Part shown: piece after piece, positions 1 to 64,000 of the stretch | How the letters are laid out: each line of letters opens with the position of its first letter | How positions within the stretch are numbered: the first letter of the stretch is position 1 | Notes under the pieces: generated by a model | Told to the model about the DNA's origin: nothing | What the model saw: the letters and a program-made list of their open reading frames with translations, nothing else | Database searches by the model: none | NCBI RefSeq assembly: GCF_006345805.1 | Contig: NC_043005.1 | Location: 33,356,001-33,420,000, forward strand | DNA: 64,000 nucleotides | Direction: 5' to 3' | From: Octopus sinensis | Lineage: Eukaryota | Translations under genes and position numbers: made by a program

Positions 1-539
1 TATCTCCCTTTCTCAACCTGTATTAGCAAGTTTGCTTAGTCTAGCATTATTGGAAATTTCATGGATATAAATTTGTAAATCTAAGTTGTTATCCTAACAC
101 TACTAACAATATAAATGTAAAAAAAAACATACATAAAACTTCCAGTAATGCAACACTGCGCCAAAACATTAATACATGCATTTAACTACCACAATATGGG
201 TTAAGCGACATTTTCATCCATTTGTACACCAACCTGTACGTGTGTGTGTATGTGAAAGAGACAGAGAAAGAGTGAGTATATGAGTGTGTGTGTGTCTGTG
301 TGTATACGTGCACATGTGTGTGTTTATTTTATGGTGCAAAACATAAAATGCTCAATAGTATCTTGTTTTAGAAGTGTGTGGAGTCTGATAAATGTTTATT
401 CATATGTAATGTAAACATGATTCCAGAAATACAACCTTGTTTACTTTAGATATGAATAAACATATGCAATATATATATATATAATATATATATATATATT
501 ATATATATATATATACAGACAGACAGAGAAATACACACA

Positions 540-599
<60 letters not shown>

Positions 600-984
600 T
601 ACACACAAACATACATACACACACACACTCACATACCTGCACACACATATATTTCTACATAGGCACAGCTACCTCTAAATTGGTGGTGTCACAAAAAGCA
701 CATCCAGTACACTTTGTAATCTATGAGGTTGTAAGGCTTCTTTAGTTGTGTCAATGACATGAGACACCTCTAAAAAAAAAAAAGAATCTAGTATCTAATG
801 TAAAGAAGTTGGTGTCAGGAAGGACATCAAGTCATAGCAACCAGGCGAAAATGAAACATAAGTGAGATAAGCACATTTGAGCTTTTTTGCTTAGCAGACC
901 TGTCTCATGTCTCACTTAGGGAGTTTGGACAGCCAATGTAAAGTGTTGATGGCACAGCTTCTGTATATATATATATATATTTTC

Positions 985-1222
985 TTACATGTTTCAGTCA
1001 TTTGACTGCAGCCATGCTGGAGCACTGCCTTTAGTCGAGCAAATCGACCCCAAGACTTATTATTTGTAAGCCTAGTACTTATTCTATCAGCCTCTTTTGC
1101 TGAATCATGAGGCTATGGGGACGTAAACACACCAGCATCGGTTGTCAAGTAATGTTAGGGGGACAAACACAGACACAAAAACATATACACACATACATAT
1201 ATATATATATATACACACATAC

Positions 1223-1257
<35 letters not shown>

Positions 1258-1406
1258 TGACAAGCTTCTTTCAGTTTCCGTCAACCAAATGCACTCACAA
1301 GGCTTTGGTCAACAGAAGACACTTGCCCAAGGTGCCACGCAGTGGGACTGAACCTGGAACCATGTGGTTGGTAAGCTAGCTACTTACCACACAGCGACTC
1401 CTGCGC
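985..1406 (-). mobile_element. tRNA-derived SINE, family A
   Basis: Head GCGCAGGAGTCGCTGTGTGGTAAG..GGTTCAGTCCC (A/B-box-like), internal TA/TG microsatellite, tail CAGTCAAATGACTGAAACA; many copies in window. Confidence 0.85.
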
Positions 1407-1631
1407 TTATATGTATATGGATTCATTTATAGTTGCATCTAATTATACACCTTAATTACTACACCTCCATTAATCCCAATCCTATCACAGAAACCAATTT
1501 CAATACATCCAATATATCTTAGTATTCATATTACATTATCAACACATCATGTGTATATATTATACTTTCCCACTCTCTCTCTCTCTCTCTATCTCAGATA
1601 TATATATATATATAAAGAGAGAGAGATATCT

Positions 1632-1672
<41 letters not shown>

Positions 1673-1723
1673 CATATATACATATATATATATACATATA
1701 TATGCATATATATATATACATAC

Positions 1724-1754
<31 letters not shown>

Positions 1755-1872
1755 CACATATATATATATATACATACATATATATATATACATATATTAT
1801 ATATATATGCATATATATATACATACATATATATATATATACGCGAGAAAGAAGCAACAAGAATGGATAGGT

Positions 1873-1963
1873 TTTTAGTACGATCGTTTCATACAAGGAC
1901 AGGTTTTATTAAAAGTTGCAAAGATTACAGCATATAAACGAGTCCCGTACTCATCAGCTAAAA
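1873..1963 (-). ncRNA. Minimal type I hammerhead ribozyme, mirror copy
   Basis: Exact reverse complement of 2092-2182 within the palindrome. Confidence 0.85.
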
Positions 1964-2091
1964 TACATGTAAGTTCTCTAGACATCCTAGTGTTTGAGGC
2001 TATACTCATGAAGTGATGTAGATAATTAATTATCTACATCACTTCATGAGTATAGCCTCAAACACTAGGATGTCTAGAGAACTTACATGTA

Positions 2092-2182
2092 TTTTAGCTG
2101 ATGAGTACGGGACTCGTTTATATGCTGTAATCTTTGCAACTTTTAATAAAACCTGTCCTTGTATGAAACGATCGTACTAAAA
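2092..2182 (+). ncRNA. Minimal type I hammerhead ribozyme (Penelope-like element type)
   Basis: Stem I TTTTAG(2092-2097)/CTAAAA(2177-2182); core CTGATGA 2098-2104; stem II GTACGGGAC/GTCCTTGTAT with a long loop; GAAA 2165-2168; 2-bp stem III closing palindromic CGATCG; GTA triplet, predicted cleavage after 2176. Confidence 0.85.
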
Positions 2183-2927
2183 ACCTATCCATTCTTGTTG
2201 CTTCTTTCTCGCGTATATATATATATATGTATGTATATATATATGTATGTATATATATATATAAAAACCTATCCATTCTTGTTGCTTCTTTCTCGCTTAT
2301 AATCACCCCACATTACTGTATTGTTAAATCAGTATAGTTTTTTTTGGTGCATCTAAGTTAGGTACCATATTCAAGTAAATTTTTTAAATTAACTTGAATC
2401 TTTATTGCTCTTTGTATATATATATATATATATAAAGAGAGAGAGAGAGATTAGTTTAGTTAGACGAGAAAATATGCGGACATTAAAATGATTATTATAA
2501 TCATCATTTTACCACGCATAAACATCATAGTTTTAACTTACACTTTTCATTGCTTGCATGGGTTGGGTGGAGATTTTATTGTAGCAGATTTTCTATGCCG
2601 AGATGCCCTTCCTGTTGGTAATCCTCAACTGTTTCCAAGCAAAGTAATATTTACACAGAATACTGGAAATGAATGGCACATTCTCATTGTCTTAGTGTCC
2701 AGTTTTCAATGTGTGTATGTTCACAACTTCCACACAATTGTTGAAAACACACAGACAGACACCTGCATGACTACATGAATTGGCATCTTTCATTTTCCAC
2801 CAACCAAGTCCATGCACAAGGCTTGGCCAGTCTGGAGCTATAGTAGAAAACACTTGCCCCAGGCGCCACATAATAGGACTGAAACCAAAACCTGGCTGAT
2901 TGCAAACTTCTTAAACACACAGCCGCG

Positions 2928-3016
<89 letters not shown>

Positions 3017-3079
3017 GTATATATCCTCTCTTCTCTCTCACAAAGATGCACACACGTACACACATGTATTCACATAGAC

Positions 3080-3118
<39 letters not shown>

Positions 3119-3452
3119 TATCTCATGAATTCAAAATATTTTCATTCCCATGTGTAATTCCTTCTCAGGTTTCATTATAAAGTTCGTTAGTTATGATATA
3201 TTATATTTAAACTATGAAAATAGTTCAGACAAGCAGTCTGTTTGCATGGTTGCAGGAAATTACACGTTGTTACTAATGAAAGTTCCATGTGTGACCTATG
3301 GAATATATTTAAACTCAAACATGTATTCTCTACAACAAAAATTTCTAGAATAAGATGGCCAGTTAGTCACCAACAAACCACTCAAGTATTTTTCAGTGGG
3401 TGTATGTATTCAGTTTAGTTATTTGCATATATTCATATAACTTTTATATATA

Positions 3453-3790
3453 GGTACAGGCGTGGCAGTGTGGTAAGAAGCTTGGGTCCAAGTTCAGTTC
3501 CATTGCATGGCACCTTCGGCAAGTGTCTTCAACTATAACCTAAGGCTGACCAAGGCTTGTGAGTAGATTTGGTAGACAGAAACTGAAAGAAGTCTGTCAT
3601 GTATATGTGTGTGTGTGTGTGAGTATGTGTGCCTTTGTATGTGAGCGTTTGCCCTCCCTCCCCATCTCTTGACAACTGGTAGTATAAGTACCAGACTTGA
3701 ATAAGTACTGGGATCAATTCATTTGACTACAAATTCTTCAAGGTGGTGCTCCAGCATGGCACAGTCTAATGACTGAAACAAGTAAGAGAT
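3453..3790 (+). mobile_element. SINE family A, diverged copy
   Basis: Same head, core and tail as 38325-38737. Confidence 0.75.
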
Positions 3791-3859
3791 AATAAGATAT
3801 ATATATATTCAGTTTATATATATTCTGAATATATATATTCAGTTTAAATCTTAAAAATA

Positions 3860-4200
3860 TTAATGATGGAAATTGTAGCTGTGATACCAGTGCCAGTGGC
3901 ACATAAGAGAACCATCCGAACGTGGCCGTTGCCAGCACCATCCTGACTGGCCTCCGTGCCGGTGGCACATAAAAAGCACCATCTGATTGTGGCCGTTGCC
4001 AGCCTCGTCTGGCACATAAAAAGCACCCACTACACTCTCGGAGTGGTTGGCGTTAGGAAGGGCATCCAGCTGTAGAAACTTTGCCAGATAAGACTGGAGC
4101 CTGGTGCAGCCTTCTGGCTTTCCAGACCCCAGTTGAACCGTCCAACCCATGCCAGCATGGAAAGCGGATGCTAAACGATGATGATGATGATGATGATGAT
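3860..4200 (+). mobile_element. RTE LINE 3' UTR fragment with (GAT)n tail
   Basis: Highly similar to 19900-20280; ends in AAACGATGATGAT. Confidence 0.8.
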
Positions 4201-4202
4201 AT

Positions 4203-4459
4203 AAGCTATCAGGCTGAAACTTCGAAATCACTGTCACCACTCTCCCTGTAAAAGCATAATAATTTTGTACTCTACAAAATCATTCAGTAATTCTTCAGGT
4301 TTAATGTTAAGCTGTTTTTATTATAACTTGACATAAAAACAAATAAAAACAACTTAACATTAAACCTGAAGAATTACTGAATGATTTCTAGAGTACAAAA
4401 TTATAGTTTTTAGAGGGAGAGTTGTGACAGTGACCTTGAAGTTTCGGTTTGCTAGCTTT
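4203..4459. mobile_element. Fold-back MITE (about 120-bp inverted arms, about 20-bp spacer)
   Basis: AAATCATTCAGTAATTCTTCAGGTTTAATGTTAAG and CTTAACATTAAACCTGAAGAATTACTGAATGATTT are exact complements; outer arms are also complementary with mismatches. Confidence 0.8.
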
Positions 4460-4499
4460 CATTAAACTTTGTGTGCATGCATGCGTGTGTGTATATATA

Positions 4500-5530
4500 G
4501 GACCATCATCATTATTATTTAATGTCCATCCTCCATGCTGGTATGGGATGGATGGATGGATTGACAGCATCTGACAAGTCGGAAGATTGTTTCAAACGCC
4601 AATGTCTGCTTTATCATCGTTTCTATAGCTACACTACCTTCATAAAGCCAAGCACTTTACAGAGTGTACTCAATGCTTCTTTTTCTTTCAGTTTTTTTTT
4701 CTTTTCTTTGTAACACCAGAACTAGTGAGGTTGCCATGTAATTTGCATGACTAAAGAACCTCCTTGACTGAGTGGGACTATAGTAAAGAGGGAGACAACT
4801 TTATGTTGTGTGTTGAGAAGTTAATGTATAAAACAGGAATTAAGTTTATTGCTGCAGAAGAGAAAGATAGCTACTCAAATTTTATGAGAATGGGTGGGGT
4901 TAATCAAGGTGATGCCATCTTCCAGGGTTTCCTTCTCCCACAGACTTCATTCACATTAAGCGATTGACACTTCATTATACAGCTTCCCTCATTCATTGCA
5001 CCATTCCCTCATTCATGGCCATACATTCCCTCATTCATGGCCATACTAGCACAGTCTTCTCTCTTGCACACTACATCAGCTTTTTCTTATGCCTAACTTT
5101 CCTCTCGGTACATTTACACTTTGTCATACACGCACACTAACATTGCACATCAAGTGGAGCATTCTAGCTTCATTCTTCTCTAGTCCTTGCATGTCCTCTG
5201 CATTTAGGATCTATGTATTGACCTTGTTCCTCTTTGAGTTGTCCTTCTCTTGCTCTTCTAGTCTCACTCAGTGCAACAATGCAAAAGTTGGACTTTTGTA
5301 AGTTCACAAGCTACAAAGGCAGTTCTTTCAGATCTTTCCAAGTTTGAATTGTCCATCAGTTTGTACATTCCATGTTCCAAACCCTATTGTTCAATATCCT
5401 GTAACTCTTCGACCACATATTCGCAAAACTCTCTAGCCTCATTTTTCCAGGCAAGTTGAACTGAAGCAGGCTATGCTTAAGACACCCTTTCTATACACCT
5501 CCCATTCTTAGGGTATGCAGAGTTGATCCT
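4500..5530 (-). mobile_element. Old degenerate RTE LINE 3' portion
   Basis: Diverged similarity to the RTE at 13127-16125 (CCAGGGTTTCCTTCTCCCACAG, CATACTAGCACAGTCTTCTCTCTTGCACAC, GGAGCATTCTAGCTTCATT) and its CAT tail. Confidence 0.55.
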
Positions 5531-6026
5531 AAAGATGGTTGCACAGTCAAGAATGCTGCTACCAAACAACTTTCCTACTTCACTTCCAAAGGTTGAGCAA
5601 GTAATTCTAAAATTCACCACTTCCATGCCAGTTTATGATGAAGAGCTTTCAGCCACCACCAAACTGCTCTCATCATCCTCACCAAAAGACTGCTTGTGCA
5701 TGATGTTGTTTAATGTGTAATTGTTGCACTCCAAGAAGCACATGACCCTTCACAAAAATGCTAACTGAACCCAATGGCAAGGAAACCAAGACAATTGGAG
5801 TTGTAAAACTTGTTACAGCCTTCATTTGCTTTCACACTGTTGAGTTAGGTAACTTCATCCACTTGGTCCACCATTGAGGTCATGAGAATGAAGCGCATTT
5901 GGCTTGGCTGCTACTAATAGACCCTCCTAGCATGGTTGCACCAGTCCAGGATGGCCTACTAGCAAGCAAGCCTCTACACCATGACATGGTAGGACCCTAG
6001 TTAGGGGTATACCTTGCCAAAAAAAA

Positions 6027-8520
6027 CATTCGAAGCGATAAGATTCGTTTCAGCTTCGCATGACTGTTTGGTACTAGGAGACTTCAACGCTCCCATGATC
6101 GATTGGCCCGCATCAATTTGTACAACATCTTCCCGGTTTGGCCAGGCCCTTCTTGACGTGGCTGAAGATTGTTTTCTATCGCAACATGTTGAATATCCGA
6201 CAAGGCATCAGTCTGGGCAGCAGCCATCTATGCTAGATCTGGTATTCTCCCGCTATCCAAGATCAGTGTCAGACGTATCTGTGTGCGCCCCTCTTGCCAA
6301 GAGTGATCATGCGGTCCTGAAGTTCGTCATGCACACAACTTTTTCTACGCCCACGACAACTTCGCTGCCACGTAGAGTCTTCTCTGCAATTAATCTTGAA
6401 ATTCTAACCGAGGCTTCCGCGCTTCTGGACTGGCGATCCCTGATGACGTTGTCCTCAGTTGACGAACTATGGTCATCCCTCAAAGCATATGTAATCTGTT
6501 TGACTGACCAGGCAGTTCCCGTTGGGCTTCCCAAGAGGAAGAAACACAAGCCCTGGGTGACGAAGAGGGTTAAACGAGAACGTCGACTCAGAGATATTGC
6601 TTGGGCTGAATTCAAAAATCTGGATTCGACTGCAGCTTTTGAGGTGTACAAAACTCAACGAGACCGAGCCGTGAAAATTGAAAAGAAAGAACGCTTCAGT
6701 TACGAATACAAAATCGCGGCAAATGCCAGTAGCAATCCAAAAACCTTCTTTGCCCATGTCCAGCGGAATTCCCGCTTGAACAACCAGATTGCAACGTTGG
6801 TAGACTCAACAGGCGTATCGATTGAAGACCCTTATCAACAGAGTCAATTATTTGCCGAGGCTTTTTCAACTATTTTCAAACAAGATGATGGTCGTGAACC
6901 CCCTCCATTTGATAGATCGGTACCTCCAATGCTTCGATTGGTCATCACGCGGGACGAAGTCAAACGTGTTATTCAAGGCCTCGATGTCAACAAAGGTCAC
7001 GGCCCTGACGGCATACACCCACGGGTTATCAAAGCGTTGGCTCCGGTCATCTGCGAGCCCTTAACACGACTATTCAATATGTCATTGGCGACGGGTGTTA
7101 TACCTGCAGACTGGAGAACAGCGATAATCTGCCCAATTTTCAAGAAAGGGGTCCACGAAGACCCGCTTAACTACCGACCGGTTTCCCTTACATCAATTAT
7201 CAGCAAGATGTTCGAAACCATCCTTAAGAAAAGTATGATGCTCCACCTCCTAAACACAGCCTCTATCTCTGATTCCCAACACGGCTTCGTGCCGAAGAGA
7301 TCATGCTTGACCAACCTACTAGTAATGGAAGAATTGGTGACGCGCATCCTCGATGATAGTGATGCTGTTGACATCGTTTTACTGGACTTTGCCAAAGCTT
7401 TTGACTCGGTAAACCACCGCCTATTGCTCGTCAAGCTTCAAGCATATAGTTTCCATCCGGATATTGTACGATGGGTTGGTGCCTTCCTCTCAGATCGCTC
7501 CTTCCAAGTCCAAGTTAATGGTTCGCGGTCCGACGTCTCCAGTGCGAGCAGTGGCGTGCCTCAAGGTTCAGTGCTTGGGCCCTTGTTGTTCTTAGTCTTC
7601 ATAAATGACTTGCCCGACGACCTCACGCAACACACCCTTCTATTTGCCGACGATATCAAACTGTTGCACTCACGGTAATATAGAGGATCTTCGTCGATGC
7701 CTCCACCAAATTTGGAAGTGGTCTAACAATTGGGACCTGTGTCTGAACGTGTCAAAGTGCTGTCATCTGCCTGTCGGCTCTACTCCTGCAACTCAACTTG
7801 ATTTTGAGCCGGGTCGTCTGCTGCTGGAGAGGACCGATCAGGTAAAGGACCTAGGTATCTTGGTGGATTCCTCCTTTTCGCCTTCGGCCCAGTGCGTCCA
7901 TGCTGCCAACAAAGCACGCGGAATTCTGTTCTTGATTCGACGGTCATTCGGAATGCTCACAGCAGCCATATTCCTACCACTCTATGTCACGCTGGTGAAA
8001 CCCATAGTGGAGTATGGGATTCAAGCCTCTTCTCCTTATCTCCTCAAAGACATACAGCATCTCGAAAGAGTCCAGAAGCTGGCTACCCGCATGGTTCATG
8101 GTCTCAAAAATTTGTCCTACGAAGAAAGGCTGAGGACGCTCGACCTTTATTCTCTTGAAAAACGCCGCCGCCGTGGTGATCTCATTCTCGCCCACAACAT
8201 CATAAGCGGAAAGTGTAACCTCTCGAAAGAGCTGTTCTTCACTCCTGCTCCAGAGCGTTGGCTGCGGGGTCATTCCGAAAAGCTCTACCTGCAACGATTT
8301 CATCTCAATCGAAGGAGAGGAGCTTTCTCCGTCCGGGTTGCGGATCCGTGGAACAAGCTGCCAGACGAGATGGTGAAGATGCCGACGACCGCTTAGTTCA
8401 AAGCCTCCCTTGACCTCAAGTGGCCTGAACTCTTTACATGAACACCACCCTGTACTTAACTCCATGTCCCCCTACATGGCCTTGCTATTTGCTTTTGAGC
8501 CAAATTAACTAACTAACTAA
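6027..8520 (+). mobile_element. CR1-group LINE, 5'-truncated ORF2 (APE C-terminus + reverse transcriptase)
   Basis: LGDFN, LDLVF, SDH endonuclease motifs; RT motifs NYRPVSLTS, QHGF, DFAKAFDSV, GVPQGSVLGPLLF, LFADD. Frameshift near 7665 and premature TAG at 8394; (TAAC)n tail; possible TSD CAAAAAA. Confidence 0.93.
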
Positions 8521-9143
8521 CAAAAAAGATGGCCAGTCTTTACTGTTGTAGTCTACACTAACTGAAGAAACAAGTAGTTACTGACACATCTAGATGTCTT
8601 GGAAGGATAACTTAACATAAATATTCACATGTTTCCTTTATATAGATATATTCAGGATACATTCTTTCTCTTGTTATGTGTGCCAGACAATGAAGAACTA
8701 TGATGAATGATGAGGTTCTATGAAACTTGTCCAACACATGTCCGTATACAAAGGCAAATGTAAAATGATGACAGTTATGATGAGGATGGTGGCATAGTGG
8801 TGGTAGTCATGGAGATGATGAAAATGAGATACATAAACTGATAGACAGATATGCATGCAAATACAAAAGTGTAAACACACATACATATACTATATGGTAC
8901 ACACACACATATGTGTAGGTATGCTATATAGTGTATAAGTGTCACTTTCAATGACAAGCAATATATATTCAGGGAAATTATACATAATGTTATGACAGAG
9001 GTTCTGAGGAATGTTAAAAGTAAGCATATCATAAACATATTCACTGCAATATACCTATAATGTACCAACAATATACTTTCAATATACCTATAATACACCT
9101 ACAATATACCACAATATACCTACAATGCAGAACAATATACTTA

Positions 9144-11788
9144 TCAAGTCATCCCATAAATTCTGTCCGATTTTACCTTTTTTAAAATTGAATGAAATTT
9201 AATAGTATTTTAGAATGTTTAATGGAATTTAAAATTATTTTTATGCATTTGTGTACATTTAAACTAATTAAATATTATTTTACAGAATAGAATTAAAATT
9301 TCTTTCGTTAAAACCCTTTCTAACATGGAAGTATCTAAAGAGCATTTGAGGCACATAATGCTTTATGAGTACAAAAAAGGAAACTCTGCAGCAGAAGCAA
9401 CTTGAAACATACACTCAGTTTATAGGAAAGAATGCTTGAATGAAATAACTTGCAGAAGATGATTTGCAAAATTCAGAAGTGGAAATTTCAGCCTTGAAGA
9501 TGAAGATCGAACAGGACATCCAGTTGAGTTTGATGATAAGTTCCTTGAGGCATTACTTGAAGAAAATCCTGCATTATCAGTTGTAGAATTGGCAATAAAA
9601 CTTAGTTCAAACCATACAACTGTTCATCGTCATCTTCAACAACTTGGAAAGTTTCCTAAGCTTGGAAAATGGATGTCTCATGAATTGTCCGAAAGCAACT
9701 GCAAATCCCGAGTTGACATCTGCTCTTCTCTCCATTCTCGTGAACTCATTTCACCCTTTTCAGATAGACTTGTGACAAAAAATGGATCTTCTATCAAAAT
9801 GTTAAATGACGTAAACAGTGGCTTGGTAAAAGGGGAAAAGCTCAACCACAACTGAAAAGGGAACTTCATGGGAAAAAGGTTCTTCTCTCTATCTCGTGAG
9901 ATTGCAAAGGAGTAATTCACTTTGACTTGTTACCACTTAATGCAACAATCATTGCTCAAGTCTACTGTCAGCAATTAAAGTGTTTGAACCAAGCTTTGAA
10001 GAAAAAAAGACCTGCTTTAGTGAATCGAAAAGGAGTGATGTTTCTTCAGGACAATGTGCAACGCCACACTGCAAAGATCACATCACAGAAGATCGAAGAG
10101 CTTGGTTGGGAAAAAACTCCTGATCTACCTTATTCTCCCAACCTTGCTCCTTCAGACTACCATTTGTTTCGTAGTTTACAGAATCATTTGGGGGACATAA
10201 CTTTCACAAACCAGGAGAAGGTCAAAACTGACATTTCTGACTTCTTCGCTTTGAAACCAAGAGTTTTACATTGATGGGATTAAAAAGCTTGTAAATAGAT
10301 GGAAGGAAGTCATAGATAATCAGGGAAAGTACATTGATGATTAGTTAGTTAGTTAGTTAGTTAGTTAATTTGGCTCAAAAGCAAATAGCAAGGCCATGTA
10401 GGGGGACATGGAGTTAAGTACAGGGTGGTGTTCATGTAAAGAGTTCAGGCCACTTGAGGTCCAGGGAGGCTTTGAACAAAGCGGTCGTCGGCATCTTCAC
10501 CATCTCGTCTGGCAGCTTGTTCCACGGATCCGCAACCCGGACGGAGAAAGCTCCTCTCCTTCGATTGAGCTGAAATCGTCGCAGGTAGAGCTTTTCGGAA
10601 TGACCCCACAGCCGACGCTCTGGAGCAGGAGTGAAGAACAGCTCTTTCGAGAGGTTACACTTTCCGCTTATGATGTCGTGGGCGAGAATGAGATCACTAC
10701 AGCGGTGGCGTTTTTCAAGAGAATAAAGGTCGAGCGTCCTCAGCCTTTCTTCGTAGGACAAATTTTTGAGACCATGAACCATGCGGGTAGCCAGCTTCTG
10801 GACTCTTTCGAGATGCTGTATGTCTTTGAGGAGATAAGCTGTGAGCATTCCGAATGACCGTCGAATCAAGAACAGAATTCCGCGTGCTTTGTTGGCAGCA
10901 TGGACGCACTGGGCCGAAGGCGGAAAGGAGGAATCCACCAAGATACCTAGGTCCTTTACCTGATCGGTCCTCTCCAGCAGCAGACGACCCGGCTCGAAAT
11001 CAAGTTGAGTTGCAGAGTAGAGCCGACAGGCAGATGACAGCACTTTGACACGTTCAGACACAGGTCCCAATCGTTAGACCACTTCCAAATTTGGTGGAGG
11101 CATCGACGAAGATCCTCTATATTACCGCGAGGAGCGACCAGTTTGATATCGTCAGCAAATAGAAGGGTGTGTTGCGTGAGGTCGTCGGGCAAGTCATTTA
11201 TGAAGACTAAGAACAACAAGGGCCCAAGCACTGAACCTTGAGGCACGCCACTGCTCGCACTGGAGACGTCGGACCGCGAACCATTAACTTGGACTTGGAA
11301 GGAGCGATCTGAGAGGAAGGCACCAACCCATCGTACAATATCCGGATGGAAACTATATGCTTGAAGCTTGACAAGTAATAGGCGGTGGTTTACCGAGTCA
11401 AAAGCTTTGGCAAAGTCCAATAAAACGATGTCAACAGCATCACTATCATCGAGGATGCGCGTCACCAATTCTTCCATTACTAGTAAGTTGGTCAAGCATG
11501 ATCTCTTCGGCACGAAGCCATGTTGGGAATCAGAGATAGAGGCTGTGTTTAGGAGGTGGAGCATCATACTTTTCTTAAGGATGGTTTCGAACATCTTGCT
11601 GATTATTGATGTATGGGAAACCGGTCGGTAGTTAAGCGGGTCTTCGCGGATCCCTTTCTTGAAAATTGGGCAGATTATCGCTGTTCTCCAGTCTGCAGGT
11701 ATAACACCCGTTGCCAAATTTCAAATATAACATTTGATAGCTTGTTTTCTTTATTCAAAATTCAGACAGAACTTATGAGATGACCTGA
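9144..11788 (+). mobile_element. Mariner (DD34D-type) transposon, defective, interrupted by a LINE
   Basis: TIRs TCAAGTCATCCCATAAATTCTGTCCGA / TCAGACAGAACTTATGAGATGACCTGA with TA on both sides. Transposase 9325-10344 (MEVSKEHLRH..WMSHEL..QDN..YSPNLAPSDYHLF..GKYIDD*) has stops and frameshifts. Inserted in a (CAATATACCTA)n array. Confidence 0.92.
10342..11717 (-). mobile_element. CR1-group LINE, second 5'-truncated copy
   Basis: Near-identical reverse complement of about 7087-8520, (TAAC)n tail at 10342-10366, 72-nt in-frame deletion relative to 7964-8035. Confidence 0.93.
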
Positions 11789-13126
11789 TACAATATACTT
11801 ACAATATACCTATAATATACTACAATATATCAACAATATACCTACAATGCTGTGCCACTGATGTTAGCCATTGAAGTAAGTTCCACTCAAACAATTCAAT
11901 GTAGATTAAAACAACATCCTGTTAGTTTTCACTTTAAAAGCACAACAGATGTTAACCTCTCAGCCCTAGACTAACAAAATATTTCAGCTTCAAGAAAGAA
12001 ATTCAGTTTCAGCCCACCTAAATATTTTTGTTATATATATTATATATATATATGTGTGTGTAAGTGTGCATGAGCCTGTGTGTGTTGTGTATGTGCACAC
12101 ACACATACAAGTATGTATATGTGTATATGTATACACACATCTGGCCATAGAGCTGAATACTGTTGCTAGATTATTTTTCTTAATATATAGTGTTACTATC
12201 ATAGCCACAACATTCAACTGTTTCAAGTTTCATGTCCCAGTCCTTGAACTAACCTCAGATGGAGCCAGTAGAGGGAACAGATATCTCACTTGATTATTGT
12301 TCATCAGCATAGTTAGACATAGTGTTGACTTCCAGTTATCATGTGTGTGAGTTGGCCATGTACAGACTATTGTGAAGTCAAAGGAAGAGTAAGTTTATAT
12401 TTAGTCCTTCTTCAGGATGGAGAGAATGAACTTGGGCAGTGATTAAGGATCTGCCAAGCTACAGTATCAGTGCCTATACAACACCTTTGATTATATATCA
12501 GAATGAACAAAATCAGCTTCAAAACATGGCACATCAACTATAAGTCTACCTTAAACATACAGACAACAGATACAGCACAGCATTATCAAATCAGATATGA
12601 CACTTGAAAGATCACAATGTTAACAGCTTTAATATTGCCTGGTCTCTGCAGCAAGCCTGCAGCATATAAATCCCTTGAGCAAATTTCTATAACTTCTGTG
12701 ATGCTGAAAAATATTTTCATCACAGTCATCATTTAGCATCCATTTTCCATGCTGGCATGGGCTAAACAGTTTGACAGGAACTGGTTAAGCCAGAGAGCTG
12801 CTTTGTACATGTTACCAGCACTGGCCATAACTATGATTTCACTTAGCTTGACCTATCTTTTTAAGCACAGCAAATGACCAAAATTCTGTCACTTGTCATC
12901 ACCTCTGTGATTCAACATCTGAAGATCATATTTCACTGCATCATCTCATGTCTTCCTGGGTCTACCTTTTCCACAGGTTCTTTCCACAGTTAGAGACTGG
13001 CACTTCTTTATGCCGTTGTCCTCATCCATACACATCACATGGCCATACCAGCACAGTCTTCTTTCTTGCACACATTTGATGACCCTTATAACAAATGTTG
13101 CTCTTAAGACACTCACACTCTGTCAT

Positions 13127-16125
13127 ATCATCATCATCATCATCGTTTAGCGTCCGTTTTCCATGCTAGCATGGGTTGGACGGGTCAACTGGGGTCTGTG
13201 AAGCTGGAAGGCTTCGTCAGGCCCAGTCAGATCTGGCAGTGTTTCTACGGCTGGATGCCCTTCCTAACGCCAACCACTCCGCGAGTGTAGTGGGTGTTTT
13301 TTACGTGCCACCTGCACAGGTGCCAGACAGAGCTGGTGAACGGCCACGAACGGATGGTGCTTTTACGTGTCACCGGCTCGGGGCCAGGCGATGCTGGCAA
13401 CGGACACGGACGGATGGTGCTTTTACGTGCCACCGACACGGGGCCAGACAGAGCTGGCAAATGGCCACGAACGGATGGTGCTTTTACGTGCCACCGACAC
13501 GGGGCCAGACAGAGCTGGCCAACGGCCACGAACGGACGGTGCTTTTACGTGTCACCGGCACGGCGCCAGGCGAGGCTGGCAACGAACACGAACGGATGGT
13601 GCTTTTACGTGCCACCAACACGGGGCCAGGCAGAGCTGGCAAACGGCCATGAGCGAATGGTGCTTTTACGTATCACCGGCACGGGTGCCAGACGAGGCTG
13701 ACAGCGGACACGAACAGATGGGTCACTTAACCCCTGCTTTCTGATATATGATTTGATTTTGATTGTTCTCACTGGTCTTGCCGGGTCTTCTCACGCACAG
13801 CATACTTCCATAGGTCTCGGTCTCTGGTCATTTCCTTGGTGAGACCTAGAGTTCGAAGGTCGTGCTTCACCACCTCGACCCAGGTTTTCCTGGGTCTACC
13901 TCTTCCACAGGTCCCCTCAACTGCCAGGGTGTGGCACTTTTTCACACACCTATCTTCATCCATTCTCACCACATGACCATACCAGCGCAATCGTCTCTCT
14001 TGCACACAACATCTGATTCCTCTTAGGTCCAACTTTCTCTCAAGGTACTTACACTCTGTCGACTATGAACACTGACATTACACATCCAACGGAGCATACT
14101 AGCTTCATTTCTCGCGAGCTTACGCATGTCCTCAGCAGTCACGGCCCATGTTTCACTGCCATGTAGCATGGCTGTTCGTACACATGCATCATACAGTCTG
14201 CCTTTTACTCTGAGCGAGAGGCCTTTAGTCACCAACAGAGGTAAGAGCTCCCTAAACTTTGCCCAGGCTATTCTTACTCTAGCCGTTACACTTTCAGCAC
14301 ACCCACCCCCACTACTGACTTGGTCACCAAGATAACGGAAGCTATCAACCACTTCTAGTTTTTCCCCCTGGAAAGTGACGGAAGTTGTTTTCTGCAGATT
14401 TTCAGAGGTTAATGCTCCCGAGCATCTGCCACATACAAAAACCATCTTCCTAGTTAGCCTTCCTATGACATTGCTGCACCTCTTATGTGTCCATAGCTTA
14501 CACTTGGTGCATTTTATAGAGTTTCTACCTACACCTTTTCTACAGATCGAGCAGGCCATCTACCTGAAGGCGTTTGTGATTTGTCTACCTTCCTACTTAT
14601 TACGACTTTGGTTTTAGCTAGGTTGACTCTAAGGCCCTTCGATTCTAAACCATGCTTCCACACCTGAAACTTCTTCTCCAGTTCTGATAATGACTCAGCA
14701 ATTAGAGCAAGGTCATTAGCATAGAGGAGCTCCCAGGGGCATCCTGTCTTGAATTCCTCCGTTATTGCCTGGAGGACTATGATAAATAGGAGGGGGCTGA
14801 GGACTGAGCCTTGGTGGACCCCTACCTCTACCCGGAATTCTTCACTGTACTCATTTCCAACCCTCACCTTACTAGCAGCGTCCCTGTACATGGCTTGCAC
14901 AGCTTTCACTAACCATTCTTCTATTCCTAGTTTCCTCATTGACCACCATATGAGGGATCGGGGGACCCTGTCGAAGGCTTTCTCCATGTCAACAAAAGCC
15001 AGGTACATGGCCTTATCTTTGGCTAGGTATTTCTCCTGCAGCTGCCTTACCAGGAATATAGCATCAGTGGTACTTTTCCCTGGCACGAAACCAAACTGCA
15101 TCTCATCTAAACTAACTCTCTCTCTAATTAGTTGGCTTATGACCCTCTCTGTAACCTTCATCACCTGATCCAACAGCTTGATACCTCTGTAATTATTTGT
15201 ATCTAGGGCATCACCTTTACCTTTGTAGCAGTTGACTATTATGCTGCTACACCAGTCATTGGGTATGACTCCTTCATGTATCACCTGATTAACTATACAG
15301 GTGACTAGGCTATAGCCGACACTACCAGATATTTTGAGCATCTCTGCAGTGATACCTGATGGGCCTGGGGCTTTCCCTGTCTTCATGCTTCTAATTGCCT
15401 TAGCTACTAAGGAACTATCAACCCTGATAGCTGGTCCCTCTGTTGGGTCAACGTTCGGCAGACTCTCTTTATCCCATTCATTTTCTTTATTCAGCAACCT
15501 TTCATAGTGGCATCTCCAAGCCTCTCTCTTTGCATCCTCGTTTAGCGCAAGTGAACCATCTTCCATGCGAACACACTTCTCTCCCACCACATCACAATTC
15601 TCTCTCACACACTGTCTTGCAACGCGAAACACCTCCAGTCTTTGGTCCTCACGGCGCAGAACATTGGCAAATTTTTTCTTATCTGCTTCCCCTCTGGCTA
15701 GATAGACCTGTCTCCTAGCTTCCCTTTTAGCAGTCTGATACAATTCCCTGCTACCACCATTCTTCCAGTGCTTCCAAGTCTGTCTCTTTTCTCTAATAGC
15801 CCTGTCTACGACACTGTTCCACCACCACGTTACCTTGGGACGAGAGGGGACTTTGCACCAGCCACAGATCTGGTCAGTGGCTCTCAGCAGGTTGTCCCTT
15901 AGAAACGTCCAGTTGTCCTCTACACCATGTGATACACTATCCCCTTCTACTTCGTCAAAGGCTTCAAGTAACATGTCTCTAAATCTCTGTCCATTCACAG
16001 GATCCTTAAGCTTCCAGATCCTTCTTCTCCATGTTGGTCGTCTTCTGGTTGTCCTCCTACTCCTGATCCTAAAGTCACTAACTACCAGTCTATGTTGTGG
16101 GGTGCATTCTTCGCCTGGGAAGGTT
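13127..16125 (-). mobile_element. RTE-clade LINE, 5'-truncated, with PHD-like Cys/His cluster and 3' UTR tandem repeats
   Basis: QHRLVV (APE end), NYRGIKLL, QFGF, DMEKAFDRV, GVHQGSVLSPLLF, LYAND (mutated YADD), RRLRWYGHV, RGRPRKTW; frameshifts near 14545 and 14030; (GAT)n tail. Confidence 0.93.
13296..13720. repeat. Minisatellite of about 51-bp units in the RTE 3' UTR
   Basis: About 8 copies of GCCAGACAGAGCTGGCAAACGGCCACGAACGGATGGTGCTTTTACGTGCCACCGACACGGG-like units. Confidence 0.9.
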
Positions 16126-18965
16126 TGTGCATCCAAAACAGCAAACACCTTCAACACAAGGCTAGAGTTAATTTCTATATTGTTACCAACTCCAACAAAG
16201 CTGTAGAGCTAGACTAAATGCAAACATCCAATAAATCTGAATTCAATAGGCCACCATGTTGCTAATAAGACAAACAACAAATTCTTGAATCATTCTAAAA
16301 TTGATCAACACTGGCTGAGAGATATATTCATTCCAGCAGCCAACCTAGTTTGAGGATTATCTAGCGATCAGGATACAAAACTCTAAGTAACAAAATGCTG
16401 TAAGCTGGAACTATAATCCTAAGGGTGTGTATCTGTGTGCGTGTACACGCCTGTATGTGCATGTGTGTGCTTGAGTGTATATGTGTGTGTGTGCATGTGT
16501 CCGTGTTTGTGTATGTATGTGTGTGTATGTCTGTGAATATATGTATGTGTGCATGCTTGTGTGTGTTGGTATTTGTGTGCTATGCATAAGACAAAAAGAA
16601 CTGATTTGAGATGTGATGATAATAATGATGAGTTTAAAAGATGGAACATGATAATAATAAAAAAAAAGAAGAAAAAGTGTCTGCCAGTAAAAAGAGCTCA
16701 GCTGGAGGAGGAGGAGGAACACCCCCAGGTAGTCAGGTTAGGCAATCATAAAGAACCATTGTTTTTGTTGGCATCATTCCACTGTCCTGAAAGTTTTTAG
16801 GGGACCTCAACCACATTCTTACCATACACATACACACACGCAAAACACACACACACAGCTGTAAAACCTATTAACAGAAACTACAATATTTCCTATTTAC
16901 AGAAATTCAACTAATTATTTTTATAAGAGCTGTTATTGTAATTAGCAAACACCACTTCAACAACAACATAAGTGATAACAATGACAAATTCAAGTGGATC
17001 TTGGCCCACCTTGTCTGACATATTGATGGCTGGCGATTCCATCTATGCCAGAGGTAAAACTCAAATCAACAAAGGAGCCACTATATGACAGCTGCTGACG
17101 AGCTGACCTACTAGAAATAGAAGCCAAATTTCTTTCAAAATTATACTCAACCATTTTTAAGGAAAAGGTGGGATATATTGAATAATTTGGTCCAAGTAAA
17201 ACTGTTTGAAAAGGCAGGATGATCATGGCAGAAATACCTTTGACCATAAGTCTTCTCAACCATAACTGACCCAGGGCTAAACAAACAATATCAGCAACCA
17301 CTTGGTTGCATAATGTTAAATGCTAAATGAGTAAAAAGAGATGAAATTGTAGATTTATTAATGAAGAATCCATGTATGACTTGGAGTTATTCCATCTTCA
17401 TCAAACTTATTTTTGCGAGGTTAACATCTATTATTTGTTTAAGGAATGTTCTAGAAGGCAACTAACGCCTTTAAGAAACATTATCTTATTAAATAATATC
17501 AATAACTATGTACAATTTATTGTACTTCTTTTTATTTCTTTTTATTCTTTTATTTCTTCTAGTTTCTTCTTCTTTCCTGATCACATATATACAGTATTAG
17601 CTCATAGAGAATTTTTATTGAAAACCCATTGCGGTAAATTATAATTTTTATGAGGTAATATATTTAAAAATCAAATAAAACACTCCTCTCACTGAATATT
17701 TATTTATCTAATCCAATAGTTTTCGAATAGAGCATCACAAGTACCTAAGTGAGATATAGATTTGACTTTGGTATCCAACCACAGAAACTAAATGACACAT
17801 ACAAGCACCAATCTATAACAGTAGTGGCACCCAATAAGAAATGACTTTAACTGTGACAACCCATCCAGGCCATACATCATTAAAAGTAAACAGAAAATGA
17901 CAATCATTTAACCCTTTCATTAGTATATTTTTATTGAAATATACTGCCTTTACTTCAAGTAATAATGAAGAATTTATTAAGATAATTTGTCATTATAAAG
18001 CTGTTGTTTGGAGTATAATTAATATGAGTGTAATTAACATGAGTATAACTACCATGAAATTTAAAGGAAGATTGTATTATTTAGATTATTTAAAACAAGG
18101 AATTTGTATCATAGAATACCTGAGTCTCTTGAAACAAAACATGTTACTCATAGTTTTGTCCCACTCATAAATATGGTTGGTAAAATGACTTAAAGCAAGT
18201 ATTTTTCTATATTTTTTCTATATTTTAAATCTTAAAACTTTCTTTAACTTTCAATGTAAAGTTCACCAATAAGTTTTTATTTAATCATCAAGATGACTCA
18301 CAATGTCAAAACAGACTAGAATCACTGCTTTAGTTAATTGTAAAAGATTAAATGCCTGCAATAATTCTAAGAGGAATGATGATGTTGCAGTTACTGCTGC
18401 TGATGATGATAATGAATATGTATAATGACTACAGATCTTTAATCAAAGATGTCCCATCTCACCTTTTTTTCTTTTCAGGTAGTGTACCCAGCAATCTAAC
18501 CCCACCCTCTTATTATCACACCCCTCACCATATTCCCATACCTATCATACCCTTACCCTCACCATACACCAGATAATCCCAGGGCTGGTACTTAGTTCCA
18601 GTTTCATAACATTCAGCAGAAAAGTGACAGTAAATCTTCCCTCTCAATAGAATGTTGGTGTATCACAAAGATCATTCCCAGATGATCTCATTACACCAAT
18701 TCCTAAGAACTTAGTGAACTCAGTAATGGAAACTTAAATTTACATCATGTAAGTTAAATTGAACTCAAGACCAATGAGTTGATAGTTTAACTTGACTTTC
18801 ATTCAGCTGTTCTGCTTCTTACTATAGAATATAAGTGTCTCTTTATCTTATCAACCACAGATGAATGAAAGTCTACTAGTAAGACTTGAACCAGAAACCA
18901 GAAGGGTACTGAATGACCAACCATAGAACATCCAGTTTCATTTTCAATTGTCAAAGACATTTTTA

Positions 18966-20278
18966 TGTCAAAGGAAGGCTAACTAGGAAGATGGTTTTTG
19001 TATGTGGCAGATGCTCAGGAACAATAAACACTGAAAATGCTCTGAGACCAACTTCCGTCACTTTCCAGGGAGAAAAACTAGAAATAGTTGATAGTTTCCG
19101 TTACCTAGGTGACCAAGTCAGCAGTGGGGGCGGGTGTGCTGAAAGTGTAACTGCTAGAGTAAGAATAGCTTGGGCAAAGTTCAGAGAGCTCTTACCTCTA
19201 CTGGTGACAAAAGGCCTCTCGCACAGAGTGAAAGGCAGACTGTATGATGCGTGTGTACAAACAGCCATGCTACATGGCAGTGAAACATGGGCCGTGACTG
19301 CTGAGGATATGCGTAAGCTCGCTAGAAATGAAGCCAGTATGCTCCGATGGATGTGTAATGCCGGTACTCACACTCGGCAGAGTGTAAGTACCTTGAGAGA
19401 AAAGCTGGACCTAAGAAGCATCAGTTGTGGTGTGCAAGAGAGACGTTTGCGCTGGTATGGTCATGTGGCGAGAATGGATGAAGATAGTTGTGTGAAAAAG
19501 TGCCACACCCTAGCGGTTGAGGGAACCTGTGGAAGAGGCAGACCCAGGAAAACCTGGGACGAGGTGGTGAAGCACGACCTTCGAACTTTAGGTATCACTG
19601 AGGAAATGGCTAGAGACCGAGACCTCTGGAAGTGTGCTGTGCGCGAGAAGACCCGGCAGGACAAGTGAGTCCATAACCCGTGGCCTTCTACATGGGATGG
19701 AGCCAGCCTACGTATGCATACCTTCCCTTCTTGGGACACAAAACTCTACTTGTGAAGACGTGATGAGGCAAGTGAGGATCAGAATCGAAATCGATCAATG
19801 GAAATTGCGGATGTGCTACCAGTGCCGGTGGCATGTCAAAACTCTGCTTGTGAAGACCCGTTGAGGCAAGTGACGATCAGAATCGAAATCGATCAATGGA
19901 AATCGATCAATGGAAATTGCAGATGTGTTACCAGTGCCGGTGGCATGTAAGAGAACTTTCCGTTTCGCGACCGTTGCCAGCACCGCCCCGTTTCGTGTCC
20001 GTTGCCAGCCTCGCCTGGCCCTCGTGCCGGTGGCACATAAAAAGCACCATCCGTTCGTGGCCGTTTGCCAGCTCTGTCTGGCACCAGTGCGGGTGGCACG
20101 TAAAAAGCACCCACTACACTCACGGAGTGGTTGGCGTTAGGAAGGGCATCCAGCCGTAGAAACACTGCCAGATTTGACTGGGCCTGATGAAGCCTTCTGG
20201 CTTCACAGACCCCAGTAGAACCGTCCAACCCATGCTAGCATGGAAAACGGACGCTAAACGATGATGATGATGATGATG
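18966..20278 (+). mobile_element. RTE LINE, short 5'-truncated copy
   Basis: ORF 18913-19668 matches the C-terminus of the 13127-16125 element; (GAT)n tail; TSD ATTTTTA at 18959-18965 and 20279-20285. Confidence 0.92.
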
Positions 20279-22046
20279 ATTTTTACCATCCAGAGGCATA
20301 ATACTGAAGATTTACAAGGGAAAAGAGATGAAAATAGGAGGTATTTAAGCCTCTTCAAGAACATTAGCAATATGAAATTGGTATTGAATGTTGAATATAA
20401 AAGCCAGATGCTTTACATAGTATCTAATCAAGCTCAGTGCCTCCAGTATTTAAGTTCAAAACAAAGCAGAGTCACTTTGCTTTTCAACCTTCAAGTCAGA
20501 CTGGCATTCATGGTTGCAGTACCCGTGAAAATTCCCTGGATATTTTATAGAAGATTGTTGAAAGTTTATAGAGAACCATGAAATAAATAATTTCTTTTGA
20601 AACTGTATTTTTTCTGAAGTGCTTCATTCTTGAGATGGTATGAAGTCCACATAGACAGTACTGAAGGTACAGTCTTAGGAGAGAACACTGCTGAAAACTA
20701 TATTCATTATTAGACGCTTGTTACCTCTTCTATCTTTGAAAGTTATTGTCTATTATTTTTATGTTTACATCAAGAAATAAACACTGTTTAACTAATCTGC
20801 AATATTATTCTACTTTAGTACAAATAATTTGGCAAAGTTTCCACAAATGTTAATACTTTGTATTCCATCCTTATTTTCATATCAGAGAGTAGTGCATATG
20901 GCTGGTCTTGAACCCACAGTCCCAGTGAAGGAGGTACTGTAAGCAGTCCTACTGAGTTGTGGATTTTAATTACTAATATAGCACTAGCATAACTACATTA
21001 CTACAACATATGGTAGTATGTCACCACAACCTGCTAAGCCACTACAACTACTACTAGTAGTAGTAGTAGTAGTAGCAGCAGCAATAGTAGTAGTAATGGT
21101 AATAATCTATGTATAACACTGGTACTATATCTACTAACACCACCAATAACCTTAACACTATCTATACCATCACTAACAATATTGTCAACATGACCTCTAT
21201 AACCACCACTACAATCACCACCATCAATACTAGTACCATCACCACAACATGGCCACCATTGTCACCAACACCGTCACTATTATGATACCTATCACTATCA
21301 CTGCTACCTCATGCTAGAAATAGCAGCCAAATCTCCCTCAAATTACGCCCTAGCATCTTAGAAAAGGATACATAGAATAATATGGCATTGCATCCCCACT
21401 CTGCACATAGGATGGGCTAGTCACAATGAATACCTTTGATCATTGGTCTGCTTGATCAAGGATGACCTAGGGCTAAACAAAAACAACAGCTACAACAATT
21501 AACTCCACCATCTCTACCACCATGGGTACCCCATCACTGATACCATCACCATTCATACTATCATACTCACCACCAGCACCACAACACCAGTTGCCACCAC
21601 CATTAATACAACCACTACTACAACCATCACAACTGCTCTAGTGACATAGTAAACTGCTACCAACACCACACTAGTACTACTACTGTATGTATCATGACAA
21701 ACCCACAGCCAACACCATTACCACAACTAGAACCCTCACCACTACTCTGGCAGCATAGCAAATTCCCACCAACACCACAATTATCATTACTGTCTGTCTG
21801 TATGGTATTCATACCAGTACCACCCCCCGACACCACTGTCACTCCTTCAATCTCCACCACCATCACCACAGCCAGGATCATGCAACCATTACAAAAAAAA
21901 TACACCCCAGTCACCAAAGATAGCACAACTAGAACAGACAGCAGCTTCCCCAGTTATCAACAGAAATTATTTCAATGTACAACTGACAATATATGTGTGC
22001 AAATTAATATATATGTATGTGTGTGTGTGTGAATACACACACATAA

Positions 22047-22083
<37 letters not shown>

Positions 22084-22085
<2 letters not shown>

Positions 22086-23028
22086 GGGTTTCAAAAGTCT
22101 ATGTTACATTCTAAGAACTGTTATATCATGAACTACAAATAGTAGCATGATTGAGCTGGTACAATTGAAAAGCTAAAAGTGTCAAGCTTTCTTCTGTTAA
22201 TTTAATTTTAATTAAATCTAATTTAATTTTGTTTTTTTGTCTCTTTTCAGATCCAGTAATGGCATTCACAAAACAAGAGAAGTCGTTTTGCGTCCTAGAA
22301 TACACTGAAACTGAATCATGGACACGAGTCCAATGCAAATTTCACACAACATTTACCAAGTAGGCACCAGACAGAGGTTCCATTTTGAAATGGCATGTAA
22401 AATTTAAAGGGGAGGGTTGTTTGTGCCTAGCAAAGAGAACAGGACACCCCTGTGCAAAATTCATGGCAAATAGGTTTATCAGTGTCCTTCAACTGTTGAA
22501 CCAATTGCAGCTTGTGTGGTGTGAACTGCAGCCATCGCCTTAAGACATGCCAAACAGTTGTTGACAGGAGCTGAAGTTCTCAACTGTCTATTCTGACTGA
22601 TTTCTGGGGGTTGCACTGGAAGGCTTGCTGAACTTGTTCAACCGTATCATCTGAAGTTGAGGGATGTCCTATTCTCTTTGCCGGACACAAACACCCCTCC
22701 TCCTTAAATTTTGCATGCCATTTCAAAATGGAACATCTGTCTGGCGCCTGCTTGGTAAACATTGCATGAAATTTGCATTGAACACATGTCCATAATTCAG
22801 TTTTAGTGTATTTTAGAAAACAAAATGACTTCTCGTGTTTTGTGAATGACATTGATGGATCTGAAAAGAGACAAAAAAAACAAAATTAAATTTAATTAAT
22901 CAAATTAAAATTAACAGAAGAAAACTTGACACTTTTATCTTTTAGATGGTACCAGCTCAATCATGCTACCATTTGTAGTTCATGATATAAGAGTTCTTAG
23001 AATGTGTCATAAACTTTTGAAACACTAT
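22084..23028. mobile_element. Fold-back Tc1/mariner derivative made of two transposon 5' ends
   Basis: Arms 22084-22450 and 22660-23028 are inverted. Each encodes the HTH start MxFTKxEKSFC..ILKWH.KFK.EGCLC.AKR.GHP (DUF4817-like). Confidence 0.85.
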
Positions 23029-23214
23029 GCATGCATGTATGTATGCATGCATGCATGCATGCATGCATGCATGCATGCATGTATGTATGTATGTATGTAT
23101 GTATGTATGTATGCATGCATGCATGTATGTATGCATGTATGTATGTATGTATGTATGTATGCATGCATGCATGCATGTATGCGTGTATGTATGTATGTCT
23201 GTATGTATGTATGT

Positions 23215-24350
23215 CATTGTTCAGTTTTATTTCAAGATTTTTTGCTGCAAGAGAAAGAGCTGGTTTCTAACCTAGATCCAAGGCTCCTTCATTGACATTT
23301 CAACATCAACAACAGGATATTTTTGTTTGTATGTATGTGCAGATTTGTATGTTTTGCTCTATGTATGTATTCTTATGCATATAATTGCATAACTAGACAT
23401 GCTCATTTATATGTATATAAAGATGCTAAACTTCTGGAAAGTTTTACAAATTTTTACAGTTTCAGTGATGGATTGAATCTGTAATCTTCAAATTAGCTTT
23501 CTCCTTTCTGGTTTTGAGAAGCCTAATTTCTCAAGACTGGTATTTAAGCAGTATGTTACATATCCCAGGGTCCCAATGATTTCAGGTATAAACCTGAACT
23601 TGTAATCTGGATAGAATAACTGCAGATTTTTCCAGAGCTCAGCGTAGGTATTCTCTTTTTCACTATCTTCAGCTTTATGTTAACATCCACTGGGCAGTTA
23701 ATTTCTACAACTGTGCAGTTTCTCTTCTCTATACCAAATCATTATATCAGGCCTGTTGTGCTTACATTTTATTGAGGTCTTCACTGGGACATTCCACCAG
23801 TATTCCTTTTTATTATGAGTGGTTATGGCTTCTACCATATTGTGGGTTCTTATTTCTTTGTCCTCAGGGTTATCCTTCCAACGGATTTCATTATAGAGTG
23901 TCCTATCAACAACATCGTGTCTCATCGGTAGATAATACCATGATGACATTTTTGGACAACTGCTTACGATGTGGGTGATATCCTTGGAGTTAATTCAACA
24001 AAGTCTGCATTGGTTGTCAAATTTTACTGCTTTACCAGCATCTCTATCCCTTTTGTGCATCAGGAATTTGGCTGATATTTCCTGTTCCTGGATTGCAAAC
24101 ACATACCCATCAAAGTGGGAGGTAGCAATCCGGCTATTGGTCCATGATAGACTGCTTTCATGATCAATGTTACAATCATCTTGGAGTTTTCTACTAACAT
24201 ATCCATGCATAGTTTTCTGCTCATATAGTCTCATCCTGTCATCTGATGATATGTTTTAGAGCTTGTGACTTCTTTCGGCATGTATTTTAGGTTATCAGAC
24301 AAAACATGTTGCTCAAGGAGCTGCCTTCCAAGTCTTATGATGTTATTGTT
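23215..24350 (-). mobile_element. R4/Dong-type non-LTR retrotransposon 3' fragment (restriction-like endonuclease)
   Basis: MHG, FAIQEQEI, CRLC..THIVSSC (CCHC), RHD, HNRPDIMI motifs; many stops; flanked by ATGC/ATGT microsatellites. Confidence 0.8.
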
Positions 24351-24444
24351 GGATGCATGCATGCATGCATGCAGAAAAGAAATGTGCGGCCTACATAGAT
24401 TGACACAAGTTGTAAAAACATTATCTGTCTAAAGATAGATAATG

Positions 24445-24597
24445 TTTGGTTAAGAAGCTTGCTTCCCAACCATCTGGTCTTGGGTTCAGTCCCACTTCAA
24501 AGCATCTTAGGTTAAGTATCTTCAGCTATAGCCCTGGTCTAACCAAAGCCTTGTGAGTGAATTAGGTAGACAGAAGCTGAAAGAAGCACATCATATA

Positions 24598-24674
<77 letters not shown>

Positions 24675-25120
24675 ATGTGTACCCTTGTCTTGACATCATG
24701 ACTGTAAATGAGCATCATCATCATACAAACAATGTTATCTTTTATTTGTTTCAGTTATTAGACTGTGGTCATGCTGGGACACCACCTTAAATAAGTTTTA
24801 GTCAAATGCATTGACCCCAGTACTTATTATTTTTTAAGCCTGGTACTTATTCTATGGGTCACTTTTGCTGAACTACTAAGTTACAGTGACATAAACACAC
24901 CAATATTGGTTGTCCAATGGTAGTGAGGGACAAATACAGACACAAAGACACATACACACATATATGAAGGGCTACTTTCAGTTTCCATCTCCCAAATCCA
25001 CTCACAAGGCTTTGGTATGCCTAAGGCTATAGTTGAATGCACTTACCCAAGGTGCTATACAGAAGGACTGAAGCTAGAACCATGTGGTTGGGTAACAAGC
25101 TTCTTACCACACTGCCACAC
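24445..25120. mobile_element. Two adjacent family A SINEs in tail-to-tail orientation
   Basis: Plus-strand head at about 24445, minus-strand head ending at about 25120. Confidence 0.7.
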
Positions 25121-27660
25121 CTTGTTCATTTCCTATGTGGGTTAGCAAGAGGAAGGGCATCTAGCCATTAAAAGTCTACCTTAATGATTTCCATCCAAAT
25201 CTATGCAAGCATGGAAGAGCGAACTTTCAATAATGGTGGGGTTGGGGGTGGTAGCTGTGATGATGACAATTGGTGGTATCATTGTTATTATTATTTATAT
25301 TGACAGAATAGTTAAAGAGACAAAATGTTATAAACCTTTATATTCTGAGTTCAAATCACATGAAGGTCAACGTTACCTTGCATCTTTTTGGAGTCATCAT
25401 CATCCTCAACATTTAACATCCAATTTCCATGCTAACATGTGTTGGATGGCTTGACAGGAACTGGCAAGGGCAAGGGCCACACCAGGTTCCATAATCTGCT
25501 TTGGCTTGGTTTCTATGGATGGATGCCTTTCCTAATGCCAACCACTCCACATAGTGTACTGGATGCTTTTTATGTGGCACCAGCACCAGTACTTTTTACA
25601 TGGCGCCAGCACCCACACCAATGCTTTTTACGGGGCACCTTGATTTTAGGATCTCAATTATGTTGTGGTGGGCAGGTCTTCTCAAGTACAACAATGCACC
25701 ACATATCTTAACCCTCTGTCACCTCCTTCATAAGGTCCAGCATTTTGAGATCAGCTTTCAATACTTTGTACCAAGTCTTCCTGGGTTTTCTTCTTCTACA
25801 GCTTACTTCCACTTTCAGTGATCAGCACTTCTTAAAATAAAGTAGCAAGCAAATACTGAGGTTGATGTAAATGACTAACTCCACCCAAAGTTTTGACCTT
25901 GAGCCAGAAATCATCATCATCAAGGATTGAGGTAATAGTGGTAATGCTTAGCAGAATTCACCCATCTTCATGTTCTGAGTTCAAATTTCACCAAGACCAA
26001 CTTTGCCTTTCATCCTTTTGGGGTCAATAAAAAAAGCCCCAGTTAAATACTGGGGTTGAAATAACAGACTTACCCATTATCCCAAAATTGCTGGCCTAGT
26101 ACCAAAATTTGAAAACAGAACTTATAGCTTTATCTACTTAGAAGTTCCATTGTTAAAAACAATTTATTTCATATCTCTTGAAGATTTTTAAATTCTTATG
26201 AAACAAAAAGCATAAAAATCTCACTGGTAAGCATGAAGCTTCTAAGATGGATGCAGAAATTCAAAGAGTTGCTTTGGTCTAATGGTAGAACATCTGTCAT
26301 GCTTACTGATGTAAGTTTGAGCCACATGGGGACCAATTGATGTTTTCCATTTGATGGCTTTTTAACCCAATATTCTACATGTTATTACTTACAGTTATAT
26401 CTAAGGGGACGAGCTGGAAGAATTGTTAGCACACTAGACAAAATGCTTAGCGGCATTTTGTCTGTCGCTACATTCTGAGTTCCAATTCTGCAGAGCTTAA
26501 CTTTGCCTTTCATCTTTTCAGGGTCTTTAAAATAAGTACCAGTTGTGTACTGAGGTCAATGTAATCGACTTACCTCTTCCCCCAAAACAACTGGTATTGT
26601 GCCAAAATTTGAAACCATTATTTATAATTTTATCTACTTAGAGTACCACTGTTAAATTTGAATTATATGGGAGTGTGTGTGTGTCTTTGTCTTTGTGTAA
26701 TAGTTGTAATCGAATGTCACTGTCATATAAGCAGTGTCATTTATTTCCAATATTCTGGCTGGCCATGGGGAAATATTAACTAGCAAGTAAACAAGTGAAG
26801 AAGGGTATTCAGCCATTAAAAGGGGACATTAAATCGATGATGATGATTATTGTTGCTGTTGATAGTGGTGGTGGTGGTGGTGGTATCACCGGTGTTGCTG
26901 TTGTTATTATTATTATTATCATTATTATTATTATTGTCATTATCACCATTAAGGAAGCAAGCTAGCAGAATCGTTAGCACGCCAAGCAAAATGCTTAGTA
27001 CCATTTTTGTTCATCTTCATGTCGTGAGTTCAAATTCTGCTGAGGTTGACTTTACATTTCATCATTTCAAGATCAATAAAATAAATACCAGTTGAACACT
27101 AGGCCTTGTGCCAAAACTTGAAATTATTATTATTATTATTTCTATAAAAGAAATCATTATTATCATTATTAATATTATTATTTTAGCAGTCTTTTTTTAT
27201 GCATGCTTTCACTGCATAACTGGTGTAGCTCCATATGCCTTAGGTACATGCAGTGTTTTTATTGCATTAAATGTACTCTAAGTAACACCTGTCTGTATGC
27301 AGTGCTAGGTAATTCTATTTTCTGTATGAGGTGTATTACCTGTCTAAGTCCTGGGGTTTTCGTTATTATTACAAGGGCAGCAGATTAGCAGAAGCAGCAC
27401 AGAACTGAATAAAATGTACTTAAATTGATTTACTTAATGAACCCCTCCCCTACAACTGGTGGCCTTGTGCCAAAGTGAGACATTATTATCATTATCATTA
27501 TTATTATTATTGCTGATAATGAGCAGACATGTACTAAGGGTGTGGCACGTACAACCATTCTTACATGGAGAGCAGGTATGGCTGCTGTTTGTGAAGTACA
27601 TTTTTCAGCAGCTCATCTTTTTGATAGAACAACAGCCTGAATTAAGATGAAGATTAGACA

Positions 27661-27808
27661 TGTAAGAGTTAGCACTTCCTTCTCTAAGCTTAGATTCGAT
27701 TTCGAATCTTTAAATTTCGCGCCTATACATGCATTGGTTTTTGATGACCGATGATTCTTGGATTCGATTTCGAATCTAAGCATAGAGAAGGAAGTGCTAA
27801 CTCTTACA
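27661..27808. mobile_element. 148-bp MITE with TGT..ACA ends and 4-bp TSD (Ginger-like)
   Basis: About 48-bp TIRs TGTAAGAGTTAGCACTTCCTTCTCTA.. / ..TAGAGAAGGAAGTGCTAACTCTTACA; TSD GACA at 27657-27660 and 27809-27812. Confidence 0.85.
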
Positions 27809-29225
27809 GACACTTTGTGACAGCTCTTATCTAGTGGGACAACATAATTGGTGAGGGATCCATCCTAGTATTCCAATAACAAGGGTTAATGGAGGTAATA
27901 AGAGATGTCAGATAGGGAGAGACTGAGTATCAATACAGATCCACTCAGTAGTTTGAGCACTTTCATATCAGACCTACAGAAACTTCCAGGAATCCCTGGC
28001 CTAGAAGTACTGACAGTGTCGGTTAAGCTTTATGGCAGTCTTATCAGTCAGACCAGACTAAGAAGTGCCGAGTGCAACAAAACCATTTCTACACACTTAT
28101 TCTGTGTTTGAACATTGGTGACATGTAGAATTGTGCATAACAGCCTTTATCACATGTAGGACAGATCCAGCCGTCAGTTGATTTTTGCCCCCAAGAAAAT
28201 TTTATGTAAGGTGAATGCATGAGGCAGCTGATTCTCAAATTTTTGTCTCAAGGTTGTAGTCAGGACAGAGAATGAAATAGCTGGAACAGAAAGTCAGTTA
28301 TAGGGCTATTTTGACCCACCCGGGGTGGCAGCTTTCCACCTCTTTTGTAAAGTTAGTAACTTTGTTACAAACACACACATTTATGTTTATATTGTATCAA
28401 ATTTTAACCTGATTTTCCTGTTATAACATTTTTGCTCCACCCCATCCATTCATTGCATATAAACACCTCATCTTGTTTTTGCTAACCCTTCAGTATATAT
28501 TTTTGTATTACATGACAGGTCTTTGTGGACAATAAGGAAATCATTATTATCATGAGTATCATTATTATTGTTATTATTATCATTATTATTCCATTAGTTT
28601 CATGCAAGTCTCTATTGCATTGCCACCACATTCACCTCCATATTCTCCAATTATGTGCAGAATTGTCTATTGGGAATATAAAATTGTATTTGTGTGCTAC
28701 ATCTGTTTTGCTTACCTTCTTGTTTCTAGTGCATTATTGTTATCATCATCATCATTATTATTATTATCATTATTATTGACATTCTTATTATCGTCATCAT
28801 CACCTTCATCATTATTAGTTTTATAATACATAGTTTGAGAAATATATCAAGAAGTTGTTTTCTTGGAATAGGAATTTAGTACATCATCATCATCATTTTA
28901 ACATCTGCTTTTCCATGCCCACATGGGTTGGATGGAGTTTATTGAAACATTCTATGACTGGATGACATTCTCACTGCCAACCCTCACTTCTTCAAAAATA
29001 AGGTTGAATTGGTACTATTTCTCCATAACTAGACATGTTTTCTTATGAAAGGCTGGAAATGACACTTTTTATCTGACAGTGACACTCATTTACAACCATC
29101 ATGCAATGTAAGGACAATAACATCAACATCGTTTTAAAGGCAGTGCTCCAGCATGGCCACAGTCAAATGAGTGAAACAAGTAAAAGAATAAAAATAGATG
29201 TATATTTGTGTGTGTATGTATATAC

Positions 29226-29256
<31 letters not shown>

Positions 29257-29844
29257 GTAGAAATATGTTACGAAAAGAAAATATAAAATACACGTGGAAA
29301 TGTAAGGGTAAAATATGAAAAATCAACGAAAATGCACATTGCAAATAAAAAAAAGGCTATTTATGACAGGTAACGACAAATATATACATTTAGATTGACT
29401 GAGGTAGTAATACAAGTCATAAAATCATAAAAGTCATTATTATGAGATGATTATAAGATGATAATAAAGTAAGAGAACAAAACGGACCATGGTTTACGCA
29501 AAGCTATTCATCGTTTTGTATATATATATAAGGTCCTAGGAGGACAAAAAAATAAGGTACTTGTACTGCCCATCTTTTCACAGTCTATTTACATTTACAT
29601 TTCATTACTTTTTGTTTCTTCTTAATATAAGCAAAACACAAAGCTTGACAGACACACAATGTAAGGGAGTTCCTTTGATGTAGGTCTGAATAGGTGCCAC
29701 TCTAATGTTTAAAACCATAAATATTACATAAATTTTCACTTGGAACTTTTGTGTGAATTGGCAATGAAAGCAGAGTTGGTACAGAAACAATTGGAACTGA
29801 TCGTTAAAGATGTGTTAGTCTTTCATTGTCTTCTTATTTGGATT

Positions 29845-29881
<37 letters not shown>

Positions 29882-30289
29882 GGGCTTTTTTCATTTTCTG
29901 TCTATAAAAACCCACTAACAAGGCTTTGGTCTTCCCATGGCTCTAGTATTAATAAATGACACTAGTCCAAGGTACCACACAGTAGGACCGAACCTGAAAC
30001 CATGTGGTTGGGAAGTAAACTTCTTAACTACACAGCCTCATTTGGAGAATATTCATGATGCTCAACATTAACAAAAAAATTCGATGGCAAACATGAAGTT
30101 ACGAGGATCAACACAAAGGTTCAAGGTTAACTGAGGGTTAACACATATCTTTCATCTTTTACTTGTTTTAAACTGATGCCTTGAAGAATTTTAGTCAAAC
30201 TTAGTGACCCCAGTATTTATAATTTTTTTGTAAAGTCTGGTTACAGGGATGTAAACATGCCAACACCAGTTGTCAAGCAGTAGTGAGGG

Positions 30290-30536
30290 ACACACACACA
30301 CACACACATATATACAACAGGCTTCTTTCCATTTCTGTCACCCAAATCTTCTCACAAGGCTTTGGTCAGCCCAAGGTTAAATAGAAGACACTTGCCAAAG
30401 GTGCCATGCAGTGACACTGAACCCAGAACCATGCAGTTGGAAAGCAAGCTTCTTACCACACAGCCATGCTTGCACCTATTATATATAACATATGCTATGT
30501 GTGTGTGTGTGTGTGTGTGTGCGTGCATGTGCATGT

Positions 30537-30567
<31 letters not shown>

Positions 30568-30797
30568 CAACAGGCTTCTTTCCATTTCTGTCACCCAAAT
30601 CTTCTCACAAGGCTTTGGTCAGCCCAAGGTTAAATAGAAGACACTTGCCAAAGGTGCCATGCAGTGACACTGAACCCAGAACCATGCAGTTGGAAAGCAA
30701 GCTTCTTACCACACAGCCATGCTTGCACCTATTATATATAACATATGCTATGTGTGTGTGTGTGTGTGTGTGTGTGCGTGCATGTGCACATGTGTGT

Positions 30798-30800
<3 letters not shown>
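30290..30800. repeat. Tandem duplication (period 253 bp) of a SINE head bounded by (CA)n/(TG)n
   Basis: TTTGGTCAGCCCAAGG at 30361 and 30614; the unique portions appear identical. Confidence 0.9.
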
Positions 30801-30862
<62 letters not shown>

Positions 30863-31767
30863 TACATACATACATACATACATACATACATACATCAGTG
30901 TTGGTGTTATTGTCTTCACATTGCATGATAGTTGCAAATGTCATACAAGCAGGGTCATTTCCAGTCTTCCATAAGAAAACATGTCTAATTACGGAGAAAT
31001 AGTACCAAAAGTACCTTGTTTTGGAAGAAACGTGGGTTGGCAACAAGAAATCATCCAGTCATAGAATGCTTCAATAAACGCCATCCAACCCACATGGGTC
31101 GCATTGTTACAGATATACCTTGCCCCTACCCCACCCCCTGACTTCACTGACAACCACACCATGCACTCCACCATGCAGTGTTTGATTGCAAGGATGCAGT
31201 GTGGCCATCTCAAGCTGTCCTTTTCTCCACAATCTAGTCTTTCTGCTGCAGATTCTGTTGATGTTGTTTAGCTCCAGGTCAAAACCCTGACCCAATATTC
31301 CTCCTATGAGCATCCCATCCTTAAGAGAAGAGTGTCTAGGACTACATTATCTTAAGTGTGTCCTTTTTCTTTAAGACAGTGCAGTATGATTTGAATGACT
31401 TTAGGTTGCTATTTCAAGTTGCAATGACCATAAAGAGACCTCCTTCATTGGCTTGCCCATTTTTATTTTGTTGGTGGTGGTCATGGAGGTTGTTATTTAA
31501 CCCCAGGTCTATCCTGATCAAGCAGACTTATGACCAAAGGTGTTTCAAATACAACCATCATGTATTTTCATATACAGGATTATGTGTATTTAGGACTGCC
31601 TTATCCAATATATCCTTCTAAAGGTTTCCTTATTGAATAATATACCTGCTTTTACTGGTAGTGGCCATGGCATGATTATCAGTGTTGCTGGTTAAAGGAT
31701 AGAGGTGGCAGAGGAGGTTATTGTGATGGTGATGATGATGATGGTATTGATGTTCGTGTTTTGTTGC

Positions 31768-31798
<31 letters not shown>

Positions 31799-32308
31799 TA
31801 TTGCTGCAGATAGCAGCATTTCAGTTGTATGAAATCTGATTCTATTTTTGTTAACTCAGCAGGTAACTATGTGCCACTTCATAACTGCAACAACAACAAC
31901 AACAACCACAACAACAAGTAAGAATGTACCATTGTAATATAGCTGACTCTGAATTATTTCAGAAATTATTCCTGATAACAATAGAAACATCGTTGATTTA
32001 AAAGATTGTTAAGGTACCACAATCATTCATGGCTTTGGCTATGAATGAGGATCCTTACACCTGCTTCTTCTTCCTCTATGCTAGGCTCAAAGACGTAATG
32101 TTTTTATGATTGATATCATGCTAACAACAGTGAGGAGGATGAGGACGATGATAATGATGCTGATTCTGATAATGAAAATGATGGTGGTTATGATAATGAT
32201 AAACATGACAATAATGATGATAGTCATAACAACAATGATTATAATAACAATAATGATGATGATAATGATAAAGAGATATATTTTAAAACCTGTTCTGAAG
32301 ATATACCA

Positions 32309-33233
32309 CTAGGTCATCCCATAAATAATGCATTTTTTTAATACTTCCTTTTATTTTTCAAAATTAAGATAAACAAAGTTCTTTTTTAATCTAGAATATA
32401 CTCTCCTTCATTTTCTACAATGCTCCTCCACCTATCTGGTAGACTTGCAAGACCCCTCTTCCAAAATTCACTTGACTGTGACAAAAAATACTCCTCCAGT
32501 ACTGTTCTGACCTCATCTACAGAATTCATATTTTTTCCATCCAAATGATTTTGAAGACTGCAGAGTATATGATAATCGGATGGGGCAATGTCCAACGAAT
32601 AGGTGGATGGGGCATCATTCCCATTCAAACTCCTCCAGCCTTTGGAATGTTATCCTCACTGCATGTGGCCGAGCATTATCCTGATGGAAGAATACCTTTT
32701 GTCTTGAAATCAAAAACAGTCATTTTCCAAAGGCATGCAGGTATTGATGAATGGTTGAATGAGTAAATCCAAGCTTCTCTGCTAGTTTCTCAACAATTAC
32801 GATGGGATTTTGTTCCACCAGGGTTTGAAGGACATCCTCATCGAGCTGAACAGATCTTCCAGGATGGGGCTGGTCTTCTTGGCTGTAGTTTCTGGCTCAG
32901 AATTTCTGGAACCATCGTTTACACTGGCTTAAGCTTATTGTCTGATCCCCATATACTGCATTAATATTCCTTGCACTTTCCATTGCACTGTTGCCTTTAT
33001 TGAACTCATAGAACAAAATATGCCAAATATACTCCTTTGTCACTTTCATTCTAGCTTTGAAAAAATAACAGTTAAAATCGAACTGCACTCTTCAAAACTC
33101 GCACTAAGAATAAATACAAGGTAAAATTACTACCTGCTTTTATAGCAAGTTGATGCAGATAGTTTATCCTGTATCCCTCCGACTTTTAGTTCATGCAATT
33201 GAAAAAACCGCATTATTTATGGAAACACCCATT
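32309..33233 (-). mobile_element. Internally deleted mariner
   Basis: TIRs GGTCATCCCATAAATAATGC / GCATTATTTATGGAAACACCCA; remnants MKVTKEYIWHILFYEFNKG.. and DIAPSDYHIL..EGEYILD*. Confidence 0.85.
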
Positions 33234-35454
33234 AAATGCTTTCTGTGTTTTGGTGGGGAGGAGATTTTTGCTTGTTTTTGTTTTTCCAGCTCCTTGTCTT
33301 CTTCATTCTTGTTCCCTAATCTCACATCCCCTTCCCCACACCCATCCAGCACCATACAATTATCCCACTCACCAACACCAAAAAAAGACTTATCTTATCA
33401 CTTCTTGAAAACATGCCTTCAGACAAGATTATTTAGATAAATCTTTACATGTGCCACTCTTTATTCTAACCTGCTTTTTTTCATGCCACCTACAGTGTTA
33501 CTGCAATTGGTTGCTGTTGTTAACACTGTTGCTCTGGTTGTTTTCAACATTGCCTTTCCTCTACTTCATCTAATGGCAATTGCTGAACTATTTATTATAC
33601 AGGTGTTGTGGCCAATCCAAAAGTTGGTGGTGACTCACACAACTCAATAACCATCATCATAATCATCATTTTAACAACCACTTTTCCATGTTTGCATGGG
33701 TCAGATAGAGTTTATTGAGGCAGATTTTCTCTGGAAAGATACCCTTCCTGTTGCTAACTCTTATCTATTTCCAAATAAGTTAATATTTCCCCAAGGCCAG
33801 ACAAGTTTTTGCAGAATAATGGAATTGAATGAACCCACTCGTATGAGTGACACTCATTTACAATTATCATGCAATGACAAGACAGAGACACAAACATACA
33901 CACACTCACATATATATATACATACATAACAGATAGATAAATAGATAGATAGAGAGAAAGAGAAAGAGAGAGAGGCAAACAGACAGACAGACAGAGACAG
34001 AGAGAGGCAGGCTTCTTTCAGTTTGCATCTACCAAATCTACTAAAAAGGCTTTGATCAGCTCAGGGCTATAGAGAAAGACACTTGTTCAAGGGGTCATAT
34101 AATAGGAATGAATCCAAAACCTTGTAGGTGGGAAGCAAACTTCTTAATGACACAGCCACACCTGTGGTAGAGTATTACTGGTATTGATCACATTTCATCA
34201 TTTATGCTATTGTACTGATCACTGCAGGCAAAGACACTCAACTCCTCATTGATCGAATTAATCTATCAGATTCTAAACAGAAAGGTATAATGAAGAAGTG
34301 TAGCTAACCACTGAAAGATGTGGTGTAACATACTACTATAGGAAAATATGTAACATGACCACAATAAGAAATAGCGTAACTAACTACAATAAGATGTGTG
34401 GCAACAGTTTAACCATTTAGCTTTCAGATAACGCTATTAAATGTAATGCTGATTTATTCATATTGTTCTGTATTAATCATGCATTACCTCATAGCTTTGA
34501 GGTTTCAATGATGTGATTGTTTATTTTTAGAATATCATTGTAGGATAAGTGTGAGAGGCTAGATATGGCCAGTCTGAATGTAAAACTGATAGAATATTTG
34601 GGCCAGATATGGCTGATTTAATTGCTAAAGGGTTAAATTGCGTTTCACAATAAAAGTTTACAGTAGCAGAATTTGATTTTCACATCTATTACCTTGCTGT
34701 AGCAACAGCTGCTTTCTCCAGACCCAGATGTAAACTTCAGTTGTACATTATAACTTAACAACATGCTCACTAATCATCCAGTACTCTACACTAGTTGCAG
34801 TAGTAACCCATGCCTACCTATAGTACCTATTCATAAGTAGATGGACTAAGCCAGAGACAGTTGTACTCCACAACAATAATAATAGAAGACAAACCACCAA
34901 CAACACATCATTCACTTTTTTAAAAACATCATTGTTATCATATCTGCTTTATCCATGCTAGTATGGGATAGACAGGACCTTTTGAGCCAGTGCTTCAGGG
35001 CCAGATGCCCTTCTTTTAGTCATCTCTCACAAAATACAAGGGTACAGTATGTCAATTCTAAAAACTGGGATATGCACCAATTCCTCCAATGGGGCCCATG
35101 AAAGTAAACAAATGAACATAACCCTTTGATCTCATCCAGCCTGAGACTGCCCCTGGTGCTATGATGCAAATTTCTGTTCAAAAACTATCTACATGAAAAC
35201 TTTCCATCAAAATTTCATGTTGATTTGTGTTCCAAATAGCAACTTAATAATGCTTTCTATAATAGCCACAAGAACTGAAATTTGGGAAGGTGTGGGGTGC
35301 TAGTTGATTACATTGATCCCAGTGATGATAACTTCAGAGGAACAACAGTTCTCTCCTTGAGTCCATCTTGCTTGACTCTGTTATGTGGCTGTATAACCAA
35401 CTAGACATAGCAGTCAAATTCCCTTCAAATAACACCCTGTCATCTTAACAATAT

Positions 35455-35612
35455 CTATTTCATTACTACCCACAAGGGGCTAAACACAGAGGGGACAAAC
35501 AAGGACAGACAAAGGGGTTAAGTCGATTATATCGACCCCAGTGCGTAACTGGTACTTAATTTATCGACCCCGAAAGGATGAAAGGCAAAGTCGACCTCGG
35601 CGGAATTTGAAC
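35455..35612 (-). mobile_element. SINE family B, 5'-truncated
   Basis: Reverse complement of the 3' two-thirds of 59072-59301. Confidence 0.85.
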
Positions 35613-35786
35613 TCATCACCATTACCACCACCAAACAATCTTCCCCCCACCACCACCACCACCATACTACCAGCATTACAAAACATTCATATTCCTTGCC
35701 ACCACTACAATCCTCCCCAACATCACCACTATCACCACCACCATCATCATCACCACCACCTCATTATATTAAGGTAAGCCACTCAC

Positions 35787-35818
35787 CTGTCGAGGATACG
35801 GAATGCCATAGTGCAGAG
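35787..35818 (-). CDS. LYRM1: LYRM1 coding exon 3 (32 nt)
   Basis: ctcttctctttcatctttcag|CT CTG CAC TAT GGC ATT CCG TAT CCT CGA CAG|gtgagt = (A)LHYGIPYPRQ, the LHYxIPYPR signature of LYRM1; phase-compatible with exon 2. Confidence 0.92.
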
Positions 35819-36867
35819 CTGAAAGATGAAAGAGAAGAGATTGTAATGAGTAGGTTAGGTATACACATGCAAACATGTTACACATGAGCAAAAACACATA
35901 GACACACACCCACACTCATAGATACACATTTACAGAGATGCATCATTGTCACAGAATCTTTGTCTGTCCAGTAAGAAATCCATCTAATGGTAGACAGCTG
36001 TAGATCCAAGTTCAGCATGAGTTGGACTATTGTGACATCATAAGAGAGAGAGAAGAGGGCTGAAATTCCACACAGAGCTATAGGAGGATTTGAACACAGT
36101 ACCCTAAGCCAGTGAGTTTCAAACATATTTCATCATGGGATGACCCTGTTATACAATGACTAGAGAGCTAATAAATTAAACAAAACAAAAATATTTTTGA
36201 GAGAGAGAAATGTAATTTCTATTAAAAATAAAAACAAAAAACATAATTAATAATGCTAAGGTTATTCCAACAGAAATTATAACCAGCACTGATTTTTTGC
36301 TACAATGTTTCATATTGAGACTTCAGACGAATAATGAATAATGATGGTAACTTAGAAGTGATAATATCTGTGATTAGAACACTAGGGTCATTCCCATTGA
36401 ACCTTCAAAACTTCTTAAAGTAGTTGGAAACACCCTGCAAGATTGGTGTTAAACCTTACTAGGTACTGCACATATTTTAAGGAAAGTATTAGCTAAGGTG
36501 CTTGTGGTGATATGACAAATGACTAAATACTTCAGTGCATTTTCCATCTACACTGCATAAGAAAGTAATAATAACGAAGATGATGATGATGATGAATTAT
36601 TTTAAAAATGGAGAATACTACCCTTTTTTATATAGGGACAGGAATGGCTGTATGATTAAGAATTTTGCATTGCAACCATATTTTTCACATTCAGTCCCAC
36701 AGCCAGGCACCTTGAGTATACACCTAGGACAACCAATACTACCCAAGTGAATTTGATAGAAAGAAACTGTAGGAAGCCCATTGTGTGGATAGATAGATGG
36801 ATGGGTGAATGGACGGTGCCCAACTCATACCAGCATGGAACATAGACATCAAAAAGTGATGATATAC

Positions 36868-38768
36868 ACAAGGTGGTATCAGAAGGTTCCCAGATTAGTC
36901 ACATTTAATAAAAAACTTATTTACCAAAGTTTTAACATCATCTCTCAACAATAAACTGGTTCCAGTATTCCTGCCACTTTTGGAATCTGGCCTGAAAGTC
37001 ATTTTCTGTGAGTTGGGGACCTTCTCCAATTCGCTCTTAATCTTGACAATGGGGTTAAAACAGTGACCTCTGAGCTGCATTTTCATCTTGGTGTAGAGAT
37101 GGGAGTCTGCAGGTACAAATAAGATGGGTGTGGAAGTGATACCATGTTGTTTTAGTGAGAAACTCACAAGAGAGGAGAGCTTGGTGACAGGGTGCAATGT
37201 CATTTGCGCTCCACAGATCCGATCGCTTTTGTTGAATGTCCTCCTTCAAATGCTTCAAAACATCACAGTAGAACTTTTGATTGACAGTCTGGCTCTGGGG
37301 GGATGAATTCTCAATGCACAAAAGCAGATTTCCAGGAGTGACACTCGTGGCAGGTCTTCCAGATCACTCATCTTCCAGGTACATTCTTCTGTTGTTGAAG
37401 CACCTGTGCTACTCAAAACATTACATACAACACATTGCCTTGTCACTGTAAACTTGCCAAAACATGGTCAATGTCTCTGTAGCAGACTTCCCAAGTTTGA
37501 CGCAAAATTTCACATTGGCTCTCTGTTCCAAAATCATAAACTACAGCATACATGTGATCACAAAAACACAAATTTTACAACTTATAAAATAAACATAGTG
37601 TTGGCAGTGATAGCTAGCAGCGACCTTTATGAGGCAGTGTGCCAAGTGACATTGCTGTGTTTATTTCACAAGTTGTAAAATTTGTGATCACACGTATGCT
37701 GGAGTCATGGACAGGAAGTTGGAACAAGGAGTCATACAGCGATGAGGCAATGAGTTATACACAATGTTTTGAGTGTCACAAGCACTTCAAAAGTGGAAGA
37801 ACATCCCTAGAAGATGATAAGCAATCTGGAAGGCCAGCCATGAACATGACCCAAAAAATGTGGAGAAAATTCACCAGCTTGTGCATGAGGATCATCAGAG
37901 GACACTCAATGACATTTTGAAGCATTTTAGGAAGGACAAGATCAGTGGAGCACAAAGAATTAGATTCTGCACAACAATGATGCACCCTGTCACCAAGCTC
38001 TCATCACTCGTGAGCTTCTTGCCAAAAACAATATGATATCACTTACACATCTGTCCTATTCACCAGATTTAGCCCCTGTGGACTTCCATCTTTACACCAA
38101 GATGAAAATGCTACTCAAAGGTTGCCATTTTAACACCGTTGTAGAGATCAAGAGCAAATCACTGAAGGTCCTTGACTTGCTTACGGAAAACGACTTCCAG
38201 GCCAGATTCCAAAAGTGGCAGAAACACTGGGGCTGATGTATTACTGTGCAAGGTGACTATTTCAAAAGAGATTATACTAAAACTTAGGTAAATAAAATTA
38301 TTTTTTATTAAACATAACTAGTCACAGGAGTGGCTGTGTGGTAAGTAGCTTGTTTACCAACCACATGGTTCCGGGTTCAGTCCCACTGCGTGGCACCTTG
38401 GGCAAGTGTCTTCTACTATAGCCCCGGGCCAACCAAAGCCTTGTGAGTGGATTTGGTAGATGGAAACTGAAAGAAGCCCGTCGTATATATGTATATATAT
38501 ATATATATATGTATGTATGTGCGTGTGTTTGTATGTCTGTGTTTGTCCCCCTAGCATTGCTTGATAACCGATGCTGGTGTGTTTATGTCCCCGTCACTTA
38601 GCGGTTCGGCAAAAGAGACCAATAGAATAAGTACTGGGCTTACAAAGAATAAGTCCCGGGGTCGATTTGCTTGACTAAAGGCGGTGCTCCAGCATGGCCG
38701 CAGTCAAATGACTGAAACAAGTAAAAGAGTAAAAGAGTAGTCCGGGAACCTTTTGATACCACCTCGTA
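36868..38768. mobile_element. Head-to-head mariner dimer with outer TIRs; SINE inserted in the right end
   Basis: Outer TIRs AGGTGGTATCAGAAGGTTCCCAGATTA / TAGTCCGGGAACCTTTTGATACCACCT. Minus-strand remnants 36900-37600; plus-strand remnants 37620-38320 (YSPDLAPVDFHLY). Confidence 0.8.
38325..38737 (+). mobile_element. SINE family A, young full-length copy
   Basis: Complete head to (AAAAGAGT) tail; probable TSD TAGTC; interrupts the mariner TIR region. Confidence 0.9.
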
Positions 38769-39114
38769 TGTGATACTGGATGGAAAGGATGTGAGAGTTA
38801 AGAAAGTGTCTATGTCTGCACACAATATTCTCACTGGCAACTAAAACAGTGAAAGATTCATACATGTTATTGAGCCAAACTTGCTCACAGGTGATGGCTA
38901 GCTCTACACAGAAAACTGCTGTAACACTGCCTGTCGGAATCATTCTTCATGTCTGCTGGAAACCATGCAGCAATTCAATTCACTATTCCACGGCAACATC
39001 ACAACTTCAACTTTTCAAATTAGATGCCTTTAACAAGCTACAATTTCTCTTACCAGTGGCATGTCAGTGGAGATGTCTGCCTTCACAGTATCAAGGTATG
39101 ATATTATATATATA

Positions 39115-39541
39115 CTAACAGCTAAGCCCAGTTTCACCTGGTCAGCTTGGATGATGTGGCTGTAAAACCTGCTCTGTGTAAGCATTCAACTTGTTTGGGC
39201 ATGCTTACGTTACAAAACAATTTTAGAATGACTTTTTTCTGTCAAAGCGCTAAAAATAACTGACCAACAAAAAAAAAAACCAAGATTCAACTAAATCAAA
39301 AAATAAACCCAAATACTAAGCGAACAAAGATGAACCATCCCACTTCCATTGCACATGCACACACACACACACATTCACATACCCTACCTTTTACATACAC
39401 ATATATTCACACAGAGTTGAAATGCTGTTTGATTTATTTTTTCAGCATACACTACCAAGTATGATATCACCCCTTCCTTCCTTATTCATCTATCACCCCT
39501 TCCTTTCTCATTCATAAACTCAAGAGTATTATTATAGTAGA
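39115..39541 (-). mobile_element. Non-autonomous Helitron-like element
   Basis: Minus strand starts TCTACTATAATAATAC and ends with a hairpin-like CCAGGTGAAACTGGG followed by a CTAG-like end (TTAG). Confidence 0.55.
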
Positions 39542-40046
39542 TTATCTCAGTAACCATGGGAGCTATGAAAAAATACAAAGCCCAGCATCGCCCACTGGAT
39601 CATTCTACACATCTGTGTAATTTTTCATGCAATTCCACCCAGCTGTTTGACCAAGAATCCCAAGACAAGAAAGAATCATCCATGTCAAATTTGTGTGTGT
39701 GTGTGTGTGTGTGCATATATGTATGTATAGAAGGTGAAAACACAACATGGCATTTGAAATTGAGCAAAATTTCTGTGGGCAATGTTGCAATTTTCTTTCA
39801 GCAAAACCACCACCACCACCACACCACATCAGTTAACATCTTTGTTCCATGGATGATGACAATGATGATTTGGAGAAGGGGGAACATGACTGTGTGTCAG
39901 TATATATAAGTAATAATATAAAAGATCTTGTATCTTCCTGGCATTGTCATTCAACAGACATTACACTGATGTCATTTGTCTGGATTCCATTTACAACCAA
40001 GTACACTAGACCATTGCAAGTTGAAGGTATGACATTCAGAGCTTAC

Positions 40047-40107
40047 CTAATGCTATACGAGTCTCAGCTTCCCTCACATGTTCTGCAATTTCTTTAGGGT
40101 TGGTCAC
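40047..40107 (-). CDS. LYRM1: LYRM1 coding exon 2 (61 nt)
   Basis: ttcattaccag|GTG ACC AAC CCT AAA GAA ATT GCA GAA CAT GTG AGG GAA GCT GAG ACT CGT ATA GCA TTA G|gtaagc = VTNPKEIAEHVREAETRIAL. Phase 0 in, phase 1 out; matches the LYRM1 helix before LHY. Too short for the ORF track. Confidence 0.9.
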
Positions 40108-41349
40108 CTGGTAATGAAGTAACAAATAATCACAGTGAAATATGCTATCAGTGAATGGAGATCAATAGTCAATCATTTCAAATAAAGACTAAAGATTAAT
40201 GGTGTCTAAAATATAGATCATTAGTCAACAGTTTTCTATGAAGAGCTACTAAAGATCTTCAGAAAAGTCAAGTGAAATTAGCCAAGTTCAGTTTCATTTA
40301 TTGCTAATGTTAACTTCAGGTCAACCCTGATTCAATACAATTATGATTAAAAGTATTCCAACCATGACCATTATGCCTAAGTTCAAACTTTGGTGTATCT
40401 AACACTACATTATTCAATTTATTTTTCCATTTATTTTCAAACTGTAGACAGACAGAAAGCACATGTATGTGTGCATCATCATCATCATCATCATTTAATG
40501 TCCAAGTTCTATGCCAGCATGTCTGTGAGTTTTTGGTTATCACTTCTATTTCCCTCATTACCAAATTCAACATTACCATCGTCATTATCTTCACCATCCT
40601 CATAATCACTTTTATTTCCATTTACCAATGTGCTGCTCTCATTATTTCAATACAACCATCTCCTGTACCAGTTATATATCATGACACTGAGGCAAACTGG
40701 GAATTTAATGTGGTATATGAACCATTCAGATACTACATTAAATCCCCAGTTTTACATCAAGAGACTGGTGATAGCCAGTCTCTTGATGTAAAAAAAAAAA
40801 TGGAGCAAAAAGAATAAAAGAAACTAATAACAGAAAGGGTTCGGATCTAGAAAGGATCTAACTGTATTTTTCTCAGATACTATTATCATTTCTAATTTCA
40901 TCACAAAAACCTGATAATTAATTAAAAACAGAACAGTTTACTTCCGCAGCCAGATGACATCAATCGAATAGCAACTTCGTATTAGGTCAGCATGACCCGA
41001 AATAATAGACGTAACAATTTAAGGGGAACGACTCTGAAAAATATTTCATTTAGAGTTATTCCCCTCAAAGTTTTTATTGCTATATAACTACCGGTAAAGC
41101 GATTTCAGATTACCTCCCATTCACATATAACCCCTACCACCACCACCATCACCGTGATAGCAAATAAGGAGATAATGGGTGAACCCATTAAATGTATGTG
41201 TTGATGTTTATTGTGTGTGAATGCGTAATGTACATTTGTAAATGAAATGGAAAGTAATGTAAAGTAAAGAGAAAGTCGGAGCTTTCATTTAGTTAGAGTT
41301 TTCACTTAGTTACTTAAAGCTGAAGAAATTTGAAAGAAGCATATCCAGA

Positions 41350-42660
41350 ATGGCTACTTTTAGTACACAAGATAAATCTGACAACAGTGATTTTATATTT
41401 GATTATTTTGTTAACAACATTTCATATGTCCAAAAACGAAAAGGCAAACCTTCGTAGGTTCTCTAAGTGTTATGTTGCATGGAGTGGTTAACTCTACTAT
41501 CAACACAGAGCAGAAAGAATAAGAAATTCTGAAAATGAATACCGATAAGTCTTGGTCATTCGCAATCCAGATGAACAGAAGAGTATTATTTCAAGTATTC
41601 ACATGGGCTATGGAGATTGGGATACTGCCTGCTGCTTGGAAAGTCATCTTAGTGTCGACAGAACAAGGGCTAAAATTTTAGAGAGATTTTATTGGAAAAT
41701 TGTGGGCAAAGACACAAAAGAGTTTGTTTTGTCTTGTGATCGATGTCAAAAAGTGAACCCTGTTCACAAAATTAATGTTGAGGAGCTTCATCCTGTTCCT
41801 GTGCCAAATGAAGTGATGGCCCAAATTGGTGTTGATATCACCAATTTGCTGAAAACAGATGATGGCTATTGTTGCATTGTTGTTGCAATAGATTACTTAT
41901 TCAAATGGCCTGAGACTCGACCTTTTAAAGATCACACGGCTGAAAGTTTGTCTTTGAGGATGTGATTTGTCGGCATGGCTGTATAAAAATTCAGATAAAT
42001 GACCAAGGAAGGGAATTTGTAAGCAGAGTGTCTGCAGAACTACATGAACTGACAAGAACACAGCAGCACATAACAAGTGCTTATCACCCTCAAGCAAATG
42101 GCCTCATGGAGTGACAGAATTGCACTATAAAAGATGCTTTTATCAAAATCCCTTGAGGACTGTGGCAACTGGGTTGAATGCTTACCAGCAATTCTGTTTG
42201 TATAGTGAACAGCCAAACATTCTTCAACATATTTTACCCTGTTTCGAATTTTATACAACAGGCAAGCTACACTCCCATTTGAACTACAGCACAACCCAAC
42301 TGCCAAAGATCGGGACAGTTTTGGAAATGATCAATCTATATCCAGAAAAATTGATGTTATGACAGCTATTTGGGACAGTATGATTTCTCAAGTTGCCTCC
42401 AATATCAGAATAGCTCAGTCCATTCAAAAAGAACAATATACTAGAAAACATGAGCAAAAGCAGTTCAGTATTGGAAATAAAGGTCTCCTCAAAAACCGAA
42501 TTCGAGAGGACAGAAAAGGAGGACATTTTATGGAACATCGCACAGGTCCTTACACTGCTGCAGAAGTTTATGGCAAAAATACCTATTGGCTTTTGAATAA
42601 TAATAAAGTACTAGAAAAGAAGTAAATGCTACCAACCTCACTCAATATATTGAGCAACCA
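41350..42660 (+). pseudogene. Ginger/GIN-type DDE integrase (transposase), disrupted
   Basis: KANLRRF..LYY N-terminal motif, H2C2 zinc finger (IH..SHL..RFYW..CDRCQK), QIGVDI, NDQGREF, SAYHPQANG, C-terminal GPY module. Multiple frameshifts; no gag/RT/RNase H or LTRs seen nearby. Confidence 0.8.
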
Positions 42661-43559
42661 CCAGCAATTAAAAAACGAAAAACAAATTACAAACATCAAG
42701 ATACTCAAGCTCCAAACTAAAAAAAAAATAATAAACTGCAGTGATGTTTTAATGTATATAAATACATTTTGTTACCAATTTAAAGTTTATAAATAAATTT
42801 TGGTCTGTATATAAAACACATATCGTTCTTCTCTTATCATTACATTCTGTCAACTCAACTCAGTCCACAATAAACTATATATATCTGCTACATATCTGTA
42901 GAAAAAAAGTATTCTAATCCAAATCACTTCCCCATTAGCAAAAAAATGTTTCTATTTTAAAAAAATTGCAAATACAGAATCTCTGATATTTGACATATTT
43001 TTTCCAGCACATCATAAAAGTGAATTAAAAAAATCTAATGTTTTTGTCTTATTTTCATATTTTAGAATTAGTTTACAATCTTGAATGTAATCCATATTTA
43101 ATGTTATAAAAATATCAGGTGTTGTAAGTCTTAGAGTTTATTATTTTAGCAAAATCATTGAGGGGCTAATCAGCCAGAAATTATTGTTACGAAAATGAGG
43201 TCACAGAAGAAGGCACAGATACTTTACACAAAATTTCCTGCCATTACTATTCTTCTAAGGTAGAGAACTGGCAGAATCATTAGCAGACCAGGCAAAATGC
43301 TTAGTGGCATTTTGTTCAGCTTTAGGTTCCGAGCTCAAATTCTGCCAAGGCTGACTTTGTCTTTTATCCTTTAAGACTTGATAAGATAAGTGCCAGTTGA
43401 GTAATTGACTAATCCCTCACCTGAAATTGCTGACTTTATGCTAACATTTAAAACGATTAATATATTTCTGACTTCAAATCTAGATGGGTTTGACAAAATC
43501 CATATTTAACTAAAGCCATAATAACCCCCATCACACTTTTCCTTTCAAATGAATTTGTT

Positions 43560-44320
43560 GTGTCAAATGAAAAAAAAAAAATTATATTGTCGGTGGCTAA
43601 TGAGGCTGATTCTGGCATAGAAGCATCTGTTGCAAAGTTCACAAGGGATCCATGATGGAGGCATTGGTTGTTGCAGCCTTCATTTTCTTTCTTGTCATTT
43701 CTCTTCCTCTTTCTCCTGTCGTTCAGCTTCAAAATGATCTGTTACAGTGGAGATGGAATGATGCCATCCAGGACTGTCCTGATCTTCAATGCTCCAGGCT
43801 TTGGGATCGATTCCAGTCATTTTTAGGCTTTGCTTCAGCTGATCCTTGTTTCAATAGAGGGGACGGCCACGATGTCTTCTTGCAGTGGAAAGTTCTCCAT
43901 ATAAAATTTGACGCGGCAGCTTGCTTTCTTTTAATCTTGCTACATGGCCGCCCATCTCAGACGATGTTTCAGGATGGTAGCCTCAATGCTACTGCTATTC
44001 GTTCTCTACAAAACGAAGGCATTGTACGTATAGTTATTCTATTTAATATTCATAATAGTGCGGAACTTCTGTTGGTGAAATCACTCTAGTTTTTTTATGT
44101 CATTTCAGTAAAGAGTCCAGGTTTCACAACCACAGAGGAGAGTGGAGATCATAACTACTTGGTAGACAATTTTGTTTTGTGGTTCAGATCTTTGTTCTGA
44201 AAGACCCTTTTTGGAAGTCCACCAAACACATTGTGAGCCACTCTTAATCAGTTCTCCATGTCCTCTTCTGATGTGCACTCATTCAAAAGCAAACTCGATC
44301 CAACAAAATCTATATATTTT
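43560..44320 (-). mobile_element. Degenerate RTE (BovB-like) LINE C-terminal fragment
   Basis: Minus-strand remnant KDQLKQSLKMTGIDPKAW..FEAERQEKEEEK resembles the RTE ORF end. Confidence 0.6.
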
Positions 44321-44422
44321 GTTGTTTATTTAACTGTATTTTCTGAGAAAATACAGTTTGCAACTTAGTTGTAATTCTCAATCACAGTTTCAATAGTTAA
44401 TTTAATTGCTGGTTTTCATTAA

Positions 44423-45322
44423 ATGAGATGGTGTCAAAAAGTTCCCAGACTAGTTATGTTTAATGAAAAAATAAGTTATTTACCTAAGTTTTAACATCAC
44501 CTTTGTAATAGTCACCTTCTGCAGCAATACACCAGACACAGTGTCCCTGCCACTTTTGGAATCTGGCCTGGATGTTGTTTTCTGTGAGTTGAGGACCTTC
44601 TGCAATTCACTCTGGATCTCAACAAGTGTTAAAACAGCAACCATTGAGCTGCATTTTTATTTTGGTGTAGAGATGGAAGTCTACAGGTGCTAAATCTGGC
44701 AAATAGGGCAGGTGTGGAGGGATACCATGCTGTTTTGGGCAAGAAACTCACAAGCAAGGAGAGCTCAGTGACAGGGTGCATTGTTGTCATAAAGAATCCA
44801 AGTCTTTGTCTAACTCACGTCCAGTCGCTTTTGTTGAATGTCTTTCCTCAAATGCTTCAAAATGTCATTAATTGTTCTCCAACGGTCCTCATGCACAAGC
44901 TGATGAATTTCTGGGGGTGATGCTTGTGACAGGTCTTTCAGATAGCTCATCATCTTCCAGGGATCTTCATGTTTTTGAAGTACTCATGCTTTATAAAACA
45001 TTGCATACAACCCATTGCCTCATTGCCATAAGCTTGCTGAAGCATGCTTAATGTTTCTGTAGCAGACTTTCCAAGTTCAACGTAAAATTTCATGTTGGCT
45101 CTTTGTTCCAACTTCCTGTCCATGACAAAAATTGCAAACTGCAGCAAACACATGATCCCAAAAACACAAATTCCACAACTTGCAAAGTGAAAACAGCAAT
45201 GTCACTTGATATACTGCCTCATGAAGGACACTGCTAGTTCTCACTGCACATGCAACCATTTGTTGTGAACATTTGTTGGTGAACTACAGAACTAGTCCTG
45301 GAACTTTTTGGTATCCCCTCAT
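44423..45322 (-). mobile_element. Internally deleted mariner, same family as 36868-38768
   Basis: TIRs GAGATGGTGTCAAAAAGTTCCCAGACTAGT / ACTAGTCCTGGAACTTTTTGGTATCCCCTC; MDRKLEQRANMKFYVELGKSATET N-terminus. Confidence 0.85.
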
Positions 45323-47730
45323 ATAATATCTGTAAATTTTTGTTCGTCAACAAATTTGTTGGAAGAATGTGTGGAGTAAGTTCAACATTTTGAAAAACTG
45401 GTAAAGATTAGCAACACGAAGGGCACCCAAGTGCAAAACAATGCTTAAGATATTTATTTCACATGAGAGAGTCAGTTGTTTATAACAATCCACAATCAAA
45501 GATATTTTTCAACCAGAGGTCAGTTCAATTGAATTCAAGAATAATAGAAGTAATGATTTACAGCAAAATCTTGGGAGTGGATTTGGAAGACAGAAACTGA
45601 AAGAAGCCTCCTGTGTGTGTGTGTCTTGATATCCCCCCAGCAGTTGTAAATGAGTGTCACTGTCATACAAGTGATATCTTTCATTTCCAATCTTACACGA
45701 AAACATGTCTAGCCGGAAGTATTCATTATCCTGCTTGGAAACAGGTGGGGACTGGCAACAGGGAGGGCATCTGGCCATACAAAATCTTCAAAGAAATATG
45801 CTTGATCCATGCAAGCATGTAAAATGTCAACATTAAGACGATAAATATTATCATCACCATCATTAGCATGGACATTTAACATAATCATCTCCCTAGCTCT
45901 TGATGGTTCACCACTGATGCACTTACACGATACAGTTACCAATTCCTATTTGTTCTTTTAAATAAGTTTCATACTTTTTACAGATGTTTTAGTTTATCAA
46001 GCTAAAGCTACCAAATTATGTCCCTTCTTATAAGTTACTTACCTTTACTAATCTAACACACCCTTTCTTTTCCTTAAGCATGTAAATTAATTTTATCAAA
46101 TTAATTGTTAAGTTATTAAAATTATCTTCCCTTTACTTTAAAACTCCACAACAGTTGCCGCTAGATTTTTGATTTCCTTCTCCAGCTAAGAGAGAAAATT
46201 TCAATAAATTGTAAATATTTTGTATATACCATTATTCAGTACATGACATTTTAGTTTATATATCTTTCAGCATCTTACATCTTCACCCTATAAATCTATC
46301 TCATGCCATTTATATATCTTTCACGTCTATATCTTGCCCTGTCGTATCTGTTTTTTACTTGCCAACCTCTCCTCCAATTGCATACAAAGTTAATCCAGTG
46401 TAATTCTAAATTTATAAGTAAAACTAAAATATTATTGATAGGTAAACAATTAAGTGAAACAGTTCCAGCTGGGAATCAAAACCAATTTGTTGAGAACTTT
46501 ATAGAAAGGTTCATTTTATGTATGTTTTTGTTTGTTTGTTTTTTTCTCCAAATTTTTACAAGAAGTTTCATTCCTATTCAATGATCTATTTGGACCAATA
46601 TTCTCATCTTGGTTATTAGAGCCACAATGATTCTACCAATTTTGTACATTGTTGGCATCATTCTTCAAGGATTTACCATATTTAGTGACAGTCAGGGAAT
46701 GTTGAACCAGATCATAAGAGCACACTGTTCCCATTCTGCCGTCCATACCTGTATTAGTTATTCTTGTATAAGTTGTTCAGTACATTCATTTCTTGTTTCC
46801 TCATTCAATGTTGTTCAGATTCCAGAAATAAAGTTCAAAAGGATTTTTTAAAAATTGAATTGCTATAAGATTGTTGGTCTTTGATAAACAATAATAAATT
46901 CATCAATATGTTCTTATGCTACAAGAGTTCAAAACACACCCAGCTCTTCTCTGAACTAACAAAGGGACTTCTATATGGTCACTTGAATTGCTAAGAATAA
47001 CAAACTCCCTCATACCACACCTTAATGTCTTAAAAATGGAAAGATATTTTGGAGAGAGATACTACACCTGCAAAAAAAAAAATAGGATAGTCACATTTAA
47101 AATACCTTTGATCATAGGTCTACTGGATACAAGTCACTTCAAAGTTAAACAATCCAAAGGTGTTCTTAATTCAGTGCCACTACATTACAGCAAATTTTTA
47201 GAAAAAAACACTATCTTGGCTGGTAGATTTAATCCAATATCTAGATTAACGTTACCATCTAGTTCTTGGCTGCCTTTCATAGAATCAACTCTGTTGCAAG
47301 CACTTGGGAATAGGTCTCTAGTTTGAGAATTGTTTCCTCTCTACCTCCCACCAACCAAAGCCCAACCATCTTTCTCCTCCTCCTCCTCCATCAACCATCA
47401 AGCAATTTCTCTCTCTCTCCAATTAACCAGAGCCAAGCCGTTTCTCTGGACTAAAGGATGAACAAAAACTACCTACCCTTGACGTGGATGAACTCACTTA
47501 TTTAATATTAAATGTTCTGAGAATAAATAATGAAACATTTACAGACCTGAGCTCACAACAAATGAATTATTAACTAAAACCTTACCCCTTTGACTGGTTT
47601 GTCTGTTCACCTTGCATTTAAACTTTATGAAAAATGAAACTACATTGTTTTTCTTTTAAGCTACATTACACACAGTAGTACTTATAATCTTAATTAATCT
47701 TCAAATGAATCCTTTCTTTACCATACTTAC

Positions 47731-47883
47731 ATTTTTGTTTTCACGAAACAGAGTGCATGCTTCATTAAAGATGTACTTGCGTTCCTCTTGTGTGTCTTGC
47801 AAGTTTCCGGACAAGGACTGCCATTCTCTAGACATACGTAGGATTTGTCTATACAGAGACAGCACTGTTCCTCGATGGGACAT
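47731..47883 (-). CDS. LYRM1: LYR motif-containing protein 1, first coding exon (exon spans 47731-47924 including 5' UTR)
   Basis: Translates MSHRGTVLSLYRQILRMSREWQSLSGNLQDTQEERKYIFNEACTLFRENKN (LYR motif, downstream F). Closely parallels the LYRM1 N-terminus as I recall it (VLGLYRSIFRLARKWQATSG..YILNEARTLFRKNKN). Phase-0 donor GTAAGT at 47730; pyrimidine tract plus AG acceptor at 47925-47926. Confidence 0.93.
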
Positions 47884-48013
47884 TTCCTTCTCCCTCACAA
47901 CACTCTTTTCTGGACTTAAACAGCCTAGTTGAGGAGTAATTAAAGAAAAAGGTAAACATTCAAAAGACAGAAACTAAAAAATAGCCAAAATCATTTGTCT
48001 GTTACTCTGATAG

Positions 48014-48053
<40 letters not shown>

Positions 48054-48528
48054 ATGTGTGTGTGTGTGTGCATGTGTGTGTGTGTGTGTGCGTACGTGCG
48101 TGTGTGCACGCGTGCGTGTGTATGTGTGCATGCATGCACACACACATACATTCACATATGTGCCCAACTATCCTCCTACTATTTTAAAAAGCTTATTCAG
48201 TAACATTAGTAACAAATCTCAGACATATCCTACACTCAAGAATCCATTCAAATATTGCTCAATCATTCCTGCATCCTATAAACTTCTCAGAAATCATAAA
48301 TTCAAAATTTTTTTTAGAAGCAGTTTTAAGATAAGCTACACATCTTCTGAAAACTTCACCACCACCTTAGCCAGAATTGGTAAGAAAAATCTGACACACC
48401 AAAATGTACAAACCATACTACTTCTCACTATTTCAACTGTTTTGCCACAGATAGCTGCCCACAAAATGGTAAATGTCTTCAAGAAAACATAGTGATCTGC
48501 ACAAAGATATCTATTGGAAATAGCAGTC

Positions 48529-50382
48529 TCTAGGTATATAAAATTAGTTGTTTGTTTGTCTCCTATGCACTCAAAAACCAGTTGATCAATTGTGCTCAAA
48601 CTTGGTATGCGAATTCCTTAGACTCAGGATTCAGTTTTGCACAAATTTCAGTCCTGTCCATAGACCATGGAACTGGTTGGAGGTCATATTTTTGGCCCTA
48701 TCAATAAAATAGAAAAAAATGACAGGAAAAAAACCTCTGAATTCCTCCAAAAGATTAATGACCATGTGAAAAAGGCTTTGTATAGTCGAGTTTCTTCGAC
48801 TTGAAGACACGAGACAAATTAGGCCCAATGACTTAAATTTTGGAAAAAATTAAAACTTTCAAGCTTTTTCATTTTCAGAGGTGTGTTGAAAATGAGTACT
48901 TACTTCATTCTATAGGTATAAAAAGTTTTAAGCCTTGATCAAATACCTAAAGATATATGATTCAAAATCTTATACTGAAGGTATATAATAAAACAAGTCT
49001 GAACTTATTTTTATAAAGTATAAAATGTAGAATATGTTGAATTTCATTATCAGTATAATTTCAAACTTAAATAGTGTCACATCCTCTATGTTGTTCAGAT
49101 AGATAATAGTGACATTAGAACCCCCAGGAAAAAATGCCACCAAAGAATAGACCTTCATTTGGAAGAAAGACTTCTAAAGTTTTAGCAAAGCAGCTACAAA
49201 GGAAGAATGAAACTGACAAGCAGTAACAAGAAAGATTACAAAAACAAAGAGAGAGAACAGCAAAATACATGCAAAATGAATCAGAAGAACAAAGATTAAA
49301 AGGTTTGCTGATGATAGGGCAAGGAAATCAACTATGCATCAAGAGGAGTCAGATGTACGAAGATCATCTAGACTTCAATACCAAAGAATTAGCACCACAT
49401 GAAATAAAGATGTTGAATCAGATGTACTGAAAACATCAAAACTTCAAGAACAAAGAATAAGAGGTGCACAGAATCAACAGAATGAATCAGATGTACAAAG
49501 AGCATCAACATTTCAAGAGCTAGGAATAAGAAATACACAGAATTAACATGAGGAATCAGATGAGCAAAAATGATGTAATGGTACAAGTTTAATTGTGTAC
49601 AAACTTATGATGAAATGCATTGAGGCAAACATTCTCACTGGTTGTGGTAAAGGGGAGACCGTCTTCATTCCTCGTATACCAGTTATACCATCTAATGTCA
49701 CATTCCAATTTAAGCAGTTACAGTTTCGTTTGCCATGAGCATTAATAAAAGTCAGGGCCAAATACTAAAAGTTGCTAGATTGCAACTTGGACAACCATGG
49801 TTTTCACAAGGCCAACTTTATGTAGGAGCATCATGTGTAGGAGCAAAAGCAAAACTTTTTGCTTATGCACTCCAAAATAAAACAAAAAACATTCTTTATA
49901 AAGAAATATTCACTCTTAATGCAACATGAATACTTCAATAACTTAATTTACCATTATTATCATTATATTCAAGAATGAGTAAACTACCTATTTAAATGAA
50001 CTGTATTATACAATTGTCATTATTGTATTGATAAATAAAATAACACATACAACTCATTTATTATTATCATATAATAAACAAACAGAAATTCATGTATGAA
50101 ATTGATTTTTTTCTACTTCAGTTATTACGTTTTTCTCTTATAACAATATTATATAATTGCCGTTACTGTATTGATAAATAAAATCAACACATACAACTCA
50201 TTATTGTCATATAATAAACAAACGCAAGTTCATGTATGAAATTGATCTTTTTCCTACTTCAAATATTATTTTTCTTATAAAAATACACACATACAGGAGG
50301 GGTAAATTATATCTATAATAATACTTTAAATGTGGCTCCCAAGAAACAAAATTACCCGATCAACGACGGGTATTACTGCTAA
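48529..50382 (+). mobile_element. Internally deleted Helitron
   Basis: 5' TC..TATATAAAA. N-terminal ExEEQR..RL repeats (49135-49570) joined to Pif1 helicase C-terminus (VFIPRIP, SINKSQGQ, FSQGQLYV, TKNILYKE). 3' hairpin CCCGATCAACGACGGG then CTAA. Confidence 0.85.
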
Positions 50383-50887
50383 TTTATAATATTATCATCG
50401 TTGTTTTAATGTCTACTCCATCTCGCATAGATCAGATAGAATTTAATAAGGCAGGTTTTCTACAGCCAGATGCTCTCCCTGTGTTTCAACTTACACCAGT
50501 TTCCAGCCAAGCAATACTTCTCCATGTCTAAACATGTGTAAACATCTTAAAACCCTTTAAAATATATGACAGTCGCAGTTGGAATGCTTTTAATCGTAGG
50601 TCTGCTTCAATCGAATTGACCTGGGGTTAAATAACCAGAGAGAGAGAGAAGGAGACTGTTTCTACTACTACTACTACAAATATTGTGTATAAGTCAAGTT
50701 AATAAAATTATGGACATTCTCAGTTTTAACCCGTTCACTTTGAATTTTCAAAATTCTTTTTATTGTAATTATATTGAAAGCCAGCAGCATCTGGTAATTT
50801 CTATTACAGAGTTTAAATAAAGTCTCGTCTTAGAAACTGACGAAGTAAATATATTTTTAACCATTGCCTGAACGTCTTACATCTCAC

Positions 50888-51000
50888 CTTGAGGGTTGTG
50901 TTACAAACATGACCCAACATAGCAAGCAAGCGAAAACACGAGACAAAAGTTTAAAGGTGAAGTCATGTGGACGTTTGAAAAGTCTCTGCCGACAACTCTG
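50888..51000 (-). promoter_or_regulatory. Candidate non-coding first exon / promoter-proximal region of LYRM1
   Basis: The ATG exon has a splice acceptor, so an upstream exon is required. Minus-strand donor AAG|GTGAGA at 50887 lies in non-repetitive, locally CpG-richer sequence. The upstream boundary is a guess. Confidence 0.3.
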
Positions 51001-51875
51001 AATATATTCTCTTAAAATGTTAAAATATATATATATATTGATTCTGGTGTTGTATTTTAAACAAGGTACAGAACATACCTGTTTGTTTTGCATGACAACA
51101 GATTCGATGAAGAAATGAAATACCTTAATGTCTCGGGTGAGATAAGAAATTTAAATACATTATTGAACTGTAAATAAAAAAATAAGTTAATTTCCCAAAT
51201 TAATAACAGTCTAGCTTAAAACTAACCTCAAAATTTGATGTTATTCGTCACATTCCAAAACTATCTCGAAACACATGTCATAACCGGTGTTTTATTATTA
51301 ATAAACGCCGTAATTTTATTCCGGGAATTTTATTGGCATAATGAACGACTTCATTTAGATTTTTTTTTTATGAAGAAATTTAGTTAATATATGTTGACTA
51401 TATACTTTCAATAATTACTTGATATCATCTGAAAGATGTAGCAGATACAGTACTATTTGTTATGCTCATCATTTTCTGCTATATAGAGATATTTCACGCA
51501 GGAGGGGTTGCTTCAAACAGTTGCAATTTTTTTTTTATTCAGTCAATTAACAAAAACATTCCATTTATCAACACATTAAGAGGAACATATTCAAAATCTA
51601 TACTGTCAATATATAAGTGTTCATTATCATCCGAGAAGGAAACTACCAACTCAAATTCCGAATTGAACACAATTTGTAGGCAGACTTCCTTTTCCCTACA
51701 TTGAGAGGGGGAACAACTTTGATGATCTTAGCAACCATTTCTTGTATTCTTTGGCAATGCCTCTCATGACGACAGATTTGCTTATATTGTGTGACTTCCC
51801 TTTGAGATAGTACCAAAATGTTTTAATACTGTTGTATAATAATGTAGTTTGATACAGTTTAATAATAATTATGAT

Positions 51876-52438
51876 AACGGCAATCTCCCCTATTTTTTAC
51901 AAAATTATTTTCCTAATCTATTTATGACAATAGGAAGACGATGAAAAAACGGTTAATTACGACTTCAAAAACCCGGCCACAAAAAAAAGTGTAAAAGGTG
52001 TAAAAACTGTGTATTAAACGGATATGAAAAAAATTTACGCCAACGAACCGGGAGGTGGAGAGAGGACTTTCGGAGAATTACCTCGGATTTTTCGCGTGCA
52101 ATCAAGTAATCCTAACCCTAAAACCTTAACCCTAACACCCTAACCCTAACACCTTAAAACCAGTACAAACGCGCGAATGATGTCATAAATAACAGGGACA
52201 AACGAAAAATACACCGCCGATAGTTGTTGTTGACAAACAACAGCAGTAATTTTATTCAGCTGAATACACGTCATTGATTGGTTGAAATTACCGAAATACG
52301 ATAACTTTAACGTGAAATAACTTCGTAAATATGTTTTTCTCAAAAATGCTGAGAGTAAAAGATATTTTATATGACACATTCTACCAGTGTCCGAAGTTTG
52401 AAAGTGTTTAGTTACAAAAAATTATTTTTAAATCTGTA
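51876..52438. mobile_element. Unclassified interspersed repeat containing degenerate (CCCTAA)n
   Basis: CCTAACCCTAAAACCTTAACCCTAACACCCTAACCCTAAC at 52111-52150 inside a CpG-retaining block with weakly inverted ends. Confidence 0.45.
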
Positions 52439-52859
52439 GGTCCCTGACCTCCTAATGTGGCAAACCCCTTATTTTTATTCGGAAAAAAATTAGGGTGGAA
52501 ATCGGACCCCCCCCCCCACACACACACACACCATCCCGGAACAGGAATCGTGGCATTTAAAAAAATTTTTTTTTTACGTTGAATGAATTAAAGTGGCCTC
52601 CTAATATGTCACAAAATATCGTTTTGGGGCCGGAAACCGAGTGTTGGGGTGGGGTGGAACCCTCGGAAATTTCAACACCCACTCAACATTTTACAAAAAT
52701 ACGTTTTTGAGAGTGTGGATTACATGGTTCGTTATTAAATAGATATTTACTTGTTGGTACTATATGAATTAATGGGTTAACATTTATATTGTGTGTGTTT
52801 TTGGGGGGTCTTTTGTATTTAATGCTAAAAATATTTTTTCTGAAGTCGTAGCCTACGAA

Positions 52860-53185
52860 ATGTGTGTGTGTATGCATATACATTCATACATACATTCATA
52901 CATACATACATACATACATGCATGCATGCATGCATTCATGCATGCATGCATGCATACATACATACATACATACATACATACATACATACATACATACATA
53001 CATACATACATACATACATACATACATACATACATACATACATACATACATACATACATACATACATACATACAAACACACACACACACACATATACATA
53101 CATACATACATACATACATACATACATACATACATACATGCATGCATGCATGCATGCATGCATACATACACACACACACACACAC

Positions 53186-53232
<47 letters not shown>
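52860..53232. repeat. Compound microsatellite (TACA)n/(TGCA)n/(CA)n/(TAGA)n
   Basis: Direct reading. Similar arrays at 465-620, 1580-1840, 2930-3115, 23028-23215, 47995-48150. Confidence 0.95.
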
Positions 53233-53565
53233 TGAATGTGTAGGTATATATATTTGTAGACACACACAAGGGTTAGTACAAAATTGTTTCAGAAAAGTAC
53301 TTATTACATACCTTTTTGTCAAGTCATTGGATTAATCCCAATAGAATACAAACATTTTTCTAAATTTTTATTAATATAAATATTTGTTCGACTAAACATT
53401 TCAGGGTGTGTGGCAGCGTTTCCGAAAAAGAAAATCAGGTGAAATTTTCTTAGGTACATGTACACATTTAATTGTTTGTCTATTATTACCATCACTCGAA
53501 TTCTATTTGCTATCTAGGGTGTGAAATCCAACATTATTTTGGCAGTTTTTTTTTTTATATATGTA

Positions 53566-53956
53566 CTAGCAGTATCGCCCGGCGTTGCTCGGATTTGTAA
53601 GGGAAATAACTATATAAGCATTTTTAGAGATGTAAAGTATAATAGCCATCTCAATATGGCTAACCACAAAGGGGGGGTGTTACTGTAGCTTTTTACGTTC
53701 TGAGATTTAATAATAAATTTTTAGAGAGTTACTTCCCTTATATTTGCCAAAAATGCATTAAAAATGGGAAAAATTGATGGTAAATTTTTTTTTTAATCGT
53801 AGACTCATCGTAGACGCGCGCTAATACCCAGAAGGGCTCGATATGAATCACGACTATAAGATACCCGGTTTTGGTTAAACTGCACCGCAAAATGTGGGAG
53901 TAGTTAGGAATCTAAATCGTAGGAGACAGACAGCACACAACCTCACTTTTATATAG
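53566..53956 (-). mobile_element. Non-autonomous Helitron
   Basis: Minus strand CTATATAAAAGTGAGG.. to hairpin CCGAGCAACGCCGGG then CTAG followed by T. Confidence 0.8.
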
Positions 53957-54107
53957 TTGTCTCCCCTTAACTATAAGTTTTCATTTAATCGTATTTATCT
54001 TATTTATGTTACGTTGAGAAGCTGCAGAAGGATATAAGCAGCTTCCTACCACTTATATCATAGTCTTCTCCCCAGCACCCTTGACTTCTTTACTTATTGA
54101 CTTATTT

Positions 54108-54489
54108 CTGTGTGGTAAGTAGCTTGCTTACCAGCCACATGGTTCCGGGTTCAGTCCCACTGCGTGGCACCTTGGGCAAGTGTTTTCTACTATAGCCTTG
54201 GGCCGACCAAAGCCTTGAGTGAATTTGGTAGACGTCGTATATATGTATATGTATATATATGTATGTGTGTGTGTATGTTTCTGTGTCTATGTTTGTACCC
54301 CCCACCCAACATCGCTTGACAACCGATGGTGATGTGTTTACGTCCCCGTAACTTAGCGGTTCGGCAAAAGAAACCGATAGAATAAGAACTAGGCTTACAA
54401 AGAATAAGTCCTGGGGTCGATTTACTCGACTAAAGGTGGTGCTCCAACATGACCACTGTCAAATGACTACAAGTAAAAGAGTAAAGAGT
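54108..54489 (+). mobile_element. SINE family A
   Basis: Near-identical to 38325-38737 with a short internal deletion. Confidence 0.88.
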
Positions 54490-56052
54490 ATCCATTGAAA
54501 TGGTTTTAACTTTTGCCCTCGGTTCAAAAATAAATTGACCAACTGTAGACATCGCTGGACTTAGACTTGTCCCACTGAGGACAACAGGTGGTGTCCTCTG
54601 TAATATTTCTGTAAGTACACTATGATAAGAGCCCAACGATAATGTTTGGATAAATATTAAATAGACTTTTAGAACATCTTGGTTCCCCCTTTATATTGAA
54701 ATAACCTGAAAAAAAAAAGCCTCAAGCTTCTAGGAGGTTGAATTTTGGCCCTTGCCCATATAAGGGGATGTAGCCCCCTCCCCCTATACGACCCTTCTGA
54801 TTTTTCTTTCAGTGGTATAATACCAAATTTGGTATCAAGGTTTTTCATTACTCAGGGAAGGTTCTAGTGGGTCAAATTCAAGCATTTTCCAATGATTCCA
54901 CTCCATCCACCCCACGTTTTCCGGACAAATTAAATTATTCTGTGGCATATTAGGAGGTCACCGTAATTCATTTAACGAAAAATAATTCCAATGATTCCGG
55001 GATGGGGGCGGATTTCCAAACAAAACTAAAGGGTTCGCAGCACATTGGGAGGTCAGGGAACTTGATTCCACACAAAAAAATCCGAGGGTTTTTATCTTTT
55101 GTTAATAAAACGCGTGCGGGTGTACTTAACAAAGTTTACCGCAAAATTTACCAAACCTTTTTCTATTACACTGCCAAATAATTGATGTATATGAGATGTT
55201 TGGTCTCACTGTCAGTTTAGTATAAAGATCTGCGCACGTTTGTGAGGGAAGAGGTCATCAGTAATCTAACCTCAGTAGGGATTGTAATGAATGTCACTAG
55301 ACAGTGGGGCTTCTATTTTAAATACATATATTTTCAGAACACTTTAATATCCAAGGTGATTGCCAAGCGTTGTTCAAATTTTTGAAGCCTGCTTTTGGTC
55401 ACCTTGATATAGCTGTACGATTTGTAACGCTGCATTCTTTTGGTCTACTTAAACCGGTACCCAGATTTAAATCTGTTCGATATCTCGGTGTTCTTTGTTG
55501 GCAAGGGGTACTTTACAAGCTCATTAGCATAATGCTACAGGGTTTGGGAGTATATATACAAGGAGAAAATATCACATAAAATTTTCACATTTCAATGTCT
55601 AGAATTGCCTCTAAGTCATTAAAAGTTGTGTCCCTTCGTTCGTTGTTTTACAGATGCTGGATTAGGTGCATATTGCCATAAACTATACAACCGCATTCAT
55701 TTAACACCTCAGTTGTACTATTACAACGACTTTGTGCACTGACCATTTAATAGAATTAGTACTTCCTAAAGATATTCGTTATTTAGTAATATTCCCCTTC
55801 ATCAGTGTAAACTTGAACTGCCAAGAAATAAACTATTAAGTTCAAAAATTTTTTCAATGCTGAACTTTACGGAATATTTTTGGGAAAATAACAGAAGAAA
55901 ATATTAATTGCTATCGCCAAGCTAACATGGCAGTCCAGAAAAATAGGATGAATGCTGCCGTTGATTAACTCTGTCGTAGTCTCCTTTAGAGAGACTTAGA
56001 AATATCAATATTTCTATTTTTAAACAGAAGAAAACGAATCAGAAAATATATA

Positions 56053-56825
56053 TCTATGGATTTTAGAGAAAAAGTGTCATGGAAAAAATTAATTCCTGCC
56101 TAAATAAGGTTACTTTATATAAACTTTTACTGTCCCACCCGTCTCACTCTGAAGGTGAGAGTTTACCTAAAGAACGAATGGTTTCTGACGGTTTTGATGG
56201 ACAGGTTTATCCAAAACACATCAAAAACCATGGGAATAAAACATAACCTTCATTTTAAAAGTGAGGCAGTGAGAATGGGAAAACTTACTTTACTTTAGAC
56301 GAAGTTAAAGAAAGCAGTGAATTCAAATTTTATTAATTTTGGTGACAGGTAAACTAATTTGAAAGGTGTTTCATATTTTAATGACGTAAAACCAAAAGGT
56401 TAAAATATCTTTATTGAAGGTTTCTATTGCAGGTTGACCTTTTGACGAAAATCAGTGTCTAATTGAATGTTTCCATCTGTAACTTTCATTATTTTCGTGT
56501 AGAGCGATGGAATGTTCAGTATTTAGTTAACTTCCTTTGTAACGAAAATGGAGTAATGATAAAGACAGAAACCTGTTTGAGAGATTTTCAATTAAGGAGG
56601 TATTTATTTTCTTCGTTTACAAGGAAAGATATCGGTACGACGAACGACCAAAATGTGGAGAGTTGGGATATTTTGTTAAGGTTATTCTATAGAAATTATA
56701 GTCAGCACTGATTTTTGCTACAATGTTTCGTATCGAGACTTCAGGTGTAAACAAACAGTGAGATCGAAGACAAAAATGGGTAATGAGTGTACATGCCCTA
56801 TTCGCGCGGGGGCGGGCGCATCTAG
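56053..56825 (+). mobile_element. Helitron-like non-autonomous element
   Basis: 3' GC-rich hairpin GCCC..GGGC then CTAG|T at 56822-56825; internal segment shared with 36260-36330; 5' TC start tentative. Confidence 0.5.
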
Positions 56826-57880
56826 TTTTTAAGTCGCCAGTTGTTTTTCTTCATGTGAATGTCGATCAGCAGTGAAATCAACAGGTCATCTCTTCAGTTA
56901 GGTCATTTTTTCACTGTTCTCTGTGTGTATTCTCCCAGCACTGTATGGCAACTTTTAGCTCTGCCATAGGTGACGGAGATGTGGTGCTTTTATAGCAAAA
57001 AATCGGCTCAGAAAGACAGCCCCAAAAGCTAGAATCTCTGCAGGATGTCAGCTCTAGGTGATGTCCCGATTGGTCAGAAGTTCCTTATTCTAGCCAATCG
57101 TAACATTGGATGTAGTGACTAAATATTCCTTCCATACCTTTATGTTCTGAGTTCAAACCCCAGCCAGGTCAAATTTGCCTTTCGTTTGACGCTTCTTTGT
57201 TTCCAGGGTGCTATGAAAGTGAAAGATATTCAATTTGCAAGAAATGGGAGGTGCCCTGGTGAAAATGTGAAAGCGTCTTCATGGCCAAAAAGTAAAATTT
57301 TTTACACAGGTCTTAATATCCTTAAATGCTCAAACGTGTTTTCATGTATTCGAAGTGACATCCACACAATCGATTTGAATTGGATTTTGGATAAAATACT
57401 CTATACATACTTCATGGCAATAAATCTTCCCATGTGCACACAAAAACTATTACTTTCACATTCAGCATGCATCGCTGAGCAAACAAGTCAGTACTTGGGA
57501 ATAGAAGAAGAATTGTTGGCAGTTATCAAAAAGAGTAAGCTGCTGTATTTTGGGCATCTCATTAGGGCCCAAAACCTCAGCCCCCAGAGGTCATTGGCTG
57601 GATAACTTCAAAGAATGAACTGGAAGAAAACACCACTATGGTCAGAGCCAGAAGTCAATGGACAGAGATAATGCATGTGTCCATGATCTGCGACTCTCAC
57701 CAACAAGGATGGGAATAGGCTAAGTTAAGCATAACGTACAGCCAGTAATGTGGGAACAAGGATTCATACAAAAACTTATTTTCCTTGCAAGACTATATCT
57801 ATCACAATGAAAAATATGGGCACACACATGTTAATATTCTTAAGTTATTACACCTGGAAAAGTACAGAACAAGATTTCTA

Positions 57881-58306
57881 CAGTAGAATTTGCCTAATTC
57901 AGTACCTCTAAAGGAAACTAAAAGTACTTATAATATAAAGTCTACTATACTTAAAATATTGCAACCTAGAATAACATTTTCAAAATTTTATTAAAACATT
58001 ACTGGGTTTTTCCAAAAATAAGCCCATCCAATTTTAAGCCCATGGATTTATATTCAGAAGCTCTTTTCATGTATAACCCCAGTAATTTTTATTTTCATAA
58101 AAAAAAAATATTTAAGCAAAATTATATAAATCTGTATATAAGCCCATGGGCTTATTTTTGGGAAAAGCAGTATTTTAAAAATTGAAATAAAATAAAATTA
58201 AGATTTAAAAAAATTCACCTAATTAGTCATCTCTAGGAGAACATTGAAAGTGGCAAATTAGGTGCAGTAATGAATTAGCCAAAGACAAATTAGGTTAATT
58301 CTACTG
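57881..58306. mobile_element. Pogo/Tigger-like MITE with a second MITE nested at 58002-58170
   Basis: TA|CAGTAGAATTTGCCTAATT .. AATTAGGTTAATTCTACTG|TA; inner TA|CTGGGTTTTTCCAAAAATAAGCCCAT .. ATGGGCTTATTTTTGGGAAAAGCAG|TA. Confidence 0.7.
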
Positions 58307-59071
58307 TATTAACGCTAACAAATAAAATTTACTTATGATTTATTTGTCAGATTAAATTTGCTTTTTAATGTGAAAGAATTGACTGAGCATATGGTTGATT
58401 TGAAACCATTTAATGACCATTCTACTGCAATCAATGTTTCTTTCTTTTTGTGTTGTGATTTCAACGAATGTCCAAAAAGTCAAACATTTTTAAGATATTC
58501 TTATTCCAGTTTCAATGAAAAATTATCAAAATTCAGATTTAGGTGGTGTCCTTTAATATCTTATTCTTAGTTGTTTAATAAATTTGTTCAATAATTTGTT
58601 CAATATTTATTTTTGAAAATAAATATTGAGAAAAGATAGTTATAAATCAAGTAGAGAATGTACCCAATTTTTTTTTTTTTTTTTTTGCTCTCAACTGATT
58701 CAGTTTTGAAGTTTTGTACAGCACAGGTGTCACTAAGTTAATTTCATTACCTGGTACTTCTGCAAGTGTCAACTAACTTCAATGAAAATTGCTGGAAAAA
58801 CCTTTCAGCAATACTGGGAATTTTTGGTAATTGTTGACAATAAAATTAGCATAGAAATTTACATAAATTACAATAATTGTTTTACAGGTTTATATGTTAC
58901 TGTAGTTATTCATCTATAATACAAATTTTTTTTCACATCTTTAAATCTCTAAACTTCAAATTTGAGGTGAATTATACTTGAAAACTAGCTTGGTGTAACT
59001 GCAATTTCAGAATTTGTGATATGTAAGGTATTTATGTATAGACAGATACATTGGATAGGTACAGATATATT

Positions 59072-59301
59072 AAGGCGGCGAGCTGGCAGAAACGTTAGCA
59101 CACCGGGCGAAATGCTTAGCGGTATTTCGTCTGCCGTTACGTTGTGAGTTCAAATTCCGCCGAGGTCGACTTTGCCTTTCATCCTTTCGGGGTCGATAAA
59201 TTAAGTACCAGTTACGCACTGGGGTCAATGTAATCGACTTAATACCTATGTCTGTCCTTGTTTGTCCCCTCTGTGTTTAGCCCCTTGTGGGTAATAAAGA
59301 A
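59072..59301 (+). mobile_element. SINE family B (tRNA head, Deu/Nin-like core), young insertion
   Basis: GAGCTGGCAGAA..GAGTTCAAATTCC head, GCCTTTCATCCTTTCGGGGTCGATAAA core; 17-bp TSD ATAGGTACAGATATATT at 59055-59071 and 59302-59318. Older copies near 26400, 26950, 43260, 59770, 60640, 61730. Confidence 0.92.
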
Positions 59302-60011
59302 ATAGGTACAGATATATTTATATCAGAAAGTAATAGAAAATTTGGATTCAGAGAATCAAGCAGTATTCACAGAGAGCTCTCCATTCAGAATAGGCTATCA
59401 ATTTACATAGTAATCAATTACCATGTAGTGTAATGTATTGGGTTGTCTGGAAAGTTCATGCCGATTTTTAATTCCTTTTCTCTTCTGTTTTTGATGGTGA
59501 TATATTTCCTGGGATGTCTTTGCCCCTAATTAGTGGTGGTGCACCTTACACATGTGTACAAATCCACATAGTTTACTTGCATCAGTTGTCAGAACAGGAC
59601 ACACAGATCTTACACATACACATCCATACACAATAAACAAAACAATTTTATTCATCTACTTCCACATAAAACCATTAGCATTATTTTCATATCCAGTACC
59701 ATAAAACCATAATAAATTAAACTAAATATTCTATAGTTGACTGTGTTTATTTTATCATTGTTCTTATTTTTAAGGTGGTGAGCTGGAAGAATAGTTAGCA
59801 ACCTGGGCAAAATGCTCAACAGGATTTCTTCCAAATTTGTGTTCTCAGATCAAATGCTGCCAAGGTTGACTTTGCCTTTCATCCTTTCAAATTTGATAGA
59901 AATATGTACCAGTTGAGCACTGGGGCTGATGTAACCAACTAGACCATCACCCCACCAAAGACCTTGTGATGAAATTCTTCTTCTTCTTCTTATTATTATT
60001 ATTATTATTAT

Positions 60012-60590
60012 GCTTTTCATTCTCCTCATCTTGGTCGCTTCTATTTCTAGGTCTTTGTACTTAAATAACTTCTCAACTTCTTTAATGGACACATTTCTCT
60101 CTGATGGTACTGTCACATCTATTATTAAGCATTTCTTATTCTTTCTTTGATGATTATGTCCAGCCTGTTTGATTTCTTTATCGGTGTTGATTGGCATGTC
60201 CCAGAGTACTGTTACATCATCTTTTCCGGTCACAGTTTCAGGTTTATGCTAGTACCATCTTTCTGAAGTTGGAAGCTGGTAGTATTTACATATCTTCCGA
60301 TGGATATATTGTGCTACTCTATCGTGTCTATGGATATATTTGGTATTTGCAAGCACTGTGCATCCAGTTAAGATGTGGTCCACTGTTTCATCCTGCTTGT
60401 GACACATTTTGCATTTCAGGTCAGTGCCATTGTTCATTATTTTGTTGTGGTAAGCCCTGGTTGCCAAGCTTTGATCTTGTGCTGCTATGATAAAACCTTT
60501 GGTTTCAGCCTTCAGTCCTGAGCTCTTCATCCATACATGAGTGTCTCATTTTTCTACATCTGGTTTGTTCACTTTACATGGATATCAGCC
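60012..60590 (-). mobile_element. R4/Dong-type retrotransposon fragment in (TAA)n context
   Basis: LKAETKGFIIAAQDQSL, CKMC..ETVDHILTGC, RHDRVA, LWD, IIDVTVP, KYKDLEIE motifs; TTA repeats on both sides. Confidence 0.85.
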
Positions 60591-60788
60591 ATGCATTAGT
60601 TCTTATTATGATTATTATTATTGTTGTTGTTATTATTGTGAGCTGGCAGAATCATAAGTATGCTAGATACATTGCATTTCATCCATCTTTACATTCTGAG
60701 TTCAAATTCCGCATTAGGTTGACTTTGCCTTTCATCTTTTTGGAGTCAATAATTCAATTACCAGTTATGCTCTGGGGTTGATGTAAAT

Positions 60789-61007
60789 CAGTGCTTTTCA
60801 AACTTTTTGCTGGAGTGGAACCCCAAGGAAACATTCCACTGGCTCGGGGAACCCCTGTGCAATAATTTAATAGTGTTATGCACACATATCTGCACAGGAG
60901 AATTAAAAATTACTGCCGATTTTAGCAGTTTTGTAACTTCTTGCGGAACCCCTGGACAGTACTGGCGGAACCCTAAGGTTCCGAGGAACCCTGGTTGAAA
61001 ACCACTG
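60789..61007. mobile_element. hAT (Charlie-like) MITE
   Basis: TIRs CAGTGCTTTTCAA / TTGAAAACCACTG; 8-bp TSD ATGTAAAT at 60781-60788 and 61008-61015; inserted in a family B SINE. Confidence 0.9.
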
Positions 61008-61065
61008 ATGTAAATGATTAATTCCCTCCCCTCAAAATTCAGGTTTTGTGCCTATTGTTGAAAGG

Positions 61066-61093
<28 letters not shown>

Positions 61094-61113
<20 letters not shown>

Positions 61114-61667
61114 GAGTGAGAGAGCAGTGCATGCCATCAAAGTGACACTGGGGTAAAATATACGAAGCCCAATATACCCATCATGACTACCCGTCTGATA
61201 AAGGTACACCAGGCACATGCATCACAACCATATGTGCGCGACATGGTGATCTCATATCAAGATAAACAGCACATGACCTTGCAGGTGGGGCCCAGTTAGA
61301 ATTTTCTTCAGGTTGAGTAGCCCATCCCGCTCAAAAGGTCTCTGAATAAGGGTTGTTTAAGGATGTTGAAAGAACCACCCATGTTTCCAGAGGTGAATTA
61401 TTCAAACCCCAAAGAATCCCTCTCAACACATGGCTATGATGCTCCCCCACTACTTCTGCTCGTGATCAGAGATGCACATATCGTCAGCCACTAAGGGACA
61501 TGCTCAACTGCTTAAGGTCAAACAACTGACAAGCAAATCTGTGGTATTGAGCAGAATATTTGCTGTAGCCCATCTTTTATACCAAGACAAAACAATGTAC
61601 ATGATAGCACTTCCAATCAGTTAAGATCAGAAGCCATGAGAGCCACTGCCTGGTACTGCATCAGGGC

Positions 61668-61668
<1 letters not shown>
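61094..61668. mobile_element. 575-bp non-coding element inserted in a (TTA)n microsatellite
   Basis: GC-richer, ORF-less block bounded on both sides by pure (TTA)n runs (61068-61093, 61669-61723). Confidence 0.6.
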
Positions 61669-61724
<56 letters not shown>

Positions 61725-63149
61725 CAATGCAGTGAGCTGGCAGAATCATTAGCAAGTTGTCAAAATGCTTAGTATTGTTATTATTATATTGGATTGAGAG
61801 AATCATAAGAGTATCAGGAAAAATATCTTCTGACTTTTCTTCCAACCCATTACATTCTGAGGTCAAATCTGACTGGAGTCAATTTTGCCTTTCATTTCCA
61901 CTGTGTTCATATTGATTATCCCCTCCCCTCAAAATTGCTGCATTTCCTTGTGCCAGAAGTAGAAACAGTGATCCTTTGTATGTTAGAGCAATAGATTCAC
62001 AGAATTGTTAGAGTATCAGACAAAATGCCATGCAATTTTTCTTTCGGCTCTTTAAAATCTGAGTTCAAATCCAATCAATGTAATTTTTGCCTTTCATTCT
62101 TTCAGGATCAGTAAAACAAAGTACCAGTCTATATTGAATAATACACTCCACCACCTTCAAAACTGCCTAAATTAAGAACAATTGTTATATTCCATGTTTG
62201 TCTTCCTTTCATACCCAAACTTGTTCTTGAGTAGCTTATTCCATGTTAGTCTTCATTACACATACACAACATTACATTTACAACATAGATATCTCTATGA
62301 CTTCCAGTTTTATTGGAATAAAAGAAAGCAATGCACTTTTTGCCTTAGGCAGTAATTTACTTGGAGTTTCATTAATCTTTCTTTCATCAGTAGCATCAGA
62401 GTGTGGCACATTAGAGAGTTGAATCACAAGTAAAACCTCTATGAGATTTGGCAGATACTTGAATCTTTTCCTTGCAAATTTTCAGTGATAAAAATTGTAA
62501 ATAACCACATATAACATGATTTCTATGGTACTTTGGTATCACAATTATTCATACTTGATGCTACATAGTTTAGAAATTTAGGATCCATTCCAGATATTGC
62601 AGGAAATAGTGTTATCTGCAACATTTGATAATTTAGAAACTTAGAGTAAAGCTTGTTCACCTCACTGAACCAAAATGAGTAAAAACATTCACTTTATCTG
62701 TCAAAAGAAATAATAAACCAGAAGAACTAAGCTCTTACTGCTTCCCAGAAATAAATAAATAGTATTCTTTAGGAATTCACACTGTAAAATGATGTTTTAA
62801 AAGACTTTATTATAACATTTCTGTAGAAAGCATAAACAGCTATGAAAATTCTTCCATTTGCTTGAATCTAAAATATTACTGTTGTTGATTAATCTGTTGA
62901 TTGTGAATTTAGTTTAAACCCAAGACATCTGTACAACTAAAATGATATTCTTTATCATTTACATCATCTTTCAGACAAAATATTTGGTTTCATAAATTTA
63001 TCCAAAACTTTTAAGAAAAACTGTAATTATGTGCCTGCCTGGCAGGTGAATTAATGGGTTTTCTTTTCACAACAAATTGAAAATGGTGAATGATGGCAAA
63101 ATAGCATCTGATAAGATGGTAAACAGATCTTTAATACTGGATTTGAGAG

Positions 63150-64000
63150 AAGGAGGAGGGCTTTTGGTTGTAAATCCTTCTTTAATTTGGAATGTCTGAG
63201 TTCGTGGATGTTGAGTTGTAGGGCACATTGAAAATCTGTATCAATTAGTGATGGTGGGTAGTTCCTGCTGATAAGTGTATCATTTGGTTCATGTAGTTAT
63301 GGTGTTCCCGGTGCTTGTATCAGATACTATAGTACAAATCCTTTTTGTCAGGTTGAAGGAGATATTCATTCTAGTGTGTCTGGGGTGACATGAGTTGAAA
63401 GGTAGATATTGCTGGTGTCCGTGGGCTTATAGTATATGTCTGTCTCTATTTTGTTGTTTGATTTCTTAATGAGGATGTCATATATTGGAAGTTGTTGATG
63501 GCTATATTCCATCTTGAATTGAATGTTTATGTCAAGCCCATTTAGAAGAGTTTGAAATTCTTTAAGTCTCTCTATACTTTCATGCCAAAGAATGAAGCAG
63601 TCATCTAGATGCCTCTCCCAGTTATTTTCTATGTACAGGTAGAATAGGTTGCCATATCTTTCTAGTAACTTATGATAAAAATTGATTTCTAGGTATTCCA
63701 TGACTAGGTTAGCAAAGGAAGGGGCTATTCTCATACCCATCGCAGTCCCCAATTCTTGTTGATAGAAGTTGTCTTTGAAGATGAAGAAGTTATTTTCCAA
63801 AATGAATTTTAGCCCTTCTATTACAAATTCTTTTTTGATGCAGTGTGGGAGTTCATTGGAGTAATTCTCTAGCTGGAATTGGATGTTGACTACATCGAAT
63901 GATACTAGTAGGGCGTTTTTATTTATTGTTTCAGGGAGGTGATTGAGCATATCTAGGTCGTCCCTTATGTAGCTTTTGATATGCTTAATGGTTTCAAGAG
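63150..64000 (-). mobile_element. Penelope-like element reverse transcriptase, degenerate; continues past window end
   Basis: SFDVVN, ILENNFF, YQQELGTAMG, APSFANL, RHLDD (mutated RYxDD), IQFKME, TDIYYKPTDT, then frameshift into YLPFNSCHPRH typical of the PLE RT thumb. Confidence 0.88.

Follow-up and report, generated by a model that had tools for sequence, protein, structure and literature searches.

Why should two hammerhead ribozyme motifs stand back to back, on opposite strands, in an inverted repeat without a single mismatch? The question arises in a 64,000-nucleotide stretch of Octopus sinensis DNA, which we call the window. An exact-palindrome scan of all 64,000 positions, with spacers of 0 to 10 allowed, gave, at 1810-2245, two 218-bp arms that match throughout and meet without a spacer at 2027/2028, just as an earlier, sequence-only reading of the same DNA had described; a separate repeat search of the window agrees. 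The runner-up in the exact scan is a mere 39 bp of pure AT. The sequence-only reading had taken these 436 bp to be the feature. They stand as an exact palindrome; as the bounds of an element they do not, since (TA)n microsatellite makes up 66 of the 436 bp, the non-repetitive core being 1843-2212, and the element itself runs on to about 2414. Each arm is made up of 185 bp of element and an outer 33 bp of interrupted (TA)n. Table 1 sets out the parts of the locus.

Table 1. Features of the palindrome locus, in window coordinates.
Positions	Strand	Feature	Basis
1598..1626	+	Left copy of a 29-nt candidate target-site duplication, (TA)n-AA-(GA)n; of low complexity and tentative	Longest flank match
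1635..1842	.	Interrupted (TA)n array to the left of the inverted arm, ending in 33 nt that mirror 2213-2245	Palindrome scan
1810..2245	.	Exact 436-bp palindrome with 218-bp arms	Palindrome scan and repeat search
1843..2027	-	Left arm: inverted copy of the 185-bp element end, including family-minority alleles	185/185 identical to right arm
1873..1963	-	Mirror minimal type I hammerhead motif, predicted cut after 1879	Descriptor search
2026..2029	.	Native TTAA micro-palindrome; 5'-truncation and inversion point of the window copy	Other copies continue upstream, 4/4 runs
2028..2212	+	Right arm: 5'-truncated, pLTR-like end of a high-copy repeat	Matches in sequencing-run contigs
2092..2182	+	Minimal type I hammerhead motif, predicted cut after A2176	Descriptor search, folding
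2178..2212	+	First direct copy of a 35-nt, tail-sized segment, directly after the predicted cut	Palindrome scan
2213..2261	.	49-nt interrupted (TA)n block, missing from other copies here	Run-contig records 17 and 19 skip 84 nt
2262..2296	+	Second direct copy of the 35-nt segment, starting 1-3 nt past the predicted cut	35/35 identical
2297..2414	+	The element's own continuation, with two predicted hairpins, the last at 2369-2399	Run-contig joins, folding
2418..2446	+	Candidate target-site duplication, right copy	Longest flank match

Both arms do hold the full hammerhead core with stems I and II that had been noticed in them: a hammerhead descriptor picked out two sites in the window and none in 100 shuffled windows. 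On the plus strand, CTGATGA lies at 2098-2104 and GAAA at 2165-2168. Stem I of the right arm (2092-2097/2177-2182) consists of six Watson-Crick pairs with no extension possible, and stem II (2105-2113/2155-2164) of nine pairs, two of them G-U, with one bulge. Loop II, said to be unusually long, measures 41 nt (2114-2154) and is predicted to fold in part as a prolongation of stem II. Stem III is an 8-nt palindrome, ACGATCGT, at 2168-2175, with a self-duplex of -10 kcal/mol, in keeping with the proposal of a minimal type I hammerhead with palindromic stem III. The motif sits in the repeated end, 36 nt before the 3' end of the arm. The Rfam hammerhead search that the sequence-only reading had recommended came back empty: there were no Rfam matches at gathering score over the whole window, and hammerhead families are absent among the 71 matches to E = 10 in 1500-2600. 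The 41-nt loop II is likely to defeat the Rfam hammerhead models. We rejected the microRNA matches from the same search, which lie below gathering score and merely reflect the perfect hairpin.

Would such a ribozyme cleave? The sequence-only reading held that a transcript started at the centre of the palindrome could do so. For a monomer this is doubtful, because the active fold is predicted at -19.7 kcal/mol against -28.3 kcal/mol for the arm's best fold, a gap of 8.6 kcal/mol. A dimer in cis is no help. The twin ribozymes point away from each other, and with the motifs on opposite strands a transcript carries at most one sense copy.

What the palindrome is becomes clearer from its relatives. 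Fourteen of the 24 sequencing runs listed contain at least half of 31 sampled words from 2028-2400; these 14 carry six organism labels and come from six studies, and some hold just 5-90 million letters. The share of sampled words in any RNA run is at most 0.07 (six RNA runs listed). Contigs of four runs (X1, X2, X3 and X8) were matched to 1990-2395, X1 being perhaps the window's own source and so non-independent. The matches came to 2,547 contigs in X1, 554 in X2, one in X3 and six in X8, with a likeness of 80-100% and in most cases at least 95%. Judged by these counts and likenesses, the hammerhead-bearing repeat is very abundant and young. Five positions in the arm vary at more than 5%, none of them in the core or in stems I or III; this counts for little, as about 30 of the 185 positions are at stake and the probability of such an outcome by chance is about 0.4. 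A stem II variant at 2158 (about 6%) retains a G-U pair, and two-sided stem covariation was not seen among the run-contig variants listed.

The relatives also shed light on the centre of the palindrome. Contigs matching from 2026 carry a different upstream sequence in all four runs (11, 2, 1 and 1 contigs; up to 157 nt). Because other copies continue upstream in this way, the centre of the palindrome reads as a 5' truncation at the native TTAA. The known extent of the family is at least about 490 nt, composed of 157 nt upstream (X8), 2026-2212 and 2297-2414. The 12-nt loose end of one X1 contig, before 2134, has the letters expected for a head-to-head fold-back. This second fold-back is centred on a native TTGCAA (2134-2139), and the contig ends 15 nt beyond, as a k=31 contig would; it is one contig among the 15 listed of 63 loose ends, and could be a library artefact. 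With the other copies single-armed and one folding back elsewhere, the twin looks like an accident of a single insertion. The two arms also agree in letters that most of the family does not have. At 2114, for instance, about 87% of X1 depth has a letter other than that of both arms, and family-minority letters held in common point to one template, in vivo or by artefact. None of the 25 contigs listed of 3,127 pieces crosses the palindrome centre, and no joint is listed there; a centre-crossing contig would not show as a joint, because the query took in both sides of the centre.

Downstream of the right arm, the table shows a third piece. That 2297 onward belongs to the element, and is not flank, follows from records 17 (X3) and 19 (X8), which join the arm straight to the downstream part and omit exactly 84 nt, the 49-nt (TA)n block plus one 35-nt copy. 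Run-contig matching covered the element up to 2395, and loose ends resemble the window to about 2409. The fold of 2297-2414 has a stability of z = -2.9, with four of 300 shuffles as stable. At this one locus the 35-nt segment, which is of tail size, is duplicated in direct orientation. Its second copy begins almost at the predicted ribozyme cut, at a distance that can be given only as a range of 1 to 3 nt because the (TA)n block itself ends in TA. The chance of a start at the cut is about 1% if starts are uniform over the 305 known positions and about 3% (1/35) if the junction must fall on TA, both being post hoc estimates from a single case.

The third piece is a possible footprint of a self-cleaved RNA that served as template. 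Taken further, the whole block 1627-2417 could stem from a single integration that caught the ribozyme in action: self-cleaved RNA would have been copied to a 5' run-off at the hammerhead cut (2262-2414), with a jump across (TA)n to uncleaved RNA and a fold-back at TTAA. We think this fuller story unlikely, if far from fanciful. The third piece may start where it does for other reasons, a staggered endonuclease cut among them. Read depth along the element does not rise after the cut site, but depth here is not copy number and we give it no weight. Neither 2177 nor 2212 is listed as a recurrent end in the run contigs. In the largely non-subscription literature covered, we found no reports of Penelope-like element (PLE) genomic pieces that start at the hammerhead cut. 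A piece that begins at the cut makes it simple to ask, across a genome, if PLE hammerheads are active in vivo and supply templates for reverse transcription. If the idea is true and 5' ends pile up at the cut, this would be genomic evidence of PLE hammerhead cleavage inside the cell, with the product a template for reverse transcription. Such in-cell cleavage went unseen in a study of the anole element Poseidon, and Craig et al. call the matter unclear (both are discussed below).

The block as a whole is bracketed by a candidate target-site duplication. Positions 1598-1626 and 2418-2446 are identical and form the longest stretch common to both flanks. Among the 68 runs of (TA)≥5 in the window, both strands counted, a (TA)n-to-(GA)n junction ends two, and these are just the two candidate copies. 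If the candidate duplication is false, two separate insertions in one microsatellite would give the same picture. We had also considered the 33-nt flank common to both arms as proof of self-copying, on a crude estimate of 0.002. This was downgraded on account of the local array: among 16 other starts in the left array, one matches 32 nt, which leaves the 33-nt match weak for self-copying. The left flank contains, besides, a short inverted duplication at 1575-1640, in which the letters of about 1589-1600 return in reverse at about 1627-1638, immediately past the candidate duplication.

How does the locus compare with known systems? We draw here on the passages of each source that were covered. 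Cervera and de la Pena (2014; PMC4209133) defined minimal type I hammerheads in the pLTRs of metazoan PLEs. They described dual minimal hammerheads of Schistosoma mansoni on opposite strands, 100-700 bp apart, and found cleavage of a single minimal hammerhead not to be detectable. The window motif resembles theirs in its conserved core, long stem II and short palindromic stem III, and in belonging to mostly ORF-less copies. It differs in its 41-nt loop II and in having G-U and not G-C at the base of stem II. The window's two motifs, which are predicted ribozymes, also differ from the described pairs in being exact mirror images without a spacer. The loop has near precedents in a table of Craig et al. 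(2021; PMC8557442), where loops run from 3 to 10 nt in the Hydra clade and reach 29 and 35 nt in two motifs from Selaginella, so that 41 nt is long without being wholly out of range.

The arrangement of the copies is equally familiar. Arkhipova et al. (2013; PMC3846280) reported inverted pLTRs and palindromic head-to-head junctions, which they attributed to self-priming, and Craig et al. described an adjacent inverted 5'-truncated copy, a tail of 30-40 bp and (TA)n targeting, with (TA)n targets in the Hydra, Naiad and Neptune clades. They call the function of the hammerhead in EN+ PLEs unclear. A 5'-truncated copy with an adjacent inverted copy is present at our locus, and the likeness to EN+ PLEs extends to the position of that copy at the 5' end, the head-to-head palindromic junction, the presence of a segment in the 30-40-bp size range and the (TA)n target. 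Unlike those described by Craig et al., the window insertion is ORF-less, and its 35-nt segment is directly duplicated around (TA)n and begins at the predicted cut. By inspection, the window element is unlike the Hydra-1_Obim hammerhead and unlike the 3' ends of Naiad_Obim, _Ovul and _Omin.

A further comparison is Poseidon PAc of Anolis carolinensis (Frangieh et al. 2024; PMC11167929). There both target strands are cut and extended, and internal initiation defines the tail, which is about 85 nt or more after the cut. The PAc ribozyme needed protein, no reads began at the cut, and the ORF starts inside the ribozyme. Our element is like PAc in having its hammerhead near the insertion ends and in its AT-rich target, and extension of two strands could yield head-to-head products. 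It is unlike PAc in that no long ORF starts in the window arm and in that a genomic piece starts at the cut. For octopus itself, recently active Penelope-like families are listed in Octopus vulgaris (PMC13282606), and ribozymes go unmentioned in the passages covered.

Putting these strands together, the window copy is in our view probably the 5'-truncated end of a very high-copy hammerhead repeat, likely Penelope-like, inserted in (TA)n, with a mirror arm likely copied from the same molecule during insertion. The pairing itself we expect, with good though incomplete confidence, to be a routine side effect of Penelope-like insertion, a process for which hammerheads paired head to head have been described before. 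In the course of events that we envisage, the endonuclease of an autonomous partner would nick (TA)n DNA, and target-primed reverse transcription would start near the 3' end of the element (about 2414), behind the predicted stem-loop. The reverse transcriptase would copy back to about the predicted ribozyme cut (2262), pause or switch template across the (TA)n block, and restart at 2212. It would stop at TTAA, where the cDNA end could anneal to itself or to a second cDNA and be extended into the inverted arm, the new end then joining (TA)n on the left. Several proposals of the sequence-only reading survive in this account. All element ends at the palindrome locus, the one locus examined, adjoin (TA)n, which bears out (TA)n as the target. 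The suggested link to PLEs remains likely, on the minimal ribozyme form, the high copy number and the published PLE layouts. The layout works like a PLE end, and membership of that family is likely. Two points count against it: no reverse transcriptase or GIY-YIG ORF could be linked to the repeat, and in PAc the tail lies well behind the cut, not at it.

The nearest competing account overlaps with this one. In retrozymes, units of 150-450 bp, whose ribozymes are as a rule canonical, follow one another head to tail (Cervera and de la Pena 2020, PMC7229834; preprint 10.64898/2026.07.22.740005). The preprint argues that retrozymes derive from pLTRs, which blurs the line between the retrozyme and PLE readings. 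The repeat might then be a non-LTR retrozyme, or a similar non-autonomous unit cycling via circular RNA, that underwent an aberrant inverted insertion. Like animal non-LTR retrozymes, it is non-coding and high-copy, has a type I hammerhead and is likely PLE-mobilised; its low GC and lack of an ORF agree, and a unit running from cut to cut would account for a piece with its start at the cut site. Yet the window has no head-to-tail array or tandem unit, the family extends over at least about 490 nt against 170-400 nt for retrozyme circles, and the ribozyme, with its 41-nt loop II, belongs to the minimal PLE type, whereas the canonical form has a stem II of 4 bp. We regard a retrozyme origin as distinctly unlikely. 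Still less probable is that the palindrome was made by the library or the assembler, with (TA)n linking a fold-back read to a different contig and polishing making the arms alike. Zero mismatches, zero spacer, two ends in microsatellite and the absence of a centre-crossing contig among those listed are what such an artefact would leave. Against it stand the short arms with differing flanks, a centre that falls on a native micro-palindrome at the truncation point, a second copy with the same geometry elsewhere, a layout published for real PLE insertions and a candidate target-site duplication around the block.

To the idea put forward in the sequence-only reading, that the paired ribozymes form a selected self-silencing or bidirectional regulatory cassette, we give next to no credence. 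Read-through RNA is predicted to fold as a 183-pair hairpin of -332 kcal/mol, and bidirectional promoter motifs have been suggested for rotifer pLTRs (PMC3846280, in the passages covered); both would suit a regulatory role. Against it, other copies are one-armed (4/4 runs) and the point of fold-back varies, one copy folding back elsewhere. Identical arms, moreover, speak of recent origin and not of conservation. The by-product reading leaves the locus likely inert, or the source of a long double-stranded RNA if it is read through. As a model, the suggestion that this RNA could be a substrate for ADAR or Dicer is physically sound: if transcribed, perfect 200-bp hairpins would be substrates for RNA editing and small-RNA pathways. 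Since the layout is known, the palindrome as it was first posed matters little. The wider interest lies in the family, whose abundance and youth provide insertion junctions by the thousand, on which to test how fold-back at native micro-palindromes gives rise to inverted ends.

Where, then, is the coding partner? The sequence-only reading advised a search for copies and for their link to PLE ORFs; copies are abundant in run contigs, and no such link was found in the window. No GIY-YIG domain was found among the 105 window ORFs in a Pfam scan, nor in a six-frame motif scan. The three reverse transcriptase ORFs in the window are LINE-type by domains and sequence and unrelated to the repeat. The window thus has no PLE-clade reverse transcriptase or GIY-YIG, as expected of a stub. 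Beyond the window, two short motifs of the element were absent from the Naiad, Chlamys and Hydra consensus files of PMC8557442, where a match split between two lines could escape notice. The consensus ends of octopus Naiad and Hydra gave no match to the element by inspection; the sequence of the palindrome family was not found in this, the one PLE consensus set searched. A 50-codon frame at 2028-2177 was considered as the end of an ORF and rejected. It drew 38 matches, none below 1e-10 and all of them weak and in multiple stretches; nine of the 38 were scanned, of which seven are Ig-like or pilin repeat proteins and none has a reverse transcriptase or GIY-YIG domain. Three of the five arm variants are synonymous in this frame, which is not significant. 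With weak matches to repeat proteins only, the arm frame agrees with the earlier view of the insertion as non-coding.

A pattern scan of metagenomes gave two loci, each a chance hit within GC-rich coding sequence of bacteria. These (L001 and L002) lie in a serine hydrolase-like bacterial gene, L002 seemingly missing about 280 nt from the interior that are present in L001. In viral contigs, a protein-pattern scan, with two of three stretches confirmed, and a gapped DNA pattern each gave no loci, outcomes to which we attach no weight.

The rest of the window has its own share of mobile DNA. Several copies of one SINE-like repeat, two of them mutually inverted, lie at 1264-1390, 2783-2930 and 3455-3600. 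Near 4261-4410 there is, by eye, an imperfect inverted repeat with arms of about 70 bp, MITE-like or a fold-back, and at 40750-40793 an inverted repeat outside microsatellite sequence, whose perfect 19-bp arms are 6 nt apart. Two near-identical LINE copies (APE endonuclease and reverse transcriptase, frameshifted) lie in opposite orientation about 2 kb apart at 6005-8396 (+) and 10432-11720 (-), with a mariner-type transposase remnant between them at 9463-10274. RTE-like LINE ORF pieces occupy 13769-16208 (-) and 18913-19668 (+), the C-terminal part being duplicated on the opposite strand; a PHD-finger match at 14023-14559 follows the reverse transcriptase domain of this LINE and is not in an upstream ORF. 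Finally, a Complex1_LYR match (E 4.4e-07) at 47701-47973 (-) is likely an exon of a host LYR-motif gene.
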